Of a stretch of DNA of 64,000 bases, positions 1 to 64,000 are shown one piece after another; position 1 is the stretch's first letter; every line of letters starts with the position of its first letter. This DNA is from Promethearchaeota archaeon (GTDB lineage Archaea; Asgardarchaeota; Lokiarchaeia; Sigyniarchaeales; SOKP01). Where the stretch lies: NCBI GenBank assembly GCA_048938895.1, contig JBHLLU010000002.1, positions 1 to 64,000 on the forward strand, written 5' to 3'. The notes below the pieces were generated by a model. The model did not search any database. It was not told the DNA's origin and worked only from the letters and a program-made list of their open reading frames with translations. The position numbers and the translations under genes are program-made.

Positions 1-71
1 TTAGTAGCACTTGCTCCTATAACTGCAATACTCTTTGGATCGAAAAAAAATGAGATGTCATTCGAAGTCAT
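1..71 (-). CDS. 5' part of an acyl-CoA synthetase (NDP-forming) / CoA-binding domain protein, truncated by the window edge
   Basis: Manual translation from ATG at 71: MTSNDISFFFDPKSIAVIGASAT..., the typical F-x-P-K-S-I-A-V-I-G-A-S start of ACD alpha subunits. Confidence 0.8.
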   Translation of the reverse strand, partial: MTSNDISFFFDPKSIAVIGASAT

Positions 72-209
72 TTTTGTACCAGAGACGAATAAATGTAAGA
101 AAGGTCTATAAAGTTGTATAAGCATTTTACCTTTTAAAATTTTCATAGATTTAGAACAAACATGTAAAATACTAAAAATTCATAAGAAAAAATAAAAAAA
201 AAAAGAAAA

Positions 210-1013
210 TTAAAGTGTAGTCTTTTTCTGAAAGATTTTTACCCCTAAAAAGATGAATGTCGATGTGAACGCTAAGATAAATAAGAGGCCACTCCAGATA
301 GGAAAAATCGAAGCTTGTGATGTGGGTAAAATAATATTGCCACTATACATCAAATCTGTAAAGAAATCCCCAAGAACAGTTAATTGGAGATAAACCTGTT
401 TTACCCAGTATTGTGGGGTAAAGAATACTCCAGCATTGTCTAATGGGAAAAATGAACCGGATACAAACATTAAACACATATGTGTTAACATGGCAATTCC
501 ATTTGCACCTTCAGTAGAATTAAAAAAACTCGCAATAATAAGGCCCAACCCAATAGAACCAATTCCATAAAGCATAGCAAGTAAATATCCAAGTGGTAGC
601 ATCGCGAGTTCAAAATGGGCTCCTAGAATTCCATAACCAAATGTAAATAATAACACAAGCTGTAGATTCATAAAAATAGTTTCAGAGATCACAGCACCTA
701 AAAATACATTTCCACGACTGACTGGCATTGAATCAATACGTTCTAAAGTTCCATCAACTTTACTCATGGAAAACATAACCGCACTAGTAACTGAAGCCAT
801 ACCTATAGTATATACTACTATTCCAGGAAATTCTACATCAAATACATCTAATCCATTTATCATTGTAGTTTCATCACCGCTAAAGGCTAACTTGTAGACG
901 AGTAACATCATGATTGGAAAGGCAACTGTCCAAAACATCGAACCTAAATTCTTTAATTTTTCTTTAATATTCTTTTTAGCGATATACCATGCTTTTACAT
1001 CAACCGAATACAT
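210..1013 (-). CDS. ABC-2 type exporter permease
   Basis: About 6 hydrophobic segments, FWTVAFP, GTLERI..PVSR and FVSGSFFP motifs; overlaps the ATPase stop by 1 nt. Confidence 0.85.
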   Translation of the reverse strand: MYSVDVKAWYIAKKNIKEKLKNLGSMFWTVAFPIMMLLVYKLAFSGDETTMINGLDVFDVEFPGIVVYTIGMASVTSAVMFSMSKVDGTLERIDSMPVSRGNVFLGAVISETIFMNLQLVLLFTFGYGILGAHFELAMLPLGYLLAMLYGIGSIGLGLIIASFFNSTEGANGIAMLTHMCLMFVSGSFFPLDNAGVFFTPQYWVKQVYLQLTVLGDFFTDLMYSGNIILPTSQASIFPIWSGLLFILAFTSTFIFLGVKIFQKKTTL

Positions 1014-2068
1014 TAATCTCGCAACCCCCTGCCAGTTAATTTTAAGAATATATCTTCAAGCGAATCTTCTCTAAAATGTAGAGCTTTAAAAGATTCAATT
1101 TTCTGTAAAATTTTATTTTTAAAAGTGTCAATTCCCCCAGTAAAAGAGACGACTAACTTATTATGTTGCATTTCTTTAATGCTCTTAACATTTACGATTT
1201 GTTCTAATTCATCTTTTGCTTGAATAAGTACCTTTTTTGAAGAAAAACTAAACTCAATAATATTACCATTACTCATACTACTTTTTAGCTCATCTAAAGT
1301 TCCAAATGCAATAACCTTACCTTGATCCATGATAGCAATATGATCGCTTAATGAATCTGCTTCAATCATATCATGGGTAGTAAGAATAATTGTCATTCCT
1401 GTGGTTTTAAGTTCTTTAATAAAGTCCCAGACCAATCTTCGTGCTTGAGGATCTAGTCCCGCTGTTGGTTCATCAAGAAACAAGATCTCTGGTTCATTAA
1501 TAAGGCTCATTACTAGAGTCAAACGTCGTTTCATCCCGCCCGAAAATGATTTCACAGGTTTTTTTCGTCCTGCTATATTCATTTTCTCCAATAAAACCTT
1601 CATACGTTCTTTAATAACAGCAGAATCCATTCCATGCATACGCCCAACAAATTCTACATTATCTTCTGCTCTTAAAGCCCCAAAAACTACATTTTCTTGA
1701 GGGCATACACCGATAAGTGGTTTTATCTTATTTTTTTCTTTTATTAGGCTATATTCACTGATTCTTGCATTTCCACTTGTAGGTTTTAATACTGTAGTTA
1801 ACATTCTGATGGTGGTAGATTTTCCAGCTCCGTTAGGACCTAATAATGAAAATAGCTCACCCCTTCGAATTTTAAAGCTAATTCCATCTACTGCTCTAAC
1901 ATCATCAAATGTCTTCTTTAAATCTTGAACTTCTATGATATAGTCATTTGAGTATGTCTTATTATCGATTTGATTAGTTTCCAAATAAATTTTTTGTGTT
2001 TCTTTTTTTAATGATACATTCATAATTAATATCAAATCGAGGTTGTATAAGTTTCTTTTATAGACCAA
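1013..2068 (-). CDS. ABC exporter ATP-binding protein (DrrA/NodI-like); real start may be ATG at 2023
   Basis: Walker A GPNGAGKST, signature FSGGM, Walker B LFLDEPT, H-loop TTH, C-terminal SLEDIFLKLTGRGLRD. Confidence 0.93.
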   Translation of the reverse strand: MVYKRNLYNLDLILIMNVSLKKETQKIYLETNQIDNKTYSNDYIIEVQDLKKTFDDVRAVDGISFKIRRGELFSLLGPNGAGKSTTIRMLTTVLKPTSGNARISEYSLIKEKNKIKPLIGVCPQENVVFGALRAEDNVEFVGRMHGMDSAVIKERMKVLLEKMNIAGRKKPVKSFSGGMKRRLTLVMSLINEPEILFLDEPTAGLDPQARRLVWDFIKELKTTGMTIILTTHDMIEADSLSDHIAIMDQGKVIAFGTLDELKSSMSNGNIIEFSFSSKKVLIQAKDELEQIVNVKSIKEMQHNKLVVSFTGGIDTFKNKILQKIESFKALHFREDSLEDIFLKLTGRGLRD

Positions 2069-2118
2069 TTTTTGTGATAGCCATGGCTCTTAAAAAAAAG
2101 TGAAAAGCATAAAAATAT

Positions 2119-2616
2119 GTGAACCTTTTTTGTTGTATGACTAAAATTGAAATGATTACAAACAAAGGTGTAATTCATTTAAATCTCTTTGATAAGGATG
2201 CGCCGATGACTGTAGCCAGTTTCTTGTTTTTAGCTAAGCAGGGTTACTATAACGGTCTTAAATTTCATCGGGTTATACCAGACTTTATGATACAAGGAGG
2301 ATGTCCTTCAGGAACAGGATATCATGGACCTACCCAGAAAGGAATTGCTTCATTCCCATTTCAAGGAAAAAATATACCCTATCCTTTTGAGGATGAATTC
2401 CAATCCGGGAGAAAATTTAATAAACCAGGAATTTTAGCAATGGCAAATGCTGGTAAAAATACAAACGGTTCTCAATTATTCATTACTCACGTTTCCACAC
2501 CCCATTTAAATAATAAACACACTATATTTGGGGAAGTCATTGACCCTATCGCAGACCAGAAAGTTGTTAACTCAATTGTTCAAGGAGACACCATAATAGA
2601 AATTAAAATTTTATAA
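2119..2616 (+). CDS. ppiA: Cyclophilin-type peptidyl-prolyl isomerase (start probably ATG 2137)
   Basis: FHRVIPDFMIQGG, LAMANAG.NTNGSQLFI and HTIFG motifs. Confidence 0.95.
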   Translation: MNLFCCMTKIEMITNKGVIHLNLFDKDAPMTVASFLFLAKQGYYNGLKFHRVIPDFMIQGGCPSGTGYHGPTQKGIASFPFQGKNIPYPFEDEFQSGRKFNKPGILAMANAGKNTNGSQLFITHVSTPHLNNKHTIFGEVIDPIADQKVVNSIVQGDTIIEIKIL

Positions 2617-2770
2617 ATAACCCTATATACTTCTTTTTTTTTGAAAGGAAACATTATCTTTGGTATAAATACTTCAATAATGATACTAAAAGTTTTTAGT
2701 ATTTAACAACATTAATATATTTGAGAAAACAAATTTAATACTTATATTATTCTCGTTAGATGTCACAGTT

Positions 2771-4321
2771 ATGGATGAAGATCTAAAGGATTTAATCGAT
2801 ACAGTTGAACTAGAAACTAAGACACGAGCTCAATTGGAAGCTCAAATCAACTCAATGAAGGAAGAAATAAAACGTTTGAAGTTCACGATAAAAGAACAAC
2901 AATTATTAATCGAAGAGCAAGGGGACCAAATAAGTTTCGCACAAAGTGATTTACCCAGCGAAATTAATATACTGAAAGAACTAATCACATCTCAAAGGAA
3001 AGATTTAATAAAAAGAGATGATAATATTGAGCGATTAAATAAAAAGATCGATGAAATAACAACTCAAATGGAATATGCGAAGGATCCTTCATTAGAAATT
3101 CAAAAAAATGATCTGAATGAAGCTCAAGAATTAATATTAAAATTATCGCAAGAAAGTGAAGATTATAGAAACCAGATTGAGATTTTAAAAAATCAAGTTG
3201 AAAACTTAGAAAACGAAAAAGCTACATTAAATGAAACAAATATAGCTCAAACTGAAGAAAATGAAGAAATGGTGAATATCAAACGTCTTAATTTTCAATT
3301 AATGGAGCAAAATGGTCTTTTACGTGTAGAAATAGAATCTCTAAAATCAAAATTAAATAATAAGATTAAAGAAGCAAGCTCTGAAGAGTTGATTTTAGCT
3401 AACGAGAAAATTAAAGAATTAAGTTCAGAACTCATATTATTAAAAACCCAAATTCAAGAACAAGCTGAAAATGAAAGTTCAGAAGAACTAGAAGTCGCAA
3501 ATAAGAAAATTGAAGATCTCATCTCACAGATTCAGGATTATAATGCTCAATTAGCCTTCTTACAAAAGGAACTAGAAAAAACCAGTGAAGTTCCAGTAAT
3601 CTCCACTGAAGAAGCACTAGAATTTGCTGAACTCAGGGAAGAATATGATAAAATTAAATCTGAACTAGAACAATATCAGAAAGAAAATGAAGAACTCAGC
3701 GAATTATTATTGGAAAAAGAAGAATCTGAGATTCAACTAGAAGAATTTCAGGGAGAGAGCGAAAAGATTACTGAACCAGCTACAATCTCCACAGAAGATG
3801 CATTACGTTTTGCGGAATTAGAAGAAGATTATCAACAATTAAAATCAGATCTACAAGAATTTCAAGAAAAGAATGAATATTTAAACAGCAAGATAATAGA
3901 ACTAGAAAAAAGCCAACCATATCTTACCGAAAAGGATACGACTACTCATAGCATTGCCTACGATTTTCCAAACCACTTCCAATTTTCTCTCTTTAAAAGA
4001 ATGTATAAGCTATTAGATGATTCTAACAAAGAAATAGTAATTAATACTCTGATTAATGATCTAAATAGCAATAATAATGATATAAAGATAAATGCAATTA
4101 GAATTTTAAGTGAAATAAAAGACAAAAAGGTCTATGAGACATTTCTAAAATTAATCCATGATGAGGATTGGTTAACTAGATATAATCTTATTAAAGCTCT
4201 ACGTAAATTTAATTTTGAAACTGAAGAATTTAAGGATTTATTAAAGAAACTTACTAAAGACGCTGATGTAGACGTTCGAGAGCTTGCTGTTAAAATGCTT
4301 AATGAAATCTCTAAACTTTAA
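2771..4321 (+). CDS. Long coiled-coil protein with C-terminal HEAT repeats
   Basis: E/K/Q/L heptad-rich about 380 aa with internal duplications; C-terminus NAIRILSEI, DEDWLTRYNLIKAL, DADVDVRELAV is HEAT-like. Confidence 0.75.
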   Translation: MDEDLKDLIDTVELETKTRAQLEAQINSMKEEIKRLKFTIKEQQLLIEEQGDQISFAQSDLPSEINILKELITSQRKDLIKRDDNIERLNKKIDEITTQMEYAKDPSLEIQKNDLNEAQELILKLSQESEDYRNQIEILKNQVENLENEKATLNETNIAQTEENEEMVNIKRLNFQLMEQNGLLRVEIESLKSKLNNKIKEASSEELILANEKIKELSSELILLKTQIQEQAENESSEELEVANKKIEDLISQIQDYNAQLAFLQKELEKTSEVPVISTEEALEFAELREEYDKIKSELEQYQKENEELSELLLEKEESEIQLEEFQGESEKITEPATISTEDALRFAELEEDYQQLKSDLQEFQEKNEYLNSKIIELEKSQPYLTEKDTTTHSIAYDFPNHFQFSLFKRMYKLLDDSNKEIVINTLINDLNSNNNDIKINAIRILSEIKDKKVYETFLKLIHDEDWLTRYNLIKALRKFNFETEEFKDLLKKLTKDADVDVRELAVKMLNEISKL

Positions 4322-5063
4322 AATCATATTCTTGATTAAGTTTTGATGTTTTCTTTTTCACTTCTCCTCTAGAAAGATGATCCGCCAAAAAAAGAGGTTC
4401 TGGTTGCCTGTGTCCTAAAGATGTAGATAGGCAAATTTCGATAGCAATGTCAATTGTTATTTTATATCCAACACTTATAAAAACTGGTTTAGAACGATCA
4501 TTTAAGCAAACAGCATAACCTAATAAATTGGTTTGACCTTTATTTGCCCATATAGGAGTCATATTACTTTTTTTTCTTTCAATTTTTTTCCATTTTGAAT
4601 AACCTATATATGGATTTTTTGCCACACCTATAGAAGGTATATCTAATGAATATCCTAATTGAACTGCTTCACCAAATTTTCTTGGATGTATTATACCATG
4701 ACCATCACACATTATAAGGTCTGGGGTAGTTGATAATTTTGAGATAGATTTAGCTAACAAACCACATTCTCGAAATCCTAAAAATCCTGGTTTATATGGA
4801 AATCTAACAATATCTTGAGTAAATGATTTTTGTTCAATTAATTTTTTTTTAACGTTCCAAAGAACGGCACAAGCAACGCCGACTTCCATCCTACTGATGT
4901 TATAATACGCTATATCCACTCCAACTACTGATTTAATATCTCCAACAGTAATTTTATTAGATGCCTCTTGTTCACTCTCAATAATTTCCCGATATTTTGA
5001 TTGAAGAAACTTAGCTTCTGCTAATGAATAATCATCTTCCAATAATTTTTCTTTATATAGCAT
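4311..5063 (-). CDS. nfi: Endonuclease V
   Basis: VVGVDIAY, FPYKPGFLGFRE, DGHGIIHPRKFG, PSIGVAK, PVFISVG, RQPEPLFLAD motifs. Confidence 0.95.
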   Translation of the reverse strand: MLYKEKLLEDDYSLAEAKFLQSKYREIIESEQEASNKITVGDIKSVVGVDIAYYNISRMEVGVACAVLWNVKKKLIEQKSFTQDIVRFPYKPGFLGFRECGLLAKSISKLSTTPDLIMCDGHGIIHPRKFGEAVQLGYSLDIPSIGVAKNPYIGYSKWKKIERKKSNMTPIWANKGQTNLLGYAVCLNDRSKPVFISVGYKITIDIAIEICLSTSLGHRQPEPLFLADHLSRGEVKKKTSKLNQEYDFKV

Positions 5064-5274
5064 TTCTGCTGATAACGTCAGTTTTTAAAGATCTAATATT
5101 ATTCATTTTGTTTTACTCTATTTATAGTTTATAATCATATCTGGTATTTACATTCATGCGTAAATGTGGTTCAAAGAGTTATCTTTCTAAATTTTAACCG
5201 TGAAATTCAAATCTAAATAAATCCTAATTGAAATATTATATTTCATTTATTTAAAATAAATTTAAGGTGAAATT

Positions 5275-6078
5275 TTGAAGATTGCTGTTTCTGGTAAAGG
5301 AGGTGTTGGAAAAACTCTTATCTCTGGCACGCTAGCAAGGATGTTTGCAAAAGATGGTTTTAATGTTTTAGCAATTGATAACGATTCTGCGATGAATTTG
5401 AGTTATACTTTGGGAATTGATCAGGAGAGTAAAGAAAAAATTGTCCCCATTTCAGAGATGAAAAATTTAATAGAGGAAAGGACGACAGTGAAAGGTGCTG
5501 GTCCTGGGGTGTATAACATTAATCCTATGGTTTCAGATATTCCTGATAAATATAAAATTACAGGTCCAGACGGTCTAGAGCTTTTAGTCTTAGGATCAAT
5601 AGAAGAACCTGCGACAGGTTGCCTTTGCCCGGAAAATGCTTTAATCAGAACCTTATTACACAATTTATTTGTCAAAAGAGAAGAAGTAATTATTGTTGAC
5701 TTTGAAGCCGGATTAGAACATCTAGGAAGAGGCACCGCAAAGGGTATCGATGTTATGTTGGTTATAACAGAACCCTCCCAAAAATCATTAGATTTATGTA
5801 AAAAAATCATTGATTTATCTAAGAAGCTTGGAGTCATTAATATCTTTTTAATCGCAAATAAAGTAATTGATGACTACCAAAAAGAGATAATTAATAAACG
5901 AATTGAAGATTGGGAAGTACCGCTTTACCATTCTATTCCTTTTGATTCAGAAATAGGAAAAGCGGATCTTAATGGAGAATCTCCTATTGATTTCAATCAA
6001 GAGTCAGAGGGGATTCAATCTATCAATAGTTTGTATCTGAAGCTAAAGCAATTAAAAAAAGAGCTTTTTGATCTGTAG
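5275..6078 (+). CDS. cooC: CooC/AcsF-type nickel-insertion ATPase
   Basis: Deviant Walker A GKGGVGKT, GCLCP nickel motif, DFEAGLEHLGRGTA; SD AAGGTGA before TTG. Confidence 0.9.
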   Translation: MKIAVSGKGGVGKTLISGTLARMFAKDGFNVLAIDNDSAMNLSYTLGIDQESKEKIVPISEMKNLIEERTTVKGAGPGVYNINPMVSDIPDKYKITGPDGLELLVLGSIEEPATGCLCPENALIRTLLHNLFVKREEVIIVDFEAGLEHLGRGTAKGIDVMLVITEPSQKSLDLCKKIIDLSKKLGVINIFLIANKVIDDYQKEIINKRIEDWEVPLYHSIPFDSEIGKADLNGESPIDFNQESEGIQSINSLYLKLKQLKKELFDL

Positions 6079-6222
6079 AGATAGTAATAATTGGGTATTT
6101 ATCTCTCCATATTACACCTTGAGAAATATATATTCTATATAGTCAACAAATATATACCTAATTATTATTTGGTGTATTGGAGATTATCCAAAATTAATAA
6201 AATTAAAGGAAGGGAGGGGATA

Positions 6223-6414
6223 TTGAAGAACTTGAGGAAGAAAGAAAACCTTCTAGTATTAGGAATGTATTTTTTAATTATTGCATTTGTGCTAGAGATG
6301 GCGGGGAATGCAAATCCTGTAGCTAATGTGGTTGTTCTGTTATTCATTGGATTATCGATTTATTCCAATGCTAGATATGTGATTTTGACTTCTATAGAAA
6401 AAAAGAAGAGCTAG
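6223..6414 (+). CDS. Small two-TM membrane protein (ORF track start 6091 likely too far upstream)
   Basis: GGAGGGG then TTG at 6223; two hydrophobic stretches and a basic tail. Confidence 0.55.
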   Translation: MKNLRKKENLLVLGMYFLIIAFVLEMAGNANPVANVVVLLFIGLSIYSNARYVILTSIEKKKS

Positions 6415-6427
6415 CTCAATTTTTTTT

Positions 6428-7444
6428 CTACCACTTAACACCGCAATTAGGACAAAATCTGGGTTTTTCTTTCATTTTTATCCCACAAAAACTACAAATA
6501 AAAATAGATGCTTTTGGTCTATTTTTCTTCTCAGGTTGGTTAAGCTCACCATTTTTCTCAATATTGAGCTTTTCAGTAGAATCTTCATTCAAAAGTGAAA
6601 CATTATTAATATCTGAAATGATACCGCTTATAGAGTCTTCAATTAAACGATTTATTTCCCTTAACTCTTTTGCCTCATTAAACCGATTGGTCATTGTATT
6701 TGGTAATTTACGATATTTCTCTTTTATTAGATTTTCGACGTTTTGAAATATTTTCATTGATTCTTCAAATTGAGACTTTTGCATTAATTCAATACCTGCT
6801 TTTATTTGCTTTTTAACAATATCAGAATATATATCAAGAATTTTATCAATCTCCTTGATTATACGCTTTTTTTCTGCTGTTGGATACATTCTTTCAGCAA
6901 TTTCTAATGCGTTATTTATAATTTCAAAAGCAGCTTCATGAGAATTACTTTTTCTAAGACGGATACCTTCTTCAAGTTGACAATTTATTTGTTTAAGGTA
7001 AATTTCATTCGTTCTTGTTTCTCTCAAATCTTGATCATAAATCTTCATAACTTTAATAACATTGAATGCCTTTTGATATTCTGAAATAGCTTCTTGAATT
7101 TGCCCTTCTGTCTTATAATTATCGCCTTTCTCCAAAATTATAATAAGTTGGTTTAATTGATCTCTGTTTATTCTGTTCTCAACAATTTCTATTTTTTTTT
7201 TGAGCTCACTAATAGATTCGGGGGTATTCTCAGGATTTATTTTTTCCAAACTTATGGCATTCATAAGTAGATCTCTAGCTTCTTCAAAGAGTCCCTTAGA
7301 AAAAGCTTCCTCCGCCCTACTCAATAAAAAAGTTTTCTCCTTTTTAAGTAAAATAATCTCTTTTTCAGTTAAAGGGCCTGTATTTATACCTGATTCTCTA
7401 CCTAGAATTACAAGAGCAATCGCTAGGCGAACGATCCATGCCAT
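6428..7444 (-). CDS. TPR-like helical repeat protein with C-terminal zinc ribbon
   Basis: TPR-like AISEYQKAF and AAFEIINNALEIA helices; CSFCG...CPNCG at the C-terminus. Confidence 0.7.
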   Translation of the reverse strand: MAWIVRLAIALVILGRESGINTGPLTEKEIILLKKEKTFLLSRAEEAFSKGLFEEARDLLMNAISLEKINPENTPESISELKKKIEIVENRINRDQLNQLIIILEKGDNYKTEGQIQEAISEYQKAFNVIKVMKIYDQDLRETRTNEIYLKQINCQLEEGIRLRKSNSHEAAFEIINNALEIAERMYPTAEKKRIIKEIDKILDIYSDIVKKQIKAGIELMQKSQFEESMKIFQNVENLIKEKYRKLPNTMTNRFNEAKELREINRLIEDSISGIISDINNVSLLNEDSTEKLNIEKNGELNQPEKKNRPKASIFICSFCGIKMKEKPRFCPNCGVKW

Positions 7445-7528
7445 AACTAATGCTTATTAGATTACTTATTTAAGAAAAAATTGGTAGTATTAAGATTGTA
7501 TTGATTAAGTGTTATAAAAATATGTGCT

Positions 7529-7771
7529 TTATAATAGATCTGAAAGATCCAAATTTTGCTCTTCAGCAAGCTCTTTCCACTGGTCTATTGCTTCTAAAGC
7601 ATCTTTTTCATCCATCATTTCAATCGCATAACCCGCATGGACAATTACATACTTACCTATCTCTGGATCTTGAATTAACGCAATGATTACTCTTTGTTTA
7701 ATACCATCAAAATCCACTAAGGCGGAATTTCCTTCAATATTCATTATTTTTCCAGGTATAGCCAAACACAT
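7529..7771 (-). CDS. hypC: Hydrogenase assembly chaperone HypC
   Basis: MCLAIPG start and VIVHAGYAI motif. Confidence 0.96.
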   Translation of the reverse strand: MCLAIPGKIMNIEGNSALVDFDGIKQRVIIALIQDPEIGKYVIVHAGYAIEMMDEKDALEAIDQWKELAEEQNLDLSDLL

Positions 7772-7893
7772 ATTAAATCGATTAGGAACTTTATTCTATT
7801 CATAAATGGTAATATAAAAAACCAAATAAAATTATTGGTTCATTTTGAAAATAGAATTTTTAAAATTTAATTTGGGGAATCTAACTCATTTCT

Positions 7894-8694
7894 TTATTCT
7901 CTTCTCGAATAAAAAGCAATTAAGTCATCCAACCAATTAAAAACTTCTTCCTTAGATAAACTGTCAATATTAAATTTTAATCTTTCTAATTCCCGAAGTA
8001 AGTTTTTTATGTCTAAAGGAACGGGATTATGACATAATTCAAACAGGTACTCATTCGTTTTCGTTACCAATGACTTAATATCTAAATCCATTGGGTCAAA
8101 AACACTTTTTTTTGTAATTTCATTAATACTTTTATCTAACTCAACTAATTGATTAATTAAATCAAAAAGACGCCCTGTCTCGTTTCCTTTAAAAGAACTG
8201 TCAACTTGAAAGAAGAAACCCCTATAATCATCAAACGGTATTAATTCATTGTATCGATTATCAATTCTTATTATAGATTTTACATTTTTATAAAGGTTTG
8301 ATGGAGCCCAAGAATATATATCATAACTAGATTCTATTCTTCTATTATGAACAACTAATCTAAATTTATGCTCCTCCTTAAAATAACCGAAAGGGATTAT
8401 AACAAAATCTAAAGAGTTCATCGGTTCTCTATTTAATACATATTTAAGGTCATTTATCATATGGATCTGATCGATTGAATGTTTATACAAATCAAATTTG
8501 ATTTTAGTCGAATGAGGTTTATACATATAAAAAATTATCCCCTCAAAACCTTGCACATCTAATTCAATAGAAAAGGTTATTTGTTCTTGAATTATATTCC
8601 TATTGTTGAACCGTATATTCAAAAACAAATGGTAATAATTTTCTAGATGATGAAAAAACCAAGGAACTTCCCGATTTAGGTTATAGGTCACCAT
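7894..8694 (-). CDS. Hypothetical protein
   Basis: 266-aa ORF, no motif recognised. Confidence 0.55.
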   Translation of the reverse strand: MVTYNLNREVPWFFHHLENYYHLFLNIRFNNRNIIQEQITFSIELDVQGFEGIIFYMYKPHSTKIKFDLYKHSIDQIHMINDLKYVLNREPMNSLDFVIIPFGYFKEEHKFRLVVHNRRIESSYDIYSWAPSNLYKNVKSIIRIDNRYNELIPFDDYRGFFFQVDSSFKGNETGRLFDLINQLVELDKSINEITKKSVFDPMDLDIKSLVTKTNEYLFELCHNPVPLDIKNLLRELERLKFNIDSLSKEEVFNWLDDLIAFYSRRE

Positions 8695-8844
8695 AATTAG
8701 CTCAATTGCAAACTGCAGAAATTATATTCTTATTGTCTAAAACTCCAAAATATTAAAGAAATCTCTATTATTTAAATTTTACAATCTGAAATACAAAAAA
8801 TAGAAAAAATAAAAAAAATAAAATAGAGATTTATTATAGACTAA

Positions 8845-9699
8845 TTATTTCATTCGGACACGATGGAATTTTAATCCAATATCGTCTGGACTACTCCCCA
8901 TTGCTAAAGCATATAATTCTGTCAAATAAAGAACAGGTATACCGTATTCTGTCTCAAATTGTTTAGCTAAATCCCTTTGTCTTGTATCAAATTGTTGAAA
9001 ACATGCAGGACAATTCACTACTATTGCATTTGCTCCTGCAGCTTTAATACTATCCATCTTTTTCTTCAAGTTTGCCATTCCGTGTTCTTCATACGCATTG
9101 GTTACAGCTGAACCGCAACAAAGAGCTATCTCATCATAGTCAACCACTGTTGCACCAGATGCAGCTACAAGCTCTTTTAAATTCTCAGGTCTCAGTGGAT
9201 CATCTGCCTCCATCCATTCAGCAGGTCTCATATAATGACACCCTGGATGACAAGCAACTTTTAGATCACTTTGAGGGTTTGTAATGGCACTTTTAATTTT
9301 ATCGATGCCAACCTCATCTTTTAGCACGTCTACAAAGTGCTTTACATCAATTGATCCTTTAAATTCTTTTCCAATCTTTGCTAATTCGGTATTGACTTTA
9401 TCTTTCCTAAGACTATCATGTTTTAACTGATGTTGTACTCCTCTTAATGTATTAGCACAACCATTACATAATGAAATAATATCTTTCCCCTCTGCTTCTG
9501 CTAAGCAAAGATTTCGAGCTCCTATAGCCAACCAAGCGTCATTATCAAAACTTTTCATCCCTGTTGGATCTGGACAGCATGAAAATGGAGCTTGTGAGGT
9601 GTTAATTCCTAGTTTCTCAAAAACTTTTCTTGAAGCAGCTTCAATGAACGGGATTCTATTTCCAATTGTACATCCTTCAAACATTTTATATTCTGTCAT
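8845..9699 (-). CDS. hdrB: Heterodisulfide reductase subunit B
   Basis: Two CCG domains: FEGC..FSCCP..CNGC and HPGCH..LCCGS..NCPACFQQFD. Confidence 0.93.
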   Translation of the reverse strand: MTEYKMFEGCTIGNRIPFIEAASRKVFEKLGINTSQAPFSCCPDPTGMKSFDNDAWLAIGARNLCLAEAEGKDIISLCNGCANTLRGVQHQLKHDSLRKDKVNTELAKIGKEFKGSIDVKHFVDVLKDEVGIDKIKSAITNPQSDLKVACHPGCHYMRPAEWMEADDPLRPENLKELVAASGATVVDYDEIALCCGSAVTNAYEEHGMANLKKKMDSIKAAGANAIVVNCPACFQQFDTRQRDLAKQFETEYGIPVLYLTELYALAMGSSPDDIGLKFHRVRMK

Positions 9700-9716
9700 T
9701 TTTTCTTACCCTCGAA

Positions 9717-10223
9717 TTATTTTAGTTTTTTATCTGAACCAATGTTTTTTAGTAATGTTTGTACTTCAGTAACATTAGGAGCCACAACAGCAGGTAAGCC
9801 TAATTGCTCCCGTCGTCTTTCTATTGCTGGTTGTGAAGGAATTGCTTTAGCATTATCGAATATTGCTTGTGCTTGTGCATAAATAAAGTCTGGTCCTTTT
9901 CCTAAAGCGATACTTTGATTTTTCAGAAACGTAAAAATCTCGGTAAGCTCTATATTTTGTGGACATACTTCATCACAAGTGTCACATACAGTACAACCCC
10001 AGATCGTTAAATCATCTGCTCCAAGGAGCATGTCTTTATACCCTAATAAAGCTGCTAAAATATTACTTCGGGGATTGTATCCTGTGGTAGTATAAAAATC
10101 CACGGTCACAGCAGTGACTGGACAATTATCAGCACATCTACTACATTGATAGCAATATTTAATTACATCAGGCCCAATATGAAAATCCATAACTTGTTTT
10201 CTAAATTCAAAATTTGTTTCCAT
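9717..10223 (-). CDS. hdrC: Heterodisulfide reductase subunit C
   Basis: CYQCSRCADNCP and IWGCTVCDTCDEVCPQ ferredoxin motifs; ATG at 10223 (METNFEF) preferred to the TTG at 10286. Confidence 0.92.
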   Translation of the reverse strand: METNFEFRKQVMDFHIGPDVIKYCYQCSRCADNCPVTAVTVDFYTTTGYNPRSNILAALLGYKDMLLGADDLTIWGCTVCDTCDEVCPQNIELTEIFTFLKNQSIALGKGPDFIYAQAQAIFDNAKAIPSQPAIERRREQLGLPAVVAPNVTEVQTLLKNIGSDKKLK

Positions 10224-10268
10224 TTTTTTTCCACTTTTGTTTATTTTGTTTGTAATATTATTTTTGTA

Positions 10269-10330
10269 GGTTTTAACCCCACGCAAGGGGCAGTTATACC
10301 CAATTTTTTATATTTTTATTGGATAATCAT
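10269..10330 (-). promoter_or_regulatory. Candidate SECIS-like hairpin(s) 3' of vhuU
   Basis: Minus strand AUGAU-UAUCCAAU-[A-rich 13-nt loop]-AUUGGGUA-UAAC directly after the stop, overlapping a GC-rich CCCC-UUGCGU-GGGG hairpin; 3' core reads UAAC rather than canonical NGAN. Confidence 0.4.
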
Positions 10331-10331
10331 T

Positions 10332-10478
10332 CTATAAACCTACGTTTAACTCTCGAGAGTAAATCTCAGTGCCCTCTTCATCAACAACTGTGATGTGAGC
10401 AGCACACGATAGTCAACAGTCAAAACAGCGAACTATCATTTCGAGGACATTTACTACTCCTTCTGGTATATCACTCAT
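10332..10478 (-). CDS. vhuU: Selenoprotein VhuU, C-terminal peptide of the split [NiFeSe] hydrogenase large subunit (48 aa, not in ORF track)
   Basis: MSDIPEGVVNVLEMIVRCFDC-U(TGA 10413-10415)-LSCAAHITVVDEEGTEIYSRELNVGL*; supplies the L2 motif D-x-U-x-x-C-x-x-H missing from the upstream large subunit. Confidence 0.93.
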
Positions 10479-10514
10479 TTTTTTGTTCACTTTTCTCTTT
10501 AATTTTGAATATAT

Positions 10515-11822
10515 TTATTTAATCCATGGGTCTGGTAATTTTAATCCTTCTAAAGCCTTATCTTCAAATACCTGCTTAGCTACGTGCATTAATGTCTTTT
10601 CAATGCCAGCAATATTATGATTAGTCGCAACCAAAAGATTTGCTTTTTTACAAATCCCTTCAGAATCAGACCAAATATTGTACAACAAAATTCCTCTTGG
10701 AGCTTCTGTAAGGCCTACACCATTTCCTTCTCTAGGTTGTACATCAAGAGTTTTACAATCTGGGTTAACAACATCATCATCTTGTAGGAGTGTTGCAATC
10801 ATCTCAACTGACTCTACAAGTTCAATCAATCGAGCCCAATGATATGCAAATGTATGATGAATCACATTAGTACCGACTTTTTCTCGCATTGCTCTTAATG
10901 CCTCATCAGCCAAAGGAGTTGCCATTTTATCAGCACAATTAATCATCGCTAATGTATTTGCTCGATAGATTCCTTCAGGATATCCTGCGGGTTTATAATA
11001 CATGTGGGTTGCATAAGAATGCTTTGGAATATGTTCACCTAAGGCATCTAAATACTTCTGAGGTGGATAATCGAATTTTTCTCCAGTAGGAGATACAATA
11101 CGAATGTCACCATCATAGATATCATGAACACCATTTTTAGTCATCCCTGCATAATATGTAGGAACAACACCAACATTGGCTACAACATCCCAATAATCTT
11201 CTACAACTTTTAAACCGATATCTACTGTTTTCTTTGTCCATTCAACTTGATCTTCAATTTGTTTTAAAAACAAATCTCTAGCACTTTCGTCCATTGGCTT
11301 TTTCATACCCCCAACGATTGCTGATATGGGGTGTACTGATTTTCCACCGATCTCCTGGCATAATTTTTGACCAAAATCCATCATCTTTAATGCCATTGCA
11401 CCAACATCGGGCATTTGATTTATTACATGTACGACATTTCTTAAAGCAGGATCTGCAAAAGGTCCTAATAAGAAATCAGGTGCTGCTAGAGCATAGAAAT
11501 GTAATGCATGTGATGAATATTGTTTTGCGTTCTGTAATAACTGTCTTAACTTGTAAGCCGCTGGAGGAATCTGCACTCCCCAAGCATCTTCTACTGCTTT
11601 AGTAGGTGTTAGATGGTGAGGTATTGGACAAATACCACAAATTCGTGGTGTTATTCTTGGAATATGTTCACAGTAACGTCCCTCAAGGAATTTCTCAAAG
11701 AATCTTGTAGTAGTAATACTAAATTGAATGTCTTGAACTGTTCCATTATCACCAAGTACTACCTTTAATTTATTGTGCCCTTCAAGCCTAGTCACAGGAT
11801 CAACTACTATTTCTTTTGCCAT
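10515..11822 (-). CDS. vhuA: Group 3c [NiFe(Se)] hydrogenase large subunit lacking the L2 motif
   Basis: DPVTRLEGH, L1 PRICGICPIPH, EAPRG, VATNHN; ends without DPCxxC. Confidence 0.93.
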   Translation of the reverse strand: MAKEIVVDPVTRLEGHNKLKVVLGDNGTVQDIQFSITTTRFFEKFLEGRYCEHIPRITPRICGICPIPHHLTPTKAVEDAWGVQIPPAAYKLRQLLQNAKQYSSHALHFYALAAPDFLLGPFADPALRNVVHVINQMPDVGAMALKMMDFGQKLCQEIGGKSVHPISAIVGGMKKPMDESARDLFLKQIEDQVEWTKKTVDIGLKVVEDYWDVVANVGVVPTYYAGMTKNGVHDIYDGDIRIVSPTGEKFDYPPQKYLDALGEHIPKHSYATHMYYKPAGYPEGIYRANTLAMINCADKMATPLADEALRAMREKVGTNVIHHTFAYHWARLIELVESVEMIATLLQDDDVVNPDCKTLDVQPREGNGVGLTEAPRGILLYNIWSDSEGICKKANLLVATNHNIAGIEKTLMHVAKQVFEDKALEGLKLPDPWIK

Positions 11823-11825
11823 TTT

Positions 11826-13148
11826 TTATTCGCCTCCCTTATACTTTTTATTCGATGCTAAGGTGAATTTTTCAAATGTACCCAAATGATCCTTCACCTG
11901 TGCGAGTAATTCTTGTTTAGAAATACTCACATTAAATCCTTTAATTACTGTATCTGCAAATCTTTCTGCTTGATTAACACCCCATTCTGTCTGACCAAAA
12001 CAGCCAGTACATGGAGAATTAACCTTTATACACATACCGCCGCAACCAGCCTGAGTAATAGGCCCTGCACAAATATATCCTTGCTCAATGAAACAATCTT
12101 CCATATTAGGAAGGCCTTCGTAGTCTCGTTTTACTCTAGTCATTGTAGATTTGCTTCCTATTATCCTAGGGCATGTATCACAAACATTTGATATTTCAGT
12201 GAAACCACGATTATCTTTTAGGAACCCCATTAACTTTCCAGCAATTTCCTCTGTTGTGGGAGGGAGATTAGCTAGAGTTGTATTAGGAGAACCATGTCTC
12301 TTAATTTGCTTTAACACATCTCCTGACAAATCAAATCCCGCCATGAGAGGTACGTTTAGAAATAATGGTAGGAATTCATATAAGCTTTTCATATCTCCAG
12401 AATCAAGCTTACTTGGTTTCTTTACCATTTTATTTAGTTTGTCTGCTCTAGAATCGACTGTTTTTGCTGGTCCAAAGCAACCAACACAGGGTTTACCATT
12501 ACTGGTACATTTCAGATTGCAACCAATACTTGTAATTGAACCAAAACACAACTTTCCTCTATCCAATAAACAATTGTCTTTGATAGCACAATCATTGCAG
12601 AATGATAAATCATTCATCGGAAAAGGCTTTTGACCTAATAAGAAAAGTACAGCACTAGCAATTGCTTCCGGTTTTGGTGGGCATCCTGAAAGGTAGGCGT
12701 CAACTTTTATAATTTCATCAACGTTTACAATTTTTTCTTCGAAACCTGGAACATTTATTGTTGGTTCCCCACCTGTATCATCTGCAATACTTTCAACGTT
12801 AGAAAATTTACGCTTTACTAAGTTTTCCAAGCTCCATTGGTTAGCTAATCCATGTACGTTTCCATAACATGCACAGCTACCAAAGGCAATAACTAAGGCG
12901 CATTTTTCCCTAAGTAGTTTTGTTTGAGCAACATCATGTTTGGTCCGTAAGCATCCTTCAACGAAACCTACAAGAATCTCACCGTCTGCTCTTGACTTCA
13001 ATGACTCATATTTAAAATCCGCTACAGCTGGCCAATAGACAATATCCAATGCTGGAAGAACATTAAGCAAGCCTAAATGTAAATTAAGCAAGCTTTGATG
13101 ACATCCCCAGCAATCAGAATTTTGCATGAATGCTACTTTTACAGCCAT
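11826..13148 (-). CDS. vhuG: Group 3c hydrogenase small subunit with duplicated C-terminal Fe-S module
   Basis: CWGC, FGSCACYG, GCPP proximal ligands plus two 8-Cys modules (CNDC...CVGCFG and CDTC...CTGCFG). Confidence 0.9.
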   Translation of the reverse strand: MAVKVAFMQNSDCWGCHQSLLNLHLGLLNVLPALDIVYWPAVADFKYESLKSRADGEILVGFVEGCLRTKHDVAQTKLLREKCALVIAFGSCACYGNVHGLANQWSLENLVKRKFSNVESIADDTGGEPTINVPGFEEKIVNVDEIIKVDAYLSGCPPKPEAIASAVLFLLGQKPFPMNDLSFCNDCAIKDNCLLDRGKLCFGSITSIGCNLKCTSNGKPCVGCFGPAKTVDSRADKLNKMVKKPSKLDSGDMKSLYEFLPLFLNVPLMAGFDLSGDVLKQIKRHGSPNTTLANLPPTTEEIAGKLMGFLKDNRGFTEISNVCDTCPRIIGSKSTMTRVKRDYEGLPNMEDCFIEQGYICAGPITQAGCGGMCIKVNSPCTGCFGQTEWGVNQAERFADTVIKGFNVSISKQELLAQVKDHLGTFEKFTLASNKKYKGGE

Positions 13149-13300
13149 TTTCTTTCAATTTTTTATTTTTTTTTTTATTTGTTAAATTAGCTAATTTGTA
13201 ATAAAAAAATTAGTTGAGATAGTGTATTCATAACTTTATTAAAAGCTTCTGATTCATTTAAGTCCTATTTAAGGGATTTTTCTCATATATTTTGAATAAA

Positions 13301-13362
13301 TATTCAGAAAGTACAATTAGTTTATATTTGTTATTCAGAAAGAACAATTAGTTTATATTTGT
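13301..13362. repeat. 31-bp tandem duplication upstream of vhuG
   Basis: tattcagaaag(t/a)acaattagtttatatttgt x2, one mismatch (13301-13331, 13332-13362). Confidence 0.9.
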
Positions 13363-13471
13363 ATAAAAAAACATGGATTATGTACTAGCTTTAAATGTAT
13401 TAACAACTAGATTTTGTAATTATATTGAATAATTATTCAAAAAATCAATTAGAAATTAAAAAATAAAAACG

Positions 13472-14035
13472 TTAAAAATTGCCACAACCCATACATTTTC
13501 CATCTAGATATGCAGCACATTTTTTGCAAACATTTTTACAATCATTTTCATGACTTTCTTGGCTATATAGATTAATTGGAATATATTTTGGCAAAATAAG
13601 ATTAGATACAAAAATTGAAGCAGAGTGCAGAATTCCCTTTTTATTCGTAGGACCACAATGATTTAGATATCGGTGTAATACATCAACATTTTGTCCTATA
13701 ATTCCTAATATAAGGTTGTATTGACCCGTTAATTGGGCTAATAAAAATACTCTTGGACAGTTTTGATATGCCTTAATAATATTTTGAACTTCGTCAAAGT
13801 TACTCATTTCCATTAATAGAAAGAGGGCTTTATAATTGAGTTTATTGACATTTGTATTAGCTTGAACTTTAAGAATTTCTGAATCTTCAAGCTTAGTAAT
13901 TCTTTTTGCTATTCCAGTATGACTCATCGTTTCATTTCTAGATTTAAATACCATCTTTTCAAGGTTTGTTAAACTCTCGCGACCATTTTTAAAAAGTAGC
14001 TCAATAATTTGACGATCTATATTATCTATTTCCAT
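13472..14035 (-). CDS. Lrp/AsnC family regulator with Cys-rich C-terminal tail
   Basis: IDNIDRQIIELL..NGRES HTH, TGQYNL RAM-domain motif, tail CKNVCKKC-x6-CMGC. Confidence 0.88.
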   Translation of the reverse strand: MEIDNIDRQIIELLFKNGRESLTNLEKMVFKSRNETMSHTGIAKRITKLEDSEILKVQANTNVNKLNYKALFLLMEMSNFDEVQNIIKAYQNCPRVFLLAQLTGQYNLILGIIGQNVDVLHRYLNHCGPTNKKGILHSASIFVSNLILPKYIPINLYSQESHENDCKNVCKKCAAYLDGKCMGCGNF

Positions 14036-14132
14036 GATCTCTTACAAAAATTATCTCTATTATAGCCTTGAATTTAAAATTTTAAAAGATATTGGTTATA
14101 ATCTTTAATATTTCTGTATATTTAATGATTTA

Positions 14133-14314
14133 AGTTATTAATTGAAACTGATCCCACTCAAATTCTAAACACTAAATACAAATTTTTGTGTTATAAATTC
14201 AAAAATAAACTAATATAAGAAGACTTTTATTTTATGAGAGCTTTCAAATTGAAACTTTAGTATCGGTATTGTTTCAAAAATAAAATCATAATATAAAAGG
14301 CTGTTTAAATTACC
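14133..14314. promoter_or_regulatory. Operator-like 17-bp semi-palindromes between the divergent lrp genes
   Basis: AGTTATTAATTGAAACT (14133), GCTTTCAAATTGAAACT (14240), weaker copies at 14270 and 14302. Confidence 0.55.
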
Positions 14315-14370
14315 TCCAACAGTAGTTTAAATGAGCCTTTTTATAAATGAGATATTCTTGTAACATTATT

Positions 14371-14934
14371 ATGCCTCTTGATAAGATTGATAAACAGATA
14401 ATTAGAAAATTATATGAAAATGGTCGAGAAAGTTTAAGTTCATTAAGTAAAATTATTACAAAATCAGATCAAGATAAAATGAGCCATGCGGGAATCGGCA
14501 AGAGGATTTCAAAATTAGAAGAATTAAATGTTCTTAAAATTCAAGCTAATTTAAATATTCGCGAGTTAAGCTATAAAATTGCATTTATTCTAATGGAGAT
14601 GGAGAACTACGAAAGAGTGAAAGGTATAATAAATGCATATTCCGATTGCCCACGCGTATTTTTATTAGCTCATGTTTCAGGACAATATAACTTAATCATT
14701 GGAATAGTTGGTCAAAATATGGAAGTCATACATAGATATGTTAATTATTGCGGTCCCACGAATAAAAAAGGTGTTTTACACTCTGCAGTTATTTTTGTAT
14801 CTGAACTTATAGTTCCAAATTTTCTTCCTTTAAATTTATTTAGCGGTACTAGTATGGAAGATAAATGTGGGAATGTATGTAAAACCTGCGAAGCGTTACT
14901 TGATGGGAAATGTAAGGGTTGCGGTGATTTTTAA
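14371..14934 (+). CDS. Lrp/AsnC family regulator with Cys-rich C-terminal tail (paralog of 13472-14035)
   Basis: MPLDKIDKQIIRKLYENGRES, CPRVFLLA, CGPTNKKG.LHSA shared with the paralog; tail CGNVCKTC-x6-CKGC. Confidence 0.88.
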   Translation: MPLDKIDKQIIRKLYENGRESLSSLSKIITKSDQDKMSHAGIGKRISKLEELNVLKIQANLNIRELSYKIAFILMEMENYERVKGIINAYSDCPRVFLLAHVSGQYNLIIGIVGQNMEVIHRYVNYCGPTNKKGVLHSAVIFVSELIVPNFLPLNLFSGTSMEDKCGNVCKTCEALLDGKCKGCGDF

Positions 14935-14989
14935 CATTAAAATGATTATATCCTTAACTGAAAAGATTCTTTGAACGGATTTAGACGAT

Positions 14990-17263
14990 TTATCTTTCGA
15001 ACGTTAAGTTTCTGTTAATTATTGGATAATCAAACACTATATTAGGTATATCATCATTATTAATTGAATCAAAAATTTCTTCTGAATTTCCTAAATAATC
15101 AGAGTTTACCTTATCTTTTAGCACAAATTTACTACTTAATATAGGATATTCAAAAATAGAATCAATATTATTTAAGTTAAACGATAAGTCTTTTAGATTT
15201 TGTAGATTTTTGATAGATCTTGGTAGGGAAAAAATTCGATTGTTATCCAAATTTAACTTTTCAAGTAAAAAGAGTTTTCCCATTGAATCGGGTAAATAAT
15301 ATAAATTATTCCCATTTAACCATAATTTTTTAAGAGATTTCAAGGTATTAATAGACTCAGGAAGATATTCAATTGCATTACCGCTAAGATTTAGTGTTTC
15401 AAGTAAAATAAGAGTACATAGAGAATTTGGTAGTAATCTTAAATTGTTATCACTCACCTTTAATGTCTTTAGAGATTTTAGATTTCCTATTGATCCTGGG
15501 AGGAACTCGATCTTATTAAAGGAAATTTCTAAATATTCAAGATTGGAAAGATTACAGATTGATTTATGCAGACTAACTAAATGATTACTAGTTAAATTTA
15601 GGTATTTAAGTGAGGTAAGAGAACCGATAGAAGAAGGTAATTTTTCGAGTTTATTCCATCCTACTTTCAAAATTTTTAAAAATTTGAGTTGTTCTATAGA
15701 TTGAGGCAAATATGAAAGGTTATTATCTTCAACTTCTAAGTTTTTAAGTTTTGAGAGAGAATTAATTGTATTGGGGAGTTCCCTTAAATTATTATTAGAC
15801 AATTTAAGACTTTCAAGTGAAGACAATAATCCGAGTGCTTTTGGCAATGATTTTAAATTATTTGAATTCAAATTTAAGAATTTGAGAGATTTAAGTGATC
15901 CTATTGAGGATGGAAGCAAACTTAAATTATTTCTTCCTAAATTTAAACTTTTTAGTGAATATAGATAACCAATTGATCGTGGGAGTTTCTTGAGCTTGTT
16001 GGATTTTAAATTTAAATCTTGCAGAGAATTTAAATTCCCCAGCATTGAGGGTAATGTTTCTATTTGGTTATCACTCAAATTTAAGATTTTTAAAAATTTT
16101 AATTGAGAAATGGATTTGGGGATTATTTTTAGGTTATTTCCCTCTAAATCAAGAATTTCTAAATTAGTTAACGATGCCAAGCATTCAGGGATGCTATATA
16201 TCTTGCATCTTTTTAAAACTAAAGATTGAAGTGATTTAAAATAAGTATAATATTCAGGGATTGTTATTAATGAAATATCTTCTATTTTAAGGTTATAAAG
16301 CTCATTGTCTTTTATTTCATATTCTAATGAGGAATATCTACTCTTTATGAAGAGCATAATAAGAAAATTTCTAAGGATGTCTGATAATTTCGAGAGAGAG
16401 AGATTTTCAAGTTTAGATTTACTTTTTAAGTTAAATTTATGAACAAAATTGACATTCTCATTATCCAGATTGTTTAATTGTGAAATTATAATACTTTTTG
16501 CATTTGAGTTTATTAACCCCTCTATACCTTGAATTAAAGCAATTGAATTCATGAACGTCAATTCATTTTGGAAAACCCAGCTCGTGGGAAAGAACTTTAC
16601 CTTTTTAAGATGATTTAAATAGGATAATCCTAGTAATTCAGTATTATCTTGTAATTCACACTTATCTCTCCAATAAATTGTATTTTTTTCAACTTTAGAG
16701 AAATCTAATTCAGTAACATATCCCCCTTCAAACTTATATTCGAGTTTATCAAATTTTTTTTTTAAAAATTTTAAAGTTTTGAAATTGATCAGAATATCAA
16801 CCAATGTTTTATGTGGTATTTCATCATAATCCTTTTGAAATAATGGAACATTCCAAAATCCTTTAAATTCAACCTTTTTTATTTCTTTCAACAGAATGGT
16901 ATCTAATCGTTCATCTTTAATCTCTTTGAAAGATTCGAGAATAATCATTAAACAATTATAGTAAGATTCATGTTGTAGCGACCAAAGAAAAGGATCTAAG
17001 GCTTTGTTTAAAAATTTGGATTTAATTATTTTAGCAGCAGCATATCTCAAATTTTCATTTTCATCGGAAATGAGTATGTTTTCTAGTATTTTAAATACTT
17101 TAGTATGTTTTAAATCAAATTCATATAAAATTTCGACAGCATCTTTCCTCAACTCATCATCTTCGATATTTTCAAGTTGAGATAGTAATAGTTTAATTGT
17201 TTCTTTTTTGTTAATAATCTTGTGTCTAAATTTCTCATATATTTCTCTTGGTGTATAAAACAT
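14990..17263 (-). CDS. HEAT-repeat plus leucine-rich-repeat protein
   Basis: N-terminal ENLRYAAAKII HEAT, then about 15 regular 23-aa LxxLxLxxNxLxxLPxSIGxLxx repeats. Confidence 0.92.
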   Translation of the reverse strand: MFYTPREIYEKFRHKIINKKETIKLLLSQLENIEDDELRKDAVEILYEFDLKHTKVFKILENILISDENENLRYAAAKIIKSKFLNKALDPFLWSLQHESYYNCLMIILESFKEIKDERLDTILLKEIKKVEFKGFWNVPLFQKDYDEIPHKTLVDILINFKTLKFLKKKFDKLEYKFEGGYVTELDFSKVEKNTIYWRDKCELQDNTELLGLSYLNHLKKVKFFPTSWVFQNELTFMNSIALIQGIEGLINSNAKSIIISQLNNLDNENVNFVHKFNLKSKSKLENLSLSKLSDILRNFLIMLFIKSRYSSLEYEIKDNELYNLKIEDISLITIPEYYTYFKSLQSLVLKRCKIYSIPECLASLTNLEILDLEGNNLKIIPKSISQLKFLKILNLSDNQIETLPSMLGNLNSLQDLNLKSNKLKKLPRSIGYLYSLKSLNLGRNNLSLLPSSIGSLKSLKFLNLNSNNLKSLPKALGLLSSLESLKLSNNNLRELPNTINSLSKLKNLEVEDNNLSYLPQSIEQLKFLKILKVGWNKLEKLPSSIGSLTSLKYLNLTSNHLVSLHKSICNLSNLEYLEISFNKIEFLPGSIGNLKSLKTLKVSDNNLRLLPNSLCTLILLETLNLSGNAIEYLPESINTLKSLKKLWLNGNNLYYLPDSMGKLFLLEKLNLDNNRIFSLPRSIKNLQNLKDLSFNLNNIDSIFEYPILSSKFVLKDKVNSDYLGNSEEIFDSINNDDIPNIVFDYPIINRNLTFER

Positions 17264-17377
17264 AATTTCAAAATCCTTTCTTTAAATCAAATAAAATTTA
17301 TGAAATCTAAAAAAAATTTAAATTATTTTAGGGTAATACCAATTATTCCATTTTCTTTAAAGATATTGATTAATAGC

Positions 17378-17572
17378 TTATCCCAATTCCACGTTAATTA
17401 TTTTCTTAGCTAACTCCTTTCCCTTACTATTTGTTATAGCAAAATTTAACCGAGGAGTACCAGCCAACATTAAATTAAAATATTGACTAATATTTTCCTT
17501 ACCTTCTACATCGATTTCTGGAATAGCTATTAATTCTTCATGTTTTTCTTTAATTAATACAGATTCAACCAT
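17378..17572 (-). CDS. Small hypothetical protein
   Basis: 64-aa ATG ORF with TATA-like TTTATATA upstream on the minus strand. Confidence 0.55.
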   Translation of the reverse strand: MVESVLIKEKHEELIAIPEIDVEGKENISQYFNLMLAGTPRLNFAITNSKGKELAKKIINVELG

Positions 17573-17658
17573 TTATTTTCAGCTTTTTATTTTTAATTTA
17601 CTTAAATAAAATTTACTCAAAGTTAAAATCTGAATATTTATATATAAATTTATCGCTT

Positions 17659-17961
17659 TTAGGTTAATTTAAACACCAGGATTAAGTATAGTTTAAATTT
17701 GCTACAATTTTTCAAGTTAAAGTTTCAGTTTGAAAAAAGATAATTTTTCTATTTCGTTATTTTTCGAGCAGTGATGATCCATTTTAGACATCTAGCAAGA
17801 TTATTTGATCATTTTGAACAATTTTTTCTAATTATGTTAATTGTTTTTCTTATATATTATAAATTATATAATATCTTTTTAATAGGGTATATGAAAAATG
17901 TCTGTTGCATAGTAGGTTCATATTGAAACTTTTAAGTAATATAAGGTCAGAAATTAAAACT
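17659..17961. promoter_or_regulatory. Phased operator-like sites in the divergent intergenic region
   Basis: AGTTTCAGTTTGAAAAA (17721) with weaker copies at 17690 and 17659; AGGTTCATATTGAAACT (17914) with a weaker copy at 17945; 31-bp spacing. Confidence 0.5.
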
Positions 17962-18076
17962 GTATTTAATTAGAATGTTTAAAATGGTCACATTCCAAAA
18001 GAATTATAAAACACTCATTATTTTGATAAACCAAAACACTTTTTAATAGATTTTTACTATTTGGAGAATTATAATT

Positions 18077-18334
18077 TTGATTGTAGATAGTATCTTTTCA
18101 GTGCAGGATTATTCAATCCATGAAAAATTAGTTTCATTACCACCCTCGGGAAAATTCATATTATACCTCTTAAAACGGTTAGGACCATTAACTCAAAAAG
18201 ATATCATTAAAAAAACTCTACTCTCCAAGAGGACCGTTGTTTATTCTCTTAAAAAATTACAGGAGGAAAATTTTATAAAAAAATTTTCTAACAATAAAGA
18301 TAAGAGATTACGATTCTACGAAAGTATTGTTTAA
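18077..18334 (+). CDS. Small MarR-like winged-HTH regulator
   Basis: LPPSGKFILYLLKRLGPLTQKDII..T.LSKRTVVYSLKKL...DKRLRFY. Confidence 0.85.
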   Translation: MIVDSIFSVQDYSIHEKLVSLPPSGKFILYLLKRLGPLTQKDIIKKTLLSKRTVVYSLKKLQEENFIKKFSNNKDKRLRFYESIV

Positions 18335-18391
18335 ATGTGAATAAAAAAAATATTTATTGAAATTACAAATTTGTATAACTTCTTTTTTTTT

Positions 18392-18465
18392 GGTTTCAGA
18401 TTTAAACAATTTAAGAAATATTGTTAGAGATTGAAACTACAAGCACTTTGGTTGTTTAAATTACC
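18392..18465. promoter_or_regulatory. Phased operator-like sites upstream of the exported-protein/ccm operon
   Basis: GGTTTCAGATTTAAACA (18392), TGTTAGAGATTGAAACT (18422), TGTTTAAATTACC (18453, identical to 14302). Confidence 0.55.
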
Positions 18466-18557
18466 CTATTTAAGTAATACTTATAAAATAAGTTATTTTT
18501 TTTAAAGTTAAAACAATTTACTTAAAAAAATCAAAATATACAAAAGTGAGATAAAGA

Positions 18558-19214
18558 GTGAAAAAAAAATTTTTACGATTGTCCATTATACTATTCTTTG
18601 TTTTAGCTATTGTAGGTACTGTTAGTGCATGGCCTGGTTATCTGATAGAATGGGAAGAAACTGATCATGGCTCATGTCATGCTGGAACCTATACTGAATC
18701 TTCCGGTACATTGTCTGCAACTGTTTCACCTGCGAATGCCACAACAGCAGTAGTTGATCCTGGAACCCGATTCAATGTAACACTTGATATAACAGGATTT
18801 ACCGACGCAGCAAATAAGCATGTATTGGTTGGTATTTCTGGTCAGCTTGGTGATAATCATAATTTCTTTTTTGGTACTCATGATTATATGGGAGAGCTTC
18901 AAGCAACTGCATTTGAGGTTGGATTAGACGCTTCTGGGAATGCTAATAATACGGTAACTCTTATTGTATACGCTCCAACGAAAGGAGGCAAACATACTTT
19001 AACAATTGTTGCAGTTGAAGGTGGTGAATCGTTTGGTACTGTTCAGTCATTTAACTATCTTAAAACCGAAATAACAGTTACTGTTAAATCTACGGCTGGC
19101 GGAGATATTCCTGGTTTTGAATTAATTTTTATCTTTGGATCTGGACTTCTTACTCTAATTCCCCTAATTCTAATTATACTCCGTAAAAGAAAAAGATTAC
19201 GAGGTGTTGACTAA
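18558..19214 (+). CDS. Exported beta-rich surface protein with HGSCH single-Cys motif and PGF/Loki-CTERM-like anchor; candidate non-canonical c-type cytochrome
   Basis: Signal peptide (..VSA|WPG), HGSCH at 18666-18680 holds the only Cys, C-terminal IPGF-TM-RKRKR. Confidence 0.8.
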   Translation: MKKKFLRLSIILFFVLAIVGTVSAWPGYLIEWEETDHGSCHAGTYTESSGTLSATVSPANATTAVVDPGTRFNVTLDITGFTDAANKHVLVGISGQLGDNHNFFFGTHDYMGELQATAFEVGLDASGNANNTVTLIVYAPTKGGKHTLTIVAVEGGESFGTVQSFNYLKTEITVTVKSTAGGDIPGFELIFIFGSGLLTLIPLILIILRKRKRLRGVD

Positions 19215-19215
19215 A

Positions 19216-19881
19216 ATGAAAAAGAACAAAATCTTTGTCCTAATAATAATGGTTTCTATGGTTATGGGAGTAGTAGGTATAAGCTTAGCACATCCTACTG
19301 AAATTTTGAATTATTCAGGTGGTACACATTCAGGATGTCATGGTTCTAGTGGTGCAGCCTCATCAGGGACTTTTACTGTCTCAACATCAACTTCTGGAAG
19401 AGTAATTACCTTAACAGCCTCAATACAAGGATTTACCGATGCCCTTGAATCTAATAATAATAGATCAGGAACTTTTAGTATTGGTATCCCTTACGCCCTT
19501 GGAGATAATAAAGAATTTGGTTTAGGAATTACCCAAAACACGGTAAATGGTGAAACCAATTATTGGGGAGTAGGAATATGGGAAGTTGAATTGGACGGAA
19601 ACGGAAATACTGTTAATCCCTTGAAATTTAGAGTTTTAGCTCCTGACACTGATGGATCTTATCAATTACTTGTTGCTGTTATTAATGCTGCGAATACTAC
19701 TGGAGATGAGCAAAGCATCATTTATTATCATAAAACAGTGATGGTAACTGTAACTTCAGGTTCTATTACCATTGCCTCATTAACGACTGCTATTCCATTC
19801 AATAGTGTGTTTTTATATATTGCCTGTGGAATTGTAGCATCAGGAGCAATTATTCTATTGATCAAAAGGAAAAGGAAATAA
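19216..19881 (+). CDS. Paralogous exported protein with HSGCH motif and C-terminal TM anchor
   Basis: GAGGTG SD, ATG 19216; signal peptide (..SLA|HPT), HSGCH at 19327-19341, LGDNxxF shared with the upstream paralog, IPF-TM-KRKRK. Confidence 0.8.
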   Translation: MKKNKIFVLIIMVSMVMGVVGISLAHPTEILNYSGGTHSGCHGSSGAASSGTFTVSTSTSGRVITLTASIQGFTDALESNNNRSGTFSIGIPYALGDNKEFGLGITQNTVNGETNYWGVGIWEVELDGNGNTVNPLKFRVLAPDTDGSYQLLVAVINAANTTGDEQSIIYYHKTVMVTVTSGSITIASLTTAIPFNSVFLYIACGIVASGAIILLIKRKRK

Positions 19882-19945
19882 AATCTAAACCAATTTTTTT
19901 TTTTTTATAATATCAACTTTTAAATTTTTTAAAAAAATGTCTTAA

Positions 19946-20746
19946 ATGAAAAGTAAAAAAATAGTAATTTTGGACAAACAAATAGCAGAATCAAGTTTTC
20001 ATAAGTATCTCATCATGAATATCCATAAATTGTTTAACACTAATTTTTTATTAATTCTTTCAATATCCATGCTTCTAATTAACTTATTTCTTATTATAGT
20101 ATTGACATCTTTTAACATTATTGTATGGGGTGAACCTAATCGGGTAGTATACATCATATTTTTTTATCATGTCTCTGGTGCATGGCTTGCCTATTTATCC
20201 TTTGGAATTAGTTTATTGTTTCATGCTCTTTATTTAAAGAAACGAAATATAAATTGGAATCGATTAGGAACAAATAGTATAATTGTTGGAGTATTCTTTA
20301 CTATTTTTGCTTTAATTACCGGATCTCTGTGGTATAATGCTACTTCTGGAGATTATAACAATATTTTTTGGCAATGGAGTGATGCCAGACAAACAATGAC
20401 ATTTGTTTTACTCCTTTCTTATTTAGCTTATTTAATTTTTAGGAGTATGATTGAAGACAAAGAAAAGAGGGCAAAATTGTCGTCTGTATTAGGCGTTGCT
20501 TTATTTCCTACCGTTCCATTAAGCTACTTTTCAGCTTTAATATTTACAAGTTTACACCCTCTAATTAATCCCTCACCGGGTGAACCAGGTAATATTTACT
20601 GGGATCCAATCAAATTATTTATGTTAATATTTAATTTAACAGCTATAACTATCCTATTTTTTTATATTATTAATAAATTTGGAGAATTAGATAAAGCAAA
20701 GGCAGAATTAAATGAAATTATACAAAAAAGATTAGGAGAGGTATAA
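19946..20746 (+). CDS. ccmC: Cytochrome c maturation heme exporter CcmC
   Basis: FFYHV and TSLHP His ligands, LITGSLW...FWQWSDARQT variant WWD domain. Confidence 0.88.
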   Translation: MKSKKIVILDKQIAESSFHKYLIMNIHKLFNTNFLLILSISMLLINLFLIIVLTSFNIIVWGEPNRVVYIIFFYHVSGAWLAYLSFGISLLFHALYLKKRNINWNRLGTNSIIVGVFFTIFALITGSLWYNATSGDYNNIFWQWSDARQTMTFVLLLSYLAYLIFRSMIEDKEKRAKLSSVLGVALFPTVPLSYFSALIFTSLHPLINPSPGEPGNIYWDPIKLFMLIFNLTAITILFFYIINKFGELDKAKAELNEIIQKRLGEV

Positions 20747-20751
20747 ATAAA

Positions 20752-20907
20752 ATGATATTACAACATTTGTCTTCAGACATAATAACGATAACTATTGCCT
20801 ATATTTTATTCTGGGCAGTCATAATTATTTTAATCGTATATCCTAAACTTCGATTAAAAAAAATATCAGAGAGAATTAAAAAATTGGAGAAAAATCTAAA
20901 GGAGTAA
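20752..20907 (+). CDS. ccmD: CcmD-like single-TM protein (51 aa, not in ORF track)
   Basis: MILQHLSSDIITITIAYILFWAVIIILIVYPKLRLKKISERIKKLEKNLKE*; AYxxxW TM plus charged helix, between ccmC and ccmE. Confidence 0.75.
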   Translation: MILQHLSSDIITITIAYILFWAVIIILIVYPKLRLKKISERIKKLEKNLKE

Positions 20908-20915
20908 ATTGAAAT

Positions 20916-21260
20916 ATGAGAAAGAAGAAAACTAAAATTATTGCTTTGGTCGGTATTACCATATCTATTATAGTTATCGCAGTAATGCTAACAAAGGCTG
21001 CTCGTCCTTATCTTAAGGTTTCTCAAGTAGCTTCAAATCCTTCTAGATATGATAATAAAGAAATTCAGGTTATAGGAATTGTGCAAGGATTTATAGATAG
21101 TAATTTTAATTTAACGGAAAGTGATTATAGCATTTTAATTGATATAAATGGTTTAACTCCTCCAACTGATTTGAAAAATGGGATTGAAGTTGTAGTTACT
21201 GGAGTATTTAATTTATCCATGATAATGTTAGCAAACCAGATTCTTACACAATGTAGTTAA
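20916..21260 (+). CDS. ccmE: Heme chaperone CcmE, Cys type, C-terminally truncated
   Basis: N-terminal TM, PYLKVSQ, IQVIGIV, P.DLKNGIEVVVTG, ANQILTQCS*; lacks the PSKY that follows C in CxxxY-type CcmE. Confidence 0.85.
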   Translation: MRKKKTKIIALVGITISIIVIAVMLTKAARPYLKVSQVASNPSRYDNKEIQVIGIVQGFIDSNFNLTESDYSILIDINGLTPPTDLKNGIEVVVTGVFNLSMIMLANQILTQCS

Positions 21261-21267
21261 ATTTTCT

Positions 21268-21993
21268 TTATTCATAGAGAAGTGTTTCTGAAGTTAATGA
21301 TAAAATTGAACTCATGAGGATGATATGGGCACTAAAAAAGATAATCTCATAAGATAAACTTGAAATTGACTCTCCTTCTAAAATTTTGATATTTATTGAT
21401 ATAATCGGTGTGATTATTGGTAATATTAAAGGAAATAGTAAAATTGGTAACACAAACGATTTATTTTTAACATACATTGATAACGCAGAAACTAAACTCC
21501 CACAGATTGACAAATCAAAAGAAGGTATTAACACCCCCAAACTAATAAAAAGAGATAATTGGGTGAGGTTGAAATTAGGAATTGATGGAATAGATATAAA
21601 GACACTAAACAGAAAGAGGATAATCTCAACAAAACACAATAATATAAAACAAAATACGGTTTTACTTAATATAATTAAGTTTCCAGAAACAGGAGCTGAG
21701 AGTAATCCCCCAATTGTTCCTGAATCTTTTTCCTTAACAAAAAGTTTTGTCATTATATAAACAAGTGTAAAGAATATAATAAGCCAATTTTCAATAACAA
21801 AAATCTCCAATGGCATAGACTGATATTGAGTTCCAAAGTTATAAACAGAAGAAAATATAAAAATAGAGATTATATCAAAGAGAAAAATTGAAAATAAATC
21901 ATTAATTTGTCGAAGTTCTGATTTAAGATCCTTGAATAGAATTACTTTAAATTGTTTCAGTCTAGATTTAAAAGTAATTTTCTCATTTTTCAA
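21268..21993 (-). CDS. ccmB: Heme exporter protein CcmB
   Basis: KDLKSELR, FVKEKDSGT..LLSAP, LPILLFPLILPI motifs. Confidence 0.9.
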   Translation of the reverse strand: MKNEKITFKSRLKQFKVILFKDLKSELRQINDLFSIFLFDIISIFIFSSVYNFGTQYQSMPLEIFVIENWLIIFFTLVYIMTKLFVKEKDSGTIGGLLSAPVSGNLIILSKTVFCFILLCFVEIILFLFSVFISIPSIPNFNLTQLSLFISLGVLIPSFDLSICGSLVSALSMYVKNKSFVLPILLFPLILPIITPIISINIKILEGESISSLSYEIIFFSAHIILMSSILSLTSETLLYE

Positions 21994-22005
21994 AATTGAA
22001 TCACC

Positions 22006-22719
22006 TTAAAATAAAGATTTAATGTTGATTTCATTAAATTCGTCATGTGCCACTGTTCCATTAATTCTTCCTTTTTTTAAAATTATTATATTATCACATA
22101 ATTGTTGATATACATCAATATTGTGAGTTGTGAGAACTATTGATATGTTTTGGTTCCTTTTTAATTCTTTAAAAAAATTTATTAACATTTCAGTAGCATT
22201 GTAATCTAATCCCGAAAAAGGTTCATCCAGAAACAGTAAAGAGGGTTCATGAATTAAAATTCTAATTAATTCTACTTTCTGTTTCATTCCATGGGATAAA
22301 ATTCTGACAGGTTCGTGGATCCAATCTGTCAGGGTAAATTTTTCACAAAACTGTTCAATTCTATCTGCAACCTTCTTTTTTTCAAAATTTAAATGTAACT
22401 TAGCATAATAAAGTAAATTTTCAAAAATTGTTAACTCTTCAAAGAGAAATGATTCATCACTAGTGATCCCAATATTTTGTCTAATGATACTTGAATTTTC
22501 TTCATAATTCATTCCATAAATTAATATATTCCCAATTGTCGGTTTTAAAAGACCGGATAAAATTTTAATTAATGTTGTTTTTCCCGCTCCATTTGCCCCT
22601 GCAATCCCAAATATTGTATTTTCTTTAATTGTAAAAGATATTTTTTTAAGAGCAAAAAAAAATCCAAATTGTTTGGAGACATTCAGGCAATTTACTGCAT
22701 CTTTTTCGGATTCTGCCAT
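22006..22719 (-). CDS. ccmA: Heme exporter ATPase CcmA
   Basis: GANGAGKTT, LSHGMKQK, LFLDEPFSGLD; lies between ccmF and ccmB. Confidence 0.85.
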   Translation of the reverse strand: MAESEKDAVNCLNVSKQFGFFFALKKISFTIKENTIFGIAGANGAGKTTLIKILSGLLKPTIGNILIYGMNYEENSSIIRQNIGITSDESFLFEELTIFENLLYYAKLHLNFEKKKVADRIEQFCEKFTLTDWIHEPVRILSHGMKQKVELIRILIHEPSLLFLDEPFSGLDYNATEMLINFFKELKRNQNISIVLTTHNIDVYQQLCDNIIILKKGRINGTVAHDEFNEINIKSLF

Positions 22720-22842
22720 GATAGATTTCTAACGTCTTAACGAAATTTAAAGTTCAATTTAGAATGCTTATAAAAAGTAATTTAATATTATATATATCTA
22801 TTTCTCCTATATGTTTTTCTAGTGGTGACAATTTTCCCATAA

Positions 22843-24579
22843 CTACTCTGCTTTACTAATGAATTTACTTGAAAGAAAAGTTCTAAATATTGAAGGAATT
22901 ATTCCCACCAAAAATAGGAAGAAACCTGTTATGAAAAAAAAATCTTGAAAAATATGAAATGTTAATGGAATTAGTGTGCCTACAAGAATGAACGACATAC
23001 CTAAATGGATAATTGTCTTAGAATTTAACCTGAAAAAATATACAATTCCTTTTCTCATTGTAAGATTTCTTGTAAGCTTATAAAATGAAAAAAATATAGA
23101 AGCGAAATATATTGCTATTATTGGATTTATCCAAAATCCTGTTAATGATCGTAATGAGAAAGACAATATCGATTGAATTGATATCACTAAAATTAATGCT
23201 AAACTTATTTTCTTTAGATCAAAATATTCATATGTGGAGCAAAAAATTAGTGTTATAGATAACCCAAATGCTAGAATTAAAAGAATTATAATATAGAACT
23301 CAGGACCAATATAAACTTCATTTATGGAAAGATAATTTGATAAGATATTAGTTAAGGGAGTAATAAAAAGTCCAAAAATGCAAATAAACGCTATTGCAAA
23401 CAAAAAAAAATAGCTTAAATAATCAAATAGTAGTTTTTTGCTTTTATATTCTTCTAACAAATAGTCTAAGATAATATATATTACATATAGAGAACTGCAT
23501 GTTAATATTAAGCCTACTATTGCTGTCCAAATTATTAATTCAGTCGTTCCAGTGAAAGAATGAATTGGTGAAATTCCACCCCTAGTAATTAATGTAGAAT
23601 ATATTATGGATATGAAAATCATTCCGACATTTATTTTTATTAGAATAGGATTTTTTTTTTTGAAAATAATGGTGTGAAAGAAGGCAGTACTTAAAAGCCA
23701 TGGGATAAGCGATACAGTTTCAACGGGATCCCAACCCCAATATCGTCCCCAATTTATAGCAATTTTAGCCCAATATGCACCTAATCCAATACTTAAGGTG
23801 AGAACTAGCCATCCAAATTTAGCTGAAAAATCATAAAAATTCTGTTCATATGAATTCATTGGTTTTGAGTTCTTTGAAATTATTTCAGCTAATGTTATTG
23901 TGAATGGTATCAAAAATATTGCATAAGCAATAAAAGTAAAAAACGGATGCCAAATCATAAATGGTGACATTAATATAGGTCTAGGATCTAGACTAGGATC
24001 TAAATCTGGATTTCCGTTTAATGAAGCAGGTGTTAAATCTACCTTAAATGGATTCATAGTAAATAAAATAATAAAAAAGACAATTAAAATGAGTAATGAA
24101 ATAATTGTTGAACGAATAAAGACTAAGTCTTCTTTATTTTGGTTTTTTAATCTATAAAAATATATTACTATCGAATTGAATACCATCCAAGTCAATATTG
24201 AACCATGTTCCCCTGCCCATATAAAAACAATTTTATAGATTAGAGGTAGTGCTGAATTACTATAATTAATAACATATAAAAATTCAAATAAATCATTAAG
24301 AAAACTGTATAAAAAGAGAATAAATATAGATAGGATAAGGAACAGATTGAGAAAAGAAAATAATTGATAATTCAACCTTTTAACAATTAGAAAGAATAAA
24401 TCAAAGAGCGATAAAACAATTAATATAAGCAAAAAAGCATTACCGAGAAATGATATCACAATTATTCTATTACGATATTCTATGAAATCTAAGATTATTG
24501 GTAAAAATGTGAATAACAAAATAACTAATAACCCTTGAATTATTATGGGCTTTCCAGACTGTAATTTTTTAAACTTCAT
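22843..24579 (-). CDS. ccmF: Cytochrome c heme lyase CcmF
   Basis: WAGEHGS, WHPF, WGRYWGWDPVET (WWD), FFHT, TRGG.SPIHSF. Confidence 0.93.
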   Translation of the reverse strand: MKFKKLQSGKPIIIQGLLVILLFTFLPIILDFIEYRNRIIVISFLGNAFLLILIVLSLFDLFFLIVKRLNYQLFSFLNLFLILSIFILFLYSFLNDLFEFLYVINYSNSALPLIYKIVFIWAGEHGSILTWMVFNSIVIYFYRLKNQNKEDLVFIRSTIISLLILIVFFIILFTMNPFKVDLTPASLNGNPDLDPSLDPRPILMSPFMIWHPFFTFIAYAIFLIPFTITLAEIISKNSKPMNSYEQNFYDFSAKFGWLVLTLSIGLGAYWAKIAINWGRYWGWDPVETVSLIPWLLSTAFFHTIIFKKKNPILIKINVGMIFISIIYSTLITRGGISPIHSFTGTTELIIWTAIVGLILTCSSLYVIYIILDYLLEEYKSKKLLFDYLSYFFLFAIAFICIFGLFITPLTNILSNYLSINEVYIGPEFYIIILLILAFGLSITLIFCSTYEYFDLKKISLALILVISIQSILSFSLRSLTGFWINPIIAIYFASIFFSFYKLTRNLTMRKGIVYFFRLNSKTIIHLGMSFILVGTLIPLTFHIFQDFFFITGFFLFLVGIIPSIFRTFLSSKFISKAE

Positions 24580-24772
24580 AAAATTGACCTAAAATGAATT
24601 TATTAAATAATTTTATTAAATATTTTTATTATCGAATAAAATAGGAATAAAATAGGGGAAAATATTGCTATAATCTTTTAAAAAAGCTATAGATTTTAAA
24701 ATATATCGATCAAATTTTTAAATTTCTTATACAAATAAGAAATAAACTTATTTATTAAAAGGGGAATATCAA

Positions 24773-25648
24773 ATGAAAAAGAAAACTCTCATCCTTTTCC
24801 TTAGTATAACCGGTTTAATTTTTATATCGCTGTTTTTGTTCGGAAGTTCTAGACCTTCTTTTGGGAATAATCATGAATCAAGTGGGTGTCATGGGAATTC
24901 TGGGGGGTATTCCATATCAAGCACAGCACCAATTACAACCGTTGTTAACAATACATCATATACATCATTTAATGTTACTGCTACAGGACCAGACTTATTT
25001 GTACATACTTATCCCGGTGCTAAAGATAATGATCTATTTAATATATTACCTACATCTGATAGAATAGTCGATGGTTCTGCAGACGATTTAGATCCTGCTG
25101 CTAATGTAATTATAGTTGCTTATAACGTGACTCCCACAGTAGAACAGAAATCATACACAATTTTCATAATAGCAGGAGATAATTCAACAGGGCAGCCTCC
25201 TTTTGCTTATATTGAAATAACAATTGGAGCTGCTCCTAAAATTGATATACTTTCAAATATATTTGACCATTTAGGGTTATATTTAGGTTTGCCTGCTTTA
25301 TTACTAATATCCGTTGCTACTGTTTTGGTGCTTGTAAATGAAAATAAATTCGTAAAAACGCACGGACTTATGGCAGGTGGTGCTTGGATACTAACTGTAA
25401 TCAATGTAGTTGTAGCAGTTATAAAAATATCACCAAATGCATGGTTAAAAGGATATCCTCTCGTCTATCATTTACCTCATATAATCTTTGGGGCTTTTGG
25501 CTTAGTTACAGGCTTTTTCAGTATGTTATTTGGAATTGCTGCTGAGAGATCACCTGCGAAAATTACTGGTTATATCACATTGGCATGTTGGTGGGCTGCT
25601 TTCTTTTTGGGATTTTTCCTTAATAATAATCTTTTACTAATATCATAA
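24773..25648 (+). CDS. Exported domain with HESSGCH motif fused to a 4-TM His-containing (cytochrome b561/DUF420-like) domain
   Basis: N-terminal signal/TM, HESSGCH at 24872-24892, KDNDLF shared with the paralogs, TM region with KTHGLM and YHLPHII. Confidence 0.7.
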   Translation: MKKKTLILFLSITGLIFISLFLFGSSRPSFGNNHESSGCHGNSGGYSISSTAPITTVVNNTSYTSFNVTATGPDLFVHTYPGAKDNDLFNILPTSDRIVDGSADDLDPAANVIIVAYNVTPTVEQKSYTIFIIAGDNSTGQPPFAYIEITIGAAPKIDILSNIFDHLGLYLGLPALLLISVATVLVLVNENKFVKTHGLMAGGAWILTVINVVVAVIKISPNAWLKGYPLVYHLPHIIFGAFGLVTGFFSMLFGIAAERSPAKITGYITLACWWAAFFLGFFLNNNLLLIS

Positions 25649-25667
25649 TTATGGGTGTCATGATTAA

Positions 25668-27161
25668 TTGAATATAGCTAACAATATTGAAGCAAAACCA
25701 AAAATAGAAACGGGAAAGAAAAAAGATCTCGAAAGTAAGTTCTTAGAGTTTATATCTCCATACCATGTAAGCACCAATCCATTTGAACTCGAATCTGCTT
25801 CAGCAGATCTTACTTCCTTACCATCTTATCATTACAAATTTAAAAAGAGTTATCTTGCGAGTCATATTATTCGTCCAGCTAATATTGATCAGCTTTCATT
25901 GGCCATTCAAATTTGTAGAGAACGTAATATCCCAGTTACGATTAGAGCCGCCGGTACTTCCTGTTTTTCCTCAGCAACACCTTCTAAAGGAGGGGTTATT
26001 ATAGATACGCGTAGATTAAATAAGGTTCTTGAAGTCAGTAAAGATAAAATGATTGTCAAGGTTGAAAGTGGAATTTCCTGGTTGAATTTAATTGAAGCAC
26101 TCGCAGATTATGGACTTGAACCGAAATGCTTTCCAACTAGTTTTAAGACGTCATGTGTTGGTGGTTTTATTGGAACTCCGGGAAAAGCCGGAATTGGAGT
26201 GATAAAATATGGAGCAATGGAGGAATCAATAATCTCATTAGATTTAGTAAAACCAGACGGGGCCATTATTAATATCTCTAGAGATTCTAAAGAAGAAATA
26301 TCTCTAAAAGATGTGATTGGCACTTATGGTATATACGGAGCTATAGCAAATGTCGAATTATCAGTAACGACTCTTAAAACTTCTTTAGAAATTATTGGTT
26401 ATGGGTTTAATTCGATTGAGCAAGCATTTAAATTATATAGAACACTCAAAAATGATCTCCCTCATAAACCTCTATTTCTGTCAATTTCAGAAAGAGATTT
26501 TGAAAAATATTCACATGTAACTTTTCCAAAACAAGAATGGATAGTTTGGGCTGTATTTTACGATGATCCTGAACTAACTTCAAAAAGTATATCGGAAGTT
26601 AAGAATTATGCTTCTACAATGGAAACATTTGAAGTTGATAATGCTTATCTAAAAGAAAAGTGGCGTGATATCAGTGACGCTGAAGTATCAATTGGACTAT
26701 CAACCAGGAATTTAATCTTCCAGGAGTATTGGATTTCTGATAAAAGAATAGATGATTTCATAAAACTTTATTTAAAAGAAAAACAGAAATATAAATTCCC
26801 CACTGCTTCTTATTTGATATCAGGTGATAAGGATTTCACTAGAGTCAAGATTTTTGGACTTACTGATCTAAGCAAACCAATCGAATTTTTTACAGTGAAA
26901 GCATTTTTGCATGAGTTTGCTGTTAATGCATTTAATAAGGGAGATCGACTATATACTATCGGAATTGTCAACACTTTTTATCTACTTAAATTTAAGCCAG
27001 AAGAAGTTAAGAAATGGAAGATCCTCAAGGAAAAATTAGATCCAATGAATTTATTCAATTCATATAGATTAACTGAAGCCAGAATGAAATTCTGGAGAGT
27101 TTCTTTGCTGTTTAAAACAGCAAAAATATTATACAAGATGTTTTTAAAAAAATATATTTAA
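25668..27161 (+). CDS. FAD-binding oxidoreductase (GlcD/VAO-PCMH family)
   Basis: PVTIRAAGTS, VKVESGISW, SCVGGFI, GTYGIYG, K.KLDPMNLFN. Confidence 0.88.
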   Translation: MNIANNIEAKPKIETGKKKDLESKFLEFISPYHVSTNPFELESASADLTSLPSYHYKFKKSYLASHIIRPANIDQLSLAIQICRERNIPVTIRAAGTSCFSSATPSKGGVIIDTRRLNKVLEVSKDKMIVKVESGISWLNLIEALADYGLEPKCFPTSFKTSCVGGFIGTPGKAGIGVIKYGAMEESIISLDLVKPDGAIINISRDSKEEISLKDVIGTYGIYGAIANVELSVTTLKTSLEIIGYGFNSIEQAFKLYRTLKNDLPHKPLFLSISERDFEKYSHVTFPKQEWIVWAVFYDDPELTSKSISEVKNYASTMETFEVDNAYLKEKWRDISDAEVSIGLSTRNLIFQEYWISDKRIDDFIKLYLKEKQKYKFPTASYLISGDKDFTRVKIFGLTDLSKPIEFFTVKAFLHEFAVNAFNKGDRLYTIGIVNTFYLLKFKPEEVKKWKILKEKLDPMNLFNSYRLTEARMKFWRVSLLFKTAKILYKMFLKKYI

Positions 27162-27269
27162 ATACTAAAATCAAATCAATAGAAAAAGGTATATTATATA
27201 ATAATTAGGTTTAATACACACTAAAATCTCTCTCAATACAAAAAAGAATTAAAAAGGAGATTATAATAA

Positions 27270-28610
27270 ATGAGTGAGGGTAAAGAAAAAAAAGACTTAA
27301 AAGATGTAATTACTACCGGGCCACCAGTAGCAGGGCTAGTTTCTCCTTCAAGAGATAACCTCAAAGAACCTTCAGAAAAATTTAAAGACAAATACTCTTA
27401 TGAGCGTTGTACTCATTGTGGATATTGTCGCCATGTTTGTAAGGTGTATAATACGTCATGGAGTGAAACTGATTACGCTGGAGGTCGCAATAGAATTATC
27501 AAAGCGTTAGATCGTAAAGATATAAAATTCGATAAGGATGATATAATACCTTCAGTATTTCGTTGCATGTTGTGTGGCAATTGTAAAATAGTTTGTCCTG
27601 TAGGTGTTGATACTTTAAGTGTTTTTCAAAACCTCCGAAAGGAAGTTGTAAAAAAAGGGGCAATGCCAGAAAAGTTAAAAGCTCTTAAAGGTTCGATAAT
27701 AGCAAATAACAATCCTTTCCTTGAAAAACACGTTGATAGATTTAATTGGTGTGAATCTTGTGAAGAAGGAGCCGAAGCCTATGAGCGTGCAAAACAGAGA
27801 ACTACAGTAAAAGAAGAAGAAAGCACTTATCCCGTTGGTTATTTCGTTGGGTGTACATCTTCATATAGAAATAAAGAACTAGTTTCCGCAACAAGCCAAG
27901 TTTTAAATAAATTAGGTATCGAATTCGTTCTTTTTCCAGAAGAGAGGTGTTGTGGTTCAGTATTATTTCGTACAGGTTTGGAAGATGAAGCGCTTGAGTT
28001 AGTAAAGCATAATACTGAAATGGTTCGCAAGAGTGGTGTAAAAGATGTGGTATTTTCATGTTCTGGATGTTTTTCAACTTTCAATTTAGAATATACTAGG
28101 CTTGCAGATTATAAATTAGGATTTAATCTCTATCATTTAACTCAATACGTTTTAAAAGTTGTTAAAGAAAAAAATTTAAAAATCAGATACACAAAACGTA
28201 CTAAAGATAATCCCTTACTAATAACTTATCATGACCCTTGTCATTTAGGCAGATATTGTGGTGTTTATGAAGAACCTAGAGAACTTATTCGGATGATTGA
28301 AGGAGTAAAATTATTTGAAATGAAACATAATAAAGATATGGCCTGGTGTTGCGGTGCTGGAGGTGGAGTAAAAGCATTATATGGTGATATCGCTGCTGAA
28401 GTTGGTAGGGATAGAATAACAGAAACTCGTACATGTATGGTGCGGATACGTGAAGATCGGTTGAAAGAAGCGTTAGAGACAAGCGCAGAAGTTCTTGTTA
28501 GTTCTTGTGTTTTTTGCAAAAACAATTTATTTCAGGTTGCAGTTGAAGATAACTCTCCAATTAAAGTTATGGATATCTCACAATTATTACTCGATTGTGA
28601 ATTTTACTAA
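27270..28610 (+). CDS. Fe-S oxidoreductase with 2x[4Fe-4S] and two CCG domains (HdrD/GlcF-like)
   Basis: CTHCGYCRHVC, CMLCGNCKIVCP, YFVGC..CCGS..CSGC, YHDPCHLGR..CCGAGGG..SCVFC. Confidence 0.9.
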   Translation: MSEGKEKKDLKDVITTGPPVAGLVSPSRDNLKEPSEKFKDKYSYERCTHCGYCRHVCKVYNTSWSETDYAGGRNRIIKALDRKDIKFDKDDIIPSVFRCMLCGNCKIVCPVGVDTLSVFQNLRKEVVKKGAMPEKLKALKGSIIANNNPFLEKHVDRFNWCESCEEGAEAYERAKQRTTVKEEESTYPVGYFVGCTSSYRNKELVSATSQVLNKLGIEFVLFPEERCCGSVLFRTGLEDEALELVKHNTEMVRKSGVKDVVFSCSGCFSTFNLEYTRLADYKLGFNLYHLTQYVLKVVKEKNLKIRYTKRTKDNPLLITYHDPCHLGRYCGVYEEPRELIRMIEGVKLFEMKHNKDMAWCCGAGGGVKALYGDIAAEVGRDRITETRTCMVRIREDRLKEALETSAEVLVSSCVFCKNNLFQVAVEDNSPIKVMDISQLLLDCEFY

Positions 28611-28672
28611 AGTTAAGATTAATTCATTTTCCTTGCTTTAAAGAAGAAAGACTAAGATAATATAGAAATAAT

Positions 28673-28993
28673 TCATTTTTTCAATTTTTTAATAAGATGT
28701 CGAAATCCTTTGACTGGGTGTGAATATATCATTCGAGGTCCGGCATACCGCATAACTTTTCTAACTTTTTCTCTCATTTCACTTCTGTAACAGTGAATAG
28801 GGCATTTTTCGCACGTTGGTTTATTTTCACCATAGTGACAATTATTTAATCTTTGATTAGCGTATTCGTATAGTTCTAAACAATTTTCACAAAGATTATT
28901 CTTAGAGCCATGGAATTTTCTGCAAAACATGTGAATCATTGTCAGAATTGTTTTTCTCTCCATTTCTAAGGGATTTTTGGTATATTTAGACAT
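28673..28993 (-). CDS. YgbA / nitrous-oxide-stimulated promoter family protein
   Basis: E.KTI..MI.MFC..H, LC..C.EL..YA..RL..C, KPTC.KCPIHCY, VMRYAGPRM. Confidence 0.9.
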   Translation of the reverse strand: MSKYTKNPLEMERKTILTMIHMFCRKFHGSKNNLCENCLELYEYANQRLNNCHYGENKPTCEKCPIHCYRSEMREKVRKVMRYAGPRMIYSHPVKGFRHLIKKLKK

Positions 28994-29194
28994 GAATTCT
29001 AATTAACATCTTTTTGAACAATTCTACTAAAATGAAAAAACGACCTAAATTATTTTAGTGTACTACTTTTATTTTATAAAGATTTTTATTGATCAGAACA
29101 AAGCTGAATCTAATCATCAAATTCTCTGCCTCATAAATTATGACCATTAATTTAATACCTAAATTCTTTTAATTATCATTTCTTTTTTCTTATT

Positions 29195-30247
29195 ATGAGT
29201 GGAAAAAAAGGGAGCTCAGAAGTGATACGTTTGGCACATGGCGCTGGTGGAGTTTTACAAGAAAAATTAATAGATTTTATTATTAAAGATATCCCAATTA
29301 AAAAAGTAAAAACAGGTATTGGGGTTGAAGAGTTAGATGATGGAGCAACCATTCCTTTGGATAATTACGATAAAGAAATTGTTGTTACCGCTGATGGACA
29401 TACTGTTTTTCCCCTATTTTTTCCTGGGGGAGATTTGGGTACTTTAAGTATATGTGGTACTGTAAATGACCTTTTAATGATGGGAGCAGAACCAATTGCA
29501 TTAACTTCAATGATAATTATTGAGGAAGGATTTGAATTTAGAAATTTAGAAAAAATTTTAAGTTCAATGAATCTAAAAGCAAAAGAAGCACATATTGCAA
29601 TCATTGCTGGTGATACTAAAGTAATGCCACGAGGTACGTTAAATGAAATCATAATTGCGACAACAGGCATTGGAATTAAAGATAAATCTATTAAAGTCTT
29701 AGATAATAATTTAAAAAGTGGTGATAAAATCATACTGACTGGCAGTATCGGTGATCATGGAACGGCTTTAATGGCTAGTCGAGAAGGATTGAATATTACA
29801 ACAGATTTAAAATCGGATATTTCTTTACTCTTTGAAATCTATAGTATAATAAAATCCGAGATTGAAAATAATATAATTCATGCTATGAAGGATCCTACTC
29901 GTGGTGGAATTGCTGCTGCTTTAAATGATTGGGCTAAAAAGTCAGATGTCAGCATATGGATAGATGAAGAAAAAGTGCCCATTAAAAAACAAGTTTCAGC
30001 AATATGTGATATGTTAGGTTTGGACCCTTATAATATAGCAAGTGAAGGGAGAGCTCTCTTAGCGGTTGATCCTGTGTATTCAGAAACTATTTTAAAAAAA
30101 ATAAAATCAACTCAAATTGGTAAGAGTGCTGAAATTATAGGAGAAGTGAAATCAGAGAATCCCAAAAGAGTTTTGCTGAGAACCATAGTGGGAGGAACAC
30201 GTTTTATTGATATGCCTTTAGGTGAACCAATCCCTCGTATTTGTTAA
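29195..30247 (+). CDS. hypE: Hydrogenase maturation carbamoyl dehydratase HypE
   Basis: LAHGAGG, FFPGGDLG, GDTKV, MKDPTRGG, C-terminal PRIC. Confidence 0.97.
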   Translation: MSGKKGSSEVIRLAHGAGGVLQEKLIDFIIKDIPIKKVKTGIGVEELDDGATIPLDNYDKEIVVTADGHTVFPLFFPGGDLGTLSICGTVNDLLMMGAEPIALTSMIIIEEGFEFRNLEKILSSMNLKAKEAHIAIIAGDTKVMPRGTLNEIIIATTGIGIKDKSIKVLDNNLKSGDKIILTGSIGDHGTALMASREGLNITTDLKSDISLLFEIYSIIKSEIENNIIHAMKDPTRGGIAAALNDWAKKSDVSIWIDEEKVPIKKQVSAICDMLGLDPYNIASEGRALLAVDPVYSETILKKIKSTQIGKSAEIIGEVKSENPKRVLLRTIVGGTRFIDMPLGEPIPRIC

Positions 30248-30250
30248 AAG

Positions 30251-31363
30251 GTGAACGATATGGAAATTCCAGGATTAAAGATTCTGAGAAGTAAGGATTT
30301 TACTAATAAAATTATTAAACGAATTAAGGAGATTGTAAAAGAAATAGACAAACCTGTCAAATTTATGCATGTATGTGGAACTCATGAACATACAATTTCT
30401 AAGTATGGTTTAAGAACGCTTTTACCTAAAGAGATTGAAATATTATCTGGTCCTGGATGCCCTGTCTGTGTATGCCCCGCTGCAGATATTGACAAAGCAG
30501 TTGAGCTTGGAAAGAGAGATGATACAATAATCACAACTTTTGGAGACATGATACGAGTTCCAGCAACTAATATCTCGTTAGCAGAACTTAAAGCGAAAGG
30601 GGCAGATGTACGTGTCGTTTATGGACCGAATGATGCTATAAAGATTGCTAAGGAAAATCAAGAGAAAGAAGTAATATTTTTTGCAATAGGATTTGAAACA
30701 ACTGTTCCTCTTATTGGGTATGAGATTCAATCTGGACCTCCCTCAAATTTTTCGGTGATTTGCGCCCATAAATTAATCCCTGCAGCTTTAGAACTCTTAA
30801 TGAGCCAATCTCAATTAAATATAGATGGTTTTATATCTCCTGGACACGTATCTACAATAATAGGATTGAAACCTTATGAAATTTTTTCTCAAGGGTATAA
30901 AATTCCTAATGTAATTTCTGGGTTTGAACCCAACGATGTTTTACTTTCAATCTTAATGCTTCTTAAACAATTAAAAGATAAAAAATTTGAATCTATAAAT
31001 GAGTATTCTAGAGTGGTAAAACCTGAAGGAAATGTTGTCGCTCAAAAAATTATTGAAGACGTTTTTCAACCGATTTCCTCACCGTGGAGGGGAATTGGAA
31101 GAATTTATGATGGAGGGCTTATAATAAAAGAGAAGTATCAAGATTATGATGCGGATAAAAAGTTTGACATAAAAATTGAAAAATCCCAAGATATTCCTCC
31201 TGGGTGTTCTTGTCATTTAGTCATGGTTGGAAAACTATATCCATATGAATGCAACCTTTTTAGAAAAGAATGTACTCCTATTAACCCAGTTGGACCATGT
31301 ATGGTTTCAATGGAAGGTACTTGTAGTATTTACTATAAATATCATAGTGATAATACTTCTTAG
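30251..31363 (+). CDS. hypD: Hydrogenase formation protein HypD
   Basis: VCGTHEH, GPGCPVC, GFETT, PGHVS, GPCMVS.EG.C. Confidence 0.97.
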   Translation: MNDMEIPGLKILRSKDFTNKIIKRIKEIVKEIDKPVKFMHVCGTHEHTISKYGLRTLLPKEIEILSGPGCPVCVCPAADIDKAVELGKRDDTIITTFGDMIRVPATNISLAELKAKGADVRVVYGPNDAIKIAKENQEKEVIFFAIGFETTVPLIGYEIQSGPPSNFSVICAHKLIPAALELLMSQSQLNIDGFISPGHVSTIIGLKPYEIFSQGYKIPNVISGFEPNDVLLSILMLLKQLKDKKFESINEYSRVVKPEGNVVAQKIIEDVFQPISSPWRGIGRIYDGGLIIKEKYQDYDADKKFDIKIEKSQDIPPGCSCHLVMVGKLYPYECNLFRKECTPINPVGPCMVSMEGTCSIYYKYHSDNTS

Positions 31364-31477
31364 ATGGACTATAGAAAGATTTCTAAGTTTTAAAACAAGA
31401 AATTTATCAAATATTAATTATCATAATAAATTATTAGATTTTTTTTCTACCAATAATTAACTAATTATACAACACTT

Positions 31478-33907
31478 TTGTGTAAAAAATTCAAATGTAG
31501 CCAATTGAAGGATTTTAAAACAATAGAGATTAATATTACTGGAATTGTTCAAGGAGTAGGTTTTAGACCCTTTCTATTTAACCTAGCTCGTTCCTTAAAT
31601 CTAAAAGGATATATATTAAACAGAGGGAATGCTGGTGTTAGACTAGTTCTGCAAGGATTCTCTTATAATTTAGATAAATTTTTGAATGATATTATGTATA
31701 AAAAGCCTAAAATTTCTTATGTTGAAAAAATAGATTCAAAGAATTTAGACCATTCTCAAAAGTTTAATACTTTAGAAATAAGGAAAAGTGAAGAGGGACG
31801 TGGTATTAGTTTAACACTCCCCCCAGATATTTCCATTTGTAATGAATGCTTGAATGATATGAGAAATCCCAAGCTAAAAAAGTACTACAATTATCCATTC
31901 ATAGCTTGTGCTGTTTGTGGTCCTAGATTTACTACCGTTACTGAATTACCTTATGACAGAGAGCGAAGTACAATGATTAAATTTCCCTTTTGTCAACAAG
32001 CTGAACCAGAATCCTGCATACAAGAGTATTCAGACTTCAATAATAGAAGATTTCATGCTCAAACCTTTGCATGTTCTGTATGTGGGCCTCATTATACCCT
32101 ATACAATAATAAAAAAGAGATTCTTGTAAATGAATCAATAACTAAGATTTTACAAGAAACGGCGGTGAGGATAAACAGAGGCGAAATTGTTGCAATCAAA
32201 GGTATTGGTGGGGTGCATTTAGTTTGTGTGGCGAATGATGATGAAATAATTAATAAATTACGTAAGCGAAAAGGAAAAAGAAAATTTAAACCATTTGCAT
32301 TGATGATTCCTGAATTAGAAGTTATTGAGAGTATACTGAAGATTTCTGATAAGGAGAGAGAACTGTTAACATCATTTCGTAAACCTATTGTTCTCTTAGA
32401 AAGAAAAAATCTACATGAAAATTCAATTATTAGTAGAAATGTTGCTCCAGGATTGAATAATATTGGGATAATGCTACCTTATTCTGGAATCCATTACCTA
32501 TTATTTGATAATGTTGGGAAAAAACCCTTAGTCTATACAAGCGGGAACAAATCGTATATCCCAATGGGAATTGAGAATTCGAAAATATTTGAACAGCTTG
32601 AAAACCTCGCTGATGTATTCTTACTTCATGATAGACCAATTCATCAAAGGGCTGATGACAGTGTTTTAAGGATCCATGATGATAAAATAAAAGTAATTAG
32701 GCGATCCAGAGGATATGTACCCGAGTATATCCCACTTCCATTTGAAGTGTCCGTTCCAGGAGCAATAGCAACAGGTCCTCTATTAGCAACCACAGGAGCA
32801 ATATTAAGGCGAAATAGGGTTTTTCCGACTCAACATATTGGTAATGTCTCTCATTTAGAAACTTATGAATTCCTAAAAAAAGCAATATATCATATGAAAA
32901 ATCTTCTCCAAATTGAAGAAAAGGAAATCAAATTTGTGGCATGTGATGAACATCCAGGATTTATTACAACGCGGTTCGCAACCGAACTTGCTGAACAATT
33001 TAATTGCCCTGTGTATAAAATCCAACATCATTATGCTCATGTTTTATCATTGATGGCTGAGAATGGAGTGCCACCAGATGAAAAAATAGTCGGAATATCA
33101 ACTGATGGTGTCGGCTATGGTGAGGATAATAATATATGGGGTGGTGAAATACTTCTTTCTTCCTATGATAATTATAAACGTTTGGGTCACCTTGAATACC
33201 AACCAATGATTGGAGGAGACCGATGTACAAAATATCCGGCTCGTATGACTGCCTCTATAATTATAAACTCAATGGATTTGAATGACGCTATAAGGATTCT
33301 TGAAAAACTAAAGATTAAAGATGATCTAGAATATAAAGATAATGAATTACAAACTTTAATTTCCCAATTTAAGAGATCAAACGGTATTTTTCCTTCCCAA
33401 AATATTCCAGCAACAAGTTCTACGGGTAGAATTTTTGATACTATTTCTTATCTTTTAGGAGCTTCGAAGATTAAAACCTATCGAGGTGAACCTGCTATGA
33501 GACTTGAAGCTATGGCTATGAAAGGAAACCCTAATAATATTGAGTTGAGTGTAGAATCTGCTAGACGAGACGGAGTCTATAGCATTAATACATCAAAACT
33601 AGTATTAGATGTCATTTCTTTAATAGAACATAATAAATTTAATAATGAGGATATCGCAGCCAAATTCCAAATTGAATTCGCAAGCACGTTTGCTGAAATT
33701 GCCATGAAAATAGCCGAGAAGAATAATCTAGATAAAATAGGTTTAACGGGAGGCGTTGCTTATAACTATTTCTTTTCTAGAACAATAAAGGAGAGAGTTG
33801 TCCAATCAAATTTGAAATTTCTGGAACACAATAAAATTCCCCCCGGTGATGCTGGAATAAGCACTGGACAGCTGATAGGTGGTATATTTAAATCTTCAAA
33901 AAGTTAA
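31478..33907 (+). CDS. hypF: Carbamoyltransferase HypF
   Basis: GIVQGVGFRPF acylphosphatase domain, zinc fingers, KGIGG.HL, QHHYAH, GGVAYN, PPGDAGISTGQ. Confidence 0.97.
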   Translation: MCKKFKCSQLKDFKTIEINITGIVQGVGFRPFLFNLARSLNLKGYILNRGNAGVRLVLQGFSYNLDKFLNDIMYKKPKISYVEKIDSKNLDHSQKFNTLEIRKSEEGRGISLTLPPDISICNECLNDMRNPKLKKYYNYPFIACAVCGPRFTTVTELPYDRERSTMIKFPFCQQAEPESCIQEYSDFNNRRFHAQTFACSVCGPHYTLYNNKKEILVNESITKILQETAVRINRGEIVAIKGIGGVHLVCVANDDEIINKLRKRKGKRKFKPFALMIPELEVIESILKISDKERELLTSFRKPIVLLERKNLHENSIISRNVAPGLNNIGIMLPYSGIHYLLFDNVGKKPLVYTSGNKSYIPMGIENSKIFEQLENLADVFLLHDRPIHQRADDSVLRIHDDKIKVIRRSRGYVPEYIPLPFEVSVPGAIATGPLLATTGAILRRNRVFPTQHIGNVSHLETYEFLKKAIYHMKNLLQIEEKEIKFVACDEHPGFITTRFATELAEQFNCPVYKIQHHYAHVLSLMAENGVPPDEKIVGISTDGVGYGEDNNIWGGEILLSSYDNYKRLGHLEYQPMIGGDRCTKYPARMTASIIINSMDLNDAIRILEKLKIKDDLEYKDNELQTLISQFKRSNGIFPSQNIPATSSTGRIFDTISYLLGASKIKTYRGEPAMRLEAMAMKGNPNNIELSVESARRDGVYSINTSKLVLDVISLIEHNKFNNEDIAAKFQIEFASTFAEIAMKIAEKNNLDKIGLTGGVAYNYFFSRTIKERVVQSNLKFLEHNKIPPGDAGISTGQLIGGIFKSSKS

Positions 33908-34111
33908 ATAAGAGTTATGAACGCTTACTCAAACATTTCCTTCTTATTGAATTTTGTAAGGAAATAATAATAATATACAAGCAATTAAAAAGATTAATCG
34001 TCTTTGGTATTCTGCCATAATGATACTGAAAAGGTAGATTTTGAAAATATAAATATAAAAGCAATGTATTTACATTAAATATCAATTAAATATTTCAGAT
34101 TTCATCAAAAA

Positions 34112-35182
34112 ATGATCGTAAATAATGAACACAAAGAATCTTTAATAAATATTGCCAAAAAATTAATAAGAAAACCACATTCCGTTCCTACAGATGAAAA
34201 TGATGAACCTACTATAACTTATATCGAGTATTTAAGCCTTATGTATACCCCTGAAATTGCACAGTTAATCCAAATTCTTCCCGTTTTCCCTGAAGGGATA
34301 AACATTACACAATTTGCTCAAGAAGTAAAAATTGATAAAGAAGAATTGATTGAAAAACTTAGAGATGTTAGTAGAAGACGATTTGTAATAGCCCGAGGTA
34401 CAATGTATTCATTACCTAATGCATTTATGATGTATGATATTCCTTTTATTGTCAAAGAAAACTATGAAGGACCTGATGCAAAAAAATTTGCTGATTTAAG
34501 CAGAAAGTTCTATATTGAAGATAAATATTATCAAAAGTGGGAGACCTCTTGGAAAGGTACACCTTATATGAGGGTGTTAACTGTAAGTGAAGAGATCGAT
34601 CCAGAACATGAAATTGTGCCTTTAGAAGAAGCATATAGTATTATTGAAAAAAACAACTACTTTGCCATAATTCCTTGTCCATGTAGATTAAGAGCAGGAA
34701 TAAGTGGAGTTAGAGAATGTACTGATAAATATCCACTTAATAATTGCCTTCAAATAGGTCTAGCGGCTGGATTTATTGCCAATGAACCTGATAAGCAGAT
34801 AATTTCAAAAGAGGAGGCGAAAGCACTAATGAGAGAGTCAGCAGAGCTAGGTCTCGTTTTAACTACCGACAATACTGCTAAAATTACTTCTGTTATCTGT
34901 TCTTGTTGTGAATGTTGTTGCGGTATATTAAGGGGTTTAACTAAATTTGATAATCCAAGAGCAATCGCTAAAGCAAATTATATATCAACTATAGAAAAGG
35001 ATGCATGTACTGCATGTGAAACTTGCCTTGATCGCTGTAAATTTAATGCTATCACTGTGAACGATGTTGCTAACGTGAACCCTGATAAGTGTATAGGGTG
35101 TGGTTTATGTGCAGTGACATGCCCTAGTGATGCAATAACGATGAAACGGTTTGAAAGAGAAACAATTCCCGGATTGTCATAA
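34112..35182 (+). CDS. Cys-rich 4Fe-4S binding protein
   Basis: [36 protein letters not shown]. Confidence 0.85.
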
Positions 35183-35235
35183 AAATTATTTTACTACATC
35201 TTTTGTATTATCTAAGCTTTGTTAGACTAAAAAAA

Positions 35236-36051
35236 ATGCCACTAACTAAACGCATAATTCCTTGTTTAGATGTAACAAACAATAGGGTTGTTAAAGGAAC
35301 CAAATTCCTTAATCTCAAGGATGCAGGAGACGCGGTTGAATTAGCACAGTTTTATGATGAAAATGGAGCAGATGAACTTATTTTCTTAGATATAACAGCA
35401 TCTTCAGATAAGAGGAAAATCTTAATAGATTTAGTTGAAAGAACAGGAGAACAGGTCTTTATACCTTTTACTGTAGGAGGTGGATTGAGAACAGTTAAGG
35501 ATATTAAAGAAATTTTAAGGGCAGGAGCGGATAAGATTACTCTAAACACCGCTGCAGTTCAAAATCCTGATTTGATAAAAGATAGTGCTTATATCTTTGG
35601 TTCTCAATGTATAGTAATTGCGATTGATGCTAAAAGGAATTATATAAAAAAACCGCATAAGGATAATAATAAAGTATTTTTAAAAATAAAAGATGAGTAT
35701 TGTTGGTGGGAAGTCTATATTCATGGAGGAAGAACACCAACAGGTAAAGATGCTCTTTTATGGGGTGAAGAAGTTACTAAATTGGGTAGTGGTGAAATCA
35801 TGTTAACATCGATGGATTGTGATGGGACTAAAACAGGATATGATTTAGAATTAACACGAGCTTTTAGTGAAAGGTTAAATGTCCCGATCATTGCCTCAGG
35901 TGGTGCAGGAACTCCTCAGCATATTATTGATGTGTTCAAATACAGTAAAGCAGATGCCGCCTTAGCTGCTTCAATTTTTCATTATAATGAATATCCAATA
36001 GAAATTGTCAAAAGAGAATGTAAAAAAGCGGGAATTCCTATGAGGTTATAA
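35236..36051 (+). CDS. hisF: Imidazole glycerol phosphate synthase cyclase subunit
   Basis: [40 protein letters not shown]; ATG at 35236. Confidence 0.97.
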
Positions 36052-36053
36052 TT

Positions 36054-36683
36054 ATGTCATTTAATATTGCCATTATTGATTATGAGATGGGAAATCTAAA
36101 GAGTATCTATAAATGTTTAAAACATTTAGACGTCACTAGTTCAATTACTTCTGATCCTAAAGCAATATTGAATGCAAATGGCGTAATATTACCTGGCGTG
36201 GGCGCTTTTGGTGATGCTATGAGACATCTTGAGGAGAAAGATCTTATTGATGTTATTCATCAAGTGGTTAATAATGGTATACCCTTATTTGGGATTTGTC
36301 TGGGGCTTCAATTATTATTTACATCAAGTTCAGAGATGGGAACTTTCGAAGGTCTTAATATAATTAAAGGGAATGTAGTTTTATTCGATATTGAACAGGT
36401 TGGAAAGATACCTCACATAGGATGGAATAGTGTCGAGTTTCAGAATACTTATCACTTCCTCATTCAAGGTATCCCTAATAATTCTTATTTTTATTTTGTG
36501 CATAGTTATTACAGTATACCTGAAAACAATGAAAATAGTTTGGGAATGACTAAGTATGGAGATATAAAGTTTTGCTCAGTTGTTAGTAATGATAACATTT
36601 TTGCTACTCAATTCCATCCGGAGAAATCTAGTAAATATGGGATTAGAATTTATCAGAATTTTATAGATTTTTGTAAAAACTAA
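36054..36683 (+). CDS. hisH: Imidazole glycerol phosphate synthase glutaminase subunit
   Basis: DY.MGNL.S, LPGVGAF, GICLGLQ, FVHSY, QFHPEKS. Confidence 0.97.
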   Translation: MSFNIAIIDYEMGNLKSIYKCLKHLDVTSSITSDPKAILNANGVILPGVGAFGDAMRHLEEKDLIDVIHQVVNNGIPLFGICLGLQLLFTSSSEMGTFEGLNIIKGNVVLFDIEQVGKIPHIGWNSVEFQNTYHFLIQGIPNNSYFYFVHSYYSIPENNENSLGMTKYGDIKFCSVVSNDNIFATQFHPEKSSKYGIRIYQNFIDFCKN

Positions 36684-36754
36684 GCTCTTTTTCATAGTAG
36701 ATTAATAAAATTCTTTATTAGCAAAAATTCAAAATTAGCATATAGTGACTTATC

Positions 36755-38152
36755 ATGGGTGGACTTTTTGGAGTATTTTCAAATAAGGATTGTATAGATG
36801 ATTTATTTTATGGAACCGATTATCATAGTCATTTAGGAACTGTTAGAGGAGGTTTAGCAGTAAAAAATTCTGGTGGGTTTCAAAGGTATATAAAAAATAT
36901 TACAACCTCTCAATTCAGATCAAAATTTGAAAAAGATATAACGAAAATGCACGGTAATAAAGGAATTGGAGTAATTAGTGATTTTGATGATCAACCTTTA
37001 ATTATTAATTCACAATTAGGAGTATTTGCAATTTCTACAGTAGGAAAAATAAATAATCTAGAAGACTTAGCTAAAGAAGCATTAGAAAATGGAACACATT
37101 TCTCAGAAATGCAGGGTAGTGAAATCAATCCTACAGAAATGGTTGCTACTATTATCAGTCAAGGTAAATCTTTTGAGGAGGGAATTCAAAAAGTTCAAAG
37201 TATCATTGATGGTTCATGCACCATGCTTATTTTGACAGAAAATGGAATTTTTGCTGCAAGGGACAAATTAGGGAGAACACCTCTTATTTTAGGTGAAAAA
37301 CCTAACGCATTTGCAGTCACCATGGAAACAAGTGCTTTTCCTAATCTGGGTTATGAAATTTCTAAATATTTAGGACCAGGTGAGGTTTTTTTTATTAACG
37401 AAAATGGTTTTGAGCAAAAGATCCCCCCAAGTAATCGTTTGCAGATTTGTGCCTTTTTATGGGTCTATTATGGTTATCCAGCATCTAATTATGAAGGCGT
37501 TAATGTAGAAGTCGTACGATATAAATGTGGATCTTATTTAGCAAGAAATGATGCTGTGGAAATTGATCTTGTAGCAGGCATCCCCGATTCTGGTACAGCC
37601 CATGGATTAGGTTATGCAAATGAAGCTCGAATTCCATATTCACGTCCATATGTTAAGTATACTCCAACCTGGCCTCGAAGTTTTATGCCACAGGAGCAGT
37701 CAATAAGAGATTTGGTTGCTATAATGAAACTTATTCCTATTAAAGAATTAATTAATGATAAACGTCTCCTCTTCTGTGAAGATTCAATTGTCCGAGGAAC
37801 TCAGCTGAAAAAAACAATTGAAAGATTGTTTGATTCAGGTGCTAAAGAAGTTCATATGCGACCAGCATGTCCTCCACTTGTGTATGGTTGTAAATTTCTA
37901 AACTTCTCTCGTTCTAAGTCTGAATTAGATCTAGCAGGAAGATGGGCAATAAAAGAATTAATCGGGAGAGATATCGGAGATCCTGCAGAGTATATAAATC
38001 CAGAGTCTGAAAAGTTTAAAGCTATGGTAGATATAATACGAAAAAGATTAGGACTGACAACTTTACAATACCAGAGACTTGAAGATTTAGTCAAAGCTAT
38101 AGGATTACCTAAAGAAAAGTTATGTACTTATTGTTGGGATGGTGCAGAATAA
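36755..38152 (+). CDS. Amidophosphoribosyltransferase paralog lacking the N-terminal catalytic Cys
   Basis: Starts MGGLFG; GIPDSG, CEDSIVRGTQ PRPP loop, RPACPP, LCTYCW. Confidence 0.85.
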   Translation: MGGLFGVFSNKDCIDDLFYGTDYHSHLGTVRGGLAVKNSGGFQRYIKNITTSQFRSKFEKDITKMHGNKGIGVISDFDDQPLIINSQLGVFAISTVGKINNLEDLAKEALENGTHFSEMQGSEINPTEMVATIISQGKSFEEGIQKVQSIIDGSCTMLILTENGIFAARDKLGRTPLILGEKPNAFAVTMETSAFPNLGYEISKYLGPGEVFFINENGFEQKIPPSNRLQICAFLWVYYGYPASNYEGVNVEVVRYKCGSYLARNDAVEIDLVAGIPDSGTAHGLGYANEARIPYSRPYVKYTPTWPRSFMPQEQSIRDLVAIMKLIPIKELINDKRLLFCEDSIVRGTQLKKTIERLFDSGAKEVHMRPACPPLVYGCKFLNFSRSKSELDLAGRWAIKELIGRDIGDPAEYINPESEKFKAMVDIIRKRLGLTTLQYQRLEDLVKAIGLPKEKLCTYCWDGAE

Positions 38153-38160
38153 ATTGTGAA

Positions 38161-39657
38161 TTAGGCTCTACTTTTCACAATAGATTTTTCCATTTCTGCT
38201 AGTTTTTGCACCGATTTCAGAGGATAATCACCAGTTAAACATGCTAAACATAGTTGAGTTCTATTTTTTCCAATTGCCAGCATCAAATTATCTATAGTCT
38301 GATATTCTAAAGTATCTGCACCAATTTTCTTTCTTATTTCTTCTAAATAATCTTCATTGTATAGTTCCTGAAAACTCCCAGCTATTAATTCTGCTTTTGT
38401 AGGGAAGTCGATTCCCATATAACATGGACTTATTATCGGTGGACAACTAATCCGTAAATGTACTCGTTTAGCTTGACCTTTTTCTCTTAAAAGTGAAACA
38501 ATCTGTTGTGTTGTCGTCCCCCTAACAATTGAGTCGTCTAAAAGAATAATATCCTTTCCTGAGATAACACTCTTGATTGTGTTAAGTTTTTCTTTTACCG
38601 CTATTTTTCGCTTCCCTTGTCCTGGCATAATAAATGTTCTGTGAACATACCTGTTTTTCATCAAACCTTCTACATAGGGAAGCTTAGCTTCCTTAGCATA
38701 TCCTACTGCAACACTACGACCAGAGTCGGGAACAGGCACTACTACAGCGTTCTCTCTAATTTCAGGATTTTTTAAAATCGGATCGCTTTTAGCTAAATAT
38801 TCTCCTAATCTAAGTCTAGCTTCTGCAACTGAGACACCATCAATTGTGGAATCGGGTCTAGCAAAATAAACAAATTCAAATTGACATAAAGCAGTTCTAT
38901 TTGATTTTATTATATTTTCAGAATGAATAGCTTTTTGATGACTAAGATGCACAATTTCACCAGGCTTAACATCTCGTATAAAATTTCCCCCAACAACATC
39001 AATCGCACAAGATTCTGATGCTACAAAATAGATGTTTCGCTGAGAATTTTTTATCTCTCCAATACATAGAGGTTTAAATCCAAGGGGATCGCGTATTGCA
39101 TAAATATCCCCCTCAGAGGTCATTAATATTAAAGAATATGACCCATCTAACAACCTGCTAGCTAGAGTTAAAACTTCTGGCCAGTCTTCTGTCCCTACTG
39201 CAATAGATCCAAATAATTGTGCTATTACTTCAGTATCAGTATCTGTAATAAAAACTCTTCCCATCTCATCCATATTTTTTTTAACATCATCAAAATTAGC
39301 TATAGTTCCATTAAAAGCCATAGAAAATTCAATATCACTTGTTTTAAAATGAAATGGTTGCATATAATCTGTAGATTTATATCCTGTCGAGCCAGTGGTT
39401 GCATATCTATTGTGTCCAATACCTACATTACCCCAATATTTAGATAATGTTTTATTATCTAAGACCTGTGAAACTAATCCACTTTTTTTATATGTATTGA
39501 TTTTGCCACCAGTTTTTAAGATTGAAATTCCCGTTGATTCTTGACCACGATGTTGTAATGCAATTAAACCTTGATATAAGAGTTTAGAAACAGAAAATCC
39601 TAAATCATCAGAAGTAACACCAAAAATAGCGCAATGATCTTTTACTTTATCTCTCAT
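38161..39657 (-). CDS. purF: Amidophosphoribosyltransferase (canonical, with propeptide)
   Basis: MRDKVKDH|CAIFG, LQHRGQES, GHNRYATTG, PVPDSG, DDSIVRGTT, CYMGIDF, CLAC. Confidence 0.96.
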   Translation of the reverse strand: MRDKVKDHCAIFGVTSDDLGFSVSKLLYQGLIALQHRGQESTGISILKTGGKINTYKKSGLVSQVLDNKTLSKYWGNVGIGHNRYATTGSTGYKSTDYMQPFHFKTSDIEFSMAFNGTIANFDDVKKNMDEMGRVFITDTDTEVIAQLFGSIAVGTEDWPEVLTLASRLLDGSYSLILMTSEGDIYAIRDPLGFKPLCIGEIKNSQRNIYFVASESCAIDVVGGNFIRDVKPGEIVHLSHQKAIHSENIIKSNRTALCQFEFVYFARPDSTIDGVSVAEARLRLGEYLAKSDPILKNPEIRENAVVVPVPDSGRSVAVGYAKEAKLPYVEGLMKNRYVHRTFIMPGQGKRKIAVKEKLNTIKSVISGKDIILLDDSIVRGTTTQQIVSLLREKGQAKRVHLRISCPPIISPCYMGIDFPTKAELIAGSFQELYNEDYLEEIRKKIGADTLEYQTIDNLMLAIGKNRTQLCLACLTGDYPLKSVQKLAEMEKSIVKSRA

Positions 39658-39792
39658 TATTATTTTCGGGTATTTTAACAGTTTTCCATTAAGACAATTA
39701 AGAGAGGAAAATTAATTATCTTCAATTAATTTAAATCATAAATAATTTTTAATTATTAGTCTAATTGATTATTAAATTTTCTATGGAAAATC

Positions 39793-40473
39793 GTGTCAAT
39801 TAAAAGCAACAAAACTAAATACATAGCTGTAGCCATTTTAATCGGAGGTAAAAGTTCTCGTTTTGGGAGTGACAAAGGTCTTTTTAAATACATTGATAAA
39901 CCATTGATATCTTATCAACTCGATACTTTAAGTCAGAGAAATTACGATATTTTTTTAGTTGCTAATTCAAAGCGACAAGTTCAAAATTACATCAACCAGA
40001 TTGACGTTAAATTTATTACCGGATTTATTATTGATGAAAACAATGTCTCACCTGAATTGAAATCACACACCCCTATTATAGGTTTATATTCTGCATCTAA
40101 AGAACTAAAGAGTTTAATCTACGAAAAATTGTTTGTAATTGCATGTGATACCCCATTTATTAATTCAAATGTATTAGAACTTTTGATAGAAAGATCATTT
40201 GGATATGATTGTTGTATTCCTCAATGGAATAATAAATTTGTTGAACCTCTCTTTGCTATTTATTCAATCAAAAAATTGTTCAGAAAAGCAAAAGAAAATC
40301 TTAAGGATAATAACCTTAAATTATCAAATCTCTTAGATAGAAGCTGGAAAATTAATTATTTATCTATTGAAAATGAAATTATGCCATTGGATAGAAATCT
40401 TCTAACTTTCTTTAATATTAATACTCCTGAAGATATTGAAAAACTCTCTAAAATCCAACCTGAAAAAACTTAA
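39793..40473 (+). CDS. mobA: Molybdenum cofactor guanylyltransferase
   Basis: ILIGGKSSRFGSDKG, ACDTPFI, EPLFAIY, FFNINTPED. Confidence 0.9.
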   Translation: MSIKSNKTKYIAVAILIGGKSSRFGSDKGLFKYIDKPLISYQLDTLSQRNYDIFLVANSKRQVQNYINQIDVKFITGFIIDENNVSPELKSHTPIIGLYSASKELKSLIYEKLFVIACDTPFINSNVLELLIERSFGYDCCIPQWNNKFVEPLFAIYSIKKLFRKAKENLKDNNLKLSNLLDRSWKINYLSIENEIMPLDRNLLTFFNINTPEDIEKLSKIQPEKT

Positions 40474-40541
40474 ACGGTTTTGAAAAAAAAATAAAGTAAA
40501 TAAAAAAACAAAATTAAAAAAAAAAAATCTTTTTAGAGAAA

Positions 40542-41039
40542 TTAATCTAGAGTAGCTCCACCTATAATTCCTAAAATACCACCTGCAGCGCCCATAAAGA
40601 AACTAATCCAAATTCCCCATCTCGCACCAGCAAGACTTCCAAAAAATAGACTATCTCCAAGTCCCAAACCCTCAAAATAACCTAGTTCAAGAAATAATTG
40701 AAGCGAAAGGATAATTGGTCCTGCTAACATGAGCAATCCACCTAATATACCGAGGAATTTAATTTCTACTAATGCTGCTACGAAAGCTACTGCTCCTCCC
40801 GCAACTAATAATATACCGATGAGAAGTAATAACATATCCTCTGCGGAATCTGGTCCAAAATCAATACCAGATATAATTCCAGCTCCCGACCCAAAACCTC
40901 CGATATAGATTGCATCTCCCCCTCCCCAAATGCGCCATAGAGAAAATAAACCAGGAAATAGATAGAATAGCACTATGCTAAGAATTCCTAAAATACCTCC
41001 AACTATAGCAAGAGGTTTACCTGCTCCCATTTTTTTCAC
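40542..41039 (-). CDS. Gly-rich multi-TM membrane protein (tandem paralog 1)
   Basis: MGAG..LAI.GGI.GI, LWR..GG, GPDSAEDML, WG.WI.FFM shared with 41236-41730. Confidence 0.8.
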   Translation of the reverse strand: MKKMGAGKPLAIVGGILGILSIVLFYLFPGLFSLWRIWGGGDAIYIGGFGSGAGIISGIDFGPDSAEDMLLLLIGILLVAGGAVAFVAALVEIKFLGILGGLLMLAGPIILSLQLFLELGYFEGLGLGDSLFFGSLAGARWGIWISFFMGAAGGILGIIGGATLD

Positions 41040-41235
41040 ACTTTTATTTTTTTTTAAGAAATTATTAAACTTCTGTTATTACTTTGATCTGATGTGATAT
41101 ATAATATTTGTTATACTTTTGTTGAAAAAATATGATTAGATTGATATCTGATGAATGAATAAATATTTAGAAGATCTCAAGAATATCCTTACTAGAGAAA
41201 ATAGCATTTATTAATAAAAAAAAAAATTGAAGAAG

Positions 41236-41730
41236 TTAATCTGAAGTTGCTCCACCAATGATTCCTAACACGCCTCCTCCAATAGCCATAAAGAAACCAA
41301 TCCAAACACCCCAATTTGCGCCTGCTTGGCTTCCCCAGAGAGCAAACTCAGGAAATCCTTCCCAGAATCCTAATTCAAGAAATAATTCGACTACAAGTAA
41401 GCCTGGACCTGCTAACATAAGAATTCCTCCGATTATTCCAAGGGCTTTATTTTCTGCGATTCCCCCAATAAGGGCTAATACACCACCAGCAATTATTAAG
41501 ATAGCGACTATTAAGAAAAGCATATCCTCAGCAGAATCGGGTCCATAATCAATACCCACCAGTGTGCCAGATGTAGATCCAAAACCGCCAGCAAATATAG
41601 TAAGAGCTGCTCCTCCATCGAACCTCCATAAACAAAAAAATCCAGGCATCGCGTAATACAAAACAATACTAAGAATTCCTACAATTCCACCAATTATGGC
41701 AATAATTCTTCCTGCTCCCATTTTCATCAC
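41236..41730 (-). CDS. Gly-rich multi-TM membrane protein (tandem paralog 2)
   Basis: Collinear high similarity to 40542-41039. Confidence 0.8.
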   Translation of the reverse strand: MMKMGAGRIIAIIGGIVGILSIVLYYAMPGFFCLWRFDGGAALTIFAGGFGSTSGTLVGIDYGPDSAEDMLFLIVAILIIAGGVLALIGGIAENKALGIIGGILMLAGPGLLVVELFLELGFWEGFPEFALWGSQAGANWGVWIGFFMAIGGGVLGIIGGATSD

Positions 41731-41911
41731 ATATTTTTGTAAAATGTAAGTTTTATATAAAAATTAGCATATATAATAGTTTATTATTTGAATTGATCTT
41801 ATATATAAGATTTACTAATACAATTTATTCAGGGTAGATTAATTTACAGATTCCTCAGAAATAAGGTTATATTCAGAAATTATAATAAAAAAATAGTAAT
41901 AAAAATATAAT

Positions 41912-42424
41912 TTAAAAAGCTCCTGGGCCGTAGACAGTAGCTACAAGTCCTATAATTCCACCAGCATATAATAAATACATTCCAATATCAAATCCACCAA
42001 AATCTAAGATTTTTAAAGGAATAATATCTTCTACTAATGGAGAATCTGTTCCTAGAATATTTGTAATCCAATCGTCAACACTAATGACTCTATAACTTCC
42101 TAAAAAGATTAGGGTAGCTATTCCAAGAGTTAAAAGAGTCCCGATTGCGGCAAAAACTCTTTTCTTCATGCCTAAAATAAGGAAAAGTCCCGCAGCTAGG
42201 AACAAAATGAACCCCACCGCAATAATATAGAGCGAAAAGCCTGGTATATTTAATGTTGATCCTAAATTCTCCGCATCAGTAAACATTGCTCCAAGATTAT
42301 TTATGATTCCCAAACCATTAGCATAGTAAGGAGGTACCGTATCAATCGCATACCACGAAAAGAAATAGGTTGCCAGAATAGTAATTATTCCAGATAACAG
42401 ACTTAACAATTTTCCAGTTTCCAT
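41912..42424 (-). CDS. Multi-TM membrane protein, possibly a distant relative of the two neighbours
   Basis: Similar size and topology, GK.LSLLSGII start, G.YLLYAGGIIGL end. Confidence 0.7.
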   Translation of the reverse strand: METGKLLSLLSGIITILATYFFSWYAIDTVPPYYANGLGIINNLGAMFTDAENLGSTLNIPGFSLYIIAVGFILFLAAGLFLILGMKKRVFAAIGTLLTLGIATLIFLGSYRVISVDDWITNILGTDSPLVEDIIPLKILDFGGFDIGMYLLYAGGIIGLVATVYGPGAF

Positions 42425-42613
42425 TTTGAACCACTTATTAGAAATTTTTAATATTTATAACTAGATAGATCTTGAACTATATTTAAGATTATCTTATTTC
42501 AATAAGTTCTTAATTTACATGTGTGTAATTCAGTTGAAATCATATTAAATGAAACAATATCCTAATTTTAAGAGTAGGCAAACACTTTCAATTTAAATTT
42601 CAAATTTAAAGTT

Positions 42614-42991
42614 TCAAGTTTCTAAAACTAATTCGTTATTTACTTCCTTGATAACAGATAACAATTTGCGCATATTAAAAGGTTTATCAAGAAAAGCACA
42701 AGCTCCTATAGAAAGAGCCTTTTTTTTTATTGTTATGTCCGCACTAGCAAAAATAATTTTAACATGATTATTGATACATAAAATTTCAGCCATGGCGTCG
42801 AGTCCATTTTTTATTGGCATACGATGATCCATTAACACAATATCCGGTTTTTCTTTAAGGTTATTATATTTCTCTATAGCAGTCTTGCCATTATATGCGG
42901 TATCAACAATTTCATACCCCGCTTCAGTTAAAATCAAAGTATATAGCCGTTGGAGAGATTGGTCATCATCCACAATAAAAATCTTTACCAT
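42614..42991 (-). CDS. Single-domain response regulator (REC)
   Basis: IFIVDDD, PDIVLMDHRMP..NG, FASA, FLDKPF. Confidence 0.93.
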   Translation of the reverse strand: MVKIFIVDDDQSLQRLYTLILTEAGYEIVDTAYNGKTAIEKYNNLKEKPDIVLMDHRMPIKNGLDAMAEILCINNHVKIIFASADITIKKKALSIGACAFLDKPFNMRKLLSVIKEVNNELVLET

Positions 42992-43145
42992 ACTGGAACC
43001 TTAAGTGCTTTTTGAAATATTCTCTACCAAAATATCCCATTATGTTTTACAACTAACTTAATAATAACAATAACTTTTATTTAAGTTTAAACAATTGAAA
43101 AGCTAACTGCTACTCTTGGTAATTTTCAATAAAATTGCTATTTCT

Positions 43146-43162
43146 AGAGAAATATTTATATA
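43146..43162 (+). promoter_or_regulatory. BRE/TATA-like archaeal promoter positioned for a leaderless transcript starting near 43188
   Basis: Purine-rich AGAGAAATA followed by TTTATATA (43155-43162), 25 nt before the ATG. Confidence 0.55.
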
Positions 43163-43187
43163 TGTACAATCGATAATTATTCTAATA

Positions 43188-43262
43188 ATGTTTAATAAGT
43201 CTCTCTCTAACAAATTGGTATTGTTATTACTGAGTTTAGTAGTAGTATTATTATTACTCTAA
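43188..43262 (+). CDS. Candidate Leu/Val-rich leader peptide (24 aa, not in ORF track)
   Basis: MFNKSLSNKLVLLLLSLVVVLLLL*: 11 Leu and 4 Val, 14 of the last 15 codons are Leu/Val. Confidence 0.6.
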   Translation: MFNKSLSNKLVLLLLSLVVVLLLL

Positions 43263-43355
43263 ATCAAGAGAGACGAACCTGATTCTTTTTTTGATATAAC
43301 TTTTCTCATGGATTTGTTCTCTCTTGAAGTCCAGAGGATTCCATCTAAAAAAGAA
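43199..43355 (+). promoter_or_regulatory. Candidate attenuator with mutually exclusive helices and a U-tract
   Basis: GTCTCTCT(43199-206):AGAGAGAC(43267-74); TCAAGAGAGA(43264-73):TCTCTCTTGA(43318-27); ATGGA..TTCTCT:AGAGGA.TCCAT(43308-44); T7 at 43286-92. Confidence 0.55.
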
Positions 43356-43403
43356 AATTATGGTTCACAATAACAATGTAGAAAGAAAAAAGGAGGTGAA
43401 AAA

Positions 43404-43562
43404 ATGGAGGAAACCGAAGAACAGTTGATAATAAAAACTACTGTTAAGAAAGAAGAAATTGATTGGGCTAAGTACCTTGACCATACTAAATTTCTTCAAC
43501 CTGCAGAAATGAATAATTATTCCCAAGAACGCTTTAAACGGGATTATGAAGAACTAGGATAA
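43404..43562 (+). CDS. Small hydrophilic protein (52 aa, not in ORF track)
   Basis: Strong SD AGGAGGTGA (43391-43399); MEETEEQLIIKTTVKKEEIDWAKYLDHTKFLQPAEMNNYSQERFKRDYEELG*. Confidence 0.65.
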   Translation: MEETEEQLIIKTTVKKEEIDWAKYLDHTKFLQPAEMNNYSQERFKRDYEELG

Positions 43563-43726
43563 TTTTATTATCTTAATATATTTTATAGCTATATCTCATT
43601 CTTATTATTAAATTATATAATAAATCTTTATAAAAATAATAAATTCTTTAATTTAGTAGATTTACTTCTATTAGTTTTACTTACAAATTTGTATCAAGAT
43701 TTTAAAAATAATTAAGGAAAATTACA

Positions 43727-45448
43727 ATGAAAGATTTAATCATTAAAAATGGCCTGGTTTACGATCCTCTGAATAATATCGATGGGGAAAAGAAAGATAT
43801 CTATATCAAAGATGGAGTCGTTGTAGACAAGGTTAATAGTGATGCAAAGGTTATTGATGCCTCAGGAATGGTTGTGATGCCTGGCGGAGTTGATATACAC
43901 TCCCATATAGCTGGTACAAAAGTAAATGCTGGACGACAATTTCGACCTGATGATAAATTGGAGGAATTTAATGAAAAGCGAACAAAAATAACTCGGAGTG
44001 GCACAGGTTGGTCAGTTCCATCAACTTGGGCTACAGGATATCGATATGCGCGCCTTGGATATACAACCGTTGTAGAGCCCGCTATGCCAATGTTGAAAGC
44101 TCGCCATACTCATGAAGAGTTTTTAGATATGCCTATTATTGACAAAGCAGCTTTTCCTTTATTCGGAAATAATTGGTTCGTAATGGAATTTATAAAAGAA
44201 AAGAATTATGATAAGCTTGCTGCCTATGTTTCATGGATTTTAAAAGTTACTAAAGGTTATGCCGTTAAAATAGTAAATCCTGGAGGAGTTGAAAATTGGA
44301 CCTGGGGAAAGAATGTTAATTCCATAGACGACCACGTTTTTCACTTTGATGTCTCACCTAGAGAAATTCTAGAAGGATTATCAACGGTTAATGAAAAACT
44401 CGGATTACCCCACACAATACATGTTCATGCAAATAATTTAGGGCATCCTGGTAATAAAAAGCATACTCTTGAAACATTTGAAGCTGTAGGAAAAATCAAA
44501 CCAAAAAAAGGAAGAGATTCTGCTTTACATTTAACCCATTGCCAATTTAATGCTTATGGAGGTACAAACTGGACTGATTTTGAGTCTGGAGCCGCGGATA
44601 TTGCTGAATATTTAAACAAACATAATCACATTACAGTTGATGCGGGGCAAGTAATATTCGGTAAAGCAGCTACTACAACGATGACCGCAGACGGACCTTG
44701 GGAATTTGCACTCCATCATATTGGTGGAACTTCTGTTTGGGGCAACCGTCCAGGAATAAAGTGGATTAATGGGCAAGTAGAAGGTGAATCAGGTTCAGGG
44801 ATTGTACCATATTTCTTCTCACCAAAAACGGCAGTGAATGCAGTACAATGGGCAGTTGGACTAGAACTTATGCTCTTAATCAAAAATCCATGGCAAGTAT
44901 TTCAAACTACTGATCACCCGAATGGGGGACCATTTACATCTTATCCTCAAATTGTTCGTTGGCTTATGGATAAGAAGTCTCGAGATGATGTACTTTTAAA
45001 TCAATGCTCTAAAAGAGCAACAGAGAAAACCCAGTTAAAAGATATTGACCGAGAGTTTACATTAAACGATATATGTATTGTAACTCGAGCAGGTACCGCA
45101 AAATGCTTAGGAATGACAGATAGAGGTCATTTAGGCAAAGGAGCAATAGGTGATGTTGCAATTTATAAAATAAATCCTGAAGAAACAGACGGATACGAAA
45201 TTGAAAAAGCATTTTCATTAGCAGCTTATACAATAAAAGATGGAGAGATTGTTGTAAAGGATGGGGAAATTACAGCTACTCCGATGGGTACAACGATTTG
45301 TTCTGAAGGAAAGGTTAAGGATGAAATCATGAAATCTATGCTTGAAGATGTTAAATCTCATTGGCGCGATCATTATAGCATTAACTATGCCAATTATGCG
45401 GTTCATGATGCGTATGCTCCTAAAGTAAAAATTATGAATGGAGTTTAA
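43727..45448 (+). CDS. fwdA: Formylmethanofuran dehydrogenase subunit A (amidohydrolase)
   Basis: MPGGVDIHSHIAG.KVN.GR, K.VNPGG, H.H.NNLG.PGN, TTDHPNGGPF..YP. Confidence 0.95.
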   Translation: MKDLIIKNGLVYDPLNNIDGEKKDIYIKDGVVVDKVNSDAKVIDASGMVVMPGGVDIHSHIAGTKVNAGRQFRPDDKLEEFNEKRTKITRSGTGWSVPSTWATGYRYARLGYTTVVEPAMPMLKARHTHEEFLDMPIIDKAAFPLFGNNWFVMEFIKEKNYDKLAAYVSWILKVTKGYAVKIVNPGGVENWTWGKNVNSIDDHVFHFDVSPREILEGLSTVNEKLGLPHTIHVHANNLGHPGNKKHTLETFEAVGKIKPKKGRDSALHLTHCQFNAYGGTNWTDFESGAADIAEYLNKHNHITVDAGQVIFGKAATTTMTADGPWEFALHHIGGTSVWGNRPGIKWINGQVEGESGSGIVPYFFSPKTAVNAVQWAVGLELMLLIKNPWQVFQTTDHPNGGPFTSYPQIVRWLMDKKSRDDVLLNQCSKRATEKTQLKDIDREFTLNDICIVTRAGTAKCLGMTDRGHLGKGAIGDVAIYKINPEETDGYEIEKAFSLAAYTIKDGEIVVKDGEITATPMGTTICSEGKVKDEIMKSMLEDVKSHWRDHYSINYANYAVHDAYAPKVKIMNGV

Positions 45449-45580
45449 GATTCTTTTTTCTTATTTCATTCAATTTGCCTATACTTTTTTTATAAAAAAT
45501 ACACAATTATTCCAATCACTTTTTTAAAAGAGAAAAAGTATTAGTACTTCATATATAATTGTAAAAACATAGGTTTTAAC

Positions 45581-45874
45581 ATGCATAATGAAGATTTAAT
45601 GAAACTTTTAGCAGCTCTTGGGGCAATAATAAGTTTAATAGACGCTTTATTGGGTTTTGATGACAGAAATTTAGACAATTCAAAAATAATTTTGCTAGTA
45701 CTTTCAATTACTTTAGCAGCAATAATTTTAATAAGTATAATTCTACCCCATAAGTTTATGGAATTAAATTGGATTATCTGTGTAGTAATAGGTATTATAA
45801 TGATAATTTATACTAGTTTAATAGGCGGAATTCTCGTTTTAGTTGCGGGATTTGTAGGATATACCGAAAGATAG
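45581..45874 (+). CDS. Small membrane protein
   Basis: 97 aa with 3-4 hydrophobic segments, ending IGGILVLVAGFVG. Confidence 0.7.
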   Translation: MHNEDLMKLLAALGAIISLIDALLGFDDRNLDNSKIILLVLSITLAAIILISIILPHKFMELNWIICVVIGIIMIIYTSLIGGILVLVAGFVGYTER

Positions 45875-45969
45875 TTAAGATAATTCTTAATTTCATAGTA
45901 ATCGCATAAAATTGAAACCGTCATTATTATATGGCTTTTTATTTAAATGCCAAAAAGAACAATTCGGTA

Positions 45970-47235
45970 TTATATCCATTCCAATATTGAAGAACATCCC
46001 AGACCTTCCTTGTTTTCAACCCTACCGTGAACTAAAAAGGTATCGCCTTTATATCCACACTCAGGGCATTTATTTCTTGAAACAATCTCAACGATGTCAT
46101 CAACAATTATAGCATGGTTTACTGAGGCCTCAACGCCAAATGGAGTTAGCACTTCCAGAAGTCCCCTATCTCCTGCTTTTTTTAATGGTTCAAGGTCTGT
46201 TATATCCCTGACAATAATTCTAGCTTGAGATGGACAATGAAATATAAAATCTTGATATTTATCTGACCAGTGGCTCCCAAAAGTTATTGGCGTTTCGGTA
46301 AAACCATACATATCAGTAATTCTATCAGAGCTAGTCCCAAATGATTCCACACAATCAGAAACAAATTTTACTTTATCTATTGGAGGATATTTTAATTGTG
46401 ATTTATGTCCATCCCATCCTCCACCTCCAAAATTTACCACACTGTTGGGTAAATTAAATTTCAGATCCTTTTCTTTCATGATAGTATTCATGAACGTGTT
46501 TAATAATTGAAGACTCCCTCCAAATGAGATATGTTTCTGTTTTTCCAACGGTTTTTCTAAATTTTTTCTTACATGCTTAATCACATATTTTGAGTTTACA
46601 CCAAAAGCACCAACTAGACTTCGCTTTTTAATTATTTCCTTAAACGCTTTTAGAATAAAAAATTTAATCAAAAATTTTGGATTCGACATTCTTGTTGAAA
46701 TTTCATGCAAAATACTTCCATATAGTTTGATCGGTCTTACTTTCGTATACCTCATAGCAATTCGGTTTAAGAACTTAACACTAGGGGCGAAATCAAATGA
46801 AATTGTATTAAACCATTCATCTTGAGGAATTGGAATGAATTCATAAATACATTTGATAGTCATACTTGCTAATAATTCAATATCGTCTTTTGAACGTCCT
46901 ACTAAAGAAGCATCCCCTGATGTACAAGATGAGACATTCCATAGTTCAAACTTAGGGGAATATAAAGGTATTTTTAAGAATTTTTTAAACTTTCCTGCTG
47001 ATTCTTTGAAAAGATGTGCGGAGATATAAGGTATGGACGCTAAATCATCAATATTATTCAAATCACTAATATTAAAACTATTTTTTTTTACCAAATCCCT
47101 ATAATAAGCATTAAATCCAATAGCTTCTTCAGTAATTTCGCGCATTAGATTTACGAACTCTTGGCTATTATAATCTGTATTTATGATTTCTCGTATTTTT
47201 TCATCATCAACAATTTCGCTACTTAACATTATCAA
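45970..47235 (-). CDS. LuxE-like acyl-protein synthetase (ANL superfamily)
   Basis: IPYI...FK, SSCTSG (P-loop SSGTSG variant), GGGGWDG, DMYGFTE, GR...E..GCS C-terminal Cys. Confidence 0.75.
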   Translation of the reverse strand: MIMLSSEIVDDEKIREIINTDYNSQEFVNLMREITEEAIGFNAYYRDLVKKNSFNISDLNNIDDLASIPYISAHLFKESAGKFKKFLKIPLYSPKFELWNVSSCTSGDASLVGRSKDDIELLASMTIKCIYEFIPIPQDEWFNTISFDFAPSVKFLNRIAMRYTKVRPIKLYGSILHEISTRMSNPKFLIKFFILKAFKEIIKKRSLVGAFGVNSKYVIKHVRKNLEKPLEKQKHISFGGSLQLLNTFMNTIMKEKDLKFNLPNSVVNFGGGGWDGHKSQLKYPPIDKVKFVSDCVESFGTSSDRITDMYGFTETPITFGSHWSDKYQDFIFHCPSQARIIVRDITDLEPLKKAGDRGLLEVLTPFGVEASVNHAIIVDDIVEIVSRNKCPECGYKGDTFLVHGRVENKEGLGCSSILEWI

Positions 47236-47321
47236 TCACTTTTGAATCGATCTAAATCTTTAGTAATACTTGTAATAATTTCTTGAATTTATTAATTATA
47301 CTTATTTTTTTTCCAAATAGG

Positions 47322-48161
47322 TTAAATGAAATTAAATCCTGCGTTCTTGAAAGAGGTAATTAATTCTTGATTCATACTTACCATTGCTTCTGACGGATAT
47401 CTGAGTTTAAACAAGAATTGAGCATGATTCTTTATATCTAATCTTTTAATTCTTTTTTTAGCAAGTTTTAGCCATCTATCTCCTTGTTGTTTACTAGATT
47501 CTATTACTTCAATATAAGCTTTCGTGAAATATTGTTCCGGATCTTCATCAAAAGGGCCATATTTATCACTATAAGCTTTCTCGATTTCAGAATCGCTTAA
47601 AATACTATATTTTTCCCTATGGGTTATAACATTTCTATCTAGTTTTGGTATAGTATTTGGGGTAGATTCAGGATAGCCTATACATAGAAGCATCATAGGG
47701 AGCACTAATTTTGGTATTGAAAAATTTTCTCGAATTTCATCAATTATTCCCTGAATTGAACCTACATAAACTGATCCAAGGCCAAAGCTTTCTGCTGTCA
47801 TAACTACATTTTGAGCAGCACACATTAAATCTGCATATGCAATAAGAAAGTGAGAGAGTGCATTTTCACCTTGAAAGTCAGTATCAGACAATGCAGCCCA
47901 TTTCTTTATTCTATTAAAATCAATGCAGAAAATCATTGATAAAGGGGCATTTTTTACCCAAGGTTGTGACCCTATCATTTTTCCTAAATATTCTCGACCT
48001 TCTGCAGTTTGAATTGTAATTATAGATAGGGGTTGAATATTTCCCCCTGAAGGGCAATTGTTTGCAGCATCTAGCAATTTATCTATAAGATCTTGCGAAA
48101 CTTCTTGATTTTTATATACTCTTACAGATCTTCTTTTGATCATTAAATCATAAACACTCAT
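47322..48161 (-). CDS. NfsA/Frp-type nitroreductase / NADPH flavin reductase
   Basis: RRSVRVY, PSGGNIQP, GSQPWV..AP, D...AAQN....AES.GLGSVYVG, L.IGYP. Confidence 0.88.
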   Translation of the reverse strand: MSVYDLMIKRRSVRVYKNQEVSQDLIDKLLDAANNCPSGGNIQPLSIITIQTAEGREYLGKMIGSQPWVKNAPLSMIFCIDFNRIKKWAALSDTDFQGENALSHFLIAYADLMCAAQNVVMTAESFGLGSVYVGSIQGIIDEIRENFSIPKLVLPMMLLCIGYPESTPNTIPKLDRNVITHREKYSILSDSEIEKAYSDKYGPFDEDPEQYFTKAYIEVIESSKQQGDRWLKLAKKRIKRLDIKNHAQFLFKLRYPSEAMVSMNQELITSFKNAGFNFI

Positions 48162-48498
48162 AGGTATGAATGATTCTAAGTAGCTTATAAATTTATGACA
48201 TTGTAAGTATGAATAAAAAACTCAATATTAGCAAAAGAATTTTTATTGGCTAGTTAAATATAGAGCAGTTTGAAATTGTTTCCTTCACTTCTGGAAATTC
48301 ATTTTCTTTATCCAATTTTGATTGTCGTTTATTTTTAATTGCATAATAAACCAAACAAACAGGTCCTATTTTCAGTTTGATCACTCTTTATTTCGAACTA
48401 TTTTTAATTATAAATATGATAAGAACAATAAAAGAAATCAGTAGACTAATTTTTTATTTTTTTTAGAAAGATATTGAAAATTAGAAAATAAATGATGA

Positions 48499-48580
48499 AG
48501 CCAGCGGTGGGATTTGCACCCACGATGCCTAATGGCAACGGCTCTGCAGGCCGCCTCCTTAACTACTCGGATACACTGGC
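48499..48580 (-). tRNA. tRNA-Cys(GCA) with long variable arm (82 nt, no encoded CCA)
   Basis: GCCAGTG TA TCCG AGTAGTTA AGGA G GCGGC CTGCAGA GCCGT TGCCATTAGGCATC GTGGG TGCAAAT CCCAC CGCTGGC T; 7/5 fold, anticodon at 48547-48545, U73. Confidence 0.92.
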
Positions 48581-48733
48581 AATAATAAGAATAACTTCTA
48601 TTTGAGTATCATTCAATTAGATATTAATATTTATTCTTGCTTTTTTTTTAGCTTTTCTATTTACAGACTTATTATCACAACTTATATTTGAATATATTAT
48701 TATTATGTAGAAAATAAATTGAAGAAGGATTTA

Positions 48734-49021
48734 TTAACCTCCGGCAATTGCGGGAACGAAAAAAATTTCATCATCTTGTTTCAATTTTGTATTAAGCCCA
48801 TCTAAAGCACGGATATCTTTGCCATTTACCGTAATTAATACATATTTACTCAAATTGGCCGAATTTTTAAAAATTTGCTCTTCAAAAGCCTTTCCATATT
48901 TTAGAACAAGTTTTTCTAGCAAAATTCTAATATCTGAATTATTTTCTAAAGAAAAGATTAATTCTTCTTTATCGGTAATATCAGTCAATATTGAAAAGAA
49001 ACTGATTTTTACATCAACCAT
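48734..49021 (-). CDS. MoaD/ThiS/SAMP ubiquitin-like sulfur carrier
   Basis: Beta-grasp pattern VNG.DIR.LDG..T.L..DDEI and C-terminal PAIAGG. Confidence 0.92.
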   Translation of the reverse strand: MVDVKISFFSILTDITDKEELIFSLENNSDIRILLEKLVLKYGKAFEEQIFKNSANLSKYVLITVNGKDIRALDGLNTKLKQDDEIFFVPAIAGG

Positions 49022-49139
49022 AACTAATCAATGAAATGTTAATATATACCTTTATAAATGTAATTAATAAACTTAATATTTTAGATTATAAATATTAAAT
49101 TCTAATGTTGTAAGTGATAATTCCAAATAAACAAAACAA

Positions 49140-50090
49140 GTGAATATTATTAAAAAAGAAATTCTTAATATTGGTCATCTTTCAACAGCGTATCATACCA
49201 ATTTTATATTAATGGGGGATGATAAGTTAGAAAAAGATTTAGGCGTAAATGTCAATTGGTCATTGTTTGGTACAGGTCCTCTAATGGTTGAAGCGTTTAA
49301 AAGAGGAGAACTGGATGTGGGGTATATGGGGCTACCTCCTGCGATAATTGGTATAGATAATGGTGTTCCAATTAAATGCGTTGCAGGGGGTCATGTAGAA
49401 GGCACTATAATGATTGGAAAAAAGAAATATATGCCAATTTCAAAATTTAATGGTGAGATTTCAGATGTTCTCTCTCAATTCAAGGGTCACGCAATAGGAA
49501 CTCCAAGTGTGGGCTCTATTCATGATGCAATTCTCAATTATTATTTAGAAAAATATAATATGAAAGAAGAGGTTGAAGTAGTGAATTATAAACAAGCTGA
49601 ATTCATAGCACTGGATATGAAAAAAGGAAAATTGGAGGGAGGCGTAGGAACTCCTGCTTTGGCAGTTTTTGCAGAAACTATCTTAGATTCTCATTTAATT
49701 ATTCCTGCTCATTATTTATTAGCATACAATCCTAGTTATGGTATTTTCTTTCATGAATCGATTATTGAAGATTATCCTGAATTCGTCACAATATTTCTTA
49801 AGCATCATAAAAGAGCGTCATATTTACTCCGAGAATCTCAAGATGAGGCGGCAGAAATAATTGGAAGAACATTTTCGATTCTTAAGAACAATATTCCTTA
49901 TGTAAAGGCTGTCCTTGAAATTTCATCTAAATATTGTATAGCCCTTTCTGAAGGATATTTAAAATCAACTGATGGCTTTATAAATACAATGTACAATCTC
50001 GGTTATATAAAAGAAAGACTCACCCGAGATAAAATTTATAATTTTAAGTTCGTTACTGATGTACATCCAGAAAACGAGCACTATAAATGA
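49140..50090 (+). CDS. SsuA/NMT1/THI5-like solute-binding-fold protein without signal peptide
   Basis: IGHLSTAYH, FGTGP..VEAF..GELDVGYMGLPPAIIG, GTP..GSIHD; no N-terminal hydrophobic stretch. Confidence 0.8.
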   Translation: MNIIKKEILNIGHLSTAYHTNFILMGDDKLEKDLGVNVNWSLFGTGPLMVEAFKRGELDVGYMGLPPAIIGIDNGVPIKCVAGGHVEGTIMIGKKKYMPISKFNGEISDVLSQFKGHAIGTPSVGSIHDAILNYYLEKYNMKEEVEVVNYKQAEFIALDMKKGKLEGGVGTPALAVFAETILDSHLIIPAHYLLAYNPSYGIFFHESIIEDYPEFVTIFLKHHKRASYLLRESQDEAAEIIGRTFSILKNNIPYVKAVLEISSKYCIALSEGYLKSTDGFINTMYNLGYIKERLTRDKIYNFKFVTDVHPENEHYK

Positions 50091-50100
50091 ATACTCCAAT

Positions 50101-50466
50101 TTATAATGAGATAATAAGTTGCCCTTCTTCTTGATACTTCAATAATAGGTCCGCAACTACATTTGATTCGACTAGCTCTATCCCATTTATTAATTCCGAT
50201 TTATCTAAACCAATAAGATTGGCCGCAAGATCGCAACATTTAAAATGTATCCCAAGTTCAAGACATTCCTGTATTTCTTCATCATATCTCATTCGACCAA
50301 CTTTATTTTTCTTACCAAGGATGATTCCCATTGGTCCCCATAAAACAACGGTAACATCAATTTGTTTACTTTTATAATACTTAGCAAATCGAATTATTTC
50401 TAATGGGCTAGTTGATTCATATATCATATCTTTAAGTAATAATAATGCTTTTGTTACCTTTCCCAT
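50101..50466 (-). CDS. DsrE-family protein
   Basis: VTVVLWGPMG, LG.HFKCC..AA..IG, LINGIE. Confidence 0.7.
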   Translation of the reverse strand: MGKVTKALLLLKDMIYESTSPLEIIRFAKYYKSKQIDVTVVLWGPMGIILGKKNKVGRMRYDEEIQECLELGIHFKCCDLAANLIGLDKSELINGIELVESNVVADLLLKYQEEGQLIISL

Positions 50467-50678
50467 TTGATTTGAACAACTCTTTTACAAACTTTATTTA
50501 AGTATAACTTATAGGATATTTATCAAATTAATATAAATTTTTCTTTAATGACACATAGAGTATTATTATAAATCATTAAAGTAAAAAATAAATGTCTCAA
50601 AATCTATTTCTTTCTTTAGAAGTTATAATATAGAAAAATCTTCAGCTTCTTTTTTGAAAAAGAATAGAGAATAAAGAT

Positions 50679-51497
50679 TTGATTTTTATGTCATTTACTC
50701 ATGAACAAATAGAAAGGTATTCCCGTCAAATAGTCTTAAAAGAGATAGGAGGAATTGGTCAGGAAAAGTTATTAAAATCGACGATTACCATAATTGGTTG
50801 TGGAGGATTAGGTTCTCCTGTGGCTTATTATCTTACTGCAGCAGGGATAGGAAAATTAAAACTTATAGATTTCGATGTGGTTGATCGTTCAAATTTACAT
50901 AGACAAATCCTTCATTTTACTAATGATATTGGTAAGAAAAAAACAAAAAGCGCAATGGAAAAATTACATAAATTAAATCCTGATGTAGAAATTGAAGTAA
51001 TTAATGAAATTTTATTACCAAATAATATTAAAGGGATAATAAGGGGTTCTGATTTTGTTATAGATGGCTCTGACAACATACCTACAAAGATGCTCATAAA
51101 TGATGCATGCATTCAATTGAATATACCCTTTTCCATTGCAGGAGTGGTACGATTTAATGGACAAATCATTACTGTGAATCCTAATGAAAAAACTGCTTGC
51201 TATAGATGTGTTTTCGGGGATATAACTGAAAATAATTCTACCATGTCATGTTCTCAAGCAGGAGTAATCGGATTGATTCCTGGTATAGTCGGATCTATTC
51301 AAGCTAATGAAGCAATTAAAAGCATTTTAAATATTGGGGATTTGATAACCAACCGCATGCTTTTTTTGGATTTACTTAAATATAGGTTTAGCTTCATAGA
51401 TGTAACCCGAAATGAAAAGTGCTTAGCATGTGGGAATAACGCTGTAGACTTAGTTGATACACACGATTATAGGATAGGTGATGCATGTTTTGAATAG
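50679..51497 (+). CDS. ThiF/MoeB/UbaA E1-like adenylyltransferase
   Basis: RYSRQ, GCGGLG, D.VD.SNLHRQ, DGSDN, CYRC, SCSQAGV, CLAC. Confidence 0.93.
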   Translation: MIFMSFTHEQIERYSRQIVLKEIGGIGQEKLLKSTITIIGCGGLGSPVAYYLTAAGIGKLKLIDFDVVDRSNLHRQILHFTNDIGKKKTKSAMEKLHKLNPDVEIEVINEILLPNNIKGIIRGSDFVIDGSDNIPTKMLINDACIQLNIPFSIAGVVRFNGQIITVNPNEKTACYRCVFGDITENNSTMSCSQAGVIGLIPGIVGSIQANEAIKSILNIGDLITNRMLFLDLLKYRFSFIDVTRNEKCLACGNNAVDLVDTHDYRIGDACFE

Positions 51498-51750
51498 CAA
51501 AGTAGGAAATAATGAACAGATCCATAGATTAGACATTAGAGGAAAGGTTTGTCCAATGACGTTTGTCTATACAAAATTACATTTGGAAAAAATGAATACA
51601 GGAGAGTTATTGGAGGTTATATTGGATTTTCCCGCAGCTGTAAAAAATATTCCAGATAGCTGCAAACGTCAAGATCTAGGAGAAATTGTTGATATAAGAG
51701 AGATTAATGAAGCAAAAAAGGAATGGATGCTTATAATCAAAAAATTATGA
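51478..51750 (+). CDS. tusA: TusA/SirA sulfurtransferase (start possibly TTG 51490)
   Basis: LDIRGKVCPMT (CPxP-like), L.KM..GELLEVILD. Confidence 0.88.
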   Translation: MMHVLNSKVGNNEQIHRLDIRGKVCPMTFVYTKLHLEKMNTGELLEVILDFPAAVKNIPDSCKRQDLGEIVDIREINEAKKEWMLIIKKL

Positions 51751-52751
51751 CAAAAAGTAATACTTTGGTTAAATATCTAAAAGCAGTGGGCTTAATTTCA
51801 GGTGGTTTGGATAGCTTAACCGCATGTCTTCTAATAAAACAGCAAGGAATTGAAGTATTAGGATTACATATTGAATCTCCCTTTTGTCAATATAAAACTA
51901 ATTTGGACATTTTTCAAACAAAGTTAGGAATAAAAGTACACAATTTACCGCTGGAAGATGATTTCTTAGAAATTATTAAGAATCCTAAATTTGGATATGG
52001 TAAACACATAAATCCCTGTGTAGATTGTAGAATTTATATTTTGAAGAAGGCTAAAAAGTATATGAAAGAGATTAATGCGGATATTATTTTTACAGGGGAA
52101 GTTCTTAACCAAAGGCCAAAATCTCAACATTTAAAAGCACTTCATATCGTAGAGGAAGAGTCTGGACTCAAGGGAAAATTATTAAGACCTTTATCTGCTC
52201 TTCTATTAGAACCTACTATCTATGAAGAAAAAGGGTTAATAGATAGATCTAAACTTCTAGGAATAAAGGGAAGAAGTAGAAAGTCCCAATTAGAATTAGC
52301 TAGAAAGCATGGATTGTTGCAAGATTATTATGCTGGTGGAGGGTGTCTGTTAACAGATGAAAATTATGCAAATCGAATGGAAGATTCCTTAAAATTTGAT
52401 AATGTTCAAACAATAGAAGATATGAAAATCTTAAGATATGGAAGACACTTTAGATTTAACGATACAAAAATAATAGTTGGTAGAGAAGAAAAAGAAAATA
52501 ATATACTACTTAAACTTAGAAAACCTGAAGATTTAATAATGGAAGTTAAGGATGTTCCAGGGCCAGTAACTATAATTCAAGGGAAGATAAATGAAGATAC
52601 GTTAAATTATGCTGCTTCTCTTACACTAAGATATTCTGATTTAGAGGAAACTAGGGGAAGAGTCCTCTATGGAAACGATTACAAAAATCTTGACAAAATT
52701 ATTATCGCCAAAATTCAAACTGATGAAGATCTTAAAAAATACATCATATAG
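51747..52751 (+). CDS. PP-loop tRNA thiouridylase (ThiI/MnmA-like) with C-terminal DUF814/NFACT-R-like domain
   Basis: SGGLDS, NPCVDCR, TGEVLNQRPKSQ, LRPLSA, GGCLLTD, GRHFR, VGR...EN. Confidence 0.85.
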   Translation: MTKSNTLVKYLKAVGLISGGLDSLTACLLIKQQGIEVLGLHIESPFCQYKTNLDIFQTKLGIKVHNLPLEDDFLEIIKNPKFGYGKHINPCVDCRIYILKKAKKYMKEINADIIFTGEVLNQRPKSQHLKALHIVEEESGLKGKLLRPLSALLLEPTIYEEKGLIDRSKLLGIKGRSRKSQLELARKHGLLQDYYAGGGCLLTDENYANRMEDSLKFDNVQTIEDMKILRYGRHFRFNDTKIIVGREEKENNILLKLRKPEDLIMEVKDVPGPVTIIQGKINEDTLNYAASLTLRYSDLEETRGRVLYGNDYKNLDKIIIAKIQTDEDLKKYII

Positions 52752-52938
52752 GGAATTAGAAGAGAAAAATAATATTCTTTGAAAAACTAAACTGACATTT
52801 TACATACTTGTCTATATAAACATTACGGAAATAACCTTAATCAGCAAGATATAAATAAAAAATCTAATACTAATGAAATATCATTGCAATGTACTTGATG
52901 ATCTTTAGAAGATCATCTGAAAATTAGGTGTCTTTTTC

Positions 52939-55900
52939 GTGATTTCAAAAAAGAAAAATATTTCTGTAAATGAAGAGTATAAAGAAATAGTCCATAATCT
53001 CGATGTGGGATATTTTCGAGTTGGGTTAGATGGAACTATTCTAAAACATAATCCAAAATTCAACGAGATTTTTGGCATCTCTATAAATAAAAGTTTAGTA
53101 GGAACTAAATCATTTGATTTTTGGCAACAATCAGAGGAGAGAGACAAATTTATTGAAGAATTAACAAGGGTAGGGCATGTTAAAAATTATTTAGCTCACG
53201 CCAGAAAAGTCACTGGAGAAGAAATTGTTGTTCAAGGAAACTCTCATTTGGTGAAAAATGAAAATGACCATCCCATCGCAACTGAGGGGACAATCATTGA
53301 CATTTCCGAAAAATTTATCCTTGAACATAAGTTAAAAACTTCAGAAGAGAAATATAGGGATTTAATTGAATTTTTACCTGATACTATTTTTGAAACTGAT
53401 TTGGATTTAAACATTACCTTTGTCAATTCAGTTGGTTTTGAAAAATTTGGTTATGTAAAAGAAGACCTTGATAAAGGGATAAATATTGGTCAACTTATCG
53501 ATCCTAAATATAGGGAGAAAGCTTATTTGAAAATCAATGAGGTGCTTGAGGGAAAAGCAACTAAACCCGAAACATATTTAATTCAAAAAAGAGATGGAAC
53601 TCCAATTTATGCTAGAATTCATTCAAGACCTATTATAGAGAATGGTTCTATAGTAGGAATGAGAGGAACATTAACTGATATAAATGATAGGATTATAGCT
53701 GAAAAAAAATTAGAAGAATCCGAAGAAAAATATCGAATGATTTCTGAAAATGCAAATGATCTAATTGCCGTAGTTGATATGAATCTTAGCTATGAATACA
53801 TAAATAAAGGTTATGAATTATTAGGCTATACAAAAGAGGAGATTTATAATACTAGTGCTCCTGATTTAATACATCCTGATGATGTAAATCGAGCTGTTGC
53901 TGCATTTATGAAAGGGAAAGAAACAGGAACGGGCTCCGAAGAATTAAGAATAAGACGGAAGGACGGTACTTATTCGTGGTTTGAAGTACAAGGACAGCTT
54001 TTCAAAGATCGAAATGAGGAACAAAAAGCACTTCTAATTTCAAGAAATATAACTGAAAGAAAAAATTTTGAAGAACAATTAAGAGAATCTGAAAGTAAAT
54101 ATCGTTCCTTATTTGAAAATATGAATGCGGGATTTGCATATCATGAGGTTGTTGTGAATGAAATCAATCAACCCATTGATTATATTTACCACGAAGTTAA
54201 TCCTGCCTTTGAAAAGCTTACAGGTATGAAAAGGGAAGATTTGATAGGGAAACGAGTCACTAAAGCAATACCAGGAACGGAAAACGATCCAGCAGATTGG
54301 ATAGGGAAATTTGGGAATGTAGGACTTACAGGTGTTCCTTTAACAGTGGAAGATTATTCTGAAGCGATTGATAGATGGTTTAAAGTATCAGGATATTCTC
54401 CTAAAAAAGGATTCTTTGCCGTGACATTTACAGATATAACAGAAAGAAAAAAGGCAGAGCAAGATTTAATAGAATCAGAATTGAAATTCAGTACAATCGC
54501 AGAGCAATCATTACTAGGGATAGCAATATTGCAAAATGATAAATTCAAATATGTAAATCAAAGATTTGCGGAGATGGGTGATAGAACTGTTGAGGAAATA
54601 AGTAACTGGGGGCCTAGAGAATTTCTAGAAATGGTGCATCCAGATGACAGGAGTATAGTAATTGAACACGCAAAGAATCGACAATTAGGATTAGATAATA
54701 ATTATTCCAGCTATGAATGTAGAACTTTTAAAAAGACTGGGGGTTTGATGTGGGTTCAAACGTATTCTCGAACAATTATATTTAATGGAAAATCAGCGGA
54801 TTTAATCACCACAATTGACATAACGGATCGTAAGCTTGCGGAACAAGAGTTAATAAATTCAGAAGAGAAATATCGCAAATTATTCGAAAATTCTCCAATC
54901 GCCTTGATGGAACAAGACTTCTCAGATACAAAAAAATATATTAACCAATTAAGAACGTCAGGAGTTCAAGATTTTGAGAAATTTTTTGAAGATTATCCTA
55001 AAGAAGCATTAAAATGTATGGTAAAAGTAAAAATAATTGATGTGAATAAGAAAACTTTAGAGATCTACAAAGTTGAGAGTAAAGAGGACTATATTTTTAA
55101 AATGAATCGACCGCAGAATATTTTGGAAAATAATATGCCTGAGGAAATATTTTTAGATAATAAGAAGGAATTATTAGCTCTAATAAATGGTGAAACTGTT
55201 TATGAATCGGAAGTTGCATCCAAAACCCACGATGGTATAGATCTACATCTTTATGCTAAGACATCTATAGTTCCTGGTTTTGAAAAAACATGGTCAAAGG
55301 TAATATTATCTATTGTAGATATAACAGATAGAAAATTAACAGAACAGAAATTAAGAGCTTCTGAAGAGAAATTTTATCACCTTTATGAGAGTTCTCCTTA
55401 TGCGATTCTATTAATCAATATGAGGGGAGATATTGTAGATTGTAACTTATCAACCGAGAAACTTTTAGGTTTCAATAAAAATGAACTGATAGGAAAGCGT
55501 TTCCAAGAAGCAGTTTTCATTCCTAAACAGCATATATCCTTAACTATGGAAGATTTCAATACTCTACTTAAAGGAAAGAAAATAGAATCAAAAGAAGTTC
55601 AGTTGTATACAAAATCTAGAGATCTAAAATGGGTTTCATATCAAGCCTCAACATTTTTCATAGAAAAAGAAATGATAATTCAATTAAGCATTCAGGATAT
55701 TGAAGCAAGAAAGAATGCTGAAAAAGAATTAATTGATTCTGAGGAAAAATACCACAATTTATTTGAAACTTCTCCTAATATAATAATATTAGCTGATCCA
55801 AGAGGTACAATAGTGGAGTGCAACTCTGCGGTTGAAACTATATCTGGCTATTCTCAAGATGAATTCATAGGGAAAAATTTTATAGAATTAGAGATTTATC

Positions 55901-57693
55901 AAGAAGGGGGATTGAAAACTCTTTCTGAGGGTTTTATGGATTTATTTGGGGATAGTAAACTCGAGTATGTCGATCTACCAATAAATCATAAAGATCATCG
56001 TACTATTTGGATCCGTATTATTGCCAGTTTAATCACATTGAGAGGACAAAATTTCATTTTGGTTATAATTCATGATATAACTACCCAAAAGATAGCAGAG
56101 GAAGCCTTAAAAAGAAGTGAAGAACAATATCGTGATTTACTTGAAACCTCTTCCATAGGCGTACTGGAATATGATATGCTTAACAATAAATTAACATATA
56201 TTAATCCTAAATTGTTAGAAATAATTGGATATGAAAAAGGTGAATTAAACGAAGAAATTTTTATTAATAAACTGATATATCATAAAGATCTACAGAAATT
56301 GATTAGAACCAATGAAGAAGCAGATTTAGAATTTCGAATTTTTGATAAACAAGGGAAATTAAAGTGGTTATCAGGAAAAAGAATTCCTAACTATGGGGAT
56401 AACAACGAGATTATTGGAATTAGGGTGTGGTTGGATGATATTACGGAAAAAAAGATGTATGAAGAACTCATTTATGAGCTTAATGTTAATTTCCTAAATT
56501 TTACTACCGATATAAGAACCAATATTGAATTACTTCTAAATACTGCTATGAAGCTGTTGGGGGGAGATTATATAATATATGCACATAAAAATCATTATGA
56601 AGGAGAAAATCAATATCAAATAATCACTTCAGATAACGAAACTTACCTATTTGAACCAAAACAGTTTAAAGAACAACTTCTTCTGAGTGAAATCCTTATT
56701 GAGGGACACGATTTTCCTCAAATATTTTATGATATAGATGATGTCTCATTTGCTCAGTCTGATCCATTTATTAAGAAAGTTTCTGCTAAAGGGGCATTTG
56801 GAAAATTAATTAAGTCTCAAGAGGGGTTTGATAATTTGATATGTGTTTTATATAAAAACAACCCAATCATTACAGGTCAAGATAAATTGGTACTTTTTTT
56901 AATTTCTGATGCAATTGAAATTGAGCAACGGAGATGGCAAGTTCAACAAGATTTAGAGAAGCAAAATATTACATTAAATAAGATAAACAAATTAAAGACT
57001 GAATTATTTTCTAGAACATCACATGAATTAAAAACTCCCTTGATTTCAATTAAAGGATTTACTGAGCTTCTATTGACATTACATAAATCTAAGCTAGATA
57101 CTGAAACCATTTCAATACTTGAGGAAATTAAAGATGGAAGTAAACGTTTAGAGAAAATTATAAATCTTCTTCTTGAAAGCACCAAATTAGAGGCTGGGCA
57201 ATTAGCATTGAAAAAGTCTAAAGAAGATTTAACCTTCCTAATTAATTTTTGCGTGAAAGAACTAAAGGGCCTTGCACGATTAAGAAATCAAACCATAATA
57301 TTTGATATGGATGATACTATTGAAGCATTTTTTGATAAAGAAAGAATCTATGAAGTTATTTCAAATTTACTGCTAAATGCTGTTAAATATACACCTCCTG
57401 GAGGTGAAATTTCAATCCGAGTTCAACAAGATCAAAATTCATACATAATTTCTGTCAAGGATAATGGGATTGGGTTCACAGAAGAAGAAATGGAAAATGT
57501 ATTCAAGCAATTCGGTAAAATCGAAAGATACGGACAAGGCTGGGATGTAGCAATAGAGGGTACTGGACTTGGTTTATATATCACTAAAAAACTTGTTGAA
57601 CTTCATGATGGCAAGATTTGGCTAGAATCTGAAGGACGAAATAAGGGGAGTACATTCTATTTTTCAATTCCTAAAAGTAAAATAATATCGTAG
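52939..57693 (+). CDS. Soluble multi-PAS sensor histidine kinase
   Basis: Nine PAS modules delimited by D-I-T-x-R-K...SEEKYR linkers, a GAF-like segment, SHELKTPL (HisKA), NLL.NAVKYT, DNGIG, GTGLGL. Confidence 0.95.
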   Translation: MISKKKNISVNEEYKEIVHNLDVGYFRVGLDGTILKHNPKFNEIFGISINKSLVGTKSFDFWQQSEERDKFIEELTRVGHVKNYLAHARKVTGEEIVVQGNSHLVKNENDHPIATEGTIIDISEKFILEHKLKTSEEKYRDLIEFLPDTIFETDLDLNITFVNSVGFEKFGYVKEDLDKGINIGQLIDPKYREKAYLKINEVLEGKATKPETYLIQKRDGTPIYARIHSRPIIENGSIVGMRGTLTDINDRIIAEKKLEESEEKYRMISENANDLIAVVDMNLSYEYINKGYELLGYTKEEIYNTSAPDLIHPDDVNRAVAAFMKGKETGTGSEELRIRRKDGTYSWFEVQGQLFKDRNEEQKALLISRNITERKNFEEQLRESESKYRSLFENMNAGFAYHEVVVNEINQPIDYIYHEVNPAFEKLTGMKREDLIGKRVTKAIPGTENDPADWIGKFGNVGLTGVPLTVEDYSEAIDRWFKVSGYSPKKGFFAVTFTDITERKKAEQDLIESELKFSTIAEQSLLGIAILQNDKFKYVNQRFAEMGDRTVEEISNWGPREFLEMVHPDDRSIVIEHAKNRQLGLDNNYSSYECRTFKKTGGLMWVQTYSRTIIFNGKSADLITTIDITDRKLAEQELINSEEKYRKLFENSPIALMEQDFSDTKKYINQLRTSGVQDFEKFFEDYPKEALKCMVKVKIIDVNKKTLEIYKVESKEDYIFKMNRPQNILENNMPEEIFLDNKKELLALINGETVYESEVASKTHDGIDLHLYAKTSIVPGFEKTWSKVILSIVDITDRKLTEQKLRASEEKFYHLYESSPYAILLINMRGDIVDCNLSTEKLLGFNKNELIGKRFQEAVFIPKQHISLTMEDFNTLLKGKKIESKEVQLYTKSRDLKWVSYQASTFFIEKEMIIQLSIQDIEARKNAEKELIDSEEKYHNLFETSPNIIILADPRGTIVECNSAVETISGYSQDEFIGKNFIELEIYQEGGLKTLSEGFMDLFGDSKLEYVDLPINHKDHRTIWIRIIASLITLRGQNFILVIIHDITTQKIAEEALKRSEEQYRDLLETSSIGVLEYDMLNNKLTYINPKLLEIIGYEKGELNEEIFINKLIYHKDLQKLIRTNEEADLEFRIFDKQGKLKWLSGKRIPNYGDNNEIIGIRVWLDDITEKKMYEELIYELNVNFLNFTTDIRTNIELLLNTAMKLLGGDYIIYAHKNHYEGENQYQIITSDNETYLFEPKQFKEQLLLSEILIEGHDFPQIFYDIDDVSFAQSDPFIKKVSAKGAFGKLIKSQEGFDNLICVLYKNNPIITGQDKLVLFLISDAIEIEQRRWQVQQDLEKQNITLNKINKLKTELFSRTSHELKTPLISIKGFTELLLTLHKSKLDTETISILEEIKDGSKRLEKIINLLLESTKLEAGQLALKKSKEDLTFLINFCVKELKGLARLRNQTIIFDMDDTIEAFFDKERIYEVISNLLLNAVKYTPPGGEISIRVQQDQNSYIISVKDNGIGFTEEEMENVFKQFGKIERYGQGWDVAIEGTGLGLYITKKLVELHDGKIWLESEGRNKGSTFYFSIPKSKIIS

Positions 57694-57697
57694 TATT

Positions 57698-59827
57698 ATG
57701 GTTGAACAAGATTCAATAGTAAAAGGTTTATTAGAGGACCCCGATTCCTGTAATATTATTGTTGGTGCTGGATGCTCTATAGATAATCCTTCTAATATAG
57801 CTCCCTCTATCGGAATTATAGAAGCAATTATCAAGTTTACATGTGCTAAATCAGAAATAGAAAACATTTTGGGACTTGAAGGCTTACGCTTTGAAATACT
57901 ATTAGAAATTATCAGAAACCTCTTTGACAATGAATTGAAAATATTGGAATATTTAGAGAAATGCGATAAACCTAACAGTATCCACTTTTATTTATCAGAA
58001 ATGATAGATCGAGGAGTAAACGTTATAACAACGAACTTTGATTTCCTAATTGAGCATGCAATTATACAGTCAAACAAAAATCATGAAATGTTCAATTTAG
58101 TTATAACTGAAGAAGATTACCGAAGATTCGAAGATATTATTGAACATAAAAATAATGGAAAAAAGTTTTTGTTTAAAATTCATGGCTCTACAAAAGATAT
58201 ATTAAGGGGAAGAGATACTCAAGAATATTTTCTGTCTTTAATTAAAAAACTTGGTTCCTTCAAAACTGAATTCAACTTATTTTTTGTAGAACCATACAAA
58301 GGGGTTCTTTTTAACAAATTGTTTAATAAAGCTAATATAATCCTAATAGGATATTCTGGTCAAAATGATTTTGATATTATCCCGATTTTAAAACGATATC
58401 ATAAAATGAGAAGAATTATCTGGATTAATCATCTTGAAGACAAAAATGAAAAAGAAAAAATTACTCAAATTGTTAGCAACAGAGAAGAAAATGTTCAAAC
58501 AGAGGATAAGATAGATCAGATCCTTTTGGAGATTAAAAACCAAAACCCAAATATCGATTTAATCCGGATTGATACAAACCTTAGCAATTTTTTTAAAAGT
58601 ATATTAAATTATTACCCTGAACTTTCTGAAGAGAATTTTTCACTTAACTTTAGTGATTGGTTACCTGAGAACCTTGAGATACCCACTATGATGATGAAAT
58701 ATCTCATCCCTCATGTAATATATTTTAACTTTAACAGACTTGAGGACTCTTTCAGATGTGGTATTAGAGCTCTTGAATATATTGACAGTGCAGATAATCA
58801 GTGTCTTAAACAACTCATTTTAAATAATATTGGTTGGATTTATTATAAAATGGGAAACCTTTCCGAAGCAATCGAACACTTCAAAGAGGCAGCAACCATT
58901 GCTCAGGAGTTAGGTAAAAAAGATCAAGAGCTGGTGTATTTAAGTAATTTAGGAGATATAAATGAACGAATTCAAAATTTTCCACAAGCACTTGAGTACT
59001 ATAAAAAAGCTATGGCGCTAGCAGAAAATTCTGGAAACCTTATGGAAGAGTTAAGGATTTTGAATAGTGTTATAGAAGTTTATGAAATACTTGAAAATTA
59101 TTCTGATGCCTTAAAATTCTCTGAAAATGCATTAAAATTATCAGAAAGACTTGGTGATTTAAAGAAAAAAGCAATGGTTCTCAATAATATAGGTTCAATT
59201 TATTATAAACAAAATAACCTTGATTTAGCATTGGATTATTTCCAGCAATCAGAGAAAATATTCCGAAGAATAAACGATAATGAAAACATATCAATTTGCC
59301 TTAATAACATTGGCACAGTTTTTCAAAATTTATATGACTACCCAATAGCATTGAATAAATTTGAGGAAGCGATAGAATTTGATGAAAAATTACAGAATTA
59401 TAAAGGAAAAACTCAACATTTGCGTAAAATAGGAGAAGTCTATTTTGATCAGAATGATTATGTCAGAGCGTTAGATTACTTCAGGGATGCTATTGAAATC
59501 TCTAGGAAATTAAAAGATGAGAAAAGTGAACTTGAACTGCATAATTGGATTGGAAAAACATTTTTCTTTCTTAAAGAATATAATAATGCATTAAAAATAT
59601 ATAGGGATGGATTAAAAATAGCAGAAAAACATAATGATTTGGTGATTAAAGCAGATTTTCTCAATAATATTGCAGGATGTTATTATATGCAATTAAAGTA
59701 TAAAGATTCCTTAAGATATGCTCATGAGTCGTTATTGACTTTAAAACTGATAGGAATGGGAAAATCCATTAAAGCAATAACTTTGGAAAAAAAGATCCTA
59801 AATATTAAAAGTCTAATAAATTCATAA
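57698..59827 (+). CDS. SIR2-like domain plus TPR-repeat protein
   Basis: VGAGCS, ITTNFD, KIHGS, IGYSG.NDFDI, followed by about 8-9 LNNIG..Y...A..Y 40-aa TPRs. Confidence 0.88.
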   Translation: MVEQDSIVKGLLEDPDSCNIIVGAGCSIDNPSNIAPSIGIIEAIIKFTCAKSEIENILGLEGLRFEILLEIIRNLFDNELKILEYLEKCDKPNSIHFYLSEMIDRGVNVITTNFDFLIEHAIIQSNKNHEMFNLVITEEDYRRFEDIIEHKNNGKKFLFKIHGSTKDILRGRDTQEYFLSLIKKLGSFKTEFNLFFVEPYKGVLFNKLFNKANIILIGYSGQNDFDIIPILKRYHKMRRIIWINHLEDKNEKEKITQIVSNREENVQTEDKIDQILLEIKNQNPNIDLIRIDTNLSNFFKSILNYYPELSEENFSLNFSDWLPENLEIPTMMMKYLIPHVIYFNFNRLEDSFRCGIRALEYIDSADNQCLKQLILNNIGWIYYKMGNLSEAIEHFKEAATIAQELGKKDQELVYLSNLGDINERIQNFPQALEYYKKAMALAENSGNLMEELRILNSVIEVYEILENYSDALKFSENALKLSERLGDLKKKAMVLNNIGSIYYKQNNLDLALDYFQQSEKIFRRINDNENISICLNNIGTVFQNLYDYPIALNKFEEAIEFDEKLQNYKGKTQHLRKIGEVYFDQNDYVRALDYFRDAIEISRKLKDEKSELELHNWIGKTFFFLKEYNNALKIYRDGLKIAEKHNDLVIKADFLNNIAGCYYMQLKYKDSLRYAHESLLTLKLIGMGKSIKAITLEKKILNIKSLINS

Positions 59828-61198
59828 CTGCTTCATTTCTATATCGCGCTGAGTTCTTACTTTAATGTTATGAGCCGCATCGATATGTATTAAATTGTCA
59901 GTAATAACCTCTTTCTTACCTAGCAAATAAGCAGGTTCCTCAACTAATAATTTATCATCTTTAGCAGCAATTTTTTTCACAATAACATCTGGAAATACAG
60001 GAGTTGCATAACAATAATGACAAAAAGCCCGCTCTTTTGTTAGGTTAAGAATTTCTATGAGTTCCTCATCAGAGACATTGCTTTCCACTTTAAGTTCAAG
60101 CTCATAATCATCTATCATTGGATGGCCATCTTCAATTCCGAATCCTGTAGTTAAATCAATATTCATTGTGGCATGAGTTTCTAATTTTTTAAGTTCAATT
60201 CCATTTAAACCAGCTAGTGTGGCAAATGTACTGGCAAAATCACCGCAAAAACCAGCTATACAAAGTGCAACAGGATGAAAAGATGTACCCCCACCACCTA
60301 AAATAATCGTTTCGTCAGTTTGAACTGTAATATCTCCCGCTCTTTCTGTTGGTAAAATGATTTCAAATTGAGGACCATATTGTACATTTAATCTCCAACG
60401 ACCTTCCGCTTCTATGACTCTTTTACAGAGTGATTTATTTTGTTTAAAGACCTCAATAGTGTCTCTATAGGCATTTAGATTAATTCGATTAAGTTGTTTA
60501 TAATATTTAGAATCTTCTTGATTTGTTTTAATATTAGTCGTTCCCTCATTCAGTAATGTAATCTTTGGAATGGTTGATGTTGATATGCAATAATAACAAA
60601 AACAACGTCGTTTTGTTATTTCTGAAATTTTTTGGAGATCTTCATAACTTGCATCGCTTTCAATAAATAACTCTATCTGATAATGGTCAACTATGGGTAT
60701 GTTTTTCTCTATACCCAATATAGTAGTGAAATCTAAATCACCTTTAACTCTAATCATCAATTGTTTTAATTCAATTCCTTCCATCGCTGCCCATTTTGCA
60801 TATGCTGCAGAATAACATCCACAAAATCCTGCCATACATAGTGAAATTGGATGCAAAGCAGTACCTCCGCCTCCAAATAATGTTAGTCCATCCGTTTGGA
60901 TCGTAATCTCTCCAGCTCTTTCTGTTTTTAATCTTACTTCAAATTGGGGGCCATAATCTAAATGTAGCTGCCAGATCCCCTTAACTTCTAATTTTTTCTT
61001 ACACAGTTCCCGATCCTTTATATATTCACTCACAACTTGTTTAAATCCATCTAAATCAATGCGATTCAAGAATATATGTTTTGGTTTGCCGTCATCGATA
61101 ACCTTTTCTTCAATTTTTTCGGCGAGTTTTTTCAAAGTATCGTTAAAATTTCCAAAATCCATTATAACCTTATATAAGCTATTTATATGTAATAACAA
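59822..61198 (-). CDS. Tandem two-domain OsmC-family protein
   Basis: Internal duplication: YGPQF..TERAG.IT.QTD...GGGGT..HP..LC.AGFCG, followed by FCYYC / FCHYC. Confidence 0.8.
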   Translation of the reverse strand: MLLHINSLYKVIMDFGNFNDTLKKLAEKIEEKVIDDGKPKHIFLNRIDLDGFKQVVSEYIKDRELCKKKLEVKGIWQLHLDYGPQFEVRLKTERAGEITIQTDGLTLFGGGGTALHPISLCMAGFCGCYSAAYAKWAAMEGIELKQLMIRVKGDLDFTTILGIEKNIPIVDHYQIELFIESDASYEDLQKISEITKRRCFCYYCISTSTIPKITLLNEGTTNIKTNQEDSKYYKQLNRINLNAYRDTIEVFKQNKSLCKRVIEAEGRWRLNVQYGPQFEIILPTERAGDITVQTDETIILGGGGTSFHPVALCIAGFCGDFASTFATLAGLNGIELKKLETHATMNIDLTTGFGIEDGHPMIDDYELELKVESNVSDEELIEILNLTKERAFCHYCYATPVFPDVIVKKIAAKDDKLLVEEPAYLLGKKEVITDNLIHIDAAHNIKVRTQRDIEMKQL

Positions 61199-61302
61199 AA
61201 ACTCAATCTAATAATTACATTCTATAAAAAAATCTATCTATTTCAATTTTTTGAAATGTATTGATTAGAATTATAAATAAAAAAAATAATAGAATAAGTT
61301 TT

Positions 61303-61701
61303 CTAAATATCACTCATTCTAAAATATAGATTTAATTTGTGTTGAAACTCATTAAAAAAATCAAGATCTCCATTCCATTTTGTAATATCATTAATACTAA
61401 ACATTTGTTCAAACATTTTACCAATAACAGAACACACTTTTTGAATCTTCTTTTTATTCACATCTAAAGGTGACCGGCATACAAGTACTATCTCATCTTT
61501 CATGCAATGAATGCAGGAATACTTATTATGTCCTATGTTGAATCCTTTTAACTCTCTGCCAGAAATTTCCTTGCTAAACGTCTTAATTGCAGAAATAAAA
61601 AATCCTAGGAAAGTTTTATCCACTTTTTCTTCTTTAGAAAAGTCAACGATCGGAACACCAGCTCTGGAAAAAACCCAAAGTTCATCAAGCATGGGAGACA
61701 T
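61303..61701 (-). CDS. Longin-like domain protein
   Basis: LWVFSRAGVPI, FLGFFISAIKTFSKEI, ..F...F....WNGD..FF..F pattern of Asgard longin domains. Confidence 0.75.
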   Translation of the reverse strand: MSPMLDELWVFSRAGVPIVDFSKEEKVDKTFLGFFISAIKTFSKEISGRELKGFNIGHNKYSCIHCMKDEIVLVCRSPLDVNKKKIQKVCSVIGKMFEQMFSINDITKWNGDLDFFNEFQHKLNLYFRMSDI

Positions 61702-61740
61702 AATTATTTTTCCTAATTTCTTGTATAAATTTTCAATTTA

Positions 61741-62076
61741 CTAATTTTTAGAAGAACCTAAAACAATTTCTTTATAAGTCTTATAACTTAGATTTACAAC
61801 GATTAAAACAAAAAACCCTCCAAAAACATATACAACAGCAACCATAATATTTGTAACCACAGTATTTTCGAGAGCAAGAAAGATTATATTAAATACATAG
61901 CCACACAAGAATAAGATGATTAACACTTGGATGATTATCCATTTTTTAATTAATCTAGTTGCAGGAAACAATTCTTTAATTTTAGAGACAATTAGAAGGC
62001 TTATAAAAAAAAAGACTATCCCTCCAATTGAACAAATCAAACTAAAATAGAAGTATGCATCTAATGCCATTATCAA
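61741..62076 (-). CDS. Three-TM membrane protein
   Basis: Three hydrophobic segments, lies between two longin genes. Confidence 0.7.
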   Translation of the reverse strand: MIMALDAYFYFSLICSIGGIVFFFISLLIVSKIKELFPATRLIKKWIIIQVLIILFLCGYVFNIIFLALENTVVTNIMVAVVYVFGGFFVLIVVNLSYKTYKEIVLGSSKN

Positions 62077-62178
62077 CCACTTATATTATTATAAATTTAG
62101 TAATTTTGTGTTATTTTATCAATTATTTGTTTTTAGAAATATAAAACTTTTTTCCTGTCTTCTTTAATATATTTTATT

Positions 62179-62583
62179 TTATTCGATAACATGTTTTATT
62201 TCCGAAAGGAACCTCTGTTCGCTATTGGAAAAGATTTTTCTGTCCCCTTTAAAATCTTCTATTAGAATTGTAGGATATATTTGAAAGAATCTTTCACATA
62301 TAAAATCTAATTCTTCATTAATTTTAGTTTCTTTAACATCCGGATCAGTACAAGCAAGAAAAATTAAATCATCCTTTTTTTTAATCGTAATTAATGTATT
62401 TCCCCATTCAATATTCGATAATTCACCATTAGCAATGTGTTTGGTTAAACTCTCAAAAGCGGTTAGGACTTGGCCAAAAAACTCAGAACAAAAGGCTTGA
62501 TCGTTAATACGTTCAAATACAATATTATTTTTTTTATCTAATATAGCAAGATTTTCAAAAAATTTTCCCAAATGAATCCCCAA
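62179..62583 (-). CDS. Longin-like domain protein
   Basis: LAILDKKNNIVFER, FFGQVLTAFESL...L.NIEWG......KK.DLIFLA, F.GD..IF. Confidence 0.7.
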   Translation of the reverse strand: MGIHLGKFFENLAILDKKNNIVFERINDQAFCSEFFGQVLTAFESLTKHIANGELSNIEWGNTLITIKKKDDLIFLACTDPDVKETKINEELDFICERFFQIYPTILIEDFKGDRKIFSNSEQRFLSEIKHVIE

Positions 62584-62831
62584 TTTTATTGTTAACCTTT
62601 AAAGATTATTAGTGAGTAAGTCCTTATTAAATAAATTTTTTTTCAGTTATTTTAATTTTAGCATATTGCATTGTCTTTCGTTGATAGTATAAATTATAAA
62701 ATTTACTCTAAAGTCAGCAATATAAGGAATGAGTGCTTACTTTAAAATAAATTAATTAAGGTTCATTTTGTTTATTAGTATAAACAATTTAATCTGAAGA
62801 AATTCTTAAAAAAACTCTAAGGTGAAATTAT

Positions 62832-63545
62832 ATTAGCTTTGATTGGTCAAAAGCAGAAGAAGAACCAGAAAGAATTTTTAAAGTTGAAGGAAAATACCTT
62901 TTAGATCTTCGTGCTAAAACAACAGATTTAGAAAAAAGTATTGTAAATTATAGAGAAAATACAAAAAAGGCAACTGAGGCATTAGAAGTGGCAAATGCAG
63001 AGCTGAATAATCTTAAAAAAAATGTTGATACGGCGAATTCAGAAAGCAAAGAATTGAAAGAAAATAATGTAAAATTAGTAGCTGATTTAAATGCACGTTT
63101 TGAAGAAGTAAAAGCATTGAAATTAAAAATAGCAGATGCAGAGAATAAAGTATCCCAATATGAAGAGTATAAAAATCAAGCTACTATTAAAAACAATGAG
63201 CTTGAGTCAAAAATTAACGATTTGAAGGCTAAAAATAGTGAGAAAGAGAAAGAAATTGAATCATTGAAAAAAGATTTAGATATCCTAAAGAGTGAAACTG
63301 AAAGTAAATTAACATCATTGAGAAATGAGTTATCTGAGAATAAAAGCAATAAGCAAAATCTTGAGAAAAAAATAGAAGACAATGAAGGGATCATATTAGA
63401 ATTGAAGAAAAGAAATAAAGAATTAGAAACCCAAATACTTCAAGCTATAAATATTCCCAAGCTATTAAAAGAGGTAAAAGAAGTTTTACAGCACAAAGGG
63501 TTCATCTCTGAGATGGAATTTGAAAATATAATGAAAAGATTATAA
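62832..63545 (+). CDS. Coiled-coil protein, probably initiated at a non-canonical ATT
   Basis: Frame is open from 62826; SD AAGGTGA (62819-25) 6 nt before ATT gives (M)SFDWSKAEEEPERIFKVEGKYLLDLR...; ORF track start is GTG 62988. Confidence 0.7.
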   Translation: MSFDWSKAEEEPERIFKVEGKYLLDLRAKTTDLEKSIVNYRENTKKATEALEVANAELNNLKKNVDTANSESKELKENNVKLVADLNARFEEVKALKLKIADAENKVSQYEEYKNQATIKNNELESKINDLKAKNSEKEKEIESLKKDLDILKSETESKLTSLRNELSENKSNKQNLEKKIEDNEGIILELKKRNKELETQILQAINIPKLLKEVKEVLQHKGFISEMEFENIMKRL

Positions 63546-63691
63546 CCTGATTTTACATACTTTTCTAAATTTATTTCTTACCTAACCAAGTTCTAAAGAA
63601 GAATTGGACTACTAATATTTTATTAGCTATAAAATTTATCTCTTAATTAAAACCAATATTATGAAAATTCTTGTAGTAATAGTTAGCAAAG

Positions 63692-63922
63692 TTGGTGATA
63701 ATTGTTAGCGATAATTCGAAAAATAAAGATTTGGAAGAAATACCAGAGATAAAAAAATATTTTTCAAGGATTTTTACCGTAATGCCTAAAGAAATTAGAG
63801 ATAGAATGAAGCATTTAGATATTCCTAAGGAAAAAAAGAAAATATTGAAAAATAAAGTAGCTTTTTTATCAAAAAAGAATCAAATTAAATATTTGGATGA
63901 AATGAAAAGATTATATGACTAA
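63692..63922 (+). CDS. Small basic hypothetical protein
   Basis: 76-aa ORF, K-rich helical; start uncertain. Confidence 0.55.
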   Translation: MVIIVSDNSKNKDLEEIPEIKKYFSRIFTVMPKEIRDRMKHLDIPKEKKKILKNKVAFLSKKNQIKYLDEMKRLYD

Positions 63923-64000
63923 CTTCTTATGAAAATTTACCTTTTCAACTATCTCTGAATTTTTTCTTTTTCCTTATAAAAATTTAAAGTATAACTAATA

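Follow-up and report, generated by a model that had tools for sequence, protein, structure and literature searches.

Predicted leaderless reading frames ending in branched-chain amino acid codons beside a covarying RNA helix: a candidate ribosome-sensing leader family in one family of Asgard archaea

The DNA analysed here (the window, 64,000 nt of a Promethearchaeota archaeon; contig JBHLLU010000002.1 of assembly GCA_048938895.1, positions 1 to 64,000) contains a short reading frame that ends in Leu and Val codons and abuts two mutually exclusive RNA helices. Relatives of this arrangement precede leucyl-tRNA synthetase (LeuRS) genes, and we conclude that the element is probably a cis-regulator that senses translation of branched-chain amino acid (BCAA) codons. 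With less assurance, we favour the view that it belongs to a family of ribosome-sensing BCAA attenuators, with the wiring proposed below, in one Asgard family. The particular wiring, in which a stall leads to helix P1 and to expression by way of a U-tract, is tentative; the output step and its sign we infer. The features of the window are as follows.

43146..43162, forward strand: archaeal promoter, a purine-rich BRE-like stretch and a TATA box, TTTATATA, at 43155-62, read from the sequence
43188..43262, forward strand: leader (sensor) ORF of 24 codons, MFNKSLSNKLVLLLLSLVVVLLLL, with its stop at 43260-62, read from the sequence
43199..43206, forward strand: segment 1, GTCTCTCT, codons 4-7 of the leader ORF; pairs with 43267-74
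43254..43368, forward strand: match to covariance models R1 and R2
43264..43280, forward strand: 5' strand of helix 2:3ext, segment 2 plus CGAACC; begins 4 nt past the first stop-codon base
43275..43292, forward strand: 5' strand of helix P1, GAACCUGAUUC plus U7 (T7 at 43286-43292); its first bases are common with 2:3ext
43310..43327, forward strand: 3' strand of helix 2:3ext, near-invariant GGAUUUG plus segment 3 (UCUCUCUUGA)
43347..43366, forward strand: 3' strand of helix P1, A6-G-A4...GGUUC, partner of the U-tract and of GAACC
43392..43399, forward strand: Shine-Dalgarno sequence, GGAGGUGA, in an A-rich stretch of variable sequence
43404..43562, forward strand: proposed regulated gene, a 52-aa acidic protein with the core EIDWAxYLDYTRFFEPAEINN, conserved as protein

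The promoter and leader ORF are present as the original prediction had placed them, with a BRE/TATA element upstream of ATG 43188. The first base of the TATA-like TTTATATA lies 33 nt upstream of this ATG, the usual spacing in the family: in 58 of 106 members the last TATA-like match upstream of the ATG begins 31-34 nt away, and in 21 of the 106 it is the conserved TTTATAATA adjoining the ATG, at 9 nt. The promoter consensus of the 106 members is AAAATTTTnAnA at -38 to -27. A TATA box some 31-34 nt before the ATG implies a leaderless mRNA, and the transcription start in the window is predicted at about 43185-43188, so that its mRNA would likewise be leaderless. Leu or Val makes up 16 of the 24 codons, and the reading frame survives in each of the 14 close copies, where a 3-nt indel leaves it in phase. 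The ATG is also the inner start of a 48-aa ORF beginning with TTG.

Homologous leaders, whose existence had been raised as a check on the prediction, were found, and 107 unique copies were analysed. Every one of them has a 20-31-codon ORF ending at the helix, with an ATG start in 106. In 102 of the 107, at least 7 residues among the final 12 are Leu, Val or Ile, compared to 5.1% of 1091 control short ORFs from the same loci, with a mild bias from the ORF picker, which took the most hydrophobic tail among stops near the helix. The frequency of these residues peaks at 0.92-0.95 from -2 to -4 relative to the stop and declines upstream, and the peptide upstream of the terminal run is poorly conserved between groups. 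The Leu codons used in the leaders are TTA, CTC, CTT, TTG and CTA, a variety that places the constraint at the level of the amino acid or its tRNA and not of the nucleotides.

The genes behind these leaders are LeuRS genes, FrhB-TrmB fusions and genes for small acidic proteins. Leu is the dominant residue in all 52 leaders before LeuRS genes, which were identified by Pfam and NCBIfam and include both archaeal-type and bacterial-type enzymes; Ile is dominant in 14 of 17 leaders before FrhB-TrmB fusion genes, and those before small acidic proteins, the window's 52-aa ORF among them, are Val/Leu-rich. An ilv or leu biosynthesis gene lies downstream in 0 of 107 copies, which counts against the BCAA reading. 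The earlier caveat that no BCAA-related gene follows the leader can be removed, as the same RNA family precedes LeuRS genes. In the window's genome, one IleRS gene (TIGR00392, 822 bits) has a sequence-unrelated leader that also ends in Ile runs (tail IITSIIIG; IIII in relatives); in a BLAST search of 53 genomes from the genus, 25 contained it. No such leader stands before the ValRS, second IleRS, second LeuRS or MetRS genes of this genome.

The window element scores 139.2 bits with R1 and 112.3 bits (E 3e-18) with R2, being a seed sequence of both models. R2 matches, which number more than 200, occur in 115 of 131 genomes of the Promethearchaeota (Asgard) family f1, with one to four copies each and three in the window's own genome; elsewhere they were found in 1 of 14 genomes of f2, weakly, and in 0 of 5 for f3 and f4. 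A phylum-level R2 search matched 20 genomes among the 25 from f1, compared to none among 125 genomes across 26 other families. The element family is specific to one Promethearchaeota family, and with all members drawn from one organism family the counts are not independent events. From the A3 set (60 matches), 8 antisense or partial matches were left out, as were loci L077, L084, L087, L088, L089 and L092, which have no leader ORF; 37 of 51 sources were then re-run. A descriptor scan of the window's genome (TATA, a 15-40-codon ATG ORF, a stop-adjacent helix of -15 kcal/mol or lower, and at least five T in the loop) returned only 8 hits (7 distinct), with the window element first and the Ile-rich IleRS leader second, and no further amino-acid-run leaders; the LeuRS leader of this genome has a T4 tract and lies below the T-tract filter. 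Rfam 15 gave seven matches on 42500-44200, all far under gathering (best 20.9 bits vs 56), and 0 matches on six representative loci, T-box included. A C/D-box or K-loop (CUGA...UGAU) was rejected: Rfam snoR43 reaches 18 bits vs a gathering score of 50, the G is lost in 3 of 14 copies, and neither a C box nor a D box is in register.

The helix at the stop codon has 13-17 bp across the family, and in 103 of 107 copies it starts between -3 and +6 nt from the first stop-codon base. Compensatory changes were found at 13 of the 18 pairs of 2:3ext, although 11 of these 18 were already part of the model used to build the alignment, and both-side changes number 59 cells compared to 22.7 ± 3.4 after shuffling (0/500). 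The numerous G-U pairs (two positions, for example, have 19 and 17) make 2:3ext strand-specific and hence a feature of the RNA. In an alignment-free partner-permutation test with 18 representatives and 20000 permutations per helix, the cognate strands of 2:3ext gave -20.3 vs -14.8 ± 0.84 for permuted partners (0/20000), and those of P1 gave -18.1 vs -12.3 ± 0.78 (0/20000). This test replaced the one for P1 on fixed alignment columns, which was not significant. Covariation within the genus (14 close copies) was also not significant, with one compensatory pair and shuffles doing equally well. Both helices covary across the 107 unique loci in which they recur with the ORF, and by this comparison the arrangement exceeds chance. 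Together with the Leu-dominated LeuRS leaders, the covariation of the 2:3 helix is the comparative evidence that supports the original reading of a Leu/Val-rich, translation-coupled attenuator.

Other elements are conserved with the helix. The T-tract has at least five residues in 99 of 107 copies and at least four in 106 (family range T5-T10), GGAUUUG is explained by pairing with CAAAUCC/CGAAYC, and the GAAYC bases are common to 2:3ext and P1 family-wide. We do not claim a hairpin UGGAU/AUCCA around segment 3, which is also conserved: compensatory changes are lacking there, and two to three disruptions occur.

In the window, segment 2, TCAAGAGAGA (43264-73), exactly complements TCTCTCTTGA (43318-27) over 10 bp, as had been noted. 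This 10-bp helix is present, but its true extent is about 16 bp, taking in the near-invariant GGAUUUG (43310-16), and the extended helix (2:3ext) has 16 bp and -20.0 kcal/mol. The proposed competitor, a 3:4 hairpin, does not hold up: it is weak, with only 5 bp (43318-22 with 43334-38) of which one is G-U, and its partner AGAGG is missing in 13 close relatives, so that it is not conserved. What competes with 2:3 is instead the long helix P1, which holds the pairing of T7 (43286-92) with A6 (43347-52) already seen in the original prediction; this pairing lies inside a 17-bp helix of the minimum free energy (MFE) fold, 43275-92 with 43347-66. Both 2:3ext and P1 use GAACC (43275-79) and are therefore mutually exclusive. 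The former leaves the U7 tract single-stranded in its loop and the latter buries it against the A-tract. A pseudoknot with 2:3 and P1 together was rejected, as the extended 2:3 takes the same bases as the foot of P1; the 10-bp 2:3 helix could possibly coexist beside P1.

The 1:2 pairing was likewise found as described, with GTCTCTCT (43199-206) exactly complementing AGAGAGAC (43267-74) over 8 bp. In relatives, segment 1 is (U/C)CUCUCUUGA, a direct repeat of segment 3. The duplex energy of 1:2 is -19.1 kcal/mol in the window's group and -15.9 in the g12 group, compared to -6.8 to -10.0 in 8 of the other 9 groups, where cognate partners do not outperform non-cognate ones, and -14.2 at the single locus L086. 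The strong 1:2 helix is limited to the window's subgroup and one other and is not family-wide.

The fold of the window leader is unexceptional (MFE z = -1.70, with 12 of 200 shuffles doing as well), which counts against a switch, and at equilibrium the full leader adopts 1:2 plus P1 whichever ribosome mask is applied; imposing the 2:3 helix costs 7 kcal/mol in these folds. The switch would therefore have to be kinetic. A transcript ending past segment 3 folds into 2:3ext (15-16 bp), and masking the stop-codon footprint leaves 4 bp of it. Ribosome-masked folding, which had been suggested as a check, accordingly answers in two parts: a ribosome at the stop codon removes most of 2:3ext in the truncated transcript, but no mask switches the full leader. 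With a 30-nt footprint, much of 2:3ext is removed only by a ribosome at the stop or on the last two to three codons, and a mask on the last Leu codons leaves 13 bp, which counts against the proposed wiring. Since the end of the ORF abuts the switching strand, the position of the ribosome could, on geometry, select the structure. Read-through or frameshifting at the stop was rejected: past the UAA, the window has 37 further open codons in frame, but L016 has 11, owing to a 1-nt indel.

Downstream of P1, the predicted strong-SD ORF is present, with GGAGGTGA at 43392-99 followed by ATG 43404 of the 52-aa ORF. The U-tract is complementary by eye to the A-rich stretch before this Shine-Dalgarno sequence, a match at chance expectation in AT-rich DNA. 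The naming of the next gene as fwdA is correct, and as fwdA has its own predicted promoter, conserved in relatives without the module, the regulated gene would be the 52-aa ORF. Its product has 85 homologues, all hypothetical and every one with an Asgard organism label. No Pfam or NCBIfam family matched it and no link to BCAA was found, which counts against the BCAA reading at this locus. In Atlas the best score was 0.83, under the advised 0.9, and gave no usable lead; AlphaFold2 (59 sequences) gave only helices at pLDDT 67.5 and pTM 0.24.

We propose that the promoter would give a leaderless mRNA starting with the 24-codon ORF, whose last codons are nearly all Leu/Val. When charged tRNA is scarce, the ribosome would be held on these terminal codons and cover the 5' strand of 2:3ext; P1 would then form and hide the U-tract, and transcription or RNA survival would proceed into the 52-aa gene (ON). 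With fast translation, the ribosome would terminate and depart, and 2:3ext would form first because its 3' strand is transcribed earlier than that of P1. The exposed U-tract would then serve as an archaeal termination or cleavage signal, intrinsic or assisted by aCPSF1/FttA, and turn the gene OFF. In the window's subgroup, the extra 1:2 helix may sequester segment 2 when the leader is untranslated. PMC8716108 reports that the KH domains of aCPSF1 bind terminator U-tracts and that the Lokiarchaeota orthologue is similar; the window's genome encodes a 638-aa Beta-Casp protein.

In 46 LeuRS leaders, no conserved element was found from the end of P1 to the start codon, and the output element must therefore be within the conserved part. 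Sequestration of the ribosome-binding site was rejected as not conserved, as the consensus fold of the 46 LeuRS leaders through the start codon is 2:3ext only. At least five T directly after P1 were found in only 3 of 38 copies, and no U-run directly follows 2:3ext. The trp/ilv logic is thus not transferable one-to-one, since there is no hairpin-plus-U terminator. The conserved T-tract instead lies upstream of the 3' strands of both helices; being transcribed before the discriminating strands, it could not be controlled by the folds if termination there were purely intrinsic.

The same sensor might be wired in the opposite, trp-like sense, which we judge unlikely. An upstream stall would free segment 2 and 2:3ext would be the ON state, while with ample charged tRNA a ribosome at the stop would mask segment 2 and P1 would be OFF, through cleavage, decay or an unrecognised form of termination; 1:2 would be the default OFF state of an untranslated leader. 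The masked folds suit this arrangement and count against ours, in that stalls further upstream in the run would yield 2:3ext: with a stall at codon 10 or midway along the run the constraint folds keep it (15-16 bp), and they lose it only with a ribosome at the stop. The stop codon within the helix base and the 1:2 'protector' helix of the window's subgroup, as in trpL, also agree with it, and sensing would work at any stall position in the run. However, it leaves P1 without an effector, given the 3 of 38 copies with a T-run after P1 and nothing conserved downstream, and it leaves unexplained why the U-tract is invariant amid the covarying rest of P1. Furthermore, the Leu/Val/Ile peak falls within four codons of the stop, and a ribosome stalled there would have the same effect as ample supply.

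A quite improbable reading is that a protein, tRNA or small molecule recognises the RNA (T-box-like, autoregulatory or in processing), with the ORF incidental or an aid to translation or stability. The near-invariant GGAUUUG and U-tract might be binding sites, but pairing already accounts for GGAUUUG, and no Rfam match, T-box included, was obtained. This reading also has to face the ORF in 107 of 107 copies, its fixed distance from the TATA box, the stop in the helix base and a leader composition that tracks the downstream gene.

We give very little credence to a functional small hydrophobic membrane peptide, either a type I toxin or a partner of the 52-aa protein, with an RNA that controls its own translation or stability. 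The window's leader is a small hydrophobic ORF as in Ibs/Sib-like type I systems: its peptide has basic residues at the N-terminus and resembles a single transmembrane helix, and the long-range 1:2 pairing is reminiscent of toxin mRNAs. The module of the window also behaves as an independent unit, being absent at the same site in 10 relatives and found in a different context in one genome; a mobile element for this indel of about 500 nt was rejected, with no target duplication or terminal repeats at its borders. A type I module should however stand alone, and the relatives are fixed upstream of LeuRS and other genes. Such leaders precede essential LeuRS genes, their Leu/Ile/Val bias follows the gene behind, and the residues upstream of the terminal run are the poorly conserved ones. 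The Ibs-like toxin offered as the alternative in the original prediction is therefore disfavoured, and we retain the ribosome-sensing BCAA regulator.

In standard teaching, attenuation by the ribosome is peculiar to Bacteria and depends on the coupling of transcription and translation. Our full-text literature search found no example of leader-peptide attenuation in archaea, and no Rfam family matches. That the elements described here represent the first ribosome-mediated amino-acid attenuation in Archaea, a BCAA 'ribulon' read by aCPSF1/FttA through exposure of the U-tract, is in our estimate an even proposition. The targets in this reading would be LeuRS, an IleRS paralogue with its unrelated leader, the regulator-like FrhB-TrmB fusion and orphan small acidic proteins. 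If true, it would provide genomic evidence of regulatory transcription-translation coupling in the closest prokaryotic relatives of eukaryotes and place the logic of leader-peptide attenuation beyond Bacteria. It would also offer a concrete system in which coupling and U-tract/aCPSF1 termination in Asgard archaea could be examined by mutation, a further RNA family with which to annotate more than 100 genomes, and a flag on the orphan small proteins and the FrhB-TrmB fusion as members of a BCAA or tRNA-charging response.

Among known systems, the bacterial leader-peptide attenuators include E. coli trpL, leuL and ilvL, and pheM-pheST. As in these, a short upstream ORF here is rich in the cognate codons (Leu for LeuRS, Ile for IleRS), the helices are mutually exclusive, and the stop and regulatory codons are placed for the ribosome to decide between them; the optional 1:2 helix recalls trpL-type attenuators, and the synthetase gene as target recalls pheM-pheST. 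In contrast to them, the leaders are archaeal and the mRNA is predicted to be leaderless, the regulatory codons reach the stop, and some targets are orphan small proteins. There is no hairpin followed by a U-tract; the U-tract here is flanked by the competing strands, and one of the two folds pairs it with an A-tract. No sequence or Rfam relationship was found. T-boxes of Gram-positive aminoacyl-tRNA synthetase genes recognise uncharged tRNA by direct binding and lack a sensor ORF. They share with the present family a cis-acting leader upstream of leuS/ileS and the proposed response to tRNA charging, but here there is a sensor ORF, and no T-box match was found. In Salmonella mgtL-mgtA and E. 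coli tnaC, translation of a leader ORF selects RNA folds, or ribosome positions, in which the C-rich rut site bound by the termination factor Rho is either exposed or hidden. Short-ORF translation would likewise select the folds here, as we propose for the U-tract and aCPSF1/FttA; the factor would differ, being aCPSF1/FttA on a U-tract (PMC8716108) and not Rho on rut. Finally, in the mycobacterial 'Cys ribulon', according to the portion of bioRxiv 10.1101/834739 used here, ribosomes stalled in leaderless poly-Cys short ORFs block an mRNA structure. On that description, the blocked structure sequesters the next ribosome-binding site, while here it is the U-tract/A-tract helix that is conserved. 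The domain and the amino acids differ also, but the two systems as so described have in common a leaderless sensor, a run of codons for one amino acid and several loci per genome.

The elements proposed for this leader are present in the window: the ORF from ATG 43188, the 1:2 and 2:3 complementarity (segments 1, 2 and 3 being the successive pairing strands), the T7 tract and the A-tract all lie where the original prediction placed them.

43188 (ATG) to 43260-62 (stop), plus strand: leader ORF, product MFNKSLSNKLVLLLLSLVVVLLLL
43199-206, plus strand: segment 1, GTCTCTCT, exact complement of AGAGAGAC at 43267-74
43264-73, plus strand: segment 2, TCAAGAGAGA, exact complement of TCTCTCTTGA at 43318-27
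43286-92, plus strand: T7 tract
43347-52, plus strand: A6 tract
43392-99, plus strand: GGAGGTGA, 5′ of the 52-aa ORF (43404-43562)

The 3:4 hairpin that had also been proposed amounts to 5 bp only, and its partner is absent from relatives. The minimum free energy fold of the window leader contains the 1:2 pairing and a long helix (43275-92 with 43347-66, here P1), with an unremarkable energy (z = -1.70; 12 of 200 shuffles fold equally well), and an Rfam search of the window element returned sub-threshold noise only. With an ordinary fold energy, a poor 3:4 hairpin and no Rfam match, the single-sequence case is weak, and it is comparison that carries the weight.

Searching all six frames with the alignment of the 52-aa protein recovered 14 full modules in the genus and one diverged module in another genus (locus L036), in which both 2:3 arms are substituted and the substitutes are complementary to each other. 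The covariance model built on the 14 copies (R1) reached diverged members in other genera, and 38 members were aligned (alignment A4) once matches in antisense orientation and six loci lacking a leader ORF had been set aside. A further model, R2, matched 115 of 131 genomes of one family of organisms (f1), with one to four copies apiece, 1 of 14 in family f2 (weakly) and 0 of 5 in f3 and f4, and at phylum level 20 of 25 f1 genomes vs 0 of 125 from 26 other families, E-values of both models being rough and seed sequences matching by construction. Because every copy belongs to a single family of archaea that are uncultured or little studied, these counts share ancestry. The window's own genome has three R2 copies: that in the window, the leader of an archaeal-type leucyl-tRNA synthetase (LeuRS), and a variant form that precedes a small protein. 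The LeuRS copy (L093, C125:17640-17744, 5′ of the gene) encodes MMLNKTVFRYYLKEKLLLDELLTVLLL and has a T-tract of only T4. Two leader modules in tandem, about 630 nt apart, occur at L097 (861-965 and 1501-1612), L099, G116:C235, G140:C14 and G119:C123 among others; each has its own small acidic protein (LEYYQDWNSD... / ...FWKYLDYSNW...), and the first leader is often without a clear L/V/I run, e.g. MNFSRHNTDSWVGCNKKAIIPLVTVL.

The shared anatomy was described from 107 unique copies at 105 loci. The promoter consensus, AAAATTTTnAnA, lies at -38 to -27 relative to the ATG; in 58 of 106 copies the TATA-like match nearest the ATG begins 31-34 nt 5′ of it, and in 21 of 106 the nearest match is the conserved TTTATAATA adjoining the start codon. 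This spacing fits a leaderless mRNA with a predicted start site at the ORF. The leader ORF is 20-31 codons long and starts with ATG in 106/107, and the frequency of Leu, Val or Ile before the stop is 0.92-0.95 at codons -2 to -4 and about 0.78 out to -8, being lower upstream. The strand adjacent to the stop pairs with GGAUUUG and segment 3 (median 15 bp, about -18 kcal/mol), and in 103/107 copies this helix begins within -3 to +6 nt of the stop codon's first base. A T-tract of at least five lies between the two strands of the extended 2:3 helix (43264-80 with 43310-27 in the window; 2:3ext) in 99/107. In P1, GAAYC and the U-tract pair with an A-tract...GRUUC that lies some 55 nt further 3′; at least five T directly follow P1 in 3 of 38 members only. 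The N-terminus MIS/LNN/KT(T/A) is common among leaders and is conserved between those whose downstream genes differ; AUGAUUUCAAAUAAUACU encodes its N-x-T pattern. The g12 group (MSLLM) and the window's group (MFxK/R) depart from it. The pattern may serve efficient leaderless initiation, or the 5′ end may take part in pairing.

On A4, 87% of the 2:3ext cells are paired and compensatory changes are found at 13 of the 18 pairs tested; of the 18, 11 came from the alignment-building model and the seven-pair extension did not. Two-sided changes number 59 cells vs 22.7 ± 3.4 in shuffles (0/500), and pairing drops to 31-55% in slid registers. G-U pairs are frequent, showing that the signal is strand-specific and thus a feature of RNA. 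P1 on fixed alignment columns was irregular and not significant. An alignment-free partner-permutation test on 18 representatives, picked by the author from the 38, gave cognate -20.3 vs permuted -14.8 ± 0.84 for 2:3ext and -18.1 vs -12.3 ± 0.78 for P1, with 0/20000 permutations as low in either case; CUCAUG/CAUGAG vs CCUAUA/UAUAGG, and AAUCCACC/GGUGGGUU, are examples of P1 covariation. Because 2:3ext and P1 both draw on the GAAYC bases, they exclude each other. Strong 1:2 pairing is seen in the window's group (-19.1) and in the g12 group (-15.9), and locus L086 reaches -14.2; across the remaining eight groups, cognate strands pair no better than non-cognate ones.

The module behaves as a separate unit in the genus. 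Among 41 relatives searched at the DNA level, four genomes of the same genus have 43145-43600 entire, at about 76% identity. Its neighbours are:

42614-42991, minus strand: response-regulator gene (Pfam Response_reg), upstream
downstream: fwdA, formylmethanofuran dehydrogenase subunit A (TIGR03121, 786 bits)

In ten further genomes of the genus the module is absent and the response-regulator gene directly adjoins fwdA, both flanking promoter regions being retained just 55-75 nt apart, and in one genome (L005) the module stands in another genomic context, which argues that the module and fwdA each have a promoter of their own. The predicted regulated gene is the 52-aa ORF, not fwdA. In the five-way alignment the leader ORF is kept open, with an indel of 3 nt that stays in frame, the 52-aa product is conserved at the protein level, and conservation is highest in the non-coding 43262-43335. 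Among homologues of the 52-aa protein, the 12 that have an organism label are all named as Asgard, and the Asgard assignment first made holds. Remoter homologues (L030-L034, L040; REIDWAQYLDYTLFIESGEIGND) lie 3′ of a membrane-protein gene with their own TATA box and have neither leader ORF nor switch RNA, suggesting that the small protein family is older than its leader. Elsewhere in the window, 40542-41039 and 41236-41730 (minus strand) encode adjacent paralogous Gly-rich membrane proteins of 164/165 aa (MKKMGAG...IIGGAT[LS]D), of which the one scanned (41236-41730) matched no Pfam family, with a third membrane protein nearby at 41912-42424.

To sort the genes behind the leaders, the first ORF after each was clustered with BLAST.

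Downstream genes, with composition and dominant residue of the last 12 leader codons (composition classes by regular expression, with two loci misplaced: L140, a LeuRS leader, in 'other', and one small-C leader in small-A)
LeuRS: 50 copies (+3); Leu.58, Val.14, Ile.01; Leu dominant in 52/52
Relatives of the 52-aa protein (small-A): 18 copies; Leu.43, Val.32, Ile.04; dominant Leu 11, Val 6, Ile 2 of 19
FrhB/FdhB-family protein fused to a TrmB-like HTH (FrhB-TrmB; named from Pfam on 2/17 proteins): 17 copies; Leu.20, Val.17, Ile.41; Ile dominant in 14/17
Second small acidic family, FWKYLD motif (small-B): 12 copies; Leu.42, Val.40, Ile.01; dominant Leu 8, Val 4 of 12
Third small family: 7 copies

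In the three extra LeuRS cases the N-terminus was presumably called one base out of frame. Pfam found the editing domain in 3/4 LeuRS proteins tested, and NCBIfam typed the own genome's two LeuRS genes as archaeal (partial) and bacterial; both types have leaders, in different genera. Ile-dominated leaders such as ...SLSIIIVVVLII stand at L066, L072 and 15 more loci (e.g. L111, L137), before a gene for a protein of about 480 aa with a 4Fe-4S motif, FrhB_FdhB_N/C domains and the TrmB-like HTH. The fusion may regulate in response to redox state, with a link to isoleucine supply.

A second leader, without sequence similarity to the window's family, precedes one of the own genome's two isoleucyl-tRNA synthetase (IleRS) genes (on C61; TIGR00392, 822 bits). 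It (L188, C61:17623-17885, minus strand) comprises the ORF MDVDAMSKPKNFLKSIETIVIITSIIIG, a 10-bp hairpin (CAUGAAGCAG...CUGCUUCAUG) with U6 in the loop, and a 5′-terminal GGAUGUGG complementary to CCACAUCC adjoining the hairpin; the gene is preceded, at a distance of about 40 nt, by a T10 tract. BLAST found it in 25/53 genomes of the genus, with most of the leaders there ending in IIII and at least one compensatory change visible in the hairpin. The window's leader came first and the IleRS leader second among the 8 hits (7 distinct) of a genome-wide descriptor scan. No such leader was found in the own genome before ValRS, the second IleRS, the bacterial-type LeuRS or MetRS. Of the two LeuRS genes (C125/C51) and the two IleRS genes (C61/C146), just one in each pair has a leader, a hint that one paralogue may be constitutive and the other controlled by starvation. 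A stretch resembling a tRNA (GGGCCTGTAGATCAGTGG...GGTTCAATTCCCGTCAGGTCCA), which appears to contain an insert, lies about 120-230 nt 5′ of the ValRS start on C138.

Anatomy, covariation, helix exclusivity and the match of leader composition to downstream gene are direct observations, and a translation-sensing cis-regulator responding to branched-chain amino acids (BCAAs) is the probable reading. Nothing is conserved between P1 and the start codon in 46 LeuRS leaders, suggesting that the output lies inside the element, where the U-tract is the only sequence-invariant, non-covarying feature. According to PMC8716108, archaeal aCPSF1 binds terminator U-tracts, as does a Lokiarchaeota orthologue; the own genome encodes a Beta-Casp protein of 638 aa. 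In our working scheme, 2:3ext would expose the U-tract (OFF) and P1 would conceal it (ON), and a ribosome stopped on the terminal Leu/Val codons would cover the 5′ strand of 2:3ext and so favour P1. We hold this wiring tentatively, at somewhat below even chances, its sign and effector being hypothetical. Ribosome masking of 2:3ext fits the L/V/I peak at the last four codons and the start of the helix at the stop codon, and also fits mycobacteria, where stalled ribosomes are reported to block a structure directly (10.1101/834739). Two results count against the scheme: in masked folds 2:3ext is largely lost only with the ribosome at the stop or last codons, and the equilibrium fold of the window leader prefers 1:2 with P1. 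A trp-like reverse wiring, in which an upstream stall would favour 2:3ext and turn the gene ON, is unlikely and comes without an effector.

By function the family is probably a leader-peptide attenuator, and the translation-coupled reading first given to the window's leader is supported by covariation, exclusive helices and leader residues that follow the downstream gene. The family had no Rfam match for the window or representative loci, and full-text searches of one literature collection, judged from listings and abstract openings, returned no archaeal leader-peptide attenuator. In bacteria, pheM-pheST is a synthetase gene controlled by a leader peptide and ilvL is multivalent for the three BCAAs; together they are the nearest known case, and mycobacterial leaderless poly-Cys short ORFs are also close. 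A classical bacterial attenuator forms a hairpin followed by U's, whereas neither alternative fold here has one, so that the family falls outside the classical type by its defining test. It is distinctive for its domain, the Archaea, and probably for a different output step.
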